Virus record (IMG/VR): IMGVR_UViG_2645727743_000001
Span: 1-6,833 of that record
Direction: 5' to 3' (one strand)
Length of the DNA stretch: 6,833 nucleotides
Source of the DNA: a virus
Taxonomy: Duplodnaviria > Heunggongvirae > Uroviricota > Caudoviricetes
Part shown: positions 1 through 6,833 of the stretch, in pieces
Layout: each line of letters begins with the position of its first letter
How positions within the stretch are numbered: position 1 is the first letter of the stretch
Program-made: the position numbers and the translations under genes
The notes under the pieces: model-generated
Databases searched by the model: none
What the model was told of the DNA's origin: nothing
Seen by the model: the letters and a program-made list of their open reading frames with translations, nothing else

Positions 1-603
1 CAGAAGCAGAAAAAGCTTATTATGCTTCCATCGGAAACGATGATCTGGCAGCCTGAGTTCACAGATAAAACACTCTCCAGGAAACCCGGGGCGGTTCACG
101 GCGTAAAGATTTGTCATGTAATTATTTACGGTGACAGCCGATCTCCCCGGTTGCGTAACAATATAATTACTTTTGGGGATCTGGTATCCAGTAAGTAATT
201 CTTTACGTACCGCCAGCAATTTTTCTTTATTAATCGACGAGGCAAGATTTTTTTCACCGATTATGCTCAGAATATTTTTGATGACGGCACGGTACGTGTT
301 GAGTGACGTTTTTGCGACTTCCGTTTCTTTCAGTGCCAGAAATTTTTCAGCCAGTTCCTTTATGGTTAAATCTTGTCGGGCCTCACCAAATTTTTCCAGA
401 TTGTGTGAGGAGGGAAACTGTTTTGCATAGTCGAAAACACCAGTTTTTATTGCGTAACAAACAGAGGCGCGCAGCTCACCTGCAATGCGCCTGTTTTTTG
501 CCGTGTCAGGAACCCCAAGATTTTCCCTGATTCTTACACCTTTATAAACAAACCAGATACGTAATTTCCCTCCATGGTTTTCCACGCCTGTCGGATATTT
601 CAT
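1..603 (-). CDS. int: Tyrosine integrase, N-terminal portion only (start at 603, continues past the left edge of the window)
   Basis: Minus-strand frame is open from ATG (revcomp of 601-603) to position 1; it is absent from the ORF track because it has no stop in the window. Hand translation begins MKYPTGVENHGGKLRIWFVYKGVRIRENLGVPDTAKNRRIAGELRASVCYAIKTGVFDYAKQF..., which resembles the arm-binding N-terminus of lambdoid integrases (Rac IntR from memory starts MSKLPTGVEIRGRYIRIWF). It lies 35 nt downstream of xis on the same strand. Possible weak SD GAGAGAAG upstream. Residues encoded by about 1-105 look less integrase-like to me. Confidence 0.6.
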   Translation of the reverse strand, partial: MKYPTGVENHGGKLRIWFVYKGVRIRENLGVPDTAKNRRIAGELRASVCYAIKTGVFDYAKQFPSSHNLEKFGEARQDLTIKELAEKFLALKETEVAKTSLNTYRAVIKNILSIIGEKNLASSINKEKLLAVRKELLTGYQIPKSNYIVTQPGRSAVTVNNYMTNLYAVNRPGFPGECFICELRLPDHRFRWKHNKLFLLL

Positions 604-637
604 TTCAGCTTCTCTCGTTGGTTAGTGTTACTTTTGC

Positions 638-889
638 TCAGGTAAGATGACGTCTTGGTCTTGCAGGTGCCTGGCGCTCAATCCAGCGGTCAATTTCTTC
701 CAGGTTGTAAAAGCATGGGCTGTTATCCCATGGCATACAGTCATGGGCGACATGCCTATACTCCCTTCCTTCCATAAACGATTTTTCCCTGGCTTTTTTT
801 AGCGTTCCCTTTTTTATTCCTTTCAGTGCAATTAGCTGTTCTTCGGATACCCATTTACCGGGAGAGATAATCATGATTACTTCGCTCAT
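638..889 (-). CDS. xis: Excisionase (lambda Xis-like)
   Basis: 83-aa ORF MSEVIMIISPGKWVSEEQLIALKGIKKGTLKKAREKSFMEGREYRHVAHD... has the W...R...GREY pattern of lambda/HK022 Xis (lambda DGREYLFHESA, from memory) and sits immediately upstream of int on the same strand. The start is uncertain: ATG at 889 or the in-frame ATG at 874 (MIISPGKW...); both have weak SD. Confidence 0.6.
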   Translation of the reverse strand: MSEVIMIISPGKWVSEEQLIALKGIKKGTLKKAREKSFMEGREYRHVAHDCMPWDNSPCFYNLEEIDRWIERQAPARPRRHLT

Positions 890-958
890 CGCTTTTATCT
901 CTTACTTCAGATGAGCGCCGGTTGCAGAATACCAGTCACAACCGGCGGTGGTTGAACA

Positions 959-3439
959 TTAAAAATCAGCCTGACTCGGGATCAGTTTTTGTATCGTAGC
1001 TGTAACGTATTTTGCCTGGTGACGGGCGTCATCCAGTGCATTGTGGCGCACGCCTTCGAATGGAATAACGGTTCTGGCATCAAAGTCGATTGTTTTTCCC
1101 AGCTCAACGATTGTGCGTACATCGCGATCGTTGTGGTAGCGCCACGGGCAGGGGATGTCCAGACGTTCGTATGAGGTGCGCAAAATTGCGTTATCGAAAG
1201 TCGCACCATTACCCCATACCTGAACGAATTTTTCATCTGAGTATTCGTTGATGAACTCCCGAAACTGCGAAAGGGCATCCTTCAGTTTTACCTGGTCTGT
1301 TAAAATGGCAGCTCTGGCTTCACTGGACTGCTTCAGCCACCATTCGATGGTTCCACCGTCAGGAACAGCCCCTGTATTCATTGCGTCAGTCAGACTGATA
1401 ACGATATAAAATACTGGCCCGATTTCCCCTGTTTGTGGGTCGAAGAAAACCGCACCAATAACCACGATGGGCGCATTGGTGTTGGTTCCCATTGTTTCAA
1501 GGTCGATCATCAAGTGGTACCACACTCTGCTGGTGGATGTGATAACGTGATGACCGTTCACCGCAATTAAGGGATCTGCCGTCTCGCCAGTTTCATTATC
1601 GCTGGCGTGGTCCTGAGCGCTGCCAGCATTCTCCTTGTGTGGATGTTCAGCGCCTTCCATTTCCTCCGGATCATTTTCCTGAACTTCAACCCGATTCTCT
1701 TCATTGAATGTTTCCTGGTATGTTGCGTCGCCCATCACCGCGCCACAATCAGGGCAGTTGCCGCCGCCGGTCTGACCGCAGGCGGTGCAGATCTTTTCCG
1801 GTTCCTGTTGCACTACTGGTTCAGGTTGTTTCGTTTCTGGCTCATTTTGTAACGCATTTGGGCTGTTTTGTTCCGCTTTCTGGCCGTTCTGTTCCGTTTC
1901 TTGCTGGTTCTGGTTCACAGAATCGCGGGTTTCCATCCCCTTCACCCATTTCGGATCATTCGGATCGCTAATTCCTGCAACAAATTCACCACGTGATACT
2001 GCAAGCAGTTCATCGGCGTCAGGCTGGCTGATATTGGCTGCCTGCATAATGTTGTTTACTTCGTCAGCGGTAACTTTTACCGGCCCTGGTTGTGCGGTCG
2101 TGTCAGATGCACCAGTATTTTGTTGTGAACCTGAGTATGTACTGTTTTTGCGGACGAAATATTCTTCTTTCGTGATTTCAGTAGCCCCGGCAGCCAGTGC
2201 CTTATCCAGACCAGAAAGTTTGTTTGCGCGACCGTATTTTTCGCCATCCTTGTCGGTGAAGAGGAAGTAGAACGGCCCCTCACGCTCTACAGATGGTTCG
2301 ACTTCCACTTTGCATTCGGTTTTTTCGTTGTCCGGAATTGCCGTTTCCACTGCATCAGTTTCTGGTACTGGCGACGAGAGAGTATCAGTTGCGCTCTGAT
2401 TTGTTCCTTCATCTTCAAACACGCCCTTTGTAGTCAGGTATTCAGTAATGTATTTGTTCAGTGCCACAGGGTCTTTGTGAATGTCGATCGGACGTTCACG
2501 GACAAGGCCAAAAATAGTCTGGCGGTCGTAGCGAAGGGCATCAGGCTGTTTGCGCATTGATGCTGAGATACGCTTCCAGTCTTCGCGGTCGTTGTTGATA
2601 ACTTCATTTTTTGCCCAGCGATGGATGCTGCCGTCAATGTTTCCGGCATCAACATCACCAGGCCACAGAGCGTAGGCCAGTTCATCATCCAGTGTTTTCC
2701 ATGTCTGCTTATATTCGCGACGAATGACAGCAATGACAGGGGAGATATTTTCTGCTGAGTTTTCAGTGTGCTGTCGGTTGACTCTGGCGCGGGCGAGATC
2801 AACAGCAGACGTGTATTTTCCGGTTTCCTTGCGTTCACCTTCGCGACGTTTTTTCCAGATGCGCATCTCTGCCTGAATTTCGGGCCATTTAGCACCAGGC
2901 TTACATTTATGCTTAACCCACCCGATGGCATGCAACTTAAGCTCCGGATACATGGCGTTAACTTCTGGCATTTTCATCAACGCTTCAACGATATGGCCGT
3001 CGAATGTTGCCATGTCTTCCTGCAACAATTCCTGTGCACTAATCACCATATCAACGGTGATGTTTTCACATGTGTCGAACTTAACCATGACAGCGTTCTG
3101 TACTTCAGGGGCCAGCTTGTCAAAAGTGACGTTCATCGGATCGGATTCAGTCTCAACCGGGACAAAGGAAGCAGACTCCTCATCCCAGCGGTTTTCCTGC
3201 ATATATTCAGCATCCCAGGAATCGAGGGCAGGGCGGGGTATACCGGGTTTATCCTCGCAAACAAGAAATTTATAAGCGCAGTCCTGAGCAGCCGGATAAT
3301 GTTCCAGGAATTGCCAGTGAAATTTTGCGCGGGCGCGACGTTCATCACCGGCTTCAATGGCAGTGGCTACAGCGACGGCACCTTCTTCCTTTATTGCCTG
3401 TTCGTCCGGAATGGCGGCGCAAATAAAGACTTTACTCAT
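959..3439 (-). CDS. ydfE: YdfE-family prophage protein, full length, with C-terminal DEDDh 3'-5' exonuclease domain (often annotated exodeoxyribonuclease VIII in lambdoid prophages)
   Basis: 826-aa ORF with SD GAGGT 9 nt upstream of ATG at 3439. The N-terminus MSKVFICAAIPDE...AVAVATAIEAGDERRARAKFHWQFLEHYPAAQDCAYKF matches my recollection of K-12 YdfE. The C-terminus carries DEDDh motifs: MIDLETMG (Exo I), WGNGATFDNAIL (Exo II), HNALDDARHQAKY (Exo III). The central region has a CxxC-x7-CxxC zinc-ribbon-like motif (CTACGQTGGGNCPDCG), a Q/E/P-rich low-complexity linker and the RecE-like segment LLAVSRGEFVAGISDPNDPKWVKG. Confidence 0.85.
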   Translation of the reverse strand: MSKVFICAAIPDEQAIKEEGAVAVATAIEAGDERRARAKFHWQFLEHYPAAQDCAYKFLVCEDKPGIPRPALDSWDAEYMQENRWDEESASFVPVETESDPMNVTFDKLAPEVQNAVMVKFDTCENITVDMVISAQELLQEDMATFDGHIVEALMKMPEVNAMYPELKLHAIGWVKHKCKPGAKWPEIQAEMRIWKKRREGERKETGKYTSAVDLARARVNRQHTENSAENISPVIAVIRREYKQTWKTLDDELAYALWPGDVDAGNIDGSIHRWAKNEVINNDREDWKRISASMRKQPDALRYDRQTIFGLVRERPIDIHKDPVALNKYITEYLTTKGVFEDEGTNQSATDTLSSPVPETDAVETAIPDNEKTECKVEVEPSVEREGPFYFLFTDKDGEKYGRANKLSGLDKALAAGATEITKEEYFVRKNSTYSGSQQNTGASDTTAQPGPVKVTADEVNNIMQAANISQPDADELLAVSRGEFVAGISDPNDPKWVKGMETRDSVNQNQQETEQNGQKAEQNSPNALQNEPETKQPEPVVQQEPEKICTACGQTGGGNCPDCGAVMGDATYQETFNEENRVEVQENDPEEMEGAEHPHKENAGSAQDHASDNETGETADPLIAVNGHHVITSTSRVWYHLMIDLETMGTNTNAPIVVIGAVFFDPQTGEIGPVFYIVISLTDAMNTGAVPDGGTIEWWLKQSSEARAAILTDQVKLKDALSQFREFINEYSDEKFVQVWGNGATFDNAILRTSYERLDIPCPWRYHNDRDVRTIVELGKTIDFDARTVIPFEGVRHNALDDARHQAKYVTATIQKLIPSQADF

Positions 3440-3532
3440 GTTGTTTTAACCTCATTACAGATTTAAGGGTGAACAAATCCCTGCCATTGCTGGCATATAA
3501 AAATGAAACCGGATATTAATTACGGAACTGTT

Positions 3533-3724
3533 TTAAAGACCTGCCGGGATTTCGTTATTATCCATGTGAATAACTTTATCGACCGGATAGCAGTTACCGG
3601 GAATTTTTTGTTCTGCTGCGGCAGCCATGCATTCTTTCATTGAACCGTAAATGTCAATAACCATGTCAACAGGCTCGCCAGTATTAAGAAAAACAGTCAG
3701 AGTGAGGGCAATAGTAGTATTCAT
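3533..3724 (-). CDS. ydfD: YdfD-like small lysis protein (63 aa, N-terminal hydrophobic segment)
   Basis: The ORF track gives 3533..3778, but the supported start is the internal ATG at 3722-3724, preceded by SD AAGGA (8-nt spacer) and overlapping the dicB stop in an ATGA arrangement. Product MNTTIALTLTVFLNTGEPVDMVIDIYGSMKECMAAAAEQKIPGNCYPVDKVIHMDNNEIPAGL is 63 aa, the length and position of Qin YdfD. Confidence 0.75.
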   Translation of the reverse strand: MNTTIALTLTVFLNTGEPVDMVIDIYGSMKECMAAAAEQKIPGNCYPVDKVIHMDNNEIPAGL

Positions 3725-3909
3725 TGCCAGTATCCTTTTTGCATCGGGCGTAAACGTGCCAGCATTGAAAGAATGCATATTTTATTTAATAGCTCCCGTT
3801 CGTGTTTTCTCTTATTAATGGCATCTTCAGTAAATACAGGGTTACTGATTCTGACACCAATTTCAAAACAACCTTCAGACGTATTGACGTTTGGTAATAA
3901 CGTTTCCAT
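3721..3909 (-). CDS. dicB: Cell division inhibitor DicB (MinC-activating, 62 aa)
   Basis: The ORF track gives 3721..4005, but the internal ATG at 3907-3909 has SD GAGGA 7 nt upstream. Product METLLPNVNTSEGCFEIGVRISNPVFTEDAINKRKHERELLNKICILSMLARLRPMQKGYWQ is 62 aa and matches my memory of DicB. It lies about 185 bp downstream of the DicF-like terminator, as in the K-12 dicB operon. Confidence 0.8.
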   Translation of the reverse strand: METLLPNVNTSEGCFEIGVRISNPVFTEDAINKRKHERELLNKICILSMLARLRPMQKGYWQ

Positions 3910-4092
3910 TATCGCGTCCTCAACAATGAATTTTGTGATGCGGTGCCTGGTGCCTCCAGGTGACGTTAACCAGTTAATAATTAACGCCGGATACAGAGAA
4001 CCCACCCATAAGAACCAATACGGAAGTCAACTGGCCTTTTTAACTGTTCCGCGTGCGCTGAGCCGCATTCACCGCATCACAAAATGCACTTT

Positions 4093-4150
4093 AAAAGGTG
4101 CGGGTATCATGGGAAAAACAAAACGGATACCCGCCAAAAGGTAATCAACA
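4093..4150 (-). ncRNA. dicF: DicF-like sRNA, divergent variant (boundaries approximate; 3' end set by hairpin plus U4)
   Basis: Minus-strand sequence TGTTGATTACCTTTTGGCGGGTATCCGTTTTGTTTTTCCCATGATACCCGCACCTTTT. It contains a 9-bp perfect stem (GCGGGTATC at 4134..4126 pairing with GATACCCGC at 4108..4100) followed by ACC and TTTT (4096..4093). It shares TTTGGCGG..TATC..GTTTT with the K-12 DicF sequence as I recall it, and sits in the expected position between ydfC and dicB. The 5' end is not determinable from sequence. Confidence 0.4.
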
Positions 4151-4480
4151 TGGGTTGTTGCAGCGGGGTTGTCACTCAGGCGTATGGTCAACCTGACAAC
4201 CCGGTGGACATTTGCGAGGAACGGAGAACCCCCGCCATACTTACCGCCGCGCCATTTCGCGGAGTGCCACAACCGGAAGCGCACGGTCGACGAAAATTTA
4301 ACGACAGGCTATCTATGAACCAACCACCTCGCCGTGCGCTTTCGCGTTATGCCCTGACTTTTCAGGGATATATTCTTTCTGTAAACTGTCAGTGCCGGAT
4401 ACTCACCCGTGTCCGGCGCACGCACTCCACCTCACCCGTGGAGAACTCCTTAATTACCAACCCTCAGGAGGGTGAAATTT

Positions 4481-4672
4481 ATGACACAAGAAGAAAAAGT
4501 AATGTTTCTTATGCGCCTGGCTGTGGAAACCTTTAACGCCCATTGCCAGGTGCCCCTTTCACTATCTCACGTTATTTCTCTTGCTACCGAGCAAATGGGG
4601 GAAATTGACGCCATTTACAATACATTTGAAGCATTCCTGGATAAGAAGCTTATGGCAGAGAAGCGTCAATAA
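4481..4672 (+). CDS. Hypothetical 63-aa protein, convergent with and overlapping the 3' end of the 201-aa cargo gene
   Basis: ATG at 4481 is preceded by a strong SD AGGAGGG (4466-4472) with an 8-nt spacer; the ORF track begins at the upstream GTG at 4472. Product MTQEEKVMFLMRLAVETFNAHCQVPLSLSHVISLATEQMGEIDAIYNTFEAFLDKKLMAEKRQ is non-repetitive and reads as helical. No competing long minus-strand ORF spans 4285-4649. No family recognised. Confidence 0.45.
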   Translation: MTQEEKVMFLMRLAVETFNAHCQVPLSLSHVISLATEQMGEIDAIYNTFEAFLDKKLMAEKRQ

Positions 4673-5255
4673 TCCTCATTACCCATCGTAAATTTACAGA
4701 AGTGGGCTTGATGTTGTGTTTTTCAAGCTCGCTCTTCATGATTTCCAGCAGCTTTGAGCTGATAATAAACAAATCAGGTGCATCGTTATTATTTTTATCC
4801 GCATCGTCTTTTTTCGTTTTTAACTCTTGCGGTGAATGTTCGAAAGCAACTTGCAGGGTATTATTTTTAACATCCACAGAGCTTAAAATATGTGCATATG
4901 GATGTGCTATTGTGCGCCCCTGTAAATTTGCATCGTTTTCTAAATCTTTTGATTTCAACAGAACATCAGCAAGACTCTGAATCATGCAGAGATAATCAAA
5001 AACAGTTGCCGTTTCTGTTCTGATTGCTGAAATAACATGACCATTCAGGCAAACAGAAATTACCCGTTCATCAATATCGTTTTCCTGTTTTTGATTATCA
5101 GAACCATATAGCCCTGAAAAAGCATTGCGCACATTACGAACCATATTATCGATGGTTTCTTTTTTGGTGTATGCCGGGTCAATTTTCACCAGACTATCAC
5201 CGAGTGTCGTTGCAGCAATTATCTGGATTTCTTTTGGTAAATCTTTAAATTCCAT
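4650..5255 (-). CDS. Hypothetical 201-aa soluble protein, low-GC cargo gene inserted in the dicB operon
   Basis: Intact ORF with SD GAGG 6 nt upstream of ATG at 5255, starting 22 nt after the ydfC-like stop (operon-coupled). Sampled 60-bp lines give about 33-42% GC versus about 57% in the ydfE gene. No transmembrane segment or catalytic motif recognised; there is a D/K/N-rich linker (KKDDADKNNNDAPD). Confidence 0.75.
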   Translation of the reverse strand: MEFKDLPKEIQIIAATTLGDSLVKIDPAYTKKETIDNMVRNVRNAFSGLYGSDNQKQENDIDERVISVCLNGHVISAIRTETATVFDYLCMIQSLADVLLKSKDLENDANLQGRTIAHPYAHILSSVDVKNNTLQVAFEHSPQELKTKKDDADKNNNDAPDLFIISSKLLEIMKSELEKHNIKPTSVNLRWVMRIIDASLP

Positions 5256-5277
5256 TATTAGCCTCGTTGGTTAACCA

Positions 5278-5496
5278 TTAACGTGGGTATGTAATCATTC
5301 TGGCAATGCTTAATGCCGCTGCTTTTTCCAGATTGGTGATATCCTGCTCCAGAGCGGACAGATTTTCAGCCTGCTTAGCCCTGGCTTCATTGGCCCATTT
5401 CAGGTCCTGCGCAGCCTTAATTTTCTGGTGCATCCACTCATAAAGTTCATCATCGGTATAGTCTGGCGCGATGATGACGGGTTCTCGTTTCTGCAT
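5278..5496 (-). CDS. ydfC: YdfC-like small prophage protein (72 aa)
   Basis: ORF MQKREPVIIAPDYTDDELYEWMHQKIKAAQDLKWANEARAKQAENLSALEQDITNLEKAAALSIARMITYPR with SD GAGGA 6 nt upstream of ATG at 5496. Same length and operon position as Qin YdfC. Confidence 0.7.
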   Translation of the reverse strand: MQKREPVIIAPDYTDDELYEWMHQKIKAAQDLKWANEARAKQAENLSALEQDITNLEKAAALSIARMITYPR

Positions 5497-5525
5497 ACTG
5501 ATTCCTCGCGGTGCTGCTTCGCTTA

Positions 5526-5654
5526 TCAGCCGTTAGATTTTGCCGGGCTGGAAAGCGCCTGTTTAAATTCGCTGAAGCTGAGGGCTTCTTCGCCTTCGGC
5601 AAGGCCTTCGAAGTATTCTTCGTAAGCCTTTTCCATGATTGTGTCGAAATCCAT
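5526..5654 (-). CDS. ydfB: YdfB-like small protein (42 aa), not in the ORF track
   Basis: Hand translation of the minus strand gives MDFDTIMEKAYEEYFEGLAEGEEALSFSEFKQALSSPAKSNG. ATG at 5652-5654 lies 1 nt after the ydfA-like TGA stop (TGAtATG); stop TGA at 5526-5528. Length and position match Qin YdfB. An alternative start is the internal ATG at 5634-5636. Confidence 0.6.
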   Translation of the reverse strand: MDFDTIMEKAYEEYFEGLAEGEEALSFSEFKQALSSPAKSNG

Positions 5655-5655
5655 A

Positions 5656-5811
5656 TCACCCACCTGAATCTCTTTCCAGCCAGCGACGCGCTCCAGATTC
5701 GGTTTTAAACGTTTTGCTTTTGGTATACGTCATTGCGGTGAACGTGCCGTCCTGGTTTGGAAACACGCCGTACACCAGAGATTCGTTGTTGCCAAGATCG
5801 ATAGTATCCAT
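5656..5811 (-). CDS. ydfA: YdfA-like small protein (51 aa, DUF1391-type)
   Basis: The ORF track gives 5656..5865; the internal ATG at 5809-5811 has GAGG 5 nt upstream. Product MDTIDLGNNESLVYGVFPNQDGTFTAMTYTKSKTFKTESGARRWLERDSGG is 51 aa and matches my recollection of YdfA. Confidence 0.7.
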   Translation of the reverse strand: MDTIDLGNNESLVYGVFPNQDGTFTAMTYTKSKTFKTESGARRWLERDSGG

Positions 5812-5889
5812 GCTGACCTCATTTCCCCTTAACGCCGGGGTAGCGGAACTGTTTGCTGAGAACACCGTGCGGTGTCTTGATGGAAAGTA

Positions 5890-5907
5890 ATTTAGAATAA
5901 CCTAACA
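5890..5907. promoter_or_regulatory. Degenerate operator-like palindrome (minus-strand reading TGTTAGG-TTAT-TCTAAAT) in the dicB-operon promoter region
   Basis: Matches the TGTTAGA-N4-TCTAACA pattern at 11 of 14 arm positions. Centre lies 36 bp from the perfect site at 5926-5943, between the dicA stop and the ydfA start. Confidence 0.4.
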
Positions 5908-5925
5908 TGAGAGGCAAGTGTTTTT

Positions 5926-5943
5926 TGTTAGATTGATCTAACA
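5926..5943. promoter_or_regulatory. Operator palindrome TGTTAGA-TTGA-TCTAACA (candidate DicA site controlling the ydfABC-dicF-dicB operon)
   Basis: Perfect 7-bp inverted arms with a 4-bp spacer, read directly from the sequence. Located in the 168-bp gap between the dicA stop (5980) and the ydfA-like start (5811). Confidence 0.6.
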
Positions 5944-5979
5944 AAAAGGGTGGGCGCAACTAATCACTTGAAAAGAATG

Positions 5980-6387
5980 TTATTTTATTGATTTATTTTT
6001 ACGCGCTTTAAGCATTTCTTCGAAGAGTTTGTTGAAGTTTTCTACTCTTGCGCGCATTTCAGACAGCAAGGCTTCCTGCTCGGAAGATGGAAGAGCATCG
6101 AATAATTCGATCAATTCTTTGTGGTTGGGAGTTAGCTCTGTTTCCACATGAAGTTCTTGTGCAGGCACTGGTGCCTTGTCTTCGTCACCAAACATTAGCC
6201 ATGTAGGTGAGCACTTCAGAGCATCCGCTAAAGCAAACAATCGTTTTCCGACTGGCTGGGTTTCGTCTCTTTCCCATTGTGAAATTGTGACGTGAGCAAC
6301 TCCAGCGAGGCGCGCAGCTTCTCGTTGTGTTAAGCGTAATTCTTTTCGTCGCGCCAGAACTCGCTGGCCTAGGGTTCTTGTATCCAT
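5980..6387 (-). CDS. dicA: HTH XRE-family repressor DicA (135 aa), the CI-like immunity repressor
   Basis: ORF MDTRTLGQRVLARRKELRLTQREAARLAGVAHVTISQWERDETQPVGKRLFALADALKCSPTWLMFGDEDK...EMRARVENFNKLFEEMLKARKNKSIK. It has the same length as K-12 DicA and shares CSPTWxxFGDEDK and EMRARVxNFNKLFEE with it (from memory). Divergent from the dicC-like gene. Weak or absent SD. Confidence 0.85.
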   Translation of the reverse strand: MDTRTLGQRVLARRKELRLTQREAARLAGVAHVTISQWERDETQPVGKRLFALADALKCSPTWLMFGDEDKAPVPAQELHVETELTPNHKELIELFDALPSSEQEALLSEMRARVENFNKLFEEMLKARKNKSIK

Positions 6388-6405
6388 AGTTAGGTAATTC
6401 TAATT
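6388..6405. promoter_or_regulatory. Degenerate operator-like site AGTTAGG-TAAT-TCTAATT abutting the dicA start codon
   Basis: Matches the TGTTAGA-N4-TCTAACA pattern in arm spacing and most arm bases. Lies immediately upstream of the dicA ATG (6385-6387), so it is a candidate autoregulatory site. Confidence 0.35.
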
Positions 6406-6409
6406 TTTC

Positions 6410-6437
6410 TTGACTTAGGTATCCCGCGCACAATAAT
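6410..6437 (+). promoter_or_regulatory. Candidate sigma70 promoter for dicC (-35 TTGACT, 16-nt spacer, -10 AATAAT)
   Basis: TTGACT at 6410-6415 and AATAAT at 6432-6437, read directly. The -10 abuts or overlaps the perfect operator at 6437-6454. Confidence 0.5.
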
Positions 6438-6454
6438 GTTAGAAAAGTCTAACA
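6437..6454. promoter_or_regulatory. Operator palindrome TGTTAGA-AAAG-TCTAACA between the dicC promoter and the dicC SD
   Basis: Perfect 7-bp inverted arms with a 4-bp spacer, identical arms to the site at 5926-5943. Lies directly 5' of the dicC SD AGAGGGGG (6455-6462). Confidence 0.6.
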
Positions 6455-6467
6455 AGAGGGGGCTTTG

Positions 6468-6695
6468 ATGCTTAAAGTTGACGCAATTACTTTTTTTGGC
6501 AGCAAAACAAAGCTTGCCAATGCCGCAGGAGTGAGACTGGCAAGTGTTGCTGCTTGGGGGATACTGGTTCCTGAAGGTCGCGCGATGCGTCTACAGGAGG
6601 CATCTGGCGGGGAGCTTCAGTATGATCCCAAAGTTTATGACGAATATCGTAAGACGAAGCGGGCGGGGCGGTTGAACAATGAAAATCACTCCTGA
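6468..6695 (+). CDS. dicC: DicC / YdaS-like Cro-type regulator (75 aa from ATG at 6468)
   Basis: [78 protein letters not shown]. The ORF track starts at TTG 6465; I prefer the ATG at 6468, 5 nt after SD AGAGGGGG. Divergent from dicA; fits the YdaS/DicC family pattern GSxxKLAxAxGVxxxSVxxW. Confidence 0.8.
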
Positions 6696-6786
6696 ACAGG
6701 CTCGTGAGGCTCTGGATGCCTGGATATGTCGACCAGTAGACTGGCCCCCTGAATCTCCAGACAACCAGTATCACTTAAATAAGTGA
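6679..6786 (+). CDS. Short 35-aa ORF overlapping the dicC 3' end (possible remnant or small gene)
   Basis: ATG at 6679 to TGA at 6784-6786 gives [35 protein letters not shown]. It overlaps the dicC stop by 17 nt. No SD checked; could be a truncated ydfX/ydaT-like start. Confidence 0.2.
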
Positions 6787-6833
6787 TAGTCTTAATACTA
6801 GTTTTTAGACTAGTCATTGGAGAACAGATGATT

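Follow-up and report, generated by a model that had tools for sequence, protein, structure and literature searches.

The gap between an exonuclease gene and the excisionase gene xis of a lambdoid prophage contains a GC-rich hairpin that, judging from the pattern of substitutions among its relatives, is kept by selection as an RNA stem-loop on the minus-strand transcript. The DNA analyzed here is a single stretch of 6,833 nt (referred to as the window), in which the hairpin occupies bp 916-947 of the minus strand. Its most likely, though putative, role is to separate the stability or expression of the exonuclease message from that of the xis-int message. We tentatively propose that it does so as an intercistronic decay barrier, one that would make xis-int independent of the operon upstream. 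The searchable literature yielded no description of such an element at this site. It appears to be newly described and is well supported as a structure, although the kind of element to which it would belong is already known.

The hairpin is real. It is a perfect inverted repeat with plus-strand arms of 9 bp, CGCCGGTTG (bp 916-924) and CAACCGGCG (bp 939-947), that are 100% complementary and have 14 nt between them. On the minus-strand RNA, the 5' arm CGCCGGUUG (947-939) is followed by the loop (938-925) and then by the 3' arm CAACCGGCG (924-916); if U938 also pairs with G925, the stem has 10 bp and the loop 12 nt. The gap that holds the hairpin is 69 nt in length, from the exonuclease stop codon (959-961) to the xis ATG (887-889). 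The 9-bp perfect stem and the 69-bp gap given in a preliminary description of this DNA are both correct, but its end coordinate for the hairpin (946) is one base short of the true end at 947. Its loop of 12-13 nt is shorter than the 14 nt measured, and agrees at 12 nt if the minus-strand G.U pair is counted. The stem is separated from the exonuclease stop codon by a spacer at bp 948-958 (minus strand), in which TGTTCAACC (958-950) is nearly invariant in all relatives.

This inverted repeat is unlikely to be a product of chance. Perfect inverted repeats of at least 9 bp with loops of 3-20 nt number five in the window versus 0.4 in dinucleotide shuffles, and the probability of one such repeat within a shuffled 69-nt gap is P = 0.0026. 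With a folding energy of -17.4 kcal/mol, the hairpin ranks second in stability among 3397 minus-strand segments of 40 nt (mean -5.7, sd 3.25), and it is the only one of the ten most stable to sit in the exonuclease-xis gap, the others being within listed ORFs. The hairpin stands out less in a 91-nt fold around it, with z = -1.9 for the minus strand and z = -3.3 for the plus strand. Neither a terminator scan nor the sequence itself revealed a T-run after the stem on either strand. Three of the first 8 nt past the window's stem are T, and the scan reports no terminator, consistent with the preliminary finding that a U-run is absent.

The locus is the Qin-type dicB operon of a lambdoid prophage. 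In the nearest genome, the gene order is int, xisR, exonuclease, DUF1482, dicB, ydfC, ydfB, DUF1391, HTH repressor and cro, and the genes flanking the hairpin are all on the same strand. The "exonuclease" is an 826-aa protein encoded by an intact ydfE-type gene (bp 959-3439, minus strand; stop codon TAA, 961-959). Residues 642-814 at its C-terminus belong to the Rv2179c-like 3'-5' exoribonuclease family of Pfam, and no Pfam match was found in the first ~640 residues. This gene is commonly annotated as encoding "exodeoxyribonuclease VIII" or "exonuclease"; Pfam supports an exoribonuclease-type C-terminus only. On the other side of the hairpin are xis (bp 638-889, minus strand; ATG 889-887, Shine-Dalgarno sequence AAGAG 903-899), encoding an 83-aa DUF1233 excisionase, and the 5' part of int, encoding the arm-binding domain (bp 97-603, minus strand). 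The int gene is cut at ~97 by an IS3-family end. In E. coli K-12, IS2E replaces the equivalent of window bp 2673-482. The hairpin and xis are lost there together with the 3' part of the exonuclease gene and the 5' end of int, and what remains is the pseudogene ydfE. The label "ydfE-like" given earlier to the upstream gene is therefore appropriate, as K-12 ydfE is the IS2E-truncated 5' part of the 826-aa gene. Because K-12 is without the hairpin locus, K-12 data cannot inform on the hairpin.

Both ends of the window (bp 1-96 and ~6745-6833) resemble the ends of IS3-family elements. The best genome matches begin at bp 97 and stop at bp 6736, one match that covers bp 1-96 lists an IS3-family transposase, and the right end of the window has an IS-type terminal sequence followed by ATGATT. 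It is the resemblance of these ends to IS3-family ends that identifies int as truncated at ~97, and this prophage copy is probably unable to excise. Elsewhere in the window, a highly structured stretch (bp 3890-4350, minus strand) occupies the position of dicF in K-12, with perfect 9-bp inverted repeats at 4100-4134 and 4166-4202 and a 13-bp repeat at 4274-4344. Rfam gives a sub-threshold match to STnc100 at bp 3890-4096 (E-value: 0.00027, 32.6 bits versus a gathering score of 47) and does not call DicF in bp 3890-4350, where 19 nt alone resemble K-12 DicF. A perfect 12-bp AT-rich palindrome with a 2-nt centre (TTTTTGTTAGAT/ATCTAACAAAAA, bp 5922-5947) is found between the DUF1391 gene and the DicA-like repressor gene, the stop codon of which is at 5980, and may act as an operator or as a bidirectional terminator-like site.

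The comparison covered about 440 related loci. Among these were 199 loci with a conserved exonuclease 3' end, collected from IMG/VR (using the C-terminal domain and a 3'-end DNA motif) and from a few genome and phage records, and a further 160 gathered through their xis genes. Of the 199 loci collected by their exonuclease 3' end, 198 have the hairpin and share one order: the stop codon, TGTTCA(A/C)C, a GC-rich hairpin beginning 10-11 nt past the TAA and followed by no U-tract, and then xis. The single exception, L174, is without xis-int. The best 160 loci of close xis relatives all have both the exonuclease and the hairpin; no close xis relative without the exonuclease was identified among them, so the two are inseparable there. 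The element is also widespread. When a 131-nt query spanning the gap was compared with 5426 complete E. coli genomes, matches were found in 4090, which have the conserved exonuclease 3' end, and these extended over at least 80% of the query length in 2617, which have the exact junction.

The hairpins of these relatives have stems of 9-14 bp, stabilities of -16 to -23 kcal/mol and, in every type, a distance of 12-26 nt from the end of the stem to the xis start codon. They fall into two stem families. Family A, which includes the hairpin of the window, has the stem CGCC(G/A)GTTG ... CAAC(C/T)GGCG and a loop of 12-14 nt; the stems of family B-E are TGATCGCCGCC, GGTCGTCGCC or TGATCGCCGCTAAC, each with its complement, and the loops are 8-13 nt. 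Within a family, the loop hardly varies in its 3' half, which is UGGUAUUCUG in A and UAUA(G/U)U in B-E. Compared by eye, the loops of the two families share approximately 8 of 14 positions and the stems share nothing, and homology between them is not claimed.

The variation within each family preserves pairing. In family A (15 distinct sequences), 98% of cells are paired and one pair changes from G-C to A-U, with the G.U form also seen. In family B-E (22 distinct sequences), 93.8% of cells are paired; both positions have changed in four pairs and a single position in six, by way of G.U, with three mismatched cells at the two outermost pairs. None of 500 shuffles reached the covariation score of family B-E, and slid controls fell to 21-75% paired. 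Furthermore, the interior pairs of family B-E include 38 G.U cells versus one A.C cell, interior pairing in this family is 98.6% on the sense (minus) strand versus 81.8% on the antisense strand, and the sense fold is more stable than the antisense fold in 32 of the 37 variants. The G.U/A.C asymmetry and the compensatory changes point to a selected RNA structure in the exonuclease/xis sense transcript and not to a DNA palindrome. For family B-E, we estimate at least eight sense-compatible changes versus one or two antisense-compatible changes, although, given the close kinship of the sequences and the chance that recombination rather than mutation produced some intermediates, the independent events are modest in number. 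The compensatory changes and strand-specific G.U pairs agree with the placement of the hairpin on the minus-strand transcript in the preliminary description; the conservation on which that description had made its reading depend is likewise found, both in the retention of the hairpin at all but one of the 199 loci and in stems that keep their pairing.

The genes on both sides of the hairpin are mosaic. Downstream, there are six xis-int modules belonging to three protein lineages (A+E, A'+C and B+D). Hairpins of family A are found with modules A and A', and those of family B-E with modules B, C, D and E. Because both hairpin families are spread over shared protein lineages, hairpin type and module type assort independently. 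Upstream, identical exonuclease 3' ends are joined to different hairpins, with the junction to the different types falling right after TGTTCAACC (958-950). Three hybrid hairpins (L119, L073 and L036) have one arm of the G-C form and the other of the A-U form, producing A.C in L119 and G.U in L073 and L036, which indicates crossovers inside the 14-nt loop. From these comparisons, the hairpin is a short island with recombination junctions on both sides. It provides a clean natural case of an RNA structure that persists where mosaic modules meet, even as the modules on either side are exchanged, and is relevant to a long-standing question, namely whether modular phage evolution is guided by conserved linkers. 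A separate observation concerns the block formed by TGTTCAACC (950-958) and the last ~40 nt of the exonuclease gene, which shows hardly any variation, including at loci whose C-terminal 200 aa are no more than 72-74% identical. This block could be a recombination linker or an AU-rich single-stranded functional site, such as an RNase E site.

Although the GC-rich stem of the hairpin (9-14 bp, -16 to -23 kcal/mol) is suitable for an intrinsic terminator, the hairpin lacks the U-tract and the short loop (~3-8 nt) of this class. T residues make up 0-3 of the 8 nt after the stem across the six hairpin variants and the terminator scan is empty, so the earlier statement that this is not a typical intrinsic terminator applies to every variant. 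A full Rho-type end has a stable stem without U-rich sequence, as found here, but also a rut-like C-rich, G-poor region downstream. In all hairpin types the C/G ratio is 0.70-1.29 over the 80-120 nt past the stem and xis starts within 26 nt, and the full "Rho-dependent end" model does not fit for want of this region. The lambda retroregulation analogy drawn in the preliminary description fails, as the hairpin is upstream of xis and its stem is only 9-14 bp, versus the ~20 bp RNase III duplex of a lambda sib-type retroregulator. Classification as a dispersed REP/BIME repeat was rejected because the hairpin occurs at a median of one place per genome (maximum seven); among the ~60 of 4102 records listed, all hairpin matches are under exonuclease/excisionase genes. 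A palindromic DNA operator was rejected on the strand dependence of the conservation (98.6% versus 81.8% pairing). The promoter scan identified no minus-strand sigma-70 site in the window, and by inspection no usable -35 accompanies the TATTCT/TATAGT motifs of the loops. No Rfam family matched bp 900-960, even at E ≤ 1. The hairpin may belong to the class of intra-operon differential-decay structures, with which it shares a conserved RNA structure inside an operon, as seen from the covariation, the sense-strand G.U pairs and the same-strand genes.

The start of xis is predicted to be structured as well. In the minimum-energy fold, a helix at bp 863-902 (minus strand) sequesters the xis Shine-Dalgarno sequence by pairing it with xis codons 7-9: AGAGAUAA (902-895) pairs with UUAUCUCU (870-863), leaving the AUG in the loop. 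Relatives keep this helix via a U.G pair, and the predicted fold suggests that translation of xis is intrinsically low. In the 91-nt fold, an alternative helix of 7-8 bp over the xis AUG (GCGCUCAUC/GAUGAGCG, bp 883-917 of the minus strand, arms 883-890/910-917) abuts the hairpin. It was rejected as a stable element because longer folds of the window and of its relatives show the Shine-Dalgarno-sequestering helix instead. At the exonuclease stop codon, a TAATG stop/start overlap opens a mini-ORF (MFN...), which was rejected as a coding feature based on its variable length (7-46 codons) and unconserved stop.

In the mechanism that we propose, a polycistronic mRNA of the minus-strand dicB operon would run through the exonuclease gene into xis-int, carrying the hairpin. 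The start of the stem, 10-11 nt past the stop codon, is probably just beyond the reach of a terminating ribosome, a distance that we estimate from ribosome footprint size. From this position, the hairpin would block 3'-to-5' exonucleases degrading the downstream xis-int segment, such that the upstream message would outlive xis-int. It may also serve as a protective 5' structure following cleavage in the AU-rich spacer UUUUUAAUGUU. Acting with the Shine-Dalgarno-sequestering helix, it would keep the Xis/Int dose low relative to that of the upstream early genes. A stem past a stop codon, without a U-tract or rut, inside an operon, before low-dose genes and under RNA-level selection best fits a decay barrier, and its shared position among two unrelated stem families and six xis-int modules is also in favour of this function. 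Of the readings offered in the preliminary description, that of a "processing or stability element" is in our analysis the most likely. Four features stand against a decay barrier. First, a simple barrier would not explain the large loops (8-14 nt) and their conserved 3' halves. Second, there are tightly packed relatives without any hairpin. Third, no rut-like C-rich region comes after the stem. Fourth, canonical terminators at the equivalent position in lambda and in a Lelliottia prophage point to transcription rather than decay.

These terminators make an attenuator a serious rival, even if an unlikely one. As a weak or factor-assisted attenuator, and the U-tract-less counterpart of the terminators found there, the hairpin would pause or terminate some RNA polymerases before xis and so insulate xis-int. 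The lambda terminator is 33 nt upstream of xis (predicted terminator t5, PMC4195576) and that of Lelliottia is right before the xis Shine-Dalgarno sequence; the hairpin likewise has a GC-rich stem, directly past a stop codon. However, none of the six variants has more than 3 T in the 8 nt after the stem (range 0-3), the 8-14 nt loops exceed those usual for terminators, the terminator scan is empty and the downstream sequence shows no rut-like skew. Termination in E. coli is also inefficient at hairpins that lack a U-tract, a further point against an attenuator.

It is doubtful that the hairpin is instead a protein or RNA binding site that is read via its conserved loop and regulates xis-int or the operon, with the adjacent exoribonuclease-type product as candidate partner. 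Although the loop hardly varies in its 3' half within a family and the upstream gene with the Rv2179c-like exoribonuclease domain always accompanies the hairpin, there is no known motif or Rfam match, the two families differ in their loops, and the close kinship of the sequences means that loop conservation may be mere inheritance. In addition, distant homologues of the exonuclease are without the hairpin. More doubtful still is a translational insulator or standby site that would uncouple xis translation from ribosomes ending the exonuclease gene, or would shape the folding of the xis ribosome-binding site. Such a site would be well placed, with the stem ending 12-26 nt before the xis start in every type, the Shine-Dalgarno-sequestering helix coming next and the TAATG overlap at the exonuclease stop codon; on the other hand, the mini-ORF ranges from 7 to 46 codons without a conserved stop, and the xis initiation regions are wholly different among the six modules, yet the hairpin is common to them. 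Equally improbable is a DNA-level feature or passenger without RNA function (a palindromic protein site, or a homologous linker for recombination of integration modules), since the homology breaks on both sides of the hairpin, its independence of xis-int type and the loop crossovers of the hybrids are offset by strand asymmetry (G.U versus A.C) and compensatory changes that are unexpected for a double-stranded DNA palindrome or a neutral linker.

The decay barrier reading can be extended, more speculatively and with little confidence, to a portable, strand-specific "module boundary" RNA. Such an RNA would stop 3'-to-5' decay at the exonuclease/xis border, with the Rv2179c-like exoribonuclease of the prophage itself as a possible agent of that decay. 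In doing so, it would determine the dose of Xis/Int and how often excision occurs, while the same conserved island would serve as a linker for swaps of integration modules among lambdoid prophages. The genes that come immediately after the hairpin are those on which prophage excision depends. Were the hairpin to set the Xis/Int dose, Qin/Rac-type and related prophages, those of O157 strains among them, would have their stability and mobility altered. The hairpin does not overturn current understanding, and its function is putative.

Hairpins before xis are found in other prophages, where from the loci compared they appear to be recurrent but not universal, the sample from other genera being anecdotal. 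In the Rac prophage of K-12, an independent 9-bp hairpin with a U.G pair and no U-tract (GGCGUCAAU-11 nt-AUUGGCGCC) is found between rcbA and xisR, directly before the xisR Shine-Dalgarno sequence (L208 bp 1970-1998; NC_000913.3 ~1413469-1413497, minus strand). Nothing was found at this analogous Rac xisR site in K-12 3'-end data (PMC7815308 supplement). In other genera, the genes upstream of DUF1233 xis homologues differ and the gap is variable: in Silvania, a 7-bp hairpin with no U-tract is directly against the Shine-Dalgarno sequence, Cronobacter has a structured 80-nt gap before xis, and two tightly packed loci have no hairpin. Distant homologues of the exonuclease (ST64B, mEp460 and epsilon34), of which those of ST64B and mEp460 are stand-alone and next to xis, are followed by gaps of 9-24 nt with at most a 4-6 bp hairpin.

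In lambda, GCCGCC-TGAT-GGCGG followed by T6 is found 33 nt upstream of xis and just upstream of TTGC-N6-TTGC repeats, which we take to be the CII boxes of pI. In the Lelliottia prophage (xis 70% identical), GCCGCC-N6-GGCGG followed by T6 is right before the xis Shine-Dalgarno sequence. Like these terminators, the hairpin described here places a GC-rich stem between the last upstream gene and the xis ribosome-binding site, but their loops are 4-6 nt and T6 follows, versus a loop of 12-14 nt here and six variants that all lack a T-tract. Lambda sib is similar in that an RNA structure is proposed to control int/xis post-transcriptionally. Sib itself is a long substrate for RNase III found downstream of int on the far side of attP, and integration parts it from int; in contrast, this hairpin precedes xis, stays linked to it upon integration and has a stem of only 9-14 bp. 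The REP stabilisers in malEFG are intra-operon protective structures, but REP elements are dispersed genomic repeats and the hairpin, in the records listed, is confined to the prophage exonuclease-xis context.

The closest parallels are with structures described in E. coli by Dar and Sorek (2018). Stable stem-loops without a U-tract protect the ends of Rho-dependent transcripts (PMC6061677), and the hairpin resembles these in being a stable stem-loop with no uridine-rich tail just past a coding region. There, a rut site comes directly after the stem-loop and the 3' ends have been mapped, whereas the hairpin is followed by xis within 26 nt and by no C-rich, G-poor stretch. In the same organism, conserved intra-operon structures reshape operon stoichiometry by differential decay (PMC5927463). 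These are mostly within coding regions, whereas the hairpin is intercistronic and its role in differential decay is putative; like them, it is conserved, is inside a polycistronic message and borders segments that are expected to need different doses.

Follow-up and report, generated by a model that had tools for sequence, protein, structure and literature searches.

What does the long reading frame between ydfD and the excisionase gene of this Qin-like lambdoid prophage encode: a true exodeoxyribonuclease VIII, the remains of a decaying gene, or an intact nuclease of another kind? The window (the whole 6,833-nucleotide stretch of DNA analysed here) carries the gene in an early-left operon, dicB-ydfD-exo-xis-int, and the prophage gene order is dicA / ydfABC ... 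dicB-ydfD-(826-aa gene)-xis-int. The sequence-only reading had described a frame open for 826 aa, and a single complete ORF was indeed found (Table 1). The protein is matched over its full length by phrog_2082, and a RefSeq CDS named '3'-5' exonuclease' is 99.4% identical to the gene at the nucleotide level. A promoter/terminator scan of positions 500-4200 returned counts at or below the shuffle expectation, and an Rfam scan of the window gave no RNA family match.

In K-12 the annotation of ydfE (b1577) is that of a 921-nt pseudogene, with IS2E overlapping it, in agreement with the earlier statement that an IS element interrupts the gene. Window residues 1-256 are identical to the K-12 YdfE translation at 242 of 256 positions (95%), and past residue 256 that translation runs into IS-derived sequence. 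Moreover, the Pfam families YdfE_N (PF27430) and YdfE_C (PF27432) are precomputed on homologues that are 74-97% identical to the window protein. The window gene represents ydfE, known from E. coli prophages, in its undamaged state, and 3526 of 5426 complete E. coli genomes contain at least 80% of it. Its product is among the most widespread uncharacterised prophage proteins of the species: roughly two thirds of complete genomes have it, and several copies per genome are frequent. A literature search found no functional paper on YdfE.

Selection on the gene differs sharply between its parts. Values of dN/dS were 0.05 for Domain 1 (against Tritos), 0.05 for Domain 2 (aa 101-216), 0.10 for Domain 3 (aa 245-346), 0.06 for Domain 4 (aa 388-437) and 0.16 for the DEDDh exonuclease domain. 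The linkers gave 0.64-0.73 (aa 217-244), 0.73 (aa 347-387, against Tritos) and approximately 1.0 (acidic linker, aa 577-640). Purifying selection acts on the folded domains (dN/dS 0.05-0.16), and the linkers evolve almost neutrally. That the gene is a decaying leftover of a prophage and now without function is therefore very improbable: values near 1 are confined to linkers while every folded domain is constrained, the 826-codon frame is open, and viable phages carry the gene intact. The observations that would suit a remnant are the IS-disrupted K-12 copy, a 4-bp deletion in the PPompW copies and the many partial database entries, though most of those entries stem from contig breaks.

Table 1. 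Positions in the window of the ydfE-type gene, its neighbours and the parts of its product.
Feature	Position	Strand	Remarks
Excisionase (DUF1233), downstream gene	638..889	-	
Intact ydfE-type gene	959..3439	-	complete ORF, 826 aa plus stop, ATG start
Shine-Dalgarno-like GAGG	3450..3453	-	read from sequence; 10 nt before ATG of the 826-aa ORF
DUF1482 (ydfD position), upstream gene	3533..3778	-	
dicB	3721..3909	-	Pfam DicB E=1e-36
Domain 1, aa 1-100, alpha/beta, YdfE_N region (newer Pfam)	3140..3439	-	AF2 pLDDT 95-98; PF27430 on near-identical homologues
Domain 2, aa 101-216, helical	2792..3139	-	AF2 pLDDT >90
Disordered linker, aa 217-244	2708..2791	-	pLDDT 40-50
Domain 3, aa 245-346, helical	2402..2707	-	AF2 and RecE alignment
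Disordered linker, aa 347-387	2279..2401	-	pLDDT <40
Domain 4, aa 388-437, small beta-hairpin/helix domain	2129..2278	-	pLDDT 93-96
Partly helical segment, aa 438-502, RecE-shared motif LAxSRGEFVxGISDPNDPKWVKG	1934..2128	-	
Q/E/P-rich low-complexity linker, aa 510-548	1796..1912	-	pLDDT ~35
CxxC-x7-CxxC zinc-ribbon knuckles, aa 551-565, CTACGQTGGGNCPDC	1745..1789	-	
Acidic disordered linker, aa 577-640, between zinc ribbon and nuclease	1520..1711	-	pLDDT
DEDDh domain (predicted 3'-5' exonuclease), aa 642-814 (PF16473, DexA/Rv2179c family)	998..1516	-	
Exo I motif, D646-L-E648	1496..1504	-	invariant in 15-sequence alignment A2
Exo II aspartate, D749	1193..1195	-	14/15 sequences; aligned to DexA D119
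Exo III motif, H799-x4-D804	1028..1045	-	invariant; aligned to DexA H186 and D191

The N-terminal and central parts form a string of small units. Domain 2 probably corresponds to YdfE_C of the newer Pfam, judged by which hits lack PF27430. Of the segments in common with RecE, Domain 3 comes first (RecE ~278-350), and it also occurs in the 'RecE' proteins of Gifsy, HK225 and Klebsiella phages. Domain 4 falls in a gap of the RecE alignment and is absent from K-12 RecE. The CxxC-x7-CxxC motif was found as described from the sequence alone; K-12 RecE has this zinc ribbon too, and several relatives lack it. The Q/E/P-rich linker is likewise present, but the order in which the two had been given is reversed, the linker lying directly N-terminal of the ribbon. 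The acidic linker ends in ...ETGETADPLI, the last RecE-similar residues.

The C-terminal head had been described as a DnaQ-like DEDDh domain with all three Exo motifs, and it falls firmly inside the DEDD superfamily. PF16473 (Rv2179c-like) matches it with 228 bits (E=7.6e-68) over positions 2-175 of the 177 in the profile, against a curated cut-off of 27 bits; RNase_T gave a weaker match in the same search. In an alignment of 15 sequences that includes T4 DexA, the five catalytic residues are conserved, with D646, E648, H799 and D804 invariant and D749 kept in all but one. The nearest solved structure in a profile search is T4 DexA, a 3'-5' DNA exonuclease (E=2.5e-16). The polarity of the window head is accordingly predicted from its family to be 3'-5'. 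A 183-aa RefSeq protein (P0272) starts at the position of window M644. In the window, however, the ATG of M644 has no Shine-Dalgarno motif ahead of it, which does not favour an internal start there that would yield a free nuclease.

A BLASTP comparison with K-12 RecE aligned window residues 262-625 to RecE 278-591 (E=2e-63), and the stretch from about residue 470 to 625 is roughly 85% identical, judged by eye. RecE residue 591 is the last one aligned, directly ahead of the PD-(D/E)XK 5'-3' nuclease, and RecE 592-866 shows no similarity to the window protein. The exonuclease VIII equivalog model NF007259 scored 277 bits over model positions 269-603 of 877 only, far below its cut-off of 1269 bits. 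A phmmer search with RecE 596-866 found that domain in P0131, P0142 and other relatives, in a database that did not contain the window protein. The gene is followed in the window by the excisionase gene and not by recT, nor does a recT follow the exonuclease gene in L001, Tritos, mEp460 or L006. At the one locus checked for a relative with a RecE-type head, the next gene overlaps it and encodes RecT (PF03837, E=2e-36).

These results bear directly on whether the protein is a true RecE orthologue, that is, a 5'-3' dsDNA exonuclease feeding RecT. Several phage records do bear the exodeoxyribonuclease VIII name, the homology to the RecE centre takes in the zinc ribbon, and NF007259 matches in part. 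Set against this, the equivalog score is far too low, the RecE nuclease region has no counterpart, the C-terminus is PF16473 (E=8e-68, rounded) and recT is not adjacent, whereas the relative with a RecE head has it. Orthology is refuted at the sequence level, and its probability is close to nil. Instead, the window protein is related to RecE but has had its nuclease head exchanged. The sequence-only reading that 'exodeoxyribonuclease VIII' is probably a misnomer is supported, since the head is not of RecE type. However, the name is not arbitrary, because residues 262-625 are true homologues of the RecE central region. It persists mainly among phage GenBank records; RefSeq/PGAP already use 'exonuclease' or '3'-5' exonuclease', and the architecture is itself already catalogued. 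What is corrected is a lingering misannotation that implies 5'-3' resection with RecT for a protein of opposite predicted polarity and no annealase partner.

Head swapping extends beyond this pair. Relatives join one of two N-termini (YdfE-type or RecE-type) to one of four C-terminal heads, namely a RecE-type nuclease, the DEDDh domain, a Rad52-fold annealase or a short tail. The likeness of the third head to RAD52 and Mgm101 was revealed by fold comparison only, and a sequence search of it against the PDB gave no match. The 'exonuclease' annotations of phrog_2489 appear to be Rad52-like annealase fusions. Tentatively, and with rather less than even confidence, we suggest that the YdfE- and RecE-type N-termini with the shared centre constitute a generic tethering platform of lambdoid early operons. 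Its heads for DNA transactions (5'-3' PD-(D/E)XK, 3'-5' DEDDh, Rad52-fold annealase or short helical tail) would be swapped by intragenic recombination. If so, the DEDDh version would represent an undescribed, annealase-independent trimming of 3' ends that serves recombination, the restart of replication or escape from end-sensing immunity of the host, and the platform would be what enhances linear-linear recombination in RecE, a part of that protein so far without explanation. Full-length RecE is better at linear-linear recombineering, and the region responsible would be the scaffold shared with the window protein. The binding partners of the scaffold, once worked out, could for this reason explain a widely used cloning tool.

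Taken together, the data show an intact early-left gene of a Qin-like prophage that encodes a beads-on-a-string protein, and make it probable, though by no means certain, that in this protein a RecE-like scaffold delivers a 3'-5' DEDDh head of the DexA/Rv2179c family to DNA ends. Its N-terminal and central parts hold four small folded domains and a zinc ribbon, which are separated by disordered acidic or Q/E/P-rich linkers and precede the C-terminal nuclease. The head most likely acts by a two-metal mechanism, taking nucleotides off free 3' ends. DNA is the preferred candidate for its substrate, given that T4 DexA is the closest relative to have been characterised. The scaffold would bring the head to where the RecE scaffold brings its own nuclease, presumably DNA ends or recombination intermediates after prophage induction, and there it would shorten 3' tails instead of resecting 5' strands, acting without a dedicated annealase. 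Expression would occur only upon derepression of the DicA-controlled operon. A role in recombination or end processing is what we infer from these features.

The head could alternatively be an RNA-directed 3'-5' exoribonuclease like Rv2179c, acting on host or phage transcripts, sRNAs or nucleotide immune signals in lytic growth, with a part in counter-defence or gene expression. Pfam names PF16473 as an exoribonuclease family, RNase_T and oligoribonuclease give weak matches, and '3'-5' exoribonuclease domain-containing protein' is among the RefSeq names. We consider this unlikely. The family profile finds the DNA exonuclease DexA as its sole solved relative (no Rv2179c chain was returned from the PDB at E<=0.01, although that PDB copy may hold none), the scaffold is common to DNA-recombination proteins, and direct evidence for any RNA target is absent.

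Less likely still is a prophage-borne defence nuclease, either an HREX-type enzyme that, like the DexA homologue EcD of E. coli, would selectively destroy the 5hmC-modified DNA of incoming T-even phages, or an ISG20/TONDO-like DEDDh enzyme with an auxiliary domain. The head is homologous to DexA, and an E. coli DexA homologue reportedly digests T4 DNA and protects cells (PMC12153337). Moreover, prophage-encoded DEDDh exonucleases with auxiliary domains are reported to block RNA phages (PMC13344964), and defence genes are common on prophages. However, of the DexA residues W152 and D169, proposed to read 5hmC (PMC12153337), the W152 column holds H769 in the window protein; the D169 column, in a gapped loop of the alignment, holds T783. 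Loss of the tetramer contact D90 is a feature of the defensive EcD type (PMC12153337), yet this aspartate is kept as D721. PADLOC gave only a generic Cas-associated DEDDh match (E=3.5e-5), and the gene sits between dicB and xis, in an early operon under repressor control, and not at a moron site that lysogens express. The candidates for TONDO, taken from lists of BLAST hits, were restricted to proteins of <500 aa and were all picked as ISG20 homologues (PMC13344964). Identity with the published EcD nuclease itself was ruled out, as the primers for EcD specify other termini (MIDTET... to ...TIPETYD).

An intact scaffold-borne DEDDh nuclease, the reading preferred here, can be set beside several known systems. 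K-12 YdfE (PF27430 and PF27432) occupies the same operon position in Qin, after dicB-ydfD, but IS2E interrupts it past residue 256, and the RecE-like centre, the nuclease and all that lies between them are missing from it and retained in the window protein. RecE of the Rac prophage (NP_415866, 866 aa) occupies the same slot in the early-left operon, upstream of xis-int, and is homologous in its centre, including the GISDPNDPKWVKG motif, the P/Q/E linker, the CxxC-x7-CxxC ribbon and the acidic tail. It differs in its N-terminus (PF06630), which is unrelated to the YdfE-type N-terminal 260 aa of the window protein, in its PD-(D/E)XK 5'-3' nuclease head where the window protein has DEDDh, and in having a RecT partner, which the window protein does not. 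Between the two stands P0128 (805 aa), a chimera with a RecE-type N-terminus (PF06630) in place of the YdfE-type one. It shares the zinc ribbon, acidic linker and DEDDh head of the window protein (73% identity between heads) and is likewise without recT, but its prophage backbone is Rac-like (kilR, ydaE, sieB) whereas that of the window is Qin-like.

The head also has relatives that stand alone. Proteins of 180-193 aa with PF16473 in enterobacterial prophages (among them P0326, P0341 and P0352) are 58-72% identical to the window head and start at the same MIDLETMG motif. Unlike the window protein they have no scaffold, and most have a Trp equivalent to DexA W152. Rv2179c of Mycobacterium tuberculosis, the founder of PF16473 and thus of the same Pfam family as the window head, is a chromosomal, single-domain protein reported as an exoribonuclease. 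T4 DexA (PDB 8KEL/8KEN) belongs to the same DEDDh family, and its catalytic D, E, D, H and D align with those of the window head, although the two share only 28% identity. It is a phage-encoded 3'-5' DNA exonuclease, as is predicted for the window head. DexA is a stand-alone enzyme of 227 aa with extra loops, whereas the window protein carries its head on a long scaffold.

The minus strand of the window carries one open frame of 826 codons (3439 to 959), which starts with ATG and has GAGG 10 nt 5′ of it, in agreement with the frame length claimed by the sequence-only reading. That reading had also described the K-12 ydfE gene as interrupted by an IS element. This is indeed the case: IS2E overlaps ydfE of MG1655 (b1577), a locus annotated as a pseudogene of 921 nt. 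Residues 1-256 match its conceptual product at 242/256 positions, after which K-12 enters IS-derived sequence. Newer Pfam releases divide the N-terminus into two families, YdfE_N (PF27430) and YdfE_C (PF27432), seen here as precomputed matches on homologues, the models being absent from the Pfam copy used for the window protein.

The C-terminal head matched PF16473 (Rv2179c-like 3′-5′ exoribonuclease domain; E=7.6e-68, 228 bits, cut-off 27) and, more weakly, RNase_T. The head was placed in a 15-sequence alignment together with T4 DexA, nine stand-alone homologues from enterobacteria and four long relatives. No variation occurs at D646, E648, H799 or D804, and D749 is found in 14/15; these align with DexA D7, E9, H186, D191 and D119, respectively. 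The head therefore carries the full DEDDh signature, and the earlier claim of a DEDDh domain with all three Exo motifs was upheld, the C-terminus falling inside the DEDD superfamily with its catalytic D/E/H residues conserved. The sole solved structures reached by sequence were those of T4 DexA (PDB 8KEL and 8KEN; E=3e-8 with a single-sequence query, E=2.5e-16 with a family profile), which the T4 record describes as a 3′-5′ DNA exonuclease with a role in replication and host DNA degradation. A 183-aa RefSeq protein (P0272; 277 member sequences, some from long contigs) is 97% identical to the domain (window 959-1510) and begins exactly at internal M644 (MIDLETMG), which points to truncated copies or to heads annotated on their own; in the window, the M644 ATG lacks a preceding Shine-Dalgarno motif.

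By BLASTP against K-12 RecE, residues 262-625 align with RecE 278-591 (E=2e-63), with no similarity in the first 260 or last 200 residues. The final ~155 residues of this span, roughly 85% identical as judged by eye, hold the motif GISDPNDPKWVKG, the PEPVVQQEPE linker, the zinc ribbon and the acidic tail. Similarity stops at ...ETGE(T/V)ADP(L/V)I, directly before the RecE catalytic domain, and the NCBI exonuclease VIII equivalog model matched at positions 269-603 of 877 only (277 bits, cut-off 1269). On both counts a true RecE was rejected. The name 'exonuclease VIII', still carried as 'exodeoxyribonuclease VIII' by several phage GenBank records, thus reflects real but partial homology. The suspicion that it is a misnomer holds for the nuclease head but not for the RecE-homologous centre, and the protein is a relative of RecE in which both the N-terminus and the nuclease head differ. 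RefSeq/PGAP names are 'exonuclease', '3′-5′ exonuclease' and '3′-5′ exoribonuclease domain-containing protein'. RefSeq names, Pfam and PHROGs already cover the ORF, DEDDh domain and YdfE N-terminus; the initial finding is correct and already known at annotation level.

An AlphaFold2 model of residues 1-640 (the scaffold), with 56 diverse homologues as input, gave a mean pLDDT of 74. The proposed CxxC-x7-CxxC motif is present, but the linker placed after it in fact lies directly N-terminal of the zinc ribbon, and a second, acidic linker separates ribbon and nuclease.

Anatomy of the 826-aa product
Feature	Residues	Description	Basis
Folded unit 1	1-100	alpha/beta	AlphaFold2, confident
Folded unit 2	105-215	helical	AlphaFold2, confident
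Folded unit 3	245-345	helical	AlphaFold2, confident
Folded unit 4	388-435	two beta-hairpins and helices	AlphaFold2, confident
Helical stretch	458-500		AlphaFold2, moderate confidence
Q/E/P-rich linker	510-548		
CxxC-x7-CxxC motif	551-565	CTACGQTGGGNCPDC	
Zinc ribbon			AlphaFold2, low-to-moderate confidence
Second linker	577-640	acidic	
Disordered segments	217-236, 347-382, 438-455, 503-545, 577-640		AlphaFold2
DEDDh head	642-814	PF16473	Pfam

Selection was mapped by comparing the gene, codon by codon, with its counterparts in phages Tritos and mEp460_ev081. Against Tritos, dN/dS was 0.05, 0.05, 0.10 and 0.06 in the four scaffold domains and 0.16 in the DEDDh domain. It was 0.64-1.1 in three predicted disordered linkers (217-244, 347-387 and 577-640), with the exception of 347-387 against mEp460, which showed zero non-synonymous changes, and ~0.3-0.4 in the Q/E/P linker. 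The selection map agrees with the AlphaFold2 map of domains and linkers. In the same comparison dS rises from 0.08 (domain 2) to 1.1 (DEDDh domain), a signature of intragenic recombination. A dead remnant was rejected, given the open frame, the low dN/dS in folded domains and intact copies in viable phages.

An exhaustive HMMER search with residues 1-640 returned just 247 proteins (E <= 0.001) from 1.84 billion cluster representatives; the family is therefore small. Classification of long members with module-specific phmmer probes revealed two N-termini combined with four heads. YdfE-N is joined to DEDDh in the window protein and P0121, to a RecE-type nuclease in P0131, P0199 and P0235, and to a third head, a predicted Rad52-fold annealase, in P0133, P0139, P0182 and others (phrog_2489, annotated 'exonuclease'). 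RecE-N is joined to DEDDh in P0128, P0138, P0256 and P0122, and to the RecE-type nuclease in RecE itself. In the fourth type (P0125, P0134 and others; L008:4001-6109; phrog_26058) a short tail, LTIAAxxGLCANPA, replaces the nuclease behind either N-terminus. The analysis newly fixes exactly where homology to RecE ends, provides a map of domains and linkers together with their selection data, and brings out this exchange of heads, including apparent Rad52-fold fusions wrongly named exonucleases.

The neighbouring genes differ by head type. An overlapping RecT-family gene comes after P0131 (L007:768-4354; PF03837, E=2e-36), and a Sipho_Gp157 gene after the Rad52-like fusion. DEDDh versions have excisionase and integrase directly 3′ in each of the five loci surveyed (the window, E. 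coli AST205, Tritos, mEp460_ev081 and a Rac-like prophage with RecE-N + DEDDh), none of which has RecT beside the gene. The window, with dicC (P22_Cro), dicA (HTH_3), ydfA (DUF1391), ydfC, dicB, a DUF1482 gene, the exonuclease gene and excisionase, represents the immunity and early-left part of a Qin-like lambdoid prophage. Between the gene and its neighbours, promoter and terminator signals did not exceed shuffle expectation. At least 80% of the gene occurs in 3526/5426 complete E. coli genomes, with a median of two locations in each. Intact copies occur in the viable temperate phages Tritos and mEp460_ev081, and Evi and HannyBb also give full-length matches. The orthologue in Stx2a phage Stx2_14040 / PPompW prophages (L010:3001-5468) is labelled a pseudogene, a 4-bp deletion having shifted its frame throughout the PPompW series.

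Relative to K-12 Qin, a ~795-bp low-GC insertion (4463-5257), possibly a moron (extra gene cargo), separates ydfC from the dicF region and contains convergent ORFs of 201 aa (4650-5255, minus strand; phrog_1363, unknown function; no Pfam or PADLOC match) and 66 aa (4472-4672, plus strand; phrog_2605, unknown). At the dicF position (~4085-4150, minus strand) the flanks are shared with K-12 and Tritos, but divergent sequence with a 9-nt deletion stands in place of the DicF core. Rfam returned no DicF at either the gathering score or E<=1. A hairpin (GGCGGGTATC...GATACCCGC) and the T-run after it are retained; the locus could encode a variant sRNA with another seed, or be a dead copy.

Judged by its family and complete catalytic residues, the head would be a two-metal DEDDh 3′-5′ exonuclease. 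DNA is its more likely substrate, since DexA is the closest characterised relative. The PF16473 family also includes an exoribonuclease; an RNA-directed enzyme, such as one serving counter-defence, is nevertheless unlikely. Rather less probable still is a defence role, whether against RNA phages in the manner of ISG20/TONDO (PMC13344964) or of the type of HREX, the 5hmC-recognising DexA-type exonucleases (PMC12153337). The latter is not favoured: DexA W152 aligns with H769, D90 aligns with a retained D721, the reportedly defensive E. coli DexA homologue EcD is, by its primers, a different protein, and the gene sits in a repressed early operon. DexA D169 falls opposite T783, in a gapped loop of the alignment. 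A 3′-5′ nuclease makes no annealase substrates and no annealase lies adjacent, which together disfavour a classical recombination role. We favour end-trimming of DNA. The scaffold is common to RecE and elsewhere fused to a 5′-3′ nuclease or Rad52-fold annealase, so it probably delivers the head to DNA ends or recombination intermediates, presumably once the DicA-controlled operon is derepressed. At these sites the head would shorten 3′ tails, a job ascribed to DexA during T4 intron homing (PMC12153337). Full-length RecE improves linear-linear recombination, yet the role of its N-terminal region is still described as unclear (PMC11610958). In the Rac prophage, recE-recT fill the slot held here by the exonuclease gene.

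Follow-up and report, generated by a model that had tools for sequence, protein, structure and literature searches.

The dicB-ydfD pair of a Qin-like defective prophage of Escherichia coli and the repressor genes that usually accompany it

Small proteins of PL-type operons that block FtsZ-ring function and become toxic once the repressor is lost are known in lambda (Kil) and in the Rac prophage (KilR). The closest described counterpart of the locus examined here is, however, the dicBF operon of the Qin prophage in E. coli K-12, whose elements are dicC, dicA, dicBp, ydfABC, dicF, dicB, ydfD and ydfE. In K-12, the promoter dicBp is repressed by DicA (PMC10448788), and deletion of dicA derepresses dicBp 22-fold; because the operon inhibits growth, it had been removed in that work before dicA was deleted (PMC10448788). 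The RecA cleavage bond is missing from DicA, and Rem is the antirepressor (PMC10448788). The Keio list counts dicA among the essential genes (PMC5992433). [quoted passage not shown] DicB also has an effect on phage entry that involves ManYZ (PMC6832061). As for YdfD, its gene partly overlaps dicB, the protein is reported to bind IspG, and YdfD-mediated lysis is prevented if either DicB or SulA is co-expressed (PMC8835842).

The DNA under study (hereafter, the window) is 6,833 nt long and makes up one whole contig of a draft assembly, which starts inside an IS1203/IS629-type element and finishes inside IS2. What lies between these two IS ends is the left arm of a lambdoid prophage of E. coli that resembles Qin. 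In exact form, the 826-aa exonuclease and the 63-aa YdfD of the window are each recorded from one contig only, 6833 bases long. The IS1203/IS629-type end, of the IS3 family (1-98), is 100% identical to IS1203 copies present in thousands of genomes, and matches of the window to its relatives start at position 97. Next to it lies the N-terminal part of an integrase gene (99-603, minus strand) cut by IS1203; a relative, L001, has a 1281-nt integrase gene at this position. At the opposite side, the IS2 end (6737-6833), which is also 100% identical to IS2 copies, interrupts a ydaT-like gene that starts at 6679 on the plus strand and retains its first codons only, and an intact YdaT-family gene is found at the matching position in L001. 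With one IS in int and another in the ydaT-like gene, the prophage is defective.

The order of elements is dicC and dicA (divergent), dicBp with its operators, ydfA, ydfB, ydfC, a long leader, dicB, ydfD, an exonuclease gene, xis and int. All the small genes of the operon are intact in sequence. YdfA (5656-5811), YdfB (5526-5654) and YdfC (5278-5496), all encoded on the minus strand, are identical to their K-12 counterparts at 48 of 51, 41 of 42 and 70 of 72 positions, respectively, and YdfA matches Pfam DUF1391 (E 2e-28). Downstream of ydfD, and also on the minus strand, a full-length exonuclease of 826 aa is encoded (959-3439; Rv2179c-like 3'-5' exonuclease Pfam domain, E 8e-68; phrog_2082), which is the homologue of the K-12 ydfE pseudogene, followed by an excisionase gene (638-889; Pfam DUF1233, E 1.5e-30) annotated as xisR in the closest relative. 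The best relative among complete genomes, an E. coli genome, is 99.3% identical over 97-6736 and carries the same annotation. K-12 Qin is collinear with the window, with 88-89% nucleotide identity across most of the operon.

We consider it highly probable that the interval at 3533-3909 corresponds to dicB and ydfD within dicBF, the early-left (PL-type) operon of this Qin-like defective prophage, with a DicA-type repressor holding dicBp off. As such, the feature is already known: it is the characterised dicB-ydfD unit of a Qin-type dicBF operon under a DicA/DicC switch, and the work on toxicity and repression has largely been done already for the K-12 allele.

Both genes of the pair are on the minus strand. 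The dicB gene (3721-3909; ATG at 3909-3907, TGA at 3723-3721) encodes a cell-division inhibitor of 62 aa, and ydfD (3533-3724; ATG at 3724-3722, TAA at 3535-3533) encodes a DUF1482 protein of 63 aa. A previous reading of the window made from the sequence only (hereafter, the sequence-only reading) had described both frames as complete and endowed with good Shine-Dalgarno sequences, and this description was borne out: GAGGA lies 7 nt ahead of the dicB ATG and AAGGA lies 8 nt ahead of the ydfD ATG, within the dicB coding sequence, and family matches extend over the full length of the products. The names given to the products are likewise upheld by matches above the curated cut-offs of Pfam and NCBIfam. 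For DicB, full-length matches were obtained to the Pfam family DicB (PF05358; E 4e-37; 126 bits, cut-off 27) and to NCBIfam NF049927 (residues 1-62 of 62; 130.3 bits, cut-off 100); YdfD matches DUF1482 (PF07358; E 4e-20; 71.9 bits, cut-off 25) and phrog_1092 (E 2e-35). Two longer ORFs, one of 81 aa from an ATG at 3778 and another of 94 aa from a GTG at 4005, were rejected as genes since the profiles start at the shorter forms, which are also the forms annotated by PGAP. In the closest relatives YdfD has 67 aa. The possibility that the 63-aa form results from a sequencing slip was considered and rejected: several bases differ at the 3' end, which is of the K-12 type.

Compared with K-12, identity is 54/62 for DicB and 43/63 for YdfD. 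The dN/dS ratios against K-12 are 0.34 for dicB and 0.24 for ydfD, and across alleles they are 0.26 (27 dicB alleles) and 0.20 (37 ydfD alleles). With dN/dS at 0.2-0.3, dicB and ydfD are real genes under purifying selection, not chance ORFs. The exact DicB sequence was found on 848 contigs. Residues 3-19 of DicB are the same as in K-12, L5 included; K2E is a substitution at a position that tolerates replacement, and four of the eight substitutions relative to K-12 fall within the dispensable last 8 aa (PMC4967827). The changes in DicB appear, in other words, to avoid the residues known to matter. In YdfD, the C-terminal 35 aa are conserved (30/35 identical to K-12), and residues 1-28 are identical at 13 of 28 positions and less hydrophobic; the N-terminal 28 residues are the part of K-12 YdfD that is reported to bind IspG (PMC8835842), and their divergence is a point against taking lytic activity of this allele for granted.

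The region upstream of dicB is structured. The leader (3931-4084, minus strand) contains a 15-bp inverted repeat with arms at 4084-4070 and 3945-3931, and the fold z-score for 3880-4150 is -4.2. Rfam STnc100 (RF02076) scored 32.5 bits in the leader, below the gathering score of 47, and a similar score (34.1 bits) was obtained in the K-12 leader. A link between this STnc100-like leader and PasD sRNAs (bioRxiv 10.64898/2026.05.13.724894) was discarded, as PasD is found near Q and lpxR, not near dicB.

At the position that DicF occupies in K-12, the window harbors a terminator-like hairpin with a U-run (4093-4134, minus strand) that is not canonical DicF. The hairpin reads GCGGGTATC-N17-GATACCCGC and is followed by ACCUUUU (4134-4093). 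When canonical DicF (Rfam RF00039) was sought between ydfC and dicB, no match was obtained even at E<=10, compared with 76.7 bits for K-12. Identity to K-12 over the 53-63 bases at this position is 49%, against 85-91% in the flanks. Of the DicF position, ten allele types were found; a GC-rich stem and a U-run are common to them all, and the variation lies in the loop and the 5' tail. The type present in the window was found exact in 16 viral contigs, compared with more than 120 for K-12 DicF. With canonical DicF absent, the operon of the window is probably deprived of its third product known to be toxic. Pairing of the RNA at the DicF position with the ftsZ leader was dropped as a line of evidence since RNAduplex energies did not separate even true DicF from shuffled sequences (17% of the shuffles were as good). 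The missing canonical DicF in a minority allele may be viewed as a small lead for studies on the turnover of prophage sRNAs.

Further upstream, a long untranslated segment of the operon (4136-4462, minus strand) is common to K-12 (88.6% identical over 4146-4462) and has a fold z-score of -3.0 for 4136-4465. Between this region and ydfC, the window contains a 795-bp insertion (4463-5257) for which K-12 has no counterpart. The cassette is made of two convergent ORFs, one of 201 aa on the minus strand (4650-5255) and one of 63 aa on the plus strand (4481-4672), which match phrog_1363 and phrog_2605, both PHROGs of unknown function; searches in Pfam, PADLOC and NCBIfam gave no match to either ORF. 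Located between dicBp and dicB, the cassette with its convergent gene, together with the terminator-like hairpin, could lower read-through in a DicA-independent manner.

The overlap between the ydfD ATG and the dicB TGA, described in the sequence-only reading as ATGA, was confirmed at bases 3724-3721 of the minus strand. The same ATGA junction is present in 79 of 80 related loci (viral or prophage contigs that encode DicB at 92-100% identity), and the remaining locus gave no ydfD match. Distant DUF1482 genes also overlap the stop codon of the preceding small gene, whether or not this is dicB: PPompW phages have GTGA, following a 70%-identical DicB; a Citrobacter phage and a Salmonella phage have TGATG, following an unrelated ORF; and a Klebsiella phage has ATGA, following an ORF of 37 aa. 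The dS against K-12 jumps at the gene border, from 0.21 in dicB to 0.79 in ydfD. The dicB/ydfD junction is a mosaic joint, at which the overlap nonetheless persists.

On the basis of the overlap, translational coupling of dicB and ydfD is plausible, although "overlapping" describes the pair better than the "translationally coupled" of the sequence-only reading. The overlap might be a mere consequence of compact packing, with no functional coupling and with translation of ydfD starting, independently of dicB, from the Shine-Dalgarno sequence that it has of its own, an explanation that we consider possible if rather unlikely. Four-nucleotide overlaps of the ATGA type are very common in operons. 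Moreover, ydfD has AAGGA 8 nt upstream of its ATG, and all distant ydfD homologues have their own Shine-Dalgarno-like sequence. When 28 distinct junction sequences were folded, hairpins appeared in varying registers and none consistently masked the ydfD start; the junction of the window itself has a fold z-score of -0.7. With a Shine-Dalgarno sequence of its own and no consistent start-masking hairpin, coupling need therefore not be obligatory. What packing explains less well is that the overlap has survived both deep divergence and a mosaic joint. In addition, co-production of the two proteins has a functional rationale because DicB blocks YdfD lysis (PMC8835842).

The latter property also qualifies the view that both products are toxic, which had been put forward for this pair. 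Toxicity is indeed published for K-12, but co-expression of DicB is reported to prevent YdfD lysis (PMC8835842), so the pair is not simply a set of two independent toxins. One may even conceive a safety catch, an idea to which we give little credit: coupling would ensure that YdfD is made only alongside its antidote, DicB, and derepressed cells would form filaments and exclude phages instead of undergoing lysis. Lysis would occur only if DicB action failed, for instance upon loss of MinC function or resumption of division. As part of the same speculation, the hairpin RNA that replaces DicF may have other targets, and the output of the operon may be re-tuned between prophage variants.

An alternative view of the pair as a whole is that it may be a domesticated defence module and more than a toxic passenger under control: expressed at a low level or from time to time, it would be of benefit to the host because DicB excludes ManYZ-dependent phages. 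We regard this view as tentative, with a modest chance of being correct. DicB protects against lambda-type infection (PMC6832061), and dicBp is spontaneously on in a subpopulation of cells (PMC10448788). Furthermore, purifying selection is detected on both genes in defective prophages, including this IS-bounded remnant. On the other hand, ydfD deletion has little effect on phage resistance (PMC6832061). A role in defence would in any case be complementary to the need for repression, not in conflict with it.

The switch that would keep the pair silent is located at the right side of the window. The dicA gene (5980-6387, minus strand) encodes a DicA-subfamily repressor of 135 aa, which matches NCBIfam NF007257 at 224.7 bits (cut-off 101) over residues 1-134 of 135. 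Domain hits (Pfam HTH_3, E 1.5e-14) were of the HTH type only, with no peptidase domain. The protein is only 55% identical to K-12 DicA, a point against its holding dicBp off as in K-12. Its exact sequence is found on at least 1000 contigs and is therefore devoid of private damaging changes. By these features, it appears to be of the non-cleavable type described for DicA (PMC10448788); lacking a self-cleavage domain, induction would need an antirepressor or stress, not RecA-mediated cleavage. On the plus strand, dicC (6468-6695) encodes a P22 Cro-like protein of 75 aa (NCBIfam NF007282, 165.8 bits, cut-off 130; Pfam P22_Cro).

Four TTAG-N6-CTAA palindromes flank dicA (5892-5905, 5928-5941, 6390-6403 and 6439-6452), while 0.07 are expected by chance. 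Two are found between dicA and dicC, and two in the dicA-ydfA spacer, aligned with K-12 sites and bracketing the dicBp homologue. Alignment with the dicA-ydfA intergenic region of K-12 delimits a dicBp-homologous promoter with two putative operators (5889-5943, minus strand): the -35 element is TTGCCT (5917-5912), the -10 element is TAAATT (5894-5889), and the predicted operators are at 5926-5943 (a perfect palindrome) and 5890-5907. A consensus promoter scan made no call at the site of the dicBp homologue. The dicA/dicC intergenic region (6390-6454) contains predicted operators at 6390-6403 and 6437-6454, and a dicC promoter-like site (TTGACT-16-AATAAT, 6410-6437, plus strand). The claim that dicA and its operators are intact is thus supported by the full-length NF007257 match and by a number of palindromes far above expectation. 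All parts of the K-12 switch seem to be present and undamaged and, by likeness to K-12, the dicA of the window would function as a repressor.

Whether an intact pair implies a functional repressor, as the sequence-only reading had proposed, can be judged from the related loci. Five of the 80 had too little upstream sequence, and the repressor survey rests on the other 75. An intact repressor-like ORF was found upstream of dicB in 72/75 loci: 51 have a DicA-related ORF of 130-227 aa, 17 have either a RacR-like 158-aa ORF or a 139-aa ORF, and four have other repressor-like ORFs of 144-169 aa, each paired with a Cro-like gene in divergent orientation. In seven of the surveyed loci, the repressor upstream of dicB-ydfD is of the RacR type. 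The candidate repressors upstream of the module seem, hence, to vary widely and to belong to several different DNA-binding types. The module is also found in deposited phage genomes (mEp460, Tritos, HannyBb and PPompW).

Three loci (L031, L047 and L068) have intact DicB (62 aa) and YdfD (63 aa) but lack an intact local repressor. In L031, IS1 is located around 230 bp upstream of dicB, and ydfA, ydfC and the repressor gene are absent; L068 is rearranged, and the same genes are absent; in L047, the N-terminus of the repressor is cut by an IS3-family element. Because of these three loci, "implies" is too strong a word, and an intact pair is better said to be usually accompanied by a repressor: the association is strong, not absolute, and can be reasonably taken as an expectation but not as an implication. 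Two of the exceptions (L031 and L068) have lost the upstream operon and the promoter, and promoter loss is another way of keeping the pair harmless.

The exceptions bear also on the possibility that the pair is silenced or made harmless by causes other than its neighbour (a homoimmune repressor acting in trans, termination at the leader hairpin, RNA processing or interference from the convergent gene), in which case intactness would be uninformative about the local dicA. The number of such regions per E. coli genome has a median of two and reaches 10; with two regions per genome, a repressor could act in trans. The hairpin at 4134-4093 and the convergent ORF at 4481-4672 are local candidates for further silencing, and layered control beyond DicA has been published (PMC10448788). 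We nevertheless consider this possibility unlikely. An intact repressor-like ORF is present in 72/75 loci, and the local dicA, operators and promoter are undamaged; in K-12, deletion of dicA alone is sufficient for 22-fold dicBp derepression (PMC10448788), and dicA is essential in the Keio list (PMC5992433). The possibility that both ORFs are decaying, non-functional remnants that are intact by chance is very improbable: the prophage is defective, int and the ydaT-like gene being interrupted by the two IS elements, and the N-terminal part of YdfD has diverged from K-12, but dN/dS is 0.2-0.3, the family matches of both ORFs are full-length, an identical DicB is encoded on 848 contigs, and the critical N-terminal residues of DicB are kept (PMC4967827).

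Under the preferred interpretation, a dicB-ydfD segment held off by DicA, events can be tentatively depicted as follows. Judging from K-12 experiments, the DicA-type repressor would bind the TTAG-N6-CTAA palindromes at either side of its own gene and keep dicBp off. If repression failed, a single transcript carrying dicB and ydfD would be formed. DicB would then bind MinC and block septation, and would block ManYZ-dependent phage entry as well; YdfD would bind IspG and cause lysis in dividing cells, an outcome that DicB would prevent. We further infer that ribosomes ending dicB may restart at the overlapping ydfD ATG, so that YdfD would be made only together with DicB, by which its lytic effect is masked. 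Selection would act against the loss of dicA since the products of dicB and ydfD would be released.

As a textbook example of toxic genes that render the cryptic-prophage repressor silencing them indispensable, the locus matters little beyond correct annotation. The survey adds that the dicB-ydfD overlap is nearly invariant, that the module sits behind many types of repressor, and that it can stay intact with no local repressor when the promoter is lost.

With K-12 Qin, the window shares gene order and orientation, and also the 4-nt overlap between dicB and ydfD; dicBp is homologous, and the operators are likewise of the TGTTAG...CTAACA type. There are also differences: the window lacks canonical DicF, has ydfC separated from the leader by the 795-bp cassette with its two ORFs, and carries a full-length exonuclease gene where K-12 has a pseudogene (ydfE). 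DicA is 55% identical and YdfD 68% identical, and IS1203 and IS2 are placed elsewhere than the IS2 of K-12.

Beyond Qin, Kil and KilR resemble DicB in being division inhibitors of the early left operon of lambdoid phages or prophages. However, they bear no sequence relation to DicB, which acts through MinC and has an overlapping lysis gene. With regard to single-gene lysis proteins (phiX174 E, Qbeta A2, phage M LysM), K-12 YdfD is likewise a small protein that causes lysis by inhibition of a host enzyme of envelope synthesis, IspG (PMC8835842). Unlike them, YdfD is not the lysis protein of a small lytic phage but comes from a temperate one, where its gene is part of an early operon under repressor control; in addition, if the proteins of the window behave like those of K-12, its lysis would be suppressed by the upstream neighbour, DicB. 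Finally, RacR of the Rac prophage, with ydaS and ydaT, is likewise a cryptic-prophage repressor listed as essential that silences adjacent toxic genes; racR and dicA are in fact listed together as essential (PMC5992433). The difference lies in the side that is silenced: the toxic genes are on the Cro side in Rac and on the PL side in the locus described here.

The small RNA gene that lies between ydfC and dicB in the K-12 operon has no canonical counterpart in the window: when the corresponding position (4093-4145, minus strand) was searched with the Rfam DicF model, canonical DicF was not found, while the K-12 sequence matches that model with 76.7 bits. Identity to K-12 is 49% within this segment, against 85-91% in the flanking sequence. 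What the segment does contain is a GC-rich hairpin, unlike K-12 DicF, together with a U-run. Among related loci, the DicF position is occupied by at least five allele types, and the type present in the window is a minority allele (16 exact copies in IMG/VR versus more than 120 for K-12 DicF).

RNA structure is predicted on both sides of this position. Downstream lies the dicB leader (3931-4084, minus strand), closed by a perfect inverted repeat of 15 bp (4084-4070 / 3945-3931), whose predicted folding is far stronger than that of shuffled sequences. Comparison with the Rfam sRNA family STnc100 gave a score of 32.5 bits, below the gathering threshold of 47, and the K-12 leader likewise remained below it (34.1 bits). 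On the other side, a long G+C-rich untranslated stretch (4136-4462, minus strand) extends from the DicF position to an inserted cassette. K-12 has the same stretch at 88.6% identity, and strong structure is predicted on the minus strand (z-score -3.0); a role as a signal for processing or for read-through is conceivable.

The dicB reading frame remains open for 32 codons further upstream, as far as a GTG at 4005 (3721-4005, minus strand), and a long DicB form of 94 aa is annotated in the record of phage mEp460. The border between dicB and ydfD is a mosaic joint (3533-3730): measured against K-12, synonymous divergence is 0.21 for dicB but 0.79 for ydfD. At its 3' end, ydfD of the window has K-12-like codons and yields a product of 63 aa, while the closest relatives have another ydfD 3' end and a product of 67 aa.

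A complete contig of a draft assembly makes up the window, and both of its ends lie inside IS elements, an IS1203/IS629-type element (1-98) and IS2 (6737-6833). These IS copies interrupt the integrase gene after about 169 codons and a ydaT-like gene after about 19 codons; the prophage is therefore defective.

When the DicA-type repressor (5980-6387) was compared with those encoded upstream of dicB-ydfD in related loci (L021, L028, L029, L050 and L077), their N-terminal DNA-binding parts were found to differ greatly. Several of the compared repressors share a DicA-like C-terminal motif, approximately L-x-x-F-x-x-[LF]-P-x-x-[ED]. This pattern suggests a common dimerisation module onto which DNA-binding heads have been swapped.

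Relative to K-12, the operon also contains an insertion of 795 bp (4463-5257). The insertion harbors two convergent ORFs whose 3' ends overlap by 23 nt. One, of 201 aa (4650-5255, minus strand), matches phrog_1363 over its N-terminal 130 aa; the other, of 63 aa (4481-4672, plus strand), belongs to phrog_2605. Neither ORF matched a known function or defence system. In phages PPompW and mEp460, a forward gene and a convergent small gene are annotated at the same position, as in the window.

Follow-up and report, generated by a model that had tools for sequence, protein, structure and literature searches.

What fills the space between ydfC and dicB in a Qin-like prophage when this space is longer than in E. 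coli K-12, and do the genes found there belong together? In the 6,833 bp of caudoviral DNA analysed here (the window; record IMGVR_UViG_2645727743_000001), this part of the dicB operon carries two convergent genes, designated here as gene A and gene B, which the initial annotation had taken for foreign cargo and for the best candidate for an undescribed system. A defence, anti-defence or toxin role for gene A and gene B, as proposed there, would have to be deduced from their position alone. Note that a part of PMC5069750 dealing with the operon of ydfC, dicF and dicB describes a "long untranslated region" after ydfC, and in that part of the paper the gene A/gene B module is not mentioned.

An extra block in the dicB operon

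The window and the Qin prophage of K-12 share the gene order of the dicB operon (ydfABC-dicF-dicB-ydfD), with 88-89% DNA identity on both flanks, whereas K-12 lacks gene A, gene B and the ribosome-binding site (RBS) of gene B and possesses canonical DicF instead of the hairpin allele of the window. When compared with K-12 using blastn, positions 6098-5258 and 4462-2673 of the window mapped to adjoining positions of the K-12 locus (2562/2563), and the 795 bp between them had no counterpart there, with exact boundaries (Table 1). The insertion boundaries, for which alignment of Qin-like prophages had been proposed as a check, are thus those of a clean 795-bp indel. The extra DNA is therefore real, but several of the values first given for it had to be corrected. 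In K-12, the ydfC stop is 340 bp away from dicF (567 bp from dicB) and not about 260 bp, and of the proposed span 4150-5277 only 4463-5257 is extra, whereas 4150-4462 is the conserved 5' leader of dicF, which K-12 possesses at ~90% identity. Of the two gene blocks reported around the insert, ydfA-ydfB-ydfC, dicB and a ydfD-like gene are present, whereas DicF as such is absent. The insert genes are indeed of low GC content (gene A, 37.3%; gene B, 42.7%; the entire insert, 38.6%; whole window, 46.3%), but the 57% assigned to the flanks was too high, as these have 48-56% (ydfC, 47.9%; ydfA-B, 50.0%; leader, 55.6%). Furthermore, low GC content is not unusual here, as dicB in the same operon (37.6%) is as AT-rich as gene A.

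Table 1. Features of the dicB operon region in the window (positions refer to the window)
Feature	Position	Strand	Description	Basis
ydfA	5656..5865	-	present	
ydfB	5526..5663	-	present	
ydfC	5278..5496	-	upstream neighbour	phrog_1744 at 2e-39; so annotated in near-identical genomes
Extra block	4463..5257		contains gene A, gene B and the gene B RBS	blastn and junction sequences
Gene A	4650..5255	-	201 aa, on the dicB-operon strand, 22 nt after ydfC	ORF list, phrog matches
Gene A residues 1-130	4866..5255	-	common early-left protein	DNA match, protein alignments
C-domain	4653..4775	-	gene A residues 161-201 (LFIISSKLLEIMKSELEKHNIKPTSVNLRWVMRIIDASLP), predicted helical hairpin	AlphaFold2
3'-end overlap of gene A and gene B	4650..4672		23 nt	ORF coordinates
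Gene B	4481..4672	+	63 aa, convergent to gene A	ORF list, phrog_2605
Gene B RBS	4466..4471	+	AGGAGG	junction comparison
Candidate gene B promoter	4359..4387	+	TTTTCA, 17 nt, TAAACT; 8/12 consensus positions	by eye, upstream alignment
Structured 5' leader	4151..4462	-	conserved, GC-rich, upstream of the DicF position, outside the insert	alignment to K-12
Divergent DicF-position allele	4093..4150	-	9-bp GC-rich stem, 17-nt loop, U-run	alignment to K-12, fold
dicB	3721..3909	-	downstream neighbour	annotation in near-identical genomes, alignment to K-12 dicB
ydfD-like gene	3533..3778	-	present	

Occupants of the variable slot

The 795 bases lie in a slot at which lambdoid early-left (pL-type) operons regularly differ in gene content. 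The gene in this slot is convergent to the repressor-controlled operon and closely precedes the sRNA and FtsZ-inhibitor genes; in the equivalent slot, lambda and Rac have sieB, which blocks rival phages, e14 has ymfI, and a gene for a 77-aa protein is also found there. Because the slot is regularly variable and K-12 still possesses the sequence preceding gene B, the premise of a foreign insert is weak, and for the latter reason the block may just as well have been deleted from K-12.

One of the closest known relatives of the window arrangement is the 135-aa/77-aa gene pair found in PPompW prophages of O157:H7 and in phage Evi, with which it has the slot, the N-terminal 130 aa of gene A, the leader, the RBS and a 23-nt overlap in common. 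However, the 135-aa protein stops 13 aa past the breakpoint and has no C-domain (see below), and its 77-aa partner is unrelated to gene B. The leader and RBS preceding the two unrelated convergent genes are identical (junction sequences AGGAGGGTGAAATTTATG before gene B and AGGAGGGTGAATG before the 77-aa gene). In lambda, P22 and Rac, sieB has the same slot and orientation as gene B and adjoins or overlaps the early gene before it at the 3' end of the latter: lambda sieB is convergent to N and abuts it, and Rac sieB overlaps ydaF and lies upstream of kilS and kilR (order ydaF, sieB, kilS, kilR). Gene B is placed like sieB, i.e., convergent in the early-left operon and near the first early genes. 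The products, however, are dissimilar in sequence, SieB being a protein of 162-184 aa with hydrophobic segments and gene B encoding a soluble 63-aa peptide. In e14, ymfJ and ymfI (located between the repressor and xis/int) are convergent and overlapping like gene A and gene B, and the YmfJ N-terminus resembles that of 118-119-aa gene A variants, whereas neither the C-terminus of YmfJ nor YmfI, both likewise without a described function, is related to the C-domain or gene B. Both ymfI-ymfJ and sieB-ydaF appear as convergent excludons in an RNA-seq listing for MG1655 (PMC12288877).

Gene A and its C-terminal domain

Gene A is intact, starts 22 nt past the ydfC stop and is preceded by a GAGG Shine-Dalgarno sequence, as initially annotated. 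By its alignments, it is a chimera in which a linker joins an N-terminal protein of the 135-aa type to a C-terminal two-helix domain (C-domain). phrog_1363 matches aa 1-130 (2.8e-41), and phrog_15476 and phrog_2982 match aa 160-200. Residues 1-130 correspond to the stand-alone 135-aa gene of the O157 PPompW prophages and phage Evi, and their first ~55 aa are a domain common to many proteins with variable C-termini. An exhaustive HMM search of 1.84 billion representatives returned only 65 hits, all from a single narrow phage family with no tie to a known family and mostly matching these ~55 aa only. Of 5,426 complete E. coli genomes, 677 have the N-terminal two thirds of gene A in this place (scored by a DNA match to that half of the insert only), i.e., in the common 135-aa form, but the fused form with the C-terminal extension and gene B is present in only eight. 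The notion of a rare cargo gene is thus correct for the C-terminal extension and gene B, but not for the N-terminal two thirds. Full-length 201-aa homologs (81-100% identity) are present in E. coli, E. albertii and Salmonella. Lysogens with the identical block include E. coli E300082, TD225-C4, B7A and AST205.

The C-domain (~45 aa) is a portable domain with a predicted two-helix fold. AlphaFold2 modelling of aa 146-201 with an alignment of 23 sequences predicted helices at 159-179 and 186-199 (pLDDT 84). The domain occurs in stand-alone forms of 57-68 aa as well as fused to other N-termini in proteins of 64, 118-121, 158 and 171 aa; five different upstream proteins serve as fusion partners, including the 135-aa type, a YmfJ-like N-terminus and a YdfC-like N-terminus. 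A ribbon-helix-helix (Arc/MetJ/CopG) identity was considered and rejected, as neither the beta-alpha-alpha fold nor a match to a family of this type was found.

Sequence and profile searches with gene A, gene B and the C-domain against Pfam, NCBIfam, PADLOC and PDB gave no match; in PADLOC-DB 2.0 (E<=1), no family was retrieved for gene A, gene B or YdfC. No catalytic motif was detected in the product of gene A or gene B. The initial statement that no family was recognised in either protein therefore holds for these databases, but not for PHROG, where both match families of unknown function (phrog_2605 matches gene B with 1.1e-17).

Gene B and its linkage to the C-domain

The convergent 63-aa ORF of the initial annotation was confirmed, together with its AGGAGG. 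The gene B product is a small soluble protein in which no membrane segment was found, with conserved segments at the N-terminus (MTQEEKVMFLMRLAV) and the C-terminus (IYxxFExFLDxKL). It is not a relative of SieB, YmfI or the 77-aa protein: blastp against lambda and Rac SieB gave E >= 0.18 over 8 residues, and there was no match to Pfam SieB. Likewise, gene A and gene B are not diverged duplicates of one another (hhalign probability 0.04%). Both genes are under purifying selection (dN/dS 0.15-0.41 for gene A, with the lowest value, 0.15, in the linker, and 0.42 for gene B), and the proposal that they represent undescribed genes stands: both are intact, have no described function and belong to a strictly linked module.

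The C-domain and gene B were found together, convergent and overlapping, in 137 of 137 locus records, which are partly redundant (some contigs were sampled twice) and represent only ~10 sequence lineages, distributed over Escherichia, Salmonella, Shigella, Kluyvera and Edwardsiella. The direction of the search made no difference: all 41 IMG/VR loci fetched via gene B contained a convergent C-domain, all 74 fetched via the C-domain contained a convergent gene B, and in a set of loci fetched via A only, via B only or from phage records, 22 of the 22 holding either one held both. Gene B homologs share 35-98% identity, and the ORF is intact in every copy (128 copies, 62-69 aa), overlapping gene A by 23-39 nt in all loci. 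Both members are still found together at amino acid identities as low as 35% (gene B) and 41-55% (C-domain), e.g., in SfII, Edwardsiella EPP-1 and phiSTEC1589; the DNA of such distant copies is past blastn detection, and they were found by tblastn (35-55% amino acid identity). Outside phages, a single weak hit was obtained among 72,556 plasmids. By their joint distribution, the C-domain and gene B are thus obligately linked in divergent temperate phages, irrespective of the fusion partner of the C-domain. The ORF overlap by itself could account for part of this co-inheritance.

The common leader and a candidate promoter

The leader preceding gene B is ~90% identical to that of K-12 and structured (fold of 4086-4480, z = -2.5 vs shuffles). 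A scan for consensus sigma-70 promoters from 3900 to 5600 found none, but a candidate with imperfect boxes lies upstream of gene B (Table 1). Of 145 loci, 75 (K-12 among them) retain the motif TTTCA-N17/18-TAAACT, but the leader around it is conserved anyway. In loci of the SfII type, a better promoter candidate (TTCACC, 16 nt, TGgTATCTT) is found, which is absent from the window type. A consensus scan on either strand revealed no terminator between gene A and gene B, and the pair has, with its 23-nt ORF overlap, the anatomy of a convergent excludon.

Proposed function of the gene pair

The best explanation of this slot-filling two-gene module, which we put forward tentatively and with less than even confidence, is that B is made in the lysogen, the C-domain is its partner at induction, and convergent transcription reinforces the switch between them. 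Gene B would be transcribed in the repressed state from its own promoter in the common leader, in the manner of sieB in lambda, P22 and Rac; if this promoter is active under repression, B would be a lysogen-expressed accessory product. Upon induction or infection, the DicA-controlled operon would be read through gene A and across gene B in antisense, and B would be lowered via transcriptional interference and RNA duplex formation, as in an excludon. The C-domain of gene A may then bind B and either neutralise it, so that lytic growth of the phage itself is unharmed (comparable to the action of Esc on SieB), or put the protein attached to it under the control of B. A precedent is SieB, which is lysogen-expressed and is opposed both by Esc, a partner that the phage itself encodes, and by the sas antisense RNA (PMC12197685). 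Note, however, that Esc is an internal product of sieB, whereas the C-domain is the C-terminus of gene B's convergent neighbour, and that the analogy to superinfection exclusion is positional only, because gene B has no SieB similarity, membrane segment or PADLOC match. A more far-reaching idea, to which we give little credence, is that the C-domain (~45 aa) and the 63-aa protein are a portable two-part switch of temperate phages, in which the C-domain would be either a C-terminal "handle", by which any early protein fused to it comes under the control of a lysogen-made binder, or a self-antidote; in the latter case, B might be a peptide of a new and very small kind that acts in superinfection exclusion or modulates the host. 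With either option, convergent transcription would hard-wire B to be on in lysogeny and off on induction.

Three other readings have to be weighed against this explanation. That the pair is foreign cargo for defence, abortive infection or toxin-antitoxin function, one protein being toxic or an effector and the other its antidote, is distinctly unlikely: apart from the missing database matches and the weakness of the foreign-insert premise, the products are helical peptides of ~45-63 aa without an enzymatic motif, and the module is restricted to temperate phages but for one weak plasmid hit. Besides, type II toxin-antitoxin pairs are co-directional bicistrons, whereas gene A and gene B are convergent, and neither matches a toxin or antitoxin family. 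An identity as a type II system was rejected, as neither the co-directional operon nor a recognisable toxin or antitoxin fold was found. It is likewise improbable that the pair acts mainly in cis, at the RNA level, i.e., that transcription of B insulates the toxic genes downstream (DicF allele, dicB and ydfD) from leaky read-through and sets an induction threshold, with the peptides mattering little. The B transcription unit would indeed start within the conserved dicF leader and run against the operon, no terminator was found between the two genes, and convergent pairs at the equivalent slot of K-12 prophages behave as excludons (PMC12288877). However, the proteins are conserved where the DNA has diverged past blastn detection, dN/dS is below 1, ORF length is kept in 128 of 128 copies, and the fold of the C-domain is predicted confidently.

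We also consider it unlikely that there is no joint function at all and that unrelated mosaic ORFs are co-travelling by virtue of their 3' overlap, the 201-aa protein being an accidental in-frame fusion. This would be in line with the mosaicism of lambdoid genomes, the rarity of the fused form, the PGAP label of a near-identical gene A copy in strain AST205 (incomplete pseudogene) and the AlphaFold2 model of full-length gene A, which is unusable (pLDDT 43). Nevertheless, the overlap is merely 23-39 nt, yet neither gene was lost or broken in ~10 lineages, and the length of exactly 201 aa is kept at 81-100% identity in three species and with different immunity regions. Furthermore, the linker has the lowest dN/dS, and the C-domain was independently fused to at least five N-termini.

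If this explanation is correct, gene B would be a new minimal occupant of the sieB slot of lambdoid phages, and the pair would be a second, sequence-unrelated case of a lysogen-expressed factor with an induction-expressed antagonist. It would also mean that a short C-terminal domain can move among early proteins along with its partner gene. Two PHROG families of unknown function, which occur in Shiga-toxin phages, O104:H4, ETEC strains, Shigella SfII and Edwardsiella phages, become open to concrete tests through this pair.

The DicF position

Between the conserved leader and dicB, where DicF is expected, the flanks align to K-12, but a different, terminator-like hairpin with a U-run stands in place of the sRNA body, i.e., an allele of DicF by position. 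Rfam DicF (RF00039) gave no hit at the gathering threshold in the whole window and none at E<=10 within 3900-5300. The duplex with the ftsZ translation-initiation region, estimated with the crude duplexfold, had -22.7 kcal/mol (z +1.3 vs shuffles), compared with -38.5 for K-12 DicF. Among the loci, at least five hairpin alleles occupy the DicF position, making it a polymorphic cassette. Some of these alleles are not recognised by Rfam, and the cassette may prove equally useful for sRNA biology.

Gene organization of the prophage region

Gene content identifies the window as part of a Qin-like lambdoid prophage, namely its immunity and early-left region; the early-left operon is on the minus strand. 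The closest complete genomes (97-99% identity) belong to E. coli from human and animal sources, ETEC strains among them. The intact 826-aa exonuclease (phrog_2082) has an Rv2179c-like 3'-5' exonuclease domain at its C-terminus and its gene is followed by an excisionase-like ORF of 83 aa; the K-12 counterpart, ydfE, carries an IS2 insertion and is a pseudogene. The K-12 intQ region is matched at 94% identity. By sequence, the window prophage is less decayed than K-12 Qin.

Features of the window with their positions and GC content
Feature	Position	Strand	GC (%)
dicC-like gene	6465-6695	plus	
dicA-like repressor gene	5980-6387		
ydfA (DUF1391)	5656-5865	minus (operon)	50.0 (with ydfB)
ydfB	5526-5663	minus (operon)	50.0 (with ydfA)
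ydfC	5278-5496	minus (operon)	47.9
Gene A (201 aa)	4650-5255	minus (operon)	37.3
Gene B (63 aa, from ATG)	4481-4672	plus	42.7
Gene B RBS (AGGAGG)	4466-4471		
GC-rich non-coding dicF leader, between gene A and dicB	4150-4462		55.6
Two leader hairpins	4388-4462	both	
Candidate gene B promoter	4359-4387		
boxB-like hairpin	4352-4367	operon strand	
DicF-position hairpin, between gene A and dicB	4093-4150	minus	
150-aa ORF, apparently spurious	4084-4536	plus	
71-aa ORF, apparently spurious	4069-4284	minus	
STnc100-like stretch	3932-4085	minus	
dicB	3721-3909	minus (operon)	37.6
ydfD-like gene (DUF1482)	3533-3778	minus (operon)	
3'-5' exonuclease gene	959-3439	minus	
Excisionase-like ORF	638-889	minus	
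Match to K-12 intQ region	97-482		
Whole window			46.3

Some prophages with the same gene A/gene B pair carry a PaaA2/ParE toxin-antitoxin pair between the repressor gene and ydfA (loci L020, 1694-2172, and L027, 4109-4590). This gap is a second variable slot of the operon.

A 795-bp block distinguishes the window from K-12 Qin

In blastn, window positions 6098-5258 and 4462-2673 map collinearly to positions 1724-2562 and 2563-4345 of the K-12 locus, and K-12 therefore lacks exactly 4463-5257 (795 bp), with no other rearrangement. The initial annotation had placed extra DNA here, which is borne out by this clean difference; of the span it proposed (4150-5277), however, ~310 bp (4150-4462) are the conserved dicF leader, present also in K-12. 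Its K-12 spacing of ~260 bp was wrong, the distance from the ydfC stop being 340 bp to dicF (and 567 bp to dicB), and its ~57% GC for the flanks was overstated (see the table). The block is AT-rich, and so is dicB. K-12 retains the leader without the RBS and without either gene, and a deletion in K-12 would explain the difference as easily as an insertion in the window. The step from foreign cargo to a defence system is unsupported. The two genes are, as had been proposed, genuinely uncharacterized: neither they nor the C-terminal domain of the gene A product matched anything in Pfam, NCBIfam, PADLOC or PDB.

Gene A is a chimera

Only the half of the block encoding residues 1 to ~130 of gene A is widespread, with matches in 677 of 5,426 complete E. 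coli genomes (85-89% DNA identity; O157:H7 PPompW prophages, phage Evi and others). In these genomes the counterpart encodes 135 aa, stopping 13 residues past the breakpoint, and after it comes an unrelated, convergent gene of 77 aa. The full other half, i.e., the C-terminal extension of gene A plus gene B, was found in 8 of the 5,426. The protein families split likewise: phrog_1363 covers residues 1-130, and phrog_15476 and phrog_2982 cover 160-200; like phrog_2605, matched by the gene B product, they have no assigned function. Gene A is a common early-left gene in a rare form, with a small portable domain (C-domain) joined to it. Full-length homologs (81-100% identity) occur in E. coli, E. 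albertii and Salmonella alongside differing immunity regions, and gene B accompanies every one of them. The full-length structural model is not usable (pLDDT 43); the C-domain alone, modelled from a 23-sequence alignment, is confidently predicted to form a helical hairpin (pLDDT 84; helices 159-179 and 186-199). Every part of the module is under purifying selection (dN/dS of 0.38 for residues 1-130, 0.15 for the linker, 0.41 for the C-domain and 0.42 for gene B).

Note that in E. coli AST205 (99% identical to the window; L002, 7357-7755) PGAP annotates the 201-aa gene as a 133-codon pseudogene ('incomplete, missing C-terminus'), apparently because the annotation takes the 135-aa form as reference family; one and the same strand there carries the C-domain as well as the N-terminal part.

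Gene B is strictly linked to the C-domain

Gene B overlaps the 3' end of gene A by 23 nt; a relationship between the two proteins was considered and rejected on comparison. Gene B and the 68 C-terminal residues of gene A, used as separate tblastn queries, retrieved the same phage records (Shigella phage SfII, Edwardsiella phage EPP-1, phiSTEC1589-Stx1c and PhiR5_2), and in each of them the two matches adjoin convergently (35-54% identity). The C-domain, with the pattern LxISSxLLxxLKSELxxxxIxPTxxxLxxVxxII, stands alone (57-68 aa; an unannotated ORF in SfII, Kluyvera and E. coli) or is part of larger proteins: it is C-terminal in those of 118-121 aa, some of which have an N-terminus like that of YmfJ, and occurs in one of 158 aa, in one of 171 aa whose N-terminus resembles YdfC, and in the 201-aa protein of the window. 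These comparisons show a portable domain that attaches to whichever gene is upstream. In two IMG/VR contigs with the 171-aa form (L069 and L070) the resemblance to YdfC reads MEKQEPQVIVNGMSNDELFQWVKEK versus MQKREPVIIAPDYTDDELYEWMHQK.

Both elements were present in all 22 loci found via gene A only, via gene B only or from phage records; a convergent C-domain accompanied gene B in 41/41 IMG/VR loci fetched via gene B, and a convergent gene B was found in 74/74 fetched via the C-domain, although there is redundancy among these records, with some contigs sampled twice, and they represent ~10 sequence lineages. Gene B is intact in every locus (62-69 aa; overlap of 23-39 nt). At the sequence level, this shows the C-domain and gene B to be an obligate, strictly linked pair conserved as proteins. 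Only 65 relatives emerged when 1.84 billion representatives were searched exhaustively with a profile, and 72,556 plasmids gave one weak match; the module is essentially confined to temperate phages.

The module occupies a sieB-type slot

The same leader and RBS precede gene B (AGGAGGGTGAAATTTATG) and, in O157 and Evi, the unrelated 77-aa gene (AGGAGGGTGAATG); the leader therefore serves as a platform shared by alternative convergent genes. The same architecture is found in Rac (racR, ydaG, ydaF of DUF1391, convergent sieB with a 4-nt overlap, the kilS sRNA and kilR), in lambda (N with an abutting convergent sieB) and in e14 (ymfK, ymfJ and convergent ymfI with a 63-nt overlap). The block is shown to be a two-gene module in a sieB-type slot. 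Convergent accessory genes in prophage early-left operons are a known kind, of which the module appears to be a new variant. Convergent excludons found in MG1655 RNA-seq include ymfI-ymfJ and sieB-ydaF (PMC12288877), and SieB is an exclusion protein that is expressed in the lysogen, where Esc and the sas antisense RNA control it (PMC12197685).

We tentatively propose, as one joint reading, that in the repressed prophage gene B would be expressed from a promoter in the leader, and that upon induction operon transcription would run through it in antisense, excludon-like, while the operon simultaneously supplies the C-domain, which would bind the gene B product. A consensus scan of the region found no promoter; the candidate TTTTCA-17 nt-TAAACT matches 8 of 12 consensus positions and is conserved, but lies inside a leader that is conserved anyway. 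That genes A and B are inherited together without joint function is unlikely. Two further readings we consider slightly less likely still, and to an equal degree: a stand-alone defence or toxin-antitoxin system, and an RNA-level insulator of the toxic genes downstream that would act mainly in cis.

The DicF position and the leader

The initial annotation had reported DicF as present; this identification did not hold. Rfam gave no DicF match in the window at the gathering threshold, and none at E<=10 in 3900-5300; in the alignment to K-12 the flanks are near-identical and the 53-nt sRNA is replaced by TTGATTACCTTTTGGCGGGTATCCGTTTTGTTTTTCCCATGATACCCGCACCTTTT. Related loci differ at this position, with at least five alleles that are all terminator-like hairpins but vary in stem and loop (a polymorphic cassette, seen also in L001, L003, L004, L011, L017 and L019-L021). 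In a crude duplex calculation, the window allele pairs with the ftsZ start region at -22.7 kcal/mol versus -38.5 for K-12 DicF, the weakest among the alleles and no better than shuffles.

Between this hairpin and dicB lies a sub-threshold match to STnc100, a Salmonella sRNA family (32.5 bits versus a gathering score of 47; E 5.9e-5), whose 28-nt core (4049-4076) recurs upstream of SfII_36 in phage SfII (96% identity). The leader is ~90% identical to that of K-12, and a folding prediction indicates structure in it (z = -2.5). The two ORFs running through it look spurious, as their frames are broken in related loci, and K-12 annotation treats the region as non-coding. The leader further contains two adjacent hairpins, CTCCAC-GGGTGAG-GTGGAG and GCCGGA-CACGGGTGAGT-ATCCGGC, with the same loop motif on the operon strand (CACGGGTGAG), and just downstream of them a boxB-like hairpin (CCCTGAAAAGTCAGGG). 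SfII-type loci without dicF carry a hairpin of similar form and spacing upstream of gene B.

Follow-up and report, generated by a model that had tools for sequence, protein, structure and literature searches.

A hairpin other than DicF in the dicF slot: a rare allele in the dicB leader of a Qin-like lambdoid prophage

The window, by which we mean the whole stretch of 6,833 nucleotides analysed here, carries on its minus strand a dicA-like repressor gene, the homologues of ydfA, ydfB and ydfC, an ORF of 201 aa, a non-coding leader, dicB, a ydfD-like gene and an exonuclease gene, in this order (Table 1). These identities derive from the list of ORFs and from an annotated genome with 99.3% identity to the window over 6.6 kb. 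The operon is taken to be the dicB operon of a Qin/mEp460-like lambdoid prophage. The upstream part of the operon is 89.8% identical to K-12 (positions 1762-2562 of locus L001), a homology that suggests the presence of a promoter equivalent to dicBp; a promoter consensus scan of the minus strand returned no dicBp-like promoter. The genes of the operon are intact in the window, including the 201-aa ORF, which is interrupted, as a pseudogene, in the genome with 99.3% identity and has no counterpart in K-12. In the same genome, the convergent 66-aa ORF of the plus strand is annotated as the hypothetical protein WP_052931385.1. The 826-aa ORF, annotated as 'exonuclease', has a long acidic low-complexity middle and a C-terminal region with a DnaQ-like DxE motif (MIDLETMG...), and occupies the position of the lambdoid recombination genes.

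Table 1. Features of the dicB operon and of its leader in the window, listed from upstream to downstream on the minus strand.
Feature	Coordinates	Strand	Sequence	Basis or remark
Upstream operon part (dicA-like gene, dicBp-homologous region, ydfA/ydfB/ydfC homologues)	5278..6387	-
dicA-like repressor	6387..5980	-		ORF list; annotation of near-identical genome
201-aa ORF	5255..4650	-		between ydfC and leader
66-aa ORF	4472..4672	+		convergent
Conserved non-coding leader upstream of slot	4157..4462	-		homology to K-12 ydfC-dicF spacer
Perfect small hairpin of the leader	4367..4352	-	CCCTGAAAAGTCAGGG	identical in K-12
71-aa ORF across slot	4284..4069	-		coding reading rejected
Hypervariable patch 1	~4233..4205	-		6 classes
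Slot, as hypervariable patch	4156..4093	-		at least 6 classes
5' arm, B type	4156..4136	-	AACCCATGTTGATTACCTTTT	minus-strand reading; K-12 alignment; arm typing
Hexamer CCCATG, first copy	4153..4148	-	CCCATGTTGATTACC	in B-type arm
Motif	4139..4131	-	TTTTGGCGG	start of stem-loop element
Mini-hairpin	4135..4122	-		flagged by terminator scan
5' stem	4134..4126	-	GCGGGTATC	minus-strand reading; 4135 is G
17-nt U-rich loop	4125..4109	-	CGTTTTGTTTTTCCCAT	minus-strand reading
Hexamer CCCATG, second copy	4113..4108	-	CCCATGATACC	B1 loop/stem junction
3' stem	4108..4100	-	GATACCCGC	minus-strand reading
Spacer ACC	4099..4097	-	ACC	3 nt between stem and U-tract
Short U-tract	4096..4093	-	TTTT
Sub-threshold STnc100 match	4096..3890	-		covariance model
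Long-range helix, 5' strand	4084..4070	-	TTTTGTGATGCGGTG	begins 8 nt past T-run
Hypervariable patch 3	~4036..4011	-	AGGCCAGTTGACTTCCGTATTGGTTC	11 classes; inside long-range helix domain
Long-range helix, 3' strand	3945..3931	-	CACCGCATCACAAAA	ends 21 nt before dicB start codon
dicB, 62 aa	3909..3721	-	METLLPNVNTSEGCFEIG...	annotated in 99.3% identical genome
826-aa ORF	959..3439	-		annotated 'exonuclease'

DicF is a textbook prophage sRNA and among the earliest antisense regulators to be described. In K-12, it is cut from the polycistronic transcript of dicBp by RNase III, which gives a species of 190 nt, and by RNase E, which gives the 5' end of the 53-nt RNA, the 3' end being set by a terminator (PMC10448788). 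The 3' and loop part of DicF pairs with the ribosome-binding site of ftsZ, as established by compensatory mutations, and its 5' arm pairs with xylR and pykA (PMC5069750).

The stem-loop and U-tract reported upstream of dicB in an earlier note on the window are real and lie on the minus strand, a strand that the note did not name. The 9-bp hairpin 4134..4100 is both the minimum free energy structure and the centroid of the RNA fold; its folding relative to shuffled sequences is characterised by z = -1.94, and 8 of 200 shuffles fold equally well. Taken by itself, the hairpin is only modestly unusual and would not convince; what sets it apart from chance is its positional homology to the annotated dicF. 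When the K-12 Qin locus and its annotation were aligned base by base to the window, the alignment ran without interruption, at ~95% identity, from a point ~310 nt upstream of the element as far as dicB, and the hairpin fell exactly on the annotated K-12 dicF. The dicB ATG (3909) is 188 nt away from the hairpin in the window and 174 nt away in K-12; the extra length comes from 14 nt inserted in a variable patch.

Within the slot, the alignment bears out the further observation of the earlier note that loop and 5' sequence differ from those of K-12. The window shares with K-12 dicF only a start of the pattern TTTGG-CGG-TATC-GTTTT, an end in CCGC and the T-run. The K-12 arm sequence GCCCTCTGTTATCAATTTTCTGGTGACGTT is replaced by the B-type arm, in which the xylR-pairing segment of K-12 DicF, CTGGTGACG, is absent, and an 11-nt piece of the DicF 5' arm, CTGGTGACGTT, is deleted. 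In comparison with type-A loci, i.e., those with canonical DicF, the slot differs by 28-56% per 25-nt segment, versus 0-8% for the flanking blocks. The window and the Qin DicF of K-12 (RF00039) have in common the slot between the ydfC-side leader and dicB, the start TTTGGCGG and the CCGC(C) plus T-run end of the terminal hairpin, and also the upstream leader, which is conserved, and the long-range helix downstream, whereas in the window the inner stem and the loop are replaced and the T-run is shorter and offset.

A coding reading of the slot was also considered, as a 71-aa ORF of the minus strand and a 150-aa ORF of the plus strand run across it; it was rejected because the slot lengths across types (83, 86, 81, 93, 74 and 91 nt) keep no frame. 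In a terminator scan, the structure flagged was a mini-hairpin in which the 5' stem strand pairs with the first part of the loop (GGCGG/CCGTT), and the T-run of the loop itself, TTGTTTTT, comes next; it may be a weaker alternative fold. Furthermore, the hexamer CCCATG, present in the B-type arm and at the loop/stem junction, recurs in the loop of a different hairpin (type E, see below) in the slot of Escherichia albertii L184, GCCCATGAACTGATG; its occurrence in both arm and loop suggests that the two may share an origin through duplication or exchange.

The DicF covariance model of Rfam found no match on the whole window at E<=1, and none on the 181 nt from 4040 to 4220 at E<=10 with lax filters, while with the same tool K-12 dicF, used as a positive control, scored 76.7 bits against a gathering score of 48. 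The element of the window is therefore not DicF by the curated criterion of RF00039. The earlier note, which had called the element a DicF-like sRNA, had named the lack of a significant hit of this model, together with that of a small RNA from this strand, as what would speak against it, and the former is what was found here. That the near-identical genome and all 205 matches carry no ncRNA annotation was considered as additional support and discarded, since canonical dicF is itself mostly unannotated in RefSeq. Other properties by which DicF is recognised are only partly present. The location is that of DicF, in the dicB operon, upstream of dicB and within the conserved ydfC-dicB leader; a terminal hairpin of 9 bp with the shared outer pairs is present, with a U-tract of only 4 nt after the 3-nt spacer; the single-stranded 5' arm that serves for xylR and pykA is not there, owing to the deletion of CTGGTGACGTT; and the complementarity of loop and 3' part to the ftsZ ribosome-binding site is reduced to a weak contact in the 139-gene pairing test described below and is under background in the full-length duplex energies.

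In this test, hybridisation and opening energies were added up for 139 translation-initiation regions of K-12, taken from three stretches of 50 kb. For canonical DicF, xylR ranked 1 and pykA 5, with nt 5-14 pairing with xylR, and the duplex with the ftsZ ribosome-binding site, formed by nt 31-53, had an energy of -22.9 kcal/mol. For the hairpin of the window, which belongs to a type that we call B1, xylR fell to rank 77 and pykA to rank 24, and for the related type B2 to ranks 73 and 28, respectively. The test is weak, the proven DicF-ftsZ pair reaching only rank 31 of 139 once opening energies are added, and a missing predicted target is consequently not evidence of absence; likewise, unconstrained full-length duplexes are noisy, with ilvH at the top for most RNAs. 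The deletion in the arm and the loss of CUCCG, the anti-Shine-Dalgarno core of DicF, from the loop are instead unambiguous at the sequence level. With the arm deleted, the ftsZ-pairing loop replaced and the pairing tests in agreement, the B1 hairpin would not act on the known DicF targets, in line with the suggestion of the earlier note that an sRNA with changed pairing regions may regulate other mRNAs or have lost its function.

A target prediction against ftsZ, as the same note had asked for, bears on the rival explanation that the RNA would still repress ftsZ, its loop pairing with the ribosome-binding site in a way that differs from DicF and yet suffices. The loop segment UGUUUUUCCCA is able to pair with positions -12 to -1 of ftsZ, CGGAGAGAAACU, over 9 base pairs that include one G-U, with one bulge, and cover the Shine-Dalgarno sequence, with a hybridisation energy of -9.7 kcal/mol and a total of -7.3 kcal/mol. 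However, this contact ranks only 20 of 139 and is lost in the related loop of B2, for which ftsZ ranks 107. Over the full length, the duplex z for ftsZ is -1.37 for type A and +0.5 to +0.8 for the B types, i.e., below background complementarity, with 442-470 of 500 shuffles as good or better. Considering also the missing CUCCG core and the lack of an Rfam DicF match, we regard a functional DicF equivalent acting on ftsZ as highly improbable.

The nature of the element becomes clearer when it is placed among the other occupants of the slot, which were collected from IMG/VR by a search anchored on the invariant flanks, with any gap allowed between them, and by gathering DicB-encoding loci from species-representative genomes. 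The 183 instances obtained comprise 42 distinct sequences that fall into discrete types. The slot is a cassette with at least six types of hairpin (A, corresponding to DicF, B1, B2, C, D and E) and three of arm. Type A, with the A-arm and the sequence GGCGGTATCAG...CTGCTCTGCCGCC, is found in most loci. The B-arm is shared by B1, the type of the window (GGCGGGTATC / CGTTTTGTTTTTCCCAT / GATACCCGCC), by B2, which has the stem of B1 and the related U-rich/CCC loop CGTTTTTTGTTTTCCCTTGT, and by C (GGCGGCATCAG / TTTCATTGCTGG / CTGATGTCCGCC), the latter two being present in IMG/VR and in E. coli genomes. Type D combines a truncated A-arm with the hairpin GGCGGA / AACGGATA / TCCGCC (L107 and L187, the latter from E. 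albertii), type E has the A-arm and a new hairpin (E. albertii L184), and a third type of arm is found in L337. A half-deleted type C occurs in L145 and L154, which are clearly decayed slots. The score of the DicF model falls in a gradient from 76.7 bits for A to 43.5 for E and 34.1 for C, the last two below threshold, and the model gives no score for B2, D or B1.

All types share the T-run and the outer pairs GGCGG/CCGCC, and in the folds computed per type the inner stem, self-complementary and specific to the type, counts 6-13 pairs; B2, C, D and E likewise differ from one another in inner stem and loop. A stable hairpin is thereby kept in every allele through changes on both sides of the stem, which points to selection for hairpin plus T-run and not for a particular loop. 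RNAalifold, run on a MAFFT alignment of nine hairpin versions, returned only the five invariant outer pairs and counted no covariation, the inner stems being misaligned because the loops differ in length. A loop pattern CG-U(4-8)-G-U(3-5)-CCC is nevertheless recognisable across 8 versions of the B family. A metagenome scan with the B-type stem returned at least one locus in slot context, and unrelated palindromic hairpins dominate the matches listed.

Among 5,426 complete E. coli genomes, type A is present in 3,969, B1 in 24, B2 in 92 and C in 108, and many of the B1 carriers are named ETEC strains; B7A, TW10722 and ETEC-2265 are examples. The divergence noticed in the window is thus not the drift of a single copy that the earlier note had in mind, but that of a discrete and recurrent allele of a multi-allelic cassette. 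The element is a rare B1 allele of the dicF slot, homologous to DicF in position and in the base of its hairpin, and distinct from it in sequence, Rfam membership and complementarity to targets. The consensus of B1 is a clean hairpin of 10 bp, unchanged in 21 of the 24 genomes. All B1 copies are on a single haplotype; the type is young, and its internal conservation carries no weight. No description of the B, C, D and E alleles was found in the searchable literature, in which the B and C hairpin sequences led to unrelated papers only; in this respect, the main survey of dicF distribution took only copies that were >99% identical (PMC5069750). Some loci carry unexpected host labels: a dicB locus with 85% protein identity (L182, JAGZPX010000007.1) is on a contig labelled as a Veillonella parvula MAG, and phage records labelled Actinobacillus, Aeromonas and Salmonella (H121 and others) match the E. 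coli leader at up to 87%; these labels are probably binning or labelling artefacts and not a real host range.

The copy of B1 in the window carries two private substitutions, at 4099 and 4086. The former is a change from C to A, and A is absent at this position from all other copies compared; in the B1 consensus the C pairs with G4135, so that the stem counts 10 bp in the consensus and 9 bp in the window, with predicted energies of -16.4 and -14.5 kcal/mol, respectively. The substitution at the base of the stem thus weakens this copy further. Downstream, the T-run is TTTT after ACC in the window versus C plus TTTTT in types A, B2 and C. The private changes, the short T-run and the decayed type C slots elsewhere are all compatible with a functionless remnant, in which recombination and mutation would have scrambled what was once a dicF or a terminator, within a cryptic prophage. 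We consider this improbable: the hairpin of the B1 consensus is clean, every allele retains a stable hairpin despite two-sided changes of the stem, the surrounding blocks of the leader are more conserved than the dicB coding sequence, and the operon genes are intact down to the ORF that is broken in the nearest genome.

The leader itself combines conserved and variable parts. Its upstream part corresponds to the K-12 spacer in which the 190-nt precursor of DicF has its RNase III site, and a divergence profile built on 143 unique loci shows near-invariant blocks, at 0-8% from type-A loci, interrupted by three hypervariable patches, of which the slot is the central one. Patch 1 resembles a small hairpin, the stem of which is GGGG/CCCC in some types and GAGG/CCUC in others; patch 3 reads CCAAAAACAGTG in K-12. 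The three patches are shuffled independently of one another, which argues that recombination has assembled the leader as a mosaic, joined at the conserved blocks. Downstream of the slot, a long-range helix of 15 bp closes a branched domain between the hairpin and the dicB ribosome-binding site. The fold of 276 nt that includes this helix has an MFE z of -3.76, and 13 of the 15 positions of the helix are 99-100% paired across 69 unique loci, with variation of the type C-G/U-G/U-A at position 11 and G-C/G-U at position 12. It could be a substrate for RNase III or a control element for the translation of dicB.

The spacer downstream of the hairpin also resembles the STnc100 RNA (RF02076), with 32.6 bits against a threshold of 47. 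Full-length matches of 31-38 bits, again below threshold, were found in the same spacer of K-12 and of other alleles (L001 2933-3142, L184 2324-2533, L108 363-586 and L187 2315-2533). The recurrence of these matches in every allele suggests a partial homology of the dicB 5' leader to the prophage RNAs STnc100/PasD. As an identity for the locus, PasD/STnc100 was rejected: those sRNAs adjoin Q and the lysis genes, and the sub-threshold match concerns the spacer after the hairpin.

Taking these data together, the explanation that we favour, with moderate confidence, is that the B1 element is a leaky terminator and a processing, 3'-protective hairpin of the dicB leader, without the targeting typical of DicF. 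By homology to K-12, relief of the DicA-type repressor would allow transcription from the dicBp-equivalent promoter, and the transcript would cross ydfABC and the 201-aa ORF into the conserved structured leader. There, the hairpin 4134..4100 with its short T-run would act as a leaky intrinsic terminator, at which some transcripts would end at ~4093; it would limit read-through into the toxic dicB and protect the 3' end. Cleavage by RNase III and by RNase E within the conserved leader would produce the 5' ends, and any RNA of the slot would thus be excised from a transcript starting in the 5278..6387 region. The product would be little more than a hairpin with a U-rich loop, with no action on DicF targets, and the inhibition of cell division by the operon would depend on DicB alone. 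Since the leader and the downstream helix are conserved, the route of RNase III, RNase E and terminator probably applies to this allele as well; the nuclease processing proposed in the earlier note thus agrees with the K-12 literature (PMC10448788) and is extended to the window by the homology of the flanks.

The intrinsic terminators of lambdoid early-left operons offer a comparison. As in those operons, a GC-rich hairpin with a T-run precedes a host-toxic gene in an early operon, and the hairpin is kept through compensatory changes with a loop that is free to vary; unlike them, the window has a 17-nt loop and a run of 4 T at 3 nt from the stem, which are poor features. In fact, a terminator scan allowing loops of 3-8 nt and asking for a stretch of 8 nt with 5 T or more, beginning 0-2 nt past the stem, did not call the main hairpin. 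Its stem is adequate for a Rho-independent terminator (-14.5 kcal/mol), and its loop and its ACC plus UUUU tail are outside the usual definition, in which the loop is short and at least 5-6 U come directly after the stem. The poor T-run argues against efficient termination, so that the label 'terminator' is itself uncertain, and a terminator at this site would probably be leaky. A further counter-point is that a role of hairpin and T-run alone would lead one to expect a continuum of drifted loops, whereas the types are discrete; together with the near-identical flanks and the recurring B loop pattern, this would fit a sequence-specific role of the loop.

Such a role is the basis of a possible but doubtful alternative, namely that B1 is a new trans-acting prophage sRNA, whose U-rich/CCC loop, and perhaps 5' arm, would pair with purine-rich ribosome-binding regions of mRNAs that DicF does not target. 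The dicF slot would then be a seed cassette, with the RNA made by the same route of processing and termination and stabilised by Hfq. The parts exchanged in the slot are exactly those that bear the two seeds of DicF, while the terminator's base, the T-run and both flanks are kept, and the alleles are discrete and recurrent in genomes, with a loop pattern common to the B family. Hfq-dependent sRNAs generally consist of a U-rich stretch, a 3' hairpin and a U-tail, a layout that B1 would fit. Moreover, other prophage sRNAs are reported to occur as pairs of variants with divergent 5' parts (bioRxiv 10.64898/2026.05.13.724894). Against this, the 139 initiation regions contained no outstanding target for B1, the best scores (plaR, -12.4 kcal/mol; ilvH, -10.5 kcal/mol) being within the tail of the background; processing equivalent to that of K-12 would leave almost no single-stranded 5' seed; the U-tail of B1, with 4 U, is shorter than in the other alleles; and the single haplotype of B1 deprives its conservation of weight.

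A still broader reading, which we consider unlikely and offer as speculation, is that the dicB leader is a conserved RNA scaffold whose three exchangeable loop cassettes encode a family of sRNAs with differing targets, B1 being an undescribed, Hfq-dependent member. If this were true, the classical anti-ftsZ DicF would be only the commonest member of the family, the U-rich/CCC loop of B1 would target other host or phage mRNAs, and the exchange of cassettes by recombination at the invariant blocks would be a way for prophages to retarget their control of the host. Families of prophage sRNA variants have been described for PasA/PasA-2/PasC and PasD/STnc100, in a preprint that makes no mention of dicB or DicF (bioRxiv 10.64898/2026.05.13.724894). 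Like the alleles of the slot, the Pas sRNAs comprise multiple variants that recombination and repeated acquisition have spread, the terminator being conserved and the other parts divergent; unlike them, they lie near Q and the lysis genes and have other sequences, and they are supported by Hfq RIL-seq and Northern blots, whereas B1 is known here from sequence.

DicF itself is classical, and the wider interest of the locus is in the cassette structure of the slot and of the two patches beside it. Given a multi-allelic slot, the dicB operon of ~4% of E. coli genomes, many ETEC and STEC O121 strains among them, would yield an RNA other than DicF; annotation based on Rfam would be blind to these alleles, and the inference that ftsZ, manX and xylR are repressed wherever dicBF is present would fail for such strains. 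The locus would also represent a natural experiment in which sRNA seeds are exchanged on a fixed scaffold of biogenesis. The practical message is more modest, namely that the element of the window should not carry the annotation of DicF.

Two small structures of the conserved leader, ~200 nt upstream of the slot and identical in K-12, complete the description of the region: the perfect small hairpin CCCTGAAAAGTCAGGG, which loosely recalls a lambdoid boxB, and, following it, a hairpin of GNRA type, CGCGAAAGCG.

Follow-up and report, generated by a model that had tools for sequence, protein, structure and literature searches.

How does a small prophage gene that faces against an entire operon obtain its own transcript, and do the RNA hairpins directly upstream of it take part? 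The case considered here is a 63-aa ORF (4481-4672, plus strand; WP_052931385.1, hypothetical protein) that faces against dicB, the cell-division-inhibitor operon of its prophage. The window, as we call the whole 6,833-nt stretch of DNA that was analysed, is the early-left region of a Qin/dicB-type lambdoid E. coli prophage and is 99.8% identical to strain E300082. Its minus strand carries an HTH repressor (5980-6387), the ydfA-like, ydfB and ydfC genes (5278-5496), a 201-aa ORF (4650-5255) and dicB (3721-3909; Pfam DicB, E 4e-37), after which a DUF1482 gene, an exonuclease, xis and int are listed, with about 570 nt of noncoding DNA between the 201-aa ORF and dicB. The 63-aa ORF is convergent with the 201-aa ORF, which it overlaps by 23 nt, and its orientation opposes the early-left ydfABC-dicF-dicB operon, so it needs expression signals of its own. 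The original prediction had placed twin hairpins directly upstream of this ORF, and the ORF proved to be a real small gene (PHROG 2605, E 1e-17). We propose that the hairpins belong to the 5'-proximal leader of its plus-strand mRNA and may stabilise or insulate the expression of a variable small gene, a reading that we find plausible and hold tentatively.

Hairpin 1 (4392-4419) forms an 11-bp stem on the plus-strand RNA (4392-4402 / 4409-4419; arms 4394-4402 / 4409-4417 according to a repeat finder) beneath the loop UCACCC, and is part of a constant block found in all classes of the region. Two of its pairs in the window are G.U (4393.4418 and 4400.4411); the commonest variant has a third (4401.4410), and 4402.4409 is added in some variants. 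Its plus-strand fold reaches -19.3 kcal/mol (z -5.68), a stability attained by 0 of 200 shuffles. Hairpin 2 (4425-4443), which occurs in class-1 leaders only, has a 6-bp CUCCAC/GUGGAG stem with the loop CUCACCC and folds at -8.3 kcal/mol (z -3.40; 1 of 200 shuffles as good), and the two hairpins jointly reach -29.3 kcal/mol (z -6.05; 0 of 200 shuffles). The GCCGGA/TCCGGC core of hairpin 1 had been placed correctly at 4394-4399 / 4412-4417, in agreement with the sequence and the repeat finder, and the CTCCAC/GTGGAG stem described as lying shortly downstream is present at 4425-4430 / 4438-4443. A 10-nt direct repeat, CTCACCCGTG, occupies the top of each hairpin: copy 1 lies at 4402-4411 as predicted, whereas copy 2, previously assigned to 4429-4438, is 2 nt off and actually runs from 4431 to 4440. 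The repeat itself is marginal against chance (2 matches with 0.34 expected; 12 of 200 shuffles reach 2).

Several known kinds of element do not account for this structure. No terminator-like site was found at 4392-4443 on either strand, and the tails that follow the hairpins (GCACGCAC on the plus strand, ACUGACAG on the minus strand) hold no U run, for which reason a Rho-independent terminator was rejected. The RNA repeats of Type III toxin-antitoxin systems were likewise set aside, there being only two 10-nt copies and no tandem array. None of the Rfam 15 covariance models matched on either strand in a position overlapping 4392-4480; the only Rfam matches were an STnc100-like one below its gathering score, described further on, and two at chance level, all of them elsewhere. 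The hairpin sequence was also absent from all papers reached by a full-text literature search. The hairpin element is undescribed, with neither an Rfam family nor an annotation, and in kind it looks like an ordinary leader structure.

The block is far more widespread than the gene it precedes in the window. Of 5426 complete E. coli genomes, 3555, K-12-like ones included, matched the first 133-149 nt of a 4330-4680 query at 92-96% identity, and only 8 had the 63-aa ORF itself. Copies per genome range from 1 to 8 with a median of 1, in line with the number of lambdoid prophages. More than 120 viral contigs were recovered with a search pattern whose anchor lay outside the hairpins, and they yielded 57 distinct versions of the region in four arrangements. 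Class 1 has the order hairpin 1, hairpin 2, CUCCU, Shine-Dalgarno (SD) sequence and plus-strand ORF. In class 2, hairpin 1 is followed by an unrelated 9-bp hairpin (GACCACACG...CGTGTGGTC), a different SD-masking segment (CTCCATT...AATGGAGGA or CCUC:GAGG, in a place equivalent to 4446-4450) and other plus-strand ORFs; the three-hairpin layout is kept and the 10-nt repeat is missing. Class 3 ends at the second repeat, with hairpin 2 truncated, and has a minus-strand ORF only, with no plus-strand partner. In the K-12 type the entire cassette is missing between CCAACC and TTAGC...GTTGG, the latter lying in the window just past the start of the 201-aa ORF, and in the K-12-like strain 5A the block sits between the ydfC stop and DicF.

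This comparison of the four arrangements indicates that hairpin 1 and the sequence leftward of it are constant and that the leader from hairpin 2 onward is gene-specific. Module boundaries lie directly past hairpin 1 in class 2, at repeat 2 in class 3 and at CCAACC in the K-12 type; another follows the SD. In three loci (L013, L073 and L085), exactly 29 nt have been lost between the copies of CTCACCCGTG (equivalent to 4412-4440), so that both hairpins are gone; these deletions sit in different sequence backgrounds, and L013 retains a plus-strand ORF. Most copies of the block, those of the K-12 type and class 3, have the promoter-like element described below and hairpin 1 and no plus-strand ORF, which implies that some of the block may have a different purpose or survive only by descent. 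Sequence diversity is low throughout the noncoding region, and conservation is no higher in the hairpins than in the DNA on either side.

Two features of individual arrangements were observed in passing. Within class 2, the tip of the second hairpin, at the equivalent of 4425-4443, occurs in opposite orientations on a stem that is kept (for example, CGCTGTCACG in L035 and L041, CGTGACAGCG in L047 and L072), the pattern expected from hairpin-tip inversion. The cargo-less K-12 arrangement contains a weak terminator-like site on the plus strand (1677-1694 of the K-12-like locus L002, equivalent to about 5300-5317), about 140 nt downstream of hairpin 1 and antisense to ydfC; it could bound a small antisense RNA, and it is within chance expectation.

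Homology between loci is collinear up to the SD region (AGGAGGGUGA, also given as AGGAGGGTGA; 4466-4475, 5 nt before the ATG at 4481), and different plus-strand ORFs then begin 3-8 nt after it. Conserved upstream of many different ORFs, the shared SD precedes at least 11 unrelated small plus-strand ORFs (57-101 aa) across prophages, which fall into nine PHROG families with function unassigned in all. With at least 11 unrelated ORFs behind one leader and SD, the leader seems to act as a fixed expression cassette for a slot whose gene varies. Relatives with 98%, 87-89% and 47% identity all keep the 63-aa frame open. So does an Edwardsiella phage, whose homologue has an unrelated leader with a weak SD likewise inside a hairpin. 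Between close relatives the leader differs at 2-3 of 89 nt and the ORF at 9-11 of 192 nt, and the leader is still about 85% identical where the 63-aa protein is only 47% identical. Close relatives of the ORF show about 7 non-synonymous changes to 1 synonymous, an excess that could mean diversifying selection, on small counts.

The partner gene on the other strand varies in step. The convergent minus-strand ORFs have a common N-terminus of 50-65 aa (MEFKDLP...) and C-termini that change with the plus-strand ORF, the 201-aa ORF of the window being built in the same way from a conserved N-terminal module and a variable C-terminus, and the 3' ends of the pairs usually overlap by 11-44 nt (in the window, L003, L004, L170 and many IMG/VR loci). 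Searches of Pfam, PADLOC and PDB gave no significant match for the cassette proteins, and their 44 homologs are all named 'hypothetical'; one borderline Pfam match, to GhoS, concerned an unrelated cargo protein from L055. An AlphaFold2 model of the 201-aa protein had a mean pLDDT of 46, too poor for fold comparison. In the manner of a moron, the gene is present or absent between collinear phages (the K-12 type has no cassette, and other prophages have other ORFs). A moron, an autonomous gene within a phage operon, would also have a promoter and terminator of its own and be expressed from the repressed prophage; here a terminator scan found no plus-strand terminator after the 63-aa ORF, and the promoter search gave only a weak promoter-like element with an 8/12 match.

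This element consists of a -35-like TTTTCA (4359-4364) and a -10-like TAAACT (4382-4387; TAAAGT in some relatives) at a 17-nt spacing. At the 8/12 threshold it was the sole promoter-like pair that recurred at one position, doing so in 5 of 6 divergent representatives; the relaxed scan printed nothing for the class-2 locus L035, and the standard scan, at 9/12, did not flag the pair, whose match is only 8/12. In one locus (L026), the spacer has been rewritten and a TG extends the -10. In loci retrieved independently of the motif, GTAAA(C/G)TG is conserved, and both the 17-18 nt spacer and positions 4389-4391 vary freely. Hairpin 1 starts 5-7 nt after the -10-like hexamer. No transcription start site or 3' end is recorded at about 1,649,120-1,649,149 of U00096.3 in the Cappable-seq supplements (PMC4782308) or in PMC7815308. 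From these sequence features we infer a weak sigma-70-like promoter, TTTTCA-17-TAAACT, with its start at the base of hairpin 1. Its -35-like hexamer overlaps the loop and 3' arm of an upstream hairpin (CCCUGA/UCAGGG, 4352-4367, plus strand), which carries the only compensatory change of the region, at pair 4353-4366 (C-G in 21, U-A in 6, U.G in 4). Were this upstream hairpin to act as plus-strand RNA, the transcript would have to start upstream of the putative promoter. We also note that it is terminator-like on the plus strand, with a moderately U-rich tail.

If transcription does begin at about 4392-4394, hairpin 1 would form a 5'-terminal stem-loop that would be expected to slow 5'-end-dependent decay. 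Hairpins 1 and 2 would at the same time lock up the C-rich segments CACCC and CUCC, which could otherwise pair with the G-rich SD, so that the neighbouring CUCCU or CCCUC segments would cover the ribosome site only mildly. In ompA-type leaders, a 5'-terminal stem-loop protects against 5'-end-dependent decay, and the present leader resembles the ompA 5' UTR in having a stable hairpin near its predicted 5' end, a second hairpin and then the ribosome site. It differs from that type in that its start is only predicted, in showing no sequence relationship, and in being common to many phage ORFs.

The consensus structure of the leaders is in keeping with this layout. For 31 distinct class-1 leaders, RNAalifold returned the hairpin at 4352-4367, hairpin 1, hairpin 2 and a helix between the anti-SD segment CUCCU (4446-4450) and AGGAG (4466-4470), and pair counting found 95.6% of cells paired. 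The CUCCU:AGGAG helix was paired in 99.4% of cells, with essentially invariant columns on both sides. The RNAalifold consensus for class 2 has hairpin 1 and the second hairpin, with the SD covered by a CCUC:GAGG hairpin; the one-sided changes there number three, each a C to U opposite G. The check that had been suggested, folding and covariation across relatives, thus recovered the stems but yielded no compensatory covariation in the twin hairpins, whose variation among the 31 leaders is confined to one-sided wobble changes. Furthermore, the SD is predicted to be moderately accessible (0.2-0.4): the mean probability that its core is unpaired was 0.41 for the window and averaged 0.34 across 43 leaders, as against about 0.24 after shuffling (0.20 for the window), and for the window leader the SD was more occluded than the native one in 29 of 30 shuffles; these controls are mononucleotide shuffles of the sequence upstream of the SD and serve as a rough guide. 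A native SD that is more open than the shuffled one implies that the hairpins keep C-rich segments away from the SD instead of presenting them to it.

The leader folds far better on the plus strand than on the minus strand. The whole leader has z -4.47 on the former and -0.68 on the latter, and the values for hairpin 1 and the twin unit fall from those given above to -13.5 kcal/mol (z -2.87) and -25.5 kcal/mol (z -2.6), respectively. On the minus strand, the G.U pairs of hairpin 1 turn into A.C mismatches and a 6-bp core is left. Stem transitions tolerated on the plus strand only were seen in 19, 4, 2 and 1 loci, and those tolerated on the minus strand only in 3, 1, 1 and 1 loci; counted as strand-specific alleles, these are 4 against 4. 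Variant density at stem sites is about half that at unpaired sites, and stem variants that break pairing persist, among them G4394T in the K-12-type loci (7), G4398T (5 loci) and a variant in L165. The strand trends therefore favour the plus strand, although, given the 4-to-4 split of alleles and the persistence of disruptive transversions, they are not decisive.

The minus strand has a prominent structure of its own next to the hairpins. A long interrupted helix of about 25 bp (4267-4352) dominates the minus-strand fold and borders the hairpin block; it is more stable on that strand (-38.3 kcal/mol) than on the plus strand (-29.0 kcal/mol), and prophage classes have exchanged its apical region but share invariant arms. 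The 190-nt DicF precursor is reported to get its 5' end from RNase III, and the 53-nt form to be a product of RNase E (PMC10448788). In the K-12-like L002, the point 190 nt before the DicF 3' end corresponds to about position 4274 of the window, in the 3' arm of the helix, and this helix is the likely place where RNase III processes the dicBF transcript. Since the calculated cleavage falls within the helix, the antisense processing site probably adjoins the hairpins and does not lie in them. The suggestion that the element might be a processing site on the antisense operon transcript thus fits the neighbouring helix and not the twin hairpins themselves, whose stems (6-11 bp) are too short for an RNase III site, for which a helix of about two turns is expected, and lie 40-170 nt from the calculated cleavage.

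Nor are the hairpins DicF. They share its operon region, and the block borders the helix that matches the RNase III site of its precursor; however, in related loci Rfam places DicF (RF00039) about 190-240 nt further along the operon strand, at a position that differs from that of the block in L002-L005. The DicF covariance model gave no match in the window (E <=1) or within 3900-4700 (E <=10). Pairing between the DicF seed and the hairpin loops was also considered, and dropped because only 5 contiguous pairs could be found by eye. A survey of EHEC prophage sRNAs (PMC4104026) describes anti-sRNAs at the PR' moron site, which are unrelated to the hairpins.

Side observations concern the neighbouring noncoding DNA. 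The position of K-12 DicF corresponds in the window to 4092-4150 (minus strand), where the sequence is divergent and the single-stranded 5' region different, with a terminator-like hairpin (GCGGGUAUC...GAUACCCGC) and UUUU kept; it could represent either a decayed DicF or an allele of DicF whose seed differs. Further along, a STnc100-like Rfam match (3890-4096, minus strand; 32.6 bits against a gathering threshold of 47, E 2.7e-4) covers the dicB 5' UTR and recurs in L002-L005, and 3944-3990 and 4044-4100 are the most invariant parts of the noncoding stretch. The antitermination hairpins of HK022, put, were rejected as a parallel for the twin hairpins, since the stable fold here is on the strand opposite the early operon and some 1.5 kb separate it from the early promoter.

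On the minus strand, where the hairpins immediately precede the RNase III helix in the ydfABC-dicF-dicB transcript, cleavage would bring them close to the new 3' end of the upstream fragment, and they could instead act there as a REP-type block to 3' exonucleases, a reading we regard as unlikely. The outer stem of hairpin 1 (GCCGGAT...TCCGGC) resembles what we take to be the outer stem of the REP consensus, presumably without the inner stem and the 3' tail of that imperfect palindrome of about 35 nt, and in K-12 the hairpins come about 20 nt after the ydfC stop, just past the 3' end of a gene, where a 3' exonuclease barrier could lie; unlike REP elements, which have hundreds of dispersed chromosomal copies, the block occupies 1-8 places per genome. 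Both hairpins do form on the minus strand with the lesser stability given above, next to a helix that matches the published RNase III site, and hairpin 1 is kept in K-12-type and class-3 prophages that have no plus-strand ORF. Moreover, ydfA transcripts vanish in an rnc mutant, and RNase III processing has been suggested to stabilise the upstream part of the transcript (PMC10448788). Against such a barrier, minus-strand hairpin 1 is reduced to its mismatched core, the whole minus-strand segment is no stabler than shuffled sequence, the minimum free energy fold of the K-12 minus strand prefers another structure over the local hairpins, and the common stem variants break minus-strand pairing; the exchange in class 2 of hairpin 2 along with the SD-masking segment makes sense only on the plus strand. 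That the palindromes and the duplication have no dedicated function, being kept by recent descent in a mosaic junction where the repeats are only substrates for slippage or recombination, seems to us improbable. The uniformly low diversity, with hairpins no better conserved than their flanks, would suit this explanation, as would the module boundaries at hairpin 1, repeat 2, CCAACC and the SD, the 29-nt deletion between repeats in three loci of differing background, the persistence of disruptive variants and stems without compensatory double changes. It leaves unexplained, however, a fold stability unlikely to arise by chance (0 of 200 shuffles), a class 2 in which a different second hairpin and SD masking have been rebuilt at the same positions, a stem variant density about half that of unpaired sites with frequent variants that are wobble-compatible on the plus strand, and a leader retained even beside a downstream ORF that is down to 47% identity.

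Two regulatory roles for the repeated loops fare worse. The original prediction had pointed to complementarity between the loops and the SD, and TCACCC (4403-4408 and 4432-4437) is indeed complementary to GGGTGA (4470-4475) inside the SD, a 6-nt match that is unremarkable as one of 20 inverted pairs of at least 6 nt in 301 nt. It could be the basis of a translational switch that occludes the ribosome site, its alternative fold or pseudoknot bringing CACCC from the repeated loops against GGGUG, where the SD ends on its 3' side, and by geometric reasoning loop 2 and GGGUGA could form an H-type pseudoknot with hairpin 2; we nevertheless consider such a switch very unlikely. In the helix between UCACCC of loop 2 and GGGUGA, 5 of 6 pairs vary among the 31 leaders by breaking only, with no compensation: loop position C4433 is G in 12 of 31 leaders and an SD G is A in 9 of 31, and the variants GAGUGA, GGGGGA, GGAUGA and UGGUGA of GGGUGA have no matching changes in the loops. 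As class 2 also has no repeat and the native SD is predicted to be more open than the shuffled one, the idea that this fold occludes the ribosome site is not supported. The two copies of CTCACCCGTG might instead be the site of a protein regulator, on DNA or on the RNA loops, an idea which takes its appeal from identical 10-mers 29 nt apart, each atop a hairpin, and which we think hardly credible. The loops vary (UCACCC, UGACCC, UAACCC, UUACCC, GCACCC), class 2 and class 3 are without one or both copies, and DNA sites spaced 29 bp fall on different faces of the helix; no candidate binding protein was identified, and nothing was found to support this part of the original prediction.

These results leave the plus-strand leader as our preferred, if tentative, reading, and its genetic setting invites a comparison. 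In pore-forming colicin operons, the immunity gene lies on the opposite strand with its own promoter. The locus is similar in that a small gene in need of its own signals is convergent at the 3' end of a gene of an inducible operon, and in that the partner protein combines a constant portion with a C-terminal one that varies together with the small gene; it differs in that no sequence or family match was found and that neither protein is known to act in toxicity or immunity. The two-gene layout resembles polymorphic toxin/immunity or toxin/antitoxin pairs. A more speculative scheme, which we would call quite unlikely as a whole, is that of an exchangeable convergent two-gene cassette within the early-left operon of dicB-type prophages, in which a constant N-terminus is joined to a swappable C-terminus and every such C-terminus has a small opposite-strand partner gene of its own, usually with overlapping 3' ends. 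The constant promoter-hairpin leader would keep this immunity-like gene on in the lysogen, and hairpin 1 may serve both strands, capping the plus-strand mRNA at its 5' end and shielding the 3' end of the operon fragment left by RNase III.

About two thirds of complete E. coli genomes, K-12 included, carry the block, which has gone without annotation even though the ydfC-dicF interval around it is much studied. Should the leader reading hold, these prophages would carry an unrecognised promoter and 5' UTR that fire against the dicBF operon and could express accessory genes at the time of lysogeny. The genes dicF and dicB are toxic; in the cargo-less K-12 arrangement, the same leader could yield an RNA antisense to ydfC or oppose leaky dicF/dicB transcription. 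The variable-gene slot itself holds many small phage proteins, which are candidates for functions in phage-phage or phage-host conflict.

Follow-up and report, generated by a model that had tools for sequence, protein, structure and literature searches.

The stretch analysed here, referred to as the window, comprises 6,833 nucleotides of a caudoviral record (IMGVR_UViG_2645727743_000001), and its gene order was read from the annotation of E. coli E300082, where the sequence recurs at 100% identity. The minus-strand genes follow one another as an HTH repressor, DUF1391 (ydfA), ydfB, ydfC, a gene for a 201-aa protein, dicB, DUF1482, an exonuclease gene, xis and int. A plus-strand gene of 63 codons, here termed gene A, is placed between the 201-aa gene and dicB, and this order agrees with the description of gene A as antisense to the dicB operon, here of the Qin/Rac type, in an earlier note on this DNA. 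No tRNA genes were found. The features considered below are as follows.

Positions 3721 to 3909, minus strand: dicB, a cell-division inhibitor gene, downstream in the same operon (PGAP on the identical locus, open reading frame).
Positions 4095 to 4150, minus strand: diverged DicF/KilS-like hairpin-terminator, toward which the operon transcript runs (synteny with K-12 dicF and Rac kilS).
Positions 4200 to 4463, both strands: conserved flank from gene A to the DicF-like element, on the minus strand the DicF-precursor region (genome matches, K-12 alignment).
Positions 4464 to 5277, both strands: AT-rich cassette of 814 bp with gene A and the 201-aa gene (K-12 alignment).
Positions 4466 to 4472, plus strand: Shine-Dalgarno (SD) site AGGAGGG, with an 8-nt spacer to the ATG of gene A (sequence).
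Positions 4481 to 4672, plus strand: gene A, encoding a small acidic two-helix protein of 63 aa (open reading frame, phrog_2605 match).
Positions 4650 to 4672, both strands: 23-bp 3'-3' overlap of gene A and the 201-aa gene (coordinates of the reading frames).
Positions 4650 to 5255, minus strand: convergent partner gene for a 201-aa fusion of a phrog_1363 domain, a linker and the B domain (PHROG matches).
Positions 4653 to 4790, minus strand: conserved B domain, about aa 156-201 (DLFIISSKLLEIMKSELEKHNIKPTSVNLRWVMRIIDASLP) of the 201-aa protein (35-85% identity across partners).
Positions 5278 to 5496, minus strand: ydfC, directly upstream of the 201-aa gene (open reading frame, PGAP).

Gene A is a conserved protein-coding gene

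The reading frame of gene A extends from an ATG at 4481 to a TAA at 4670-4672 and comprises 63 codons. A further in-frame GTG is located upstream at 4472, but the homologues all begin at the ATG instead, with the pattern MT(Q/K/H)EEK. The earlier note had singled out this frame for one of the strongest SD sequences in the window, which was borne out: the site pairs with the anti-SD at -10.8 kcal/mol, ranks second among the 12 correctly placed gene starts that were checked, and is equalled or exceeded at 3 of the 666 ATG, GTG and TTG codons on both strands of the window. PGAP already calls the gene (WP_052931385.1, hypothetical). Its product has a pI of 5.2 and is without a transmembrane segment (highest 19-residue Kyte-Doolittle mean, 0.8), and the AlphaFold2 model (pLDDT 77) is a two-helix hairpin with helices at residues 3-22 and 28-62.

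A hairpin that would occlude the SD site by pairing CTCCT (4446-4450) with AGGAG (4466-4470), or TCTTGG with CCAAGA in the SfII-type group, resembled covariation by eye. It was dropped, since RNAalifold gave no consensus structure and shuffling of the upstream sequence yielded equally long SD stems just as often (in 95% of shuffles in the case of the window).

Gene A matches the phrog_2605 profile with an E-value of 1.1e-17, residues 1-59 aligning with positions 1-59 of 69. The motifs of this family, compared in alignments of 17 and 12 homologues of 57-69 aa, are present in gene A at both ends of the protein: MT.EEKVMFLMRLAV(D/E)T.N at the N-terminus and I..IY..FE.FLD.KL at the C-terminus. Homologues with 30-98% identity occur in E. 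coli, E. albertii, Shigella phage SfII (SfII_36), Edwardsiella phage EPP-1, and prophages of Buttiauxella and Klebsiella, and their length is held at 57-69 aa. Across the first 19 codons, pS was 0.44-0.97 versus a pN of 0.04-0.13 in 7 of 8 comparisons with divergent homologues; in the comparison with the most distant one, SfII, pN was 0.31. Over the full length, pN is lower than pS and dN/dS amounts to 0.14-0.54 where synonymous sites are unsaturated, whereas the values of about 0.7-0.9 among close relatives rest on very few substitutions. Poor conservation of the frame in homologous loci, which the earlier note had named among the findings that would speak against its reading, is thus the opposite of what is seen: the frame is conserved and the protein is under purifying selection. 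We conclude that gene A genuinely encodes a protein and belongs to a small, conserved family carried by lambdoid prophages of Enterobacteriaceae. The near-invariant N-terminal helix (MTQEEKVMFLMRLAVET.N) suggests that the protein binds a conserved target of host or phage origin. Frameshifted copies exist in four variants (L004, L056, P0004 and P0008), so the gene is dispensable in some hosts.

A HMMER search with the gene A profile against 1.84 billion cluster representatives returned 18 clusters, none of them tied to a known family; tblastn against plasmids returned a single 38.9-kb record from Salmonella; and a scan of one genome per species returned one locus, the Buttiauxella prophage remnant. 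Scans of gene A against Pfam, NCBIfam and PADLOC gave no family match, the PDB sequence-profile search with its family gave no hit, and no structural or fold match was obtained. The peptide sequence is absent from the literature, and the relatives are all named 'hypothetical' in the databases. The family is already catalogued as hypothetical, and the advance made here is modest.

A conserved tail-to-tail module in early-left operons

The coordinates of the two reading frames place the 3' end of gene A within the convergent 201-aa gene, as the earlier note had it, and this layout is kept throughout the family. An equivalent overlap of 18-39 bp (18, 23, 24, 27, 32, 33, 36 or 39 bp) was found in 11 of 11 variants with both genes intact. 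Intact gene A homologues all converge on a gene that ends in the B domain, the lone exception being one prophage remnant, and the pair is always found antisense in the early-left arm, near a repressor of the CI/DicA type. The scan for intrinsic terminators found no terminator-like site between gene A and the 201-aa gene on either strand.

The 201-aa gene itself is a composite, with a phrog_1363 domain at aa 1-130 (E-value 2.8e-41) and matches to phrog_15476 and phrog_2982 at aa 160-200. Its product is exactly 201 aa long in 6 variants with about 88-99% nucleotide identity, and purifying selection acts on it from end to end: dN/dS is mostly 0.1-0.6 in every segment, rising to about 1.0 in close pairs that have few substitutions. 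PGAP labels the gene as a pseudogene; this call is probably wrong, and the gene is probably an intact fusion. The last ~45 residues, the B domain, end every partner of a gene A homologue at 35-85% identity, whereas the N-terminal part of the partners is freely exchanged (phrog_1363, YmfJ-like, YdfC-like or none). The B domain frequently stands alone as a protein of 57-64 aa, and in two variants, L047 and L059, a YdfC-like domain is fused straight to it. The earlier note had spoken of a 201-aa gene; the convergence and the overlap stand, but the protein is a fusion and its last ~45 residues alone constitute the conserved partner.

In its AlphaFold2 model, the B domain is formed by two helices (pLDDT 78). 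The highest 19-residue Kyte-Doolittle mean of the partner proteins is 1.3-1.4, and the pI of gene A products and partners lies between 4.6 and 5.4. Nothing meaningful emerged from Pfam, NCBIfam and PADLOC scans of the 201-aa protein and the proteins of alternative cassettes, and the PDB sequence-profile search with the B-domain family gave no hit. Assignment of the B domain to the ribbon-helix-helix fold (RelB/Arc-type) was not upheld and serves as a lead at most: hhalign aligned the expected segment at a probability of only 3.8%, the stand-alone proteins are acidic, and there was no PDB sequence hit.

Taken together, gene A and the B domain constitute a conserved tail-to-tail module, placed antisense inside the early-left (pL/dicB-type) operon. 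Their co-occurrence proves no functional link, because the physical overlap alone enforces co-inheritance.

In the window, the module is part of a cassette that is absent from the Qin prophage of K-12, the alignment having clean junctions at 4464 and 5277. The GC content of the cassette is 37%, compared with 50-55% in its flanks. Of 5,426 complete E. coli genomes, only 8 contain the cassette in full, but about 1,260 share positions 4863-5280, and a recombination junction lies near 4863 within the cassette. The cassette is flanked by the ydfA-family genes on one side and by the DicF/KilS sRNA with the FtsZ inhibitor gene on the other, a slot that sieB fills in Rac.

Flanking sequence and transcription of the operon

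In K-12, DicF derives from the polycistronic dicBp transcript by RNase III processing, and an RNase III site is located about 190 nt upstream of its 3' end (PMC10448788). The earlier note had the operon transcript heading for DicF in this DNA as well, which holds in part. Searched in full at E<=1, the window has no match to the Rfam DicF model (RF00039), and a search of 4040-4500 at E<=10 likewise gave none. The syntenic position is nevertheless occupied by a diverged DicF/KilS-like hairpin-terminator, which has a 9-bp GC-rich stem followed by a U-run, a folding energy of -17.5 kcal/mol and a z-score of -3.4. By homology to K-12 DicF and its polycistronic dicBp transcript (PMC10448788), derepression of the operon would have to be accompanied by antisense transcription through gene A, as the earlier note had proposed.

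The flank between the DicF-like element and the cassette (4200 to 4463) is the only possible location for a promoter of gene A. A large part of it (4300-4462) has matches of 93-96% identity in 3,294 of the 5,426 genomes of E. coli, and the remainder aligns with K-12. This conservation is uninformative about the promoter, because the flank is also kept in K-12, where gene A is absent, and processing of the DicF precursor explains it. The scan for sigma-70-like promoters found none on the plus strand in 3912-4481, and no terminator was detected downstream of gene A. A weak candidate selected manually, TTTTCA (4359-4364) and TAAACT (4382-4387) with a spacing of 17 nt and 8 of 12 matches, is a putative promoter only.

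Related gene arrangements in other prophages

Two convergent pairs of K-12, sieB-ydaF of Rac and ymfI-ymfJ of e14, are included in an RNA-seq-derived list of convergent excludons in MG1655, which also shows that K-12 transcribes sieB and ymfI without induction (PMC12288877). The sieB-ydaF pair resembles the window most directly in position: sieB is a plus-strand gene antisense in the early-left operon, occupies the same slot, and converges on and overlaps the upstream operon gene. It lies between ydaF (DUF1391, ydfA-family) and the genes for the kilS sRNA and the FtsZ inhibitor KilR, and Rac and the window are homologous from dicB/kilR as far as the terminator of the sRNA. The differences lie in the genes themselves. 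SieB is a superinfection-exclusion protein of 162 aa unrelated in sequence to the 63-aa product of gene A, the overlap is only 4 bp, there is no B-domain partner, and the upstream sequence of sieB shows no homology to that of gene A.

In e14, the convergent ymfI and ymfJ genes are located directly downstream of a CI-like repressor gene and overlap by 63 bp, and both proteins are uncharacterised. YmfI (113 aa) is unrelated to gene A and the C-terminal end of YmfJ is not a B domain, but the N-terminal region of YmfJ is homologous to that of a 119-aa B-domain protein of phiSTEC1589. Judged by sequence comparison, the e14 pair is a different cassette, consisting of a C-terminus and an antisense gene, on a shared N-terminal domain.

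True homologues of gene A, of the same size and with 35-51% identity, are SfII_36 and CFHODIGL_00033 of EPP-1 (phrog_2605). In both phages, the homologue is antisense to the early-left arm by the repressor and overlaps a B-domain partner. Unlike in the window, the partner is a short protein (121 aa in EPP-1; 68 aa in SfII, where it lacks an annotation) whose gene directly follows the repressor, ydfABC and dicB are missing from its surroundings, and the annotations are hypothetical only.

Convergent prophage transcripts that overlap at their 3' ends are also known from txpA/RatA and bsrG/SR4 in prophage elements of B. subtilis and from lambda oop/cII. In loci of these types, one transcript can silence the other or bring about its destruction via double-stranded RNA and RNase III; in the txpA/RatA and bsrG/SR4 types, a non-coding RNA is paired with a toxin that is a short, hydrophobic peptide of the membrane. 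In contrast to such type I toxin-antitoxin loci, both strands here encode soluble acidic proteins under purifying selection.

Interpretation of the antisense arrangement

We give about an even chance to gene A being an accessory gene that is expressed in the lysogen and whose expression and that of the early operon exclude each other. The promoter of gene A, its expression in the lysogen, the mutual exclusion and the role of the protein are all matters that we infer. In the repressed prophage, gene A would be transcribed from its own putative promoter, and the strong SD site would ensure efficient translation. Since no terminator separates the two genes, the transcript would run antisense into the 201-aa gene. 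Transcription of the early operon from the dicB promoter would in turn run antisense through gene A, and polymerase collision together with RNase III cleavage of the overlapping RNAs would make expression of gene A and of the early operon mutually exclusive, as in an excludon, so that the protein would be an accessory product of the lysogenic phase. Transcription of gene A may also damp leaky read-through toward the toxic DicF-like RNA and DicB.

Alternatively, gene A may be an independent 'moron' of the lysogenic-conversion or superinfection-exclusion type that happens to occupy the sieB slot, its overlap reflecting genome compaction and having neither a regulatory nor a protein link to the B domain. 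We consider this rather unlikely, although several observations fit it. Gene A fills the place that sieB has in Rac. An unrelated antisense gene for a 77-aa protein (phrog_10348), which likewise overlaps by 23 bp, takes this place in many of the E. coli genomes (roughly 1,260) that share the N-terminal part of the minus-strand gene. The cassette is AT-rich and has the moron traits of a distinct base composition and presence/absence polymorphism, and the Buttiauxella prophage remnant has kept gene A intact while its partner is gone. Furthermore, the N-terminal helix is invariant whereas the partners are just 35-60% identical, a contrast more readily explained by a conserved host target than by co-evolution with the B domain. 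On the other hand, the pairing of gene A with the B domain has been held down to about 30% identity while the surroundings, including the N-terminal half of the partner, were reshuffled, and linkage that persists in mosaic lambdoid genomes tends to have a functional basis. The family scans also connected gene A with no exclusion or defence family.

A link at the protein level would turn the pair into a hitherto undescribed two-protein lambdoid module, in which the product of gene A, made only in the lysogen, binds and neutralises the B-domain protein and the obligatory 3' overlap enforces either/or expression. The B-domain protein would then target either the host or the choice between lysis and lysogeny; it is often the first of the early-left products to follow the repressor, and some phages have it joined to YdfC-like or further early domains. 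This possibility is a fairly improbable one. If true, it would represent a switch combining a protein with an excludon and built from two families of unknown fold, similar to toxin-antitoxin systems in function but unrelated to the known ones.

The earlier note had seen a resemblance to the logic of an antitoxin or immunity partner in this layout. In such a pair, the B-domain protein would be harmful on induction and the product of gene A made in the lysogen would neutralise it (or the reverse), with convergent transcription setting the ratio. Two small conserved proteins in tight linkage, with opposite regulation implied by their geometry, are what such a pair would look like; the dicB operon encodes toxic products (PMC10448788); and the B domain faintly resembles, locally, the helix-loop-helix part of the RelB antitoxin. 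This resemblance has an hhalign probability of 3.8% and is accompanied by no PDB sequence-profile hit, and neither protein belongs to a toxin, antitoxin or defence family of Pfam, NCBIfam or PADLOC. The genes are convergent in 11 of 11 variants and never form the co-directional bicistron of type II systems, while the two products are soluble and acidic, as type I toxins are not, and both strands code for proteins under selection, unlike an RNA antitoxin. Moreover, the pair was not found as a mobile module beyond lambdoid early-left arms, and single-partner copies occur, gene A being frameshifted next to an intact partner in L004 and L056 and intact with the partner lost in L008. The antitoxin logic, for which neither a family match nor a hydrophobic peptide speaks, is therefore not upheld, and we regard a toxin-antitoxin or immunity pair as improbable.

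It is very unlikely that the two genes encode partners co-expressed in the lytic phase, gene A being read not in the lysogen but on the circularised or induced phage genome, when rightward or late transcription runs through it, and its product forming a two-subunit early or late factor with the B-domain protein. Gene A is indeed co-oriented with rightward transcription from the cro/dicC side and has no clear promoter of its own, and both proteins are modelled as small helical hairpins that could form a helical bundle. Convergent overlapping transcription, however, works against expression of both at once, transcripts of sieB and ymfI, the genes in equivalent positions, are made in K-12 without induction (PMC12288877), and the int, xis and exonuclease genes as well as terminator-like sites are located between any late operon and gene A. 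Finally, the view that gene A is non-functional, either a chance reading frame or a decaying remnant kept by linkage, can point to frameshifted copies and to a dN/dS near 0.7-0.9 within the closest clade, but it is effectively refuted by a frame, length and motifs kept at 30-50% identity across genera, saturated synonymous sites next to 19 nearly invariant N-terminal residues, the strong PHROG profile match, and an SD site among the strongest in the window.

Implications

The early operons of the dicB/kil type in cryptic prophages encode the host-toxic DicF and DicB, and the control of their leakiness is an active question. A conserved antisense gene with a conserved partner domain inside such operons is now defined. 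It is a concrete candidate for an additional layer of control or for a host-modulating protein of the lysogenic phase. The fusions of YdfC-like and B domains provide a lead to the function of YdfC. Carriers of gene A are present in pathogenic lineages: ETEC strains of the B7A type have the form described here, and a 69-aa variant is found in O104:H4 and Stx1c phages.

A separate observation concerns the slot that separates the ydfA-family genes from the DicF/KilS sRNA, which is a recurrent home of different antisense genes, namely sieB, the gene for the 77-aa protein, and gene A.

Gene A is a conserved protein-coding gene

The short plus-strand open reading frame described in the earlier note, here called gene A, and the convergent 201-aa gene form a cassette (4464-5277) in a window that represents the early-left arm of a Qin/Rac-like lambdoid prophage. 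The following features are referred to below.

Features of the gene A locus and of equivalent loci
4481-4672, plus strand: gene A, ORF of 63 codons, start ATG 4481, stop TAA 4670-4672
4466-4472, plus strand: Shine-Dalgarno (SD) site AGGAGGG, 8 nt before the gene A ATG
4650-5255, minus strand: 201-aa ORF, convergent with gene A
4650-4672, both strands: 23-bp overlap of the two coding regions, from the ORF coordinates
~4095-4150, minus strand: diverged DicF/KilS-like hairpin-terminator, by synteny (-17.5 kcal/mol, z = -3.4)
L002 2275-2893 and L058 975-1593: alternative cassette in two compared loci, in the slot equivalent to window 4464-5277

The very strong SD sequence and the 23-bp 3' overlap with the 201-aa gene claimed for this ORF were both confirmed. 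The SD site forms a duplex of -10.8 kcal/mol with the 16S anti-SD; it is exceeded among the gene starts of the window by the dicC-like gene alone, and is equalled or surpassed at 3 of the 666 ATG, GTG and TTG codons of both strands. The product matches the phage family phrog_2605 in the PHROG scan (E 1.1e-17) and is annotated by the NCBI pipeline (PGAP) in E. coli E300082 as a plus-strand hypothetical protein, WP_052931385.1. The reading frame is conserved in homologous loci: homologues of 57-69 aa with 30-98% identity occur in phages and prophages of E. coli, E. albertii, Shigella (SfII gene 36), Edwardsiella (EPP-1), Buttiauxella and Klebsiella, as well as in related metagenomic contigs, and the family is narrow, a search of 1.84 billion representatives having yielded 18 clusters at 50% identity.

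All members share a near-invariant N-terminus, MT(Q/K/H)EEKVMFLMRLAV(D/E)T.N, followed by a variable middle part and the C-terminal motif I..IY..FE.FLD.KL. In comparisons of the first 19 codons with divergent homologues, pS was 0.44-0.97 and pN 0.04-0.13 in seven of eight cases, the most distant homologue, SfII, giving a pN of 0.31. Over the whole gene pN was lower than pS, with dN/dS of 0.14-0.54 where synonymous sites are unsaturated. This codon analysis demonstrates that the conservation reflects constraint on the protein and not conservation of the DNA. The FLDKK motif is kept in the window, though the partner coding region stops right there, and the C-terminus of gene A is therefore constrained in its own right. 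Some copies (L004, L056, P0004 and P0008) are frameshifted, so gene A is dispensable in some hosts.

AlphaFold2 predicts two helices for the gene A protein (residues 3-22 and 28-62; pLDDT 77, pTM 0.34).

Gene A is paired with a mosaic partner gene

The convergent gene ends in a conserved domain of ~45 residues (the B domain, L.IISS..LE.LK.EL....IKPT...LR.VM.II..SLP) at every locus with an intact gene A except one prophage remnant, and the coding regions overlap by 18, 23, 24, 27, 32, 33, 36 or 39 bp. The N-terminal attachment of the B domain is freely swapped: it is phrog_1363 in the window, YmfJ-like in phage phiSTEC1589, YdfC-like in L047 and L059, and of different sequence in EPP-1, L035 and L061, while some loci have nothing. 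The commonest form is a stand-alone gene of 57-64 aa, the first gene downstream of an S24-type CI repressor. Gene A and the B domain thus form a conserved, overlapping tail-to-tail module, and we hold with high confidence that both the gene and the module are real.

In the window, residues 1-130 of the 201-aa protein correspond to phrog_1363 (E 2.8e-41) and residues 160-200 to the C-terminal parts of phrog_15476 and phrog_2982. PGAP annotates only 4857-5255 (minus strand) of this gene, as a pseudogene 'missing C-terminus'. The gene is nevertheless intact, with exactly 201 codons, in six variants whose DNA differs by up to ~11%; its dN/dS stays under 1 for almost every segment and comparison and is mostly 0.1-0.6, in the N-domain, linker, B domain and overlap alike. 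The pseudogene call is probably wrong, the gene being an intact fusion of phrog_1363 and the B domain. The B domain, like the gene A protein, is modelled as two helices (pLDDT 78), and both proteins are acidic and without a transmembrane segment. A suspected likeness between the B domain and the ribbon-helix-helix of RelB received just 3.8% probability in an hhalign alignment.

Copies with a single partner were also observed. Beside an intact partner, gene A carries a frameshift in a G-run (L004 2518-2646) or is shortened (L056 4204-4329, minus strand), and an IS-disrupted Buttiauxella prophage remnant (L008 4001-4180) has an intact gene A and has lost the partner. At L047 4157-4684 and L059 3151-3543 (both minus strand), the B domain directly follows an N-terminal YdfC-like domain in one fused protein, while ydfC of the window (5278-5496, minus strand) is a separate gene immediately upstream of the 201-aa gene; this pattern of fusion and fission hints that YdfC and the B-domain protein might act together.

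The module occupies a recurrent slot in the early-left operon

The E. coli E300082 chromosome matches positions 4300-4800 of the window with 100% identity, and the minus-strand order annotated there is an HTH (DicA-like) repressor, DUF1391 (ydfA), ydfB, ydfC, the 'pseudogene', dicB, DUF1482, a large exonuclease, xis and int. This order establishes that gene A is antisense to a dicB-type operon, as the earlier note had proposed; in K-12 the dicB operon is a single polycistronic transcript from dicBp (PMC10448788). The note had also directed this transcript toward DicF, a point that needs correction: the Rfam DicF model has no match anywhere in the window, nor at the syntenic region even at E<=10, and a diverged hairpin-terminator, GCGGGUAUC...GAUACCCGC followed by a U-run, lies there instead. 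Its sequence can be aligned to Rac kilS as well as to the K-12 dicF 3' end, with a difference in the 5' 'seed' part.

Between this element and dicB (3890-4096, minus strand) there is a sub-threshold Rfam STnc100 match (32.6 bits, gathering score 47, E 2.7e-4), the core hairpin of which, CACCUGGAGGCACCAGGCACC, recurs in Rac ahead of kilR. Spurious ORFs with 'SPGGTRH' suggest that the element occurs in the SfII and phiSTEC1589 loci too, and kil/dicB-type genes may have it as a conserved leader RNA. Outside 4300-4800 the window and E300082 are not identical: dicB and DUF1482 overlap by 16 nt in the window versus 4 nt in E300082 (window 3500-3940 versus L001), and the exonuclease coordinates are offset by 1 nt. 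The window probably derives from a different strain among the few with this cassette.

K-12 Qin lacks exactly 4464-5277, its homology extending from the DicF region to ...TTAATTAC.AACC and then being interrupted until the ydfC stop codon. The cassette has a GC content of 37% against 50-55% in the flanks. The whole cassette is carried by 8 of 5426 complete E. coli genomes, the segment 4863-5280 alone (the N-terminal part of the minus-strand gene) by ~1,260, and a second variant of the gene A/B-domain pair (69 aa with 119 aa) by 65-81, including O104:H4 strains and Stx1c phages. In the copies examined from the genomes that match at 4863-5280 alone, which have the alternative cassette, the gene of a 135-aa phrog_1363 protein overlaps by exactly 23 bp an unrelated convergent plus-strand gene of 77 aa (phrog_10348), which begins at the same junction as gene A, right after the shared ...CAG(G/A)AGGGTGA. 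This cassette is much commoner than that of the window, and its 77-aa product is basic.

In Rac, the equivalent slot is flanked by the ydfA homologue ydaF on one side and by the sRNA kilS with the FtsZ inhibitor kilR on the other, and is filled by sieB, which lies on the strand opposite to ydaF and overlaps it. In e14, ymfI and ymfJ lie tail to tail directly behind the repressor and overlap by 63 bp (L057 5498-6085); the N-termini of YmfJ (MNEQNLKHVIALLLEDAKR...) and of the 119-aa B-domain protein of phiSTEC1589 are homologous and the C-termini differ, which places a mosaic boundary inside the gene. Both K-12 pairs belong to the core convergent-excludon set derived from 58 MG1655 transcriptomes (PMC12288877).

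Mutual exclusion as a possible mode of regulation

Gene A would have its own promoter, be transcribed in the repressed prophage and be efficiently translated, and its transcript would continue antisense into the partner gene; a scan found no terminator-like site between the two. Upon derepression, the strong operon promoter would send polymerases and RNA through gene A, and collision together with RNase III cleavage of the duplex could let only one of the two programmes run at a time, in the manner proposed for excludons. We consider the complete picture, in which a real gene and a conserved module are joined to this regulation, about evenly balanced between true and false, and the component of lysogen expression and mutual exclusion slightly more doubtful. 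The invariance of the N-terminal helix, against partners only 35-60% identical, suggests that the gene A protein has a conserved binding target, host or core-phage, and is not co-evolving with B.

Alternatively, gene A could be an independent moron, an autonomously expressed accessory cassette whose overlap with the partner is incidental. The variety of genes occupying the slot and the Buttiauxella remnant that retains gene A without B favor this unlikely but serious explanation, whereas the A-B pairing has persisted in spite of extensive mosaicism, which speaks against it. The antitoxin or immunity logic suggested previously is improbable: no Pfam, NCBIfam or PADLOC match was obtained for either protein, the convergent layout is wrong, both proteins are soluble and acidic, copies with a single partner exist, and the pair does not occur as a mobile module. 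Co-expression of the two genes as lytic partners has very little probability, and a chance ORF, next to the constraint on the protein, is scarcely credible.

The gene A family is already catalogued (phrog_2605 and RefSeq hypothetical proteins), and its architecture is not new in kind either: prophage early operons are known to carry antisense accessory genes, or convergent excludons. In the literature searched, the gene A peptide was absent and no published description was found of the constant pairing with a second conserved domain, of the mosaic fusions of that domain or of the slot definition. The finding is solid but ordinary, a dedicated A-B antagonist switch being one moderately interesting possibility.

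Upstream region of gene A

The promoter scan found no plus-strand promoter between 3912 and 4481; the best manual candidate is TTTTCA (4359-4364) and TAAACT (4382-4387) with a 17-nt spacer and 8 of 12 matches. The flank upstream of gene A is conserved in K-12 too, though K-12 lacks gene A, and corresponds on the other strand to the RNase III-processed DicF precursor; its conservation is therefore no argument for a gene A promoter. An apparent hairpin occluding the SD site, with covariation between subfamilies, failed controls.

The SfII-type loci (L005, L006, L035, L047, L049, L052 and L054) contain, ahead of gene A and between ~70 and 10 nt from its start, a sharply bounded block of ~60 nt, GCCTGTCTTTTCACCACATCAGGCTCGGTGGTATCTTGG...CCAAGAAGG, with interleaved inverted repeats; it can be read as a putative extended -10 promoter (TTCACC, 16 nt, TGgTATCTT), though the roles of operator and of RNA structure are conceivable too. 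Different hairpins take its place in the Qin-type loci. The hairpin CCCTGACTTTTCAGGG at 4352-4367, with a T-rich tract behind it, is scored as a terminator of the plus strand; its minus-strand reading, CCCUGAAAAGUCAGGG, resembles a lambda boxB-type stem-loop, and it is conserved in K-12 Qin and the Stx1c phage.

Follow-up and report, generated by a model that had tools for sequence, protein, structure and literature searches.

The closest described relative of the switch analysed here is the immunity region of the cryptic prophage Qin of Escherichia coli K-12, in which the CI-like repressor DicA activates dicA itself and represses dicC and the dicB-operon promoter dicBp (PMC3441716, PMC10448788). 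The operators Oc, Om and Oa and those of dicBp were reported by Bejar et al. 1988, as cited in PMC3441716 and PMC10448788, and the K-12 literature, from inspection of the sequence, places three full operators on each side. Genetic tests and gel shifts show directly that Oc, TTGTTAGTCATAACTAACAA (TTGTTAG-N6-CTAACAA), binds DicA, and that a single A-to-C change in its TAA triplet abolishes this binding; Oc overlaps the dicC -10 element, and DicA bound there activates dicA (PMC3441716). Isolated Oa and Om were not bound by DicA in an in vivo operator assay (data not shown in PMC3441716). Deletion of dicA raises dicBp activity 22-fold, and the antirepressor Rem relieves repression (PMC10448788).

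The Cro-like protein DicC uses the same region. In K-12 it represses dicA 48-84 fold, and its strongest ChIP-seq signal flanks dicA on both sides, the motif being TT(A/C/T)G...C(G/A/T)AA (PMC11430063), at a resolution that does not separate Oc from Oa or the two dicB-side sites, OB1 and OB2, from each other. For dicA, Reg-Seq detected no site of RNA polymerase, and the database it used holds a DicA site at dicBp with low evidence and unknown location (PMC7567609).

Beyond Qin, a second region for comparison is immC of Salmonella phage P22, whose operators are symmetric, 18 bp long and have the frame T3T4A5...T14A15A16 in common with the sites analysed here (PMC4267663, PMC5175364). The P22 repressor c2 leaves the central four base pairs of the operator (positions 8-11) uncontacted (PMC4267663). 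Short, non-cleavable repressors under antirepressor control have been described in the Gifsy (GfoR/GfhR), Rac (RacR-YdaS-YdaT) and CP-933P (PaaR2) prophages (PMC10448788, PMC11879457).

A prophage locus of the Qin type

The window, that is, the whole stretch of 6833 bp that was analysed, carries a dicA orthologue between a divergent dicC and a ydfA...dicB operon, as judged from open reading frames and synteny.

3721..5811, minus strand: repressed early-left operon (open reading frames, Pfam DUF1391 and DicB, alignment with K-12)
3721-3909, minus strand: dicB (Pfam PF05358, E=4e-37)
about 4098-4140, minus strand: apparently decayed dicF (alignment with K-12; 9-nt deletion, 3' half diverged)
4650-5255, minus strand: open reading frame of 201 aa, extra with respect to K-12, between ydfC and the dicF homologue
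5278-5496, minus strand: ydfC, open reading frame of the early-left operon
5526-5654, minus strand: ydfB, open reading frame of the early-left operon
5656-5811, minus strand: ydfA, open reading frame of the early-left operon
5980..6387, minus strand: dicA, CI-type repressor of 135 aa with a P22 c2-like helix-turn-helix (HTH) N-terminal domain (open reading frame, Pfam HTH_3)
6468..6695, plus strand: dicC, Cro-like protein of 75 aa (Pfam P22_Cro PF14549, 45.9 bits against a 30.2-bit cutoff)

The gene order dicC <> dicA > ydfA ydfB ydfC ... dicB is that of K-12 Qin, the flanking DNA is 89-97% identical, and a close intact relative lies beside ydfJ, the insertion place of Qin. The locus differs from Qin in that a diverged allele replaces the 5' half of dicA, the dicA-dicC spacer and the 5' end of dicC, so that DicA is only 55% identical to K-12 DicA, whereas DicC is 86% identical. 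It is also interrupted by IS elements at both ends. The operon had been described as ydfABC-DicF-dicB, which needs amending: an intact DicF was not found (no Rfam match at E<=1), and ydfC is followed by the extra 201-aa frame. A search for structured RNA in 5780-6480 returned only Rfam noise (E>4), and no antirepressor gene is present in the window.

Over residues 1-71, DicA is homologous to the N-terminal domain of P22 c2 (E=1.3e-18, about 45% identity) and, in a phmmer search of the PDB, matches the entries 1adr, 2r1j and 3jxb (E=1e-18 to 1e-17). Val33 and Gln37, whose roles have been described for P22 c2 (PMC5175364), are conserved between the two proteins. In tblastn, the match of DicA to c2 covers residues 1-80 only. 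No peptidase S24 (LexA-like) domain was found in DicA, for which Pfam gives HTH families only and nothing in residues 72-135.

Four probable operators bracket dicA

The region aligns in register with the annotated P22 immunity region. The five operator positions are as follows, none assigned to a strand.

5890..5907: OB2, weaker operator TGTTAGGTTATTCTAAAT in dicB sense, equivalent to P22 OL1
5926..5943: OB1, strong operator TGTTAGATTGATCTAACA, equivalent to P22 OL2; 0 mismatches, position conserved
6388..6405: Oa, weak operator AATTAGAATTACCTAACT in dicA sense, equivalent to P22 OR3; 4 mismatches, TTAG-N6-CTAA core intact
6413..6430: Om position, equivalent to P22 OR2; half-site CTAAG only, fused to the dicC -35 element, 7/14 mismatches
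6437..6454: Oc, strong operator TGTTAGAAAAGTCTAACA, equivalent to K-12 Oc and P22 OR1; 0 mismatches

The pattern TGTTAGANNNNTCTAACA is matched without mismatch at 5926-5943 and 6437-6454 and with three mismatches at 5890-5907. These three matches at <=3 mismatches compare with 0.21 expected in the 6833-bp window, and none of 200 shuffles reached three. At 6388-6405, 4 of the 14 specified bases of TGTTAGA-N4-TCTAACA are mismatched, and this is the sole additional match in the window at <=4 mismatches. The four copies around dicA that the original prediction described are thus borne out as non-random matches with 0, 0, 3 and 4 mismatches, although the copy at 6388-6405 is weaker than had been implied. 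The wording "perfect 18-bp palindromes" holds for the 7+7 arms of the two best sites but not for the whole, since their central 4 bp are asymmetric. At the 5926 site the perfect arms lengthen to 12 nt (5922-5933 and 5936-5947). OB2 has two mismatches when compared with TGTTAG-N6-CTAACA.

The shorter core TTAG-N6-CTAA occurs exactly four times in the 6833 bp, at the 5890, 5926, 6388 and 6437 sites (0.07 expected; 0/200 shuffles with four), and in a 49-kb stretch with an intact relative prophage it is again confined to these four places. A chance origin of the repeats is ruled out by the shuffles and by this exclusivity. The four inverted repeats are real and conserved, are probably binding sites of the prophage repressor switch, and correspond to the DicA/DicC operators that have already been described in Qin-type prophages; they are known biology.

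A third full operator was sought on each side, and only half-sites were found: the Om position, which lies at -43 from the ATG, the same distance as P22 OR2, and a lone TTAG at 5960-5965. The latter is the only TTAG upstream of OB1; it is 22 bp away, out of register with P22 OL3, and missing in K-12. The locus therefore has two full sites per side, and not the three (OR1-3, OL1-3) of P22.

Predicted promoter elements under the operators

6410..6437, plus strand: dicC promoter (PR equivalent), -35 TTGACT 6410-6415, -10 AATAAT 6432-6437 (promoter scan, 10/12 consensus)
5889..5917, minus strand: dicB-operon promoter dicBp (PL equivalent), -35 TTGCCT 5917-5912, 17-nt spacer, -10 TAAATT 5894-5889 (read from the sequence)
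6391..6402, minus strand: putative dicA promoter core (PRM equivalent), -10 TAGAAT 6402-6397, predicted start 6391 (+/-1)

In each case an operator overlaps the promoter elements, as in P22; dicCp was recognized by scan, and dicBp and the putative dicA core by alignment with P22. Oc, read as TTGTTAG-N6-CTAACA(A) and aligned with K-12 Oc, covers the last base of the dicC -10 element and the predicted dicC start site at about 6444. The dicC promoter of K-12, mapped by 5'RACE, has the same arrangement (PMC3441716).

On the dicB side, dicBp scored under the threshold of a simple promoter scan; its alignment with the annotated PL of P22 (-35 TTGACC, -10 TAAATT, 5' end 7 nt downstream) runs base for base, and homologous loci retain it. 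Its start is predicted at about 5882 (+/-2). OB2 fills the dicBp spacer and overlaps the -10 element, and the centre of OB1 lies about 52.5 bp upstream of the predicted start.

Oa holds the putative dicA -10 element and would overlap the 5' end of the dicA message. It does not overlap the dicA start codon, as had been proposed, but abuts it, ending 1 nt before the ATG (6387-6385, minus strand). The predicted dicA leader is 3-4 nt long and lacks a Shine-Dalgarno sequence. TAG(A/C)AT is kept 8-9 nt upstream of the dicA ATG in all homologues, and the annotated P22 PRM transcript has its 5' end 4 nt before the c2 ATG, the aligned sequences reading CTTAACTATG versus CCTAACTATG.

Arms are conserved and centres vary

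All four sites occur at the same positions in the K-12 Qin, E. ruysiae, E. albertii, Citrobacter and Buttiauxella loci, with pair spacings of 49-51 bp on the dicC/dicA side and 35-36 bp on the dicB side (49 and 36 bp here, centre to centre). K-12 keeps the positions even though the 5' half of dicA and the dicA-dicC spacer have diverged past the reach of blastn. The Oc arms are identical there (TTGTTAG/CTAACA), the relation of Oc to the dicC promoter is the same, and OB1 is imperfect (TGTTAG...CATACA) where it is a perfect palindrome here. TGTTAG-N6-CTAACA also stands at the Oc position of the Citrobacter and Buttiauxella loci. Oa is conserved as far as Pantoea and Erwinia (Campylobacter matches from the genome scan, which cover residues 82-115 only, were left out).

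To look within one repressor allele, we compared 81 loci whose repressor is >=99% identical (79 viral contigs plus the loci L004 and L005). In the operator arms 2 of 48 columns vary, against 10 of 24 columns of the centres and 45 of 176 columns of the other intergenic DNA; Fisher tests on this arm, centre and intergenic variation gave p = 1.5e-4 and 5.7e-4, values that are indicative only because the haplotypes are related by descent. Operator variation falls at positions 7-12, around the base pairs 8-11 that P22 c2 likewise leaves uncontacted. At Oc the arms are nearly invariant and the centre varies (19 haplotypes), and at OB1 the arms are invariant and the centre is highly variable (33 haplotypes). 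Two-fold symmetric 18-bp sites with conserved arms and a variable centre are what P22-type operators look like. Oa is unchanged in 79/79 viral contigs. From E. coli to Buttiauxella, the arm of the weak sites that departs from the pattern is degenerate at the same outer bases.

These data bear on whether the repeats could form RNA or DNA hairpins, such as a terminator downstream of dicA, or could be bound by a host factor, for example the TetR-family protein YjdC, instead of DicA and DicC. The 5926 site is indeed a palindrome with 12-bp arms 36 bp past the dicA stop, and YjdC has been reported on the dicC operator region (PMC9283627). Against this, K-12 breaks the symmetry of the 5926 site and retains its position, all but one of the four sites are in DNA that is non-transcribed or belongs to a promoter, and Oc is assigned to DicA by the genetic and gel-shift work in K-12 (PMC3441716). 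We consider this explanation most improbable. A terminator or hairpin role of 5922-5947 in particular was rejected: the element is not terminator-like, has no U-run on either strand and is asymmetric in K-12.

Are the weak sites operators?

OB2 and Oa each have one good arm and another that is degenerate at the outer bases, and each sits on a -10 element, so that their conservation is partly confounded. This raises the possibility that only the two perfect palindromes are operators, the degenerate copies binding nothing and being kept as promoter parts (the dicBp -10; the dicA -10 and message 5' end), with their likeness to the operator a relic of ancestral P22-like OL1 and OR3. Both copies overlap -10 hexamers (TAAATT 5894-5889, TAGAAT 6402-6397), Oa and Om are not bound by DicA in K-12 in vivo (PMC3441716), and the clearly decayed OR2 equivalent indicates that operator loss does occur in this lineage. 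The arms outside the -10 elements are nevertheless conserved across species as well, namely TGTTAG, within the spacer of dicBp, and CTAAC, which separates the dicA -10 from the ATG; this is something that a promoter role alone would not lead one to expect. Both arms of the weak sites are invariant among 33 haplotypes (OB2) and 19 haplotypes (Oa), DicC binds the Oa region and strongly represses dicA (PMC11430063), and the K-12 binding test used isolated sites, to which any help from a strong neighbour was absent. We regard this reading of the weak sites as unlikely.

A probable P22-type switch shared by DicA and DicC

Our preferred reading, to which we give a probability of roughly 0.85, is that the four repeats serve as operators in a P22-type immunity switch used by both CI-like DicA and Cro-like DicC. 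DicA dimers would bind the 18-bp two-fold symmetric sites through the c2-like helix-turn-helix domain, reading the outer arms TGTTAG / CTAACA and leaving the central 4-6 bp uncontacted. Judged from the conserved arms, this 55%-identical DicA allele probably binds the operators. The strong sites Oc and OB1 would let DicA act at a low cellular level. At Oc, on the dicC -10 element and start site, it would block the rightward PR-like promoter; OB1 would place it just upstream of the -35 element of the leftward PL-like ydfABC...dicB promoter, and occupancy of OB2, over the dicBp spacer and -10, would exclude RNA polymerase. DicA at Oc would also raise dicA transcription, either by direct contact with polymerase or by removing competition from the overlapping strong dicC promoter. 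Oa, over the weak and nearly leaderless putative dicA promoter, would be the counterpart of OR3 at which dicA is shut off, mainly by DicC and, at high concentration, perhaps also by DicA.

The comparative data and the K-12 work (PMC3441716, PMC10448788) support the earlier proposal that the promoter of the dicB operon and the dicA/dicC switch are both under the control of a DicA repressor. That a single repressor does so is contradicted by K-12 DicC, which also binds both sides of dicA and represses dicA (PMC11430063). Autoregulation exists in K-12, as had been anticipated, but through Oc it is positive (PMC3441716). Since K-12 DicA does not bind isolated Oa or Om, a role for DicA at the degenerate copy next to the dicA start is conjectural.

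The resemblance to P22 immC extends to the P22_Cro family of DicC, the identical PL -10 (TAAATT), the aligned CT(T/A)AACT-ATG junction at the repressor start and a -35 hexamer lying between the two left-hand sites. The 36 bp between the centres of the dicB-side pair, correctly given in the original prediction, match the 35 bp of P22 OL2-OL1 and do not by themselves point to a special cooperative design. The two regions also differ. The half-site is ATTTAAG in P22 and TGTTAG here, the OR2 position has decayed and no in-register OL3 equivalent is found, and the PL operon carries gene 24 (N) in P22 and ydfABC/dicB here. DicA is short (135 aa), with an unrelated C-terminal part lacking the S24 self-cleavage domain, and for this reason RecA-driven induction and c2-type pairwise cooperativity are not expected.

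As in lambda, the repressor and cro genes are divergent, the operators are common to both proteins and bracket the repressor gene, and the repressor, while shutting PR and PL, also activates the weak, leaderless-type promoter of its own gene. Neither the operators nor the C-terminal domain show a detectable sequence relationship to those of lambda, where each side has three full sites spaced 23-24 bp apart and CI acts cooperatively as tetramers and octamers; here each side has two, at 49 and 36 bp. At 36 bp (3.4 turns) and 49 bp (4.7 turns), dimers would lie on different faces of the helix, and simple side-by-side cooperativity is therefore not obvious.

Could a DicA oligomer instead loop the operator pairs, about 0.5 kb apart around dicA, in the manner of lambda OL-OR? 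The weak sites would then be filled only in the loop, giving sharp dicBp repression and negative autoregulation at Oa. Each side of dicA has one strong and one weak site, and the weak sites are 16/18 identical as inverted copies (498 bp apart). The strong-to-strong distance (Oc-OB1) of 511 bp is identical in K-12 despite 45% protein divergence, and the failure of isolated Oa to bind DicA (PMC3441716) is as expected of a site that needs help. However, such contacts are made by the C-terminal domain of c2 and CI, which DicA lacks, DicA is only assumed to be a dimer, the distance is mostly set by gene length, and at 517-518 bp the Citrobacter and Buttiauxella loci have a different helical phase. 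We find looping of this kind improbable.

A more elaborate version, which we offer as a speculation that we doubt ourselves, sees the locus as a stripped-down P22 immC minus its cooperative middle operator. Selection would keep the weak sites weak, and these would then work only with help over a distance: a DicA oligomer spanning the 0.5-kb dicA gene would connect the strong sites and fill OB2 and Oa. DicC would flip the switch via Oa. If bridging were true, a repressor with some 20 copies in each cell could tightly silence dicB and limit its own synthesis.

The sites matter in that they control the toxic cell-division inhibitor DicB and a switch of the lysis-lysogeny type, in a prophage family carried by a large fraction of E. 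coli genomes. Their existence, location and general role have been in the K-12 literature since 1988, refined in 2012-2024. Our analysis adds an allele with good support and a precise assignment of each site to its P22 counterpart; the mechanism is of no new kind. Exact operators also aid the reading of cross-regulation between prophages: two DicA alleles that are 55% identical share the same operator arms, and therefore co-resident Qin-like repressors may act on each other's promoters.

The Gifsy, Rac and CP-933P systems likewise have a small CI analogue without a peptidase and a cro-like gene followed by a ydaT-like gene, but their repressors belong to other families and their operator sequences differ. 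In the present locus, too, a ydaT-like (CII-like) gene follows dicC, and around the ydaT start (6672-6689) there is a repeat resembling the YdaT box.

Results

Gene content of the window

The window contains the immunity region of a Qin-like lambdoid prophage from E. coli, together with its early-left operon. Its closest match, strain E300082 (99.3% identity across window positions 97-6736), carries a seemingly complete prophage adjoining ydfJ. Here the left end (1-96) is the end of an IS3-family (IS1203-like) element beside an integrase remnant, and the right end (6737-6833) is an IS2 end that interrupts the ydaT-like gene after about 20 codons; because IS elements lie at both ends, this prophage copy is a truncated remnant. 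The features are:

638-889, minus strand, excisionase gene
959-3439, minus strand, exonuclease gene
3533-3778, minus strand, DUF1482 gene
3721-3909, minus strand, dicB
4650-5255, minus strand, 201-aa ORF unmatched in Pfam, separating ydfC from the remnant of dicF
5278-5811, minus strand, ydfC, ydfB and ydfA
5980-6387, minus strand, dicA
6468-6695, plus strand, dicC
plus strand, start only, ydaT-like gene

The 201-aa ORF is missing in Qin, the cryptic prophage of K-12, and is annotated in the closest genome as a partial hypothetical pseudogene.

Four operators flank dicA

The original prediction of four operator copies around dicA proved real. Against TGTTAGA-N4-TCTAACA, the strong sites OB1 (5926, dicB-operon side) and Oc (6437, dicC side) have no mismatch, while the weak sites OB2 (5890) and Oa (6388) have three and four. 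Across the window there are exactly four occurrences of the core TTAG-N6-CTAA, all at these positions (0.07 expected), a count reached by no shuffle; in 49 kb of an intact relative the core is again confined to these four places. The sites of each pair are spaced 36 bp (OB2-OB1) and 49 bp (Oa-Oc). The copy at 6388, thought to overlap the dicA start codon, only adjoins the ATG.

The weak operators, compared as inverted copies (5889-5906 and 6389-6406), are 16/18 identical, a closer match than either gives with the strong sites. TAGAAT is present in both, with an ATG 8-9 nt on; the one at 5907 opens just a 9-codon frame.

All four sites are present in K-12 Qin (Oc TGTTAGTCATAACTAACA, Oa ATTTAGCATTAGCTAACT, OB1 TGTTAGCTATAGCATACA, OB2 TGTTAGTCATGGCTAATC), with positions and arms kept despite allele divergence: the flanks are 89-97% identical, while the dicA 5' half, the dicA-dicC spacer and the dicC 5' end have diverged, leaving DicA 55% and DicC 86% identical. 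Since DicA alleles this different keep identical arms, the repressors of co-resident Qin-like prophages may cross-regulate. The four sites also recur in E. ruysiae, E. albertii, two Citrobacter species and Buttiauxella (DicA identity 73-100%; spacings 49-51 bp and 35-36 bp), and TTAG...CTAA-type sites occupy the Oa and OB2 positions in loci from Enterobacter, Pantoea and Erwinia (65-68% identical). The weakness is conserved in its form as well, with degenerate outer bases in the left arm at Oa and in the right arm at OB2.

Variation within one repressor allele was compared across 81 loci with repressor identity of at least 99% (79 viral contigs and two other loci), comprising 19 upstream and 33 downstream haplotypes. 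Operator arms vary at 2/48 columns, both singletons, against 10/24 in the central six positions (Fisher p = 1.5e-4) and 45/176 in the remaining intergenic DNA (p = 5.7e-4); as the haplotypes share descent, these p-values are merely indicative. Variation in Oc and OB1 is concentrated at positions 7-12. P22 c2, which has an N-terminal domain homologous to that of DicA, contacts positions 2-7 and 12-17 of its 18-bp site and likewise leaves the central four (8-11) uncontacted (PMC4267663).

Published K-12 work points to DicA and DicC

These are the DicA/DicC operators already known from K-12, and our finding is a rediscovery. There, multicopy plasmids bearing the 20-bp Oc (TTGTTAGTCATAACTAACAA) titrate DicA; Oc also confers DicA-dependent repression on a reporter, and a single A-to-C change in the TAA triplet inactivates it. 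The dicC promoter has been mapped by 5'RACE, and its -10 is overlapped by Oc; DicA bound at this operator represses dicC and is required for dicA transcription (PMC3441716). The known autoregulation is positive and exerted via Oc, a point that the original prediction missed. Sequence-predicted K-12 Oa and Om (the P22 OR2 equivalent) did not bind DicA when assayed alone (PMC3441716). Deletion of dicA raises dicBp, the dicB-operon promoter, 22-fold, and the Rem antirepressor lifts its repression; the same authors, with reference to Bejar et al. 1988, describe operators flanking dicA on both sides (PMC10448788). A Reg-Seq study recovered DicA's site at dicC and noted that the one at dicB was low-evidence and of unknown location; for dicA itself, it found no polymerase site (PMC7567609).

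The overall interpretation first offered was broadly right, except that a single repressor does not account for the sites: the strongest DicC ChIP-seq signal flanks dicA on either side, with the palindromic motif TT(A/C/T)G...C(G/A/T)AA and dicA repression of 48-84 fold (PMC11430063). DicC is a member of the P22_Cro family. The first 71 residues of DicA match the solved N-terminal domain of P22 c2 (E=1.3e-18), conserving Val33 and Gln37, which in P22 c2 read the TTAA half-site (PMC5175364), with Asn32 replaced by His. Residues 72-135 have no Pfam match, and Pfam finds no S24 peptidase domain in DicA.

The layout maps site for site onto P22

We aligned annotated P22 immC with the window. Upstream of the c2 ATG, OR1, OR2 and OR3 start at distances of 66, 43 and 18 nt; upstream of the dicA ATG, the corresponding distances are 67 nt for Oc, 43 nt for the Om position and 18 nt for Oa. 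OR3, like Oa, ends in CT(T/A)AACT immediately 5' of the ATG, and the AGTCAA common to both regions is, on the opposite strand, the -35 of PR and of the dicC promoter. In P22, the PRM transcript is annotated as beginning 4 nt 5' of the ATG, so the dicA start is predicted at 6391, without a Shine-Dalgarno sequence, from a putative promoter whose -10 TAGAAT (6402-6397) falls within Oa.

On the other side, OB2, like OL1, occupies the spacer and -10 (TAAATT) of a PL-type promoter, and OB1 lies 36 bp upstream of it as OL2 lies 35 bp upstream of OL1, with the -35 hexamer between. The 36-bp spacing had been measured correctly and its match to OL2-OL1 missed. Since the PL 5' end falls 7 nt past the -10, the dicB-operon start is predicted near 5882. 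Both operator sets share the frame T3T4A5...T14A15A16, with P22 ATTTAAG and DicA TGTTAG(A) differing at positions 1, 2, 6 and 7. At the Om position a mere half-site is left (7/14 mismatches), and the alignment shows no OL3 equivalent in register.

From these data we infer operator binding by the window's DicA allele, the start sites and the weak-site roles. Oc, centred on the dicC start, would block the PR-like promoter and OB2 the PL-like one, with strong OB1, directly upstream of the -35, a likely entry or anchor site. Oa, over a weak, nearly leaderless dicA promoter, would be an OR3-like off-switch, with DicC its most plausible user. Because the core promoters of dicA and dicC overlap, their predicted starts about 54 bp apart, blocking dicCp may by itself favour dicA transcription.

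Other features of the early-left operon

The original prediction named DicF in the operon; the dicF homologue (4098-4140, minus strand) is decayed: relative to K-12 it lacks 9 nt in its 5' part and its 3' hairpin has diverged, and Rfam gives no DicF match in the window even at E<=1. Downstream, dicB is intact. Immediately upstream of dicB and adjoining the dicF remnant, 3890-4096 (minus strand) matches the Rfam sRNA family STnc100, but its 32.6 bits (E=6e-5) fall short of the gathering score of 47.

The ydfA 5' leader (5812-5885, minus strand) is nearly invariant across the 33 haplotypes and kept out to Pantoea and Erwinia. Its small hairpin (5825-5840, CCCC-GGCGTTAA-GGGG), with compensatory changes in 2/4 pairs, corresponds in position to P22 nutL (boxA/boxB), but an N-like gene is not evident; an antitermination element of the nut or put kind might be present here.

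At 6672-6689 (plus strand), the inverted repeat TTGAAC-AATGAA-AATCAC, whose spacer holds the ydaT-like ATG (6679), resembles TTGATT-N6-AATCAA, the YdaT-box published for Rac and CP-933P (PMC11879457).
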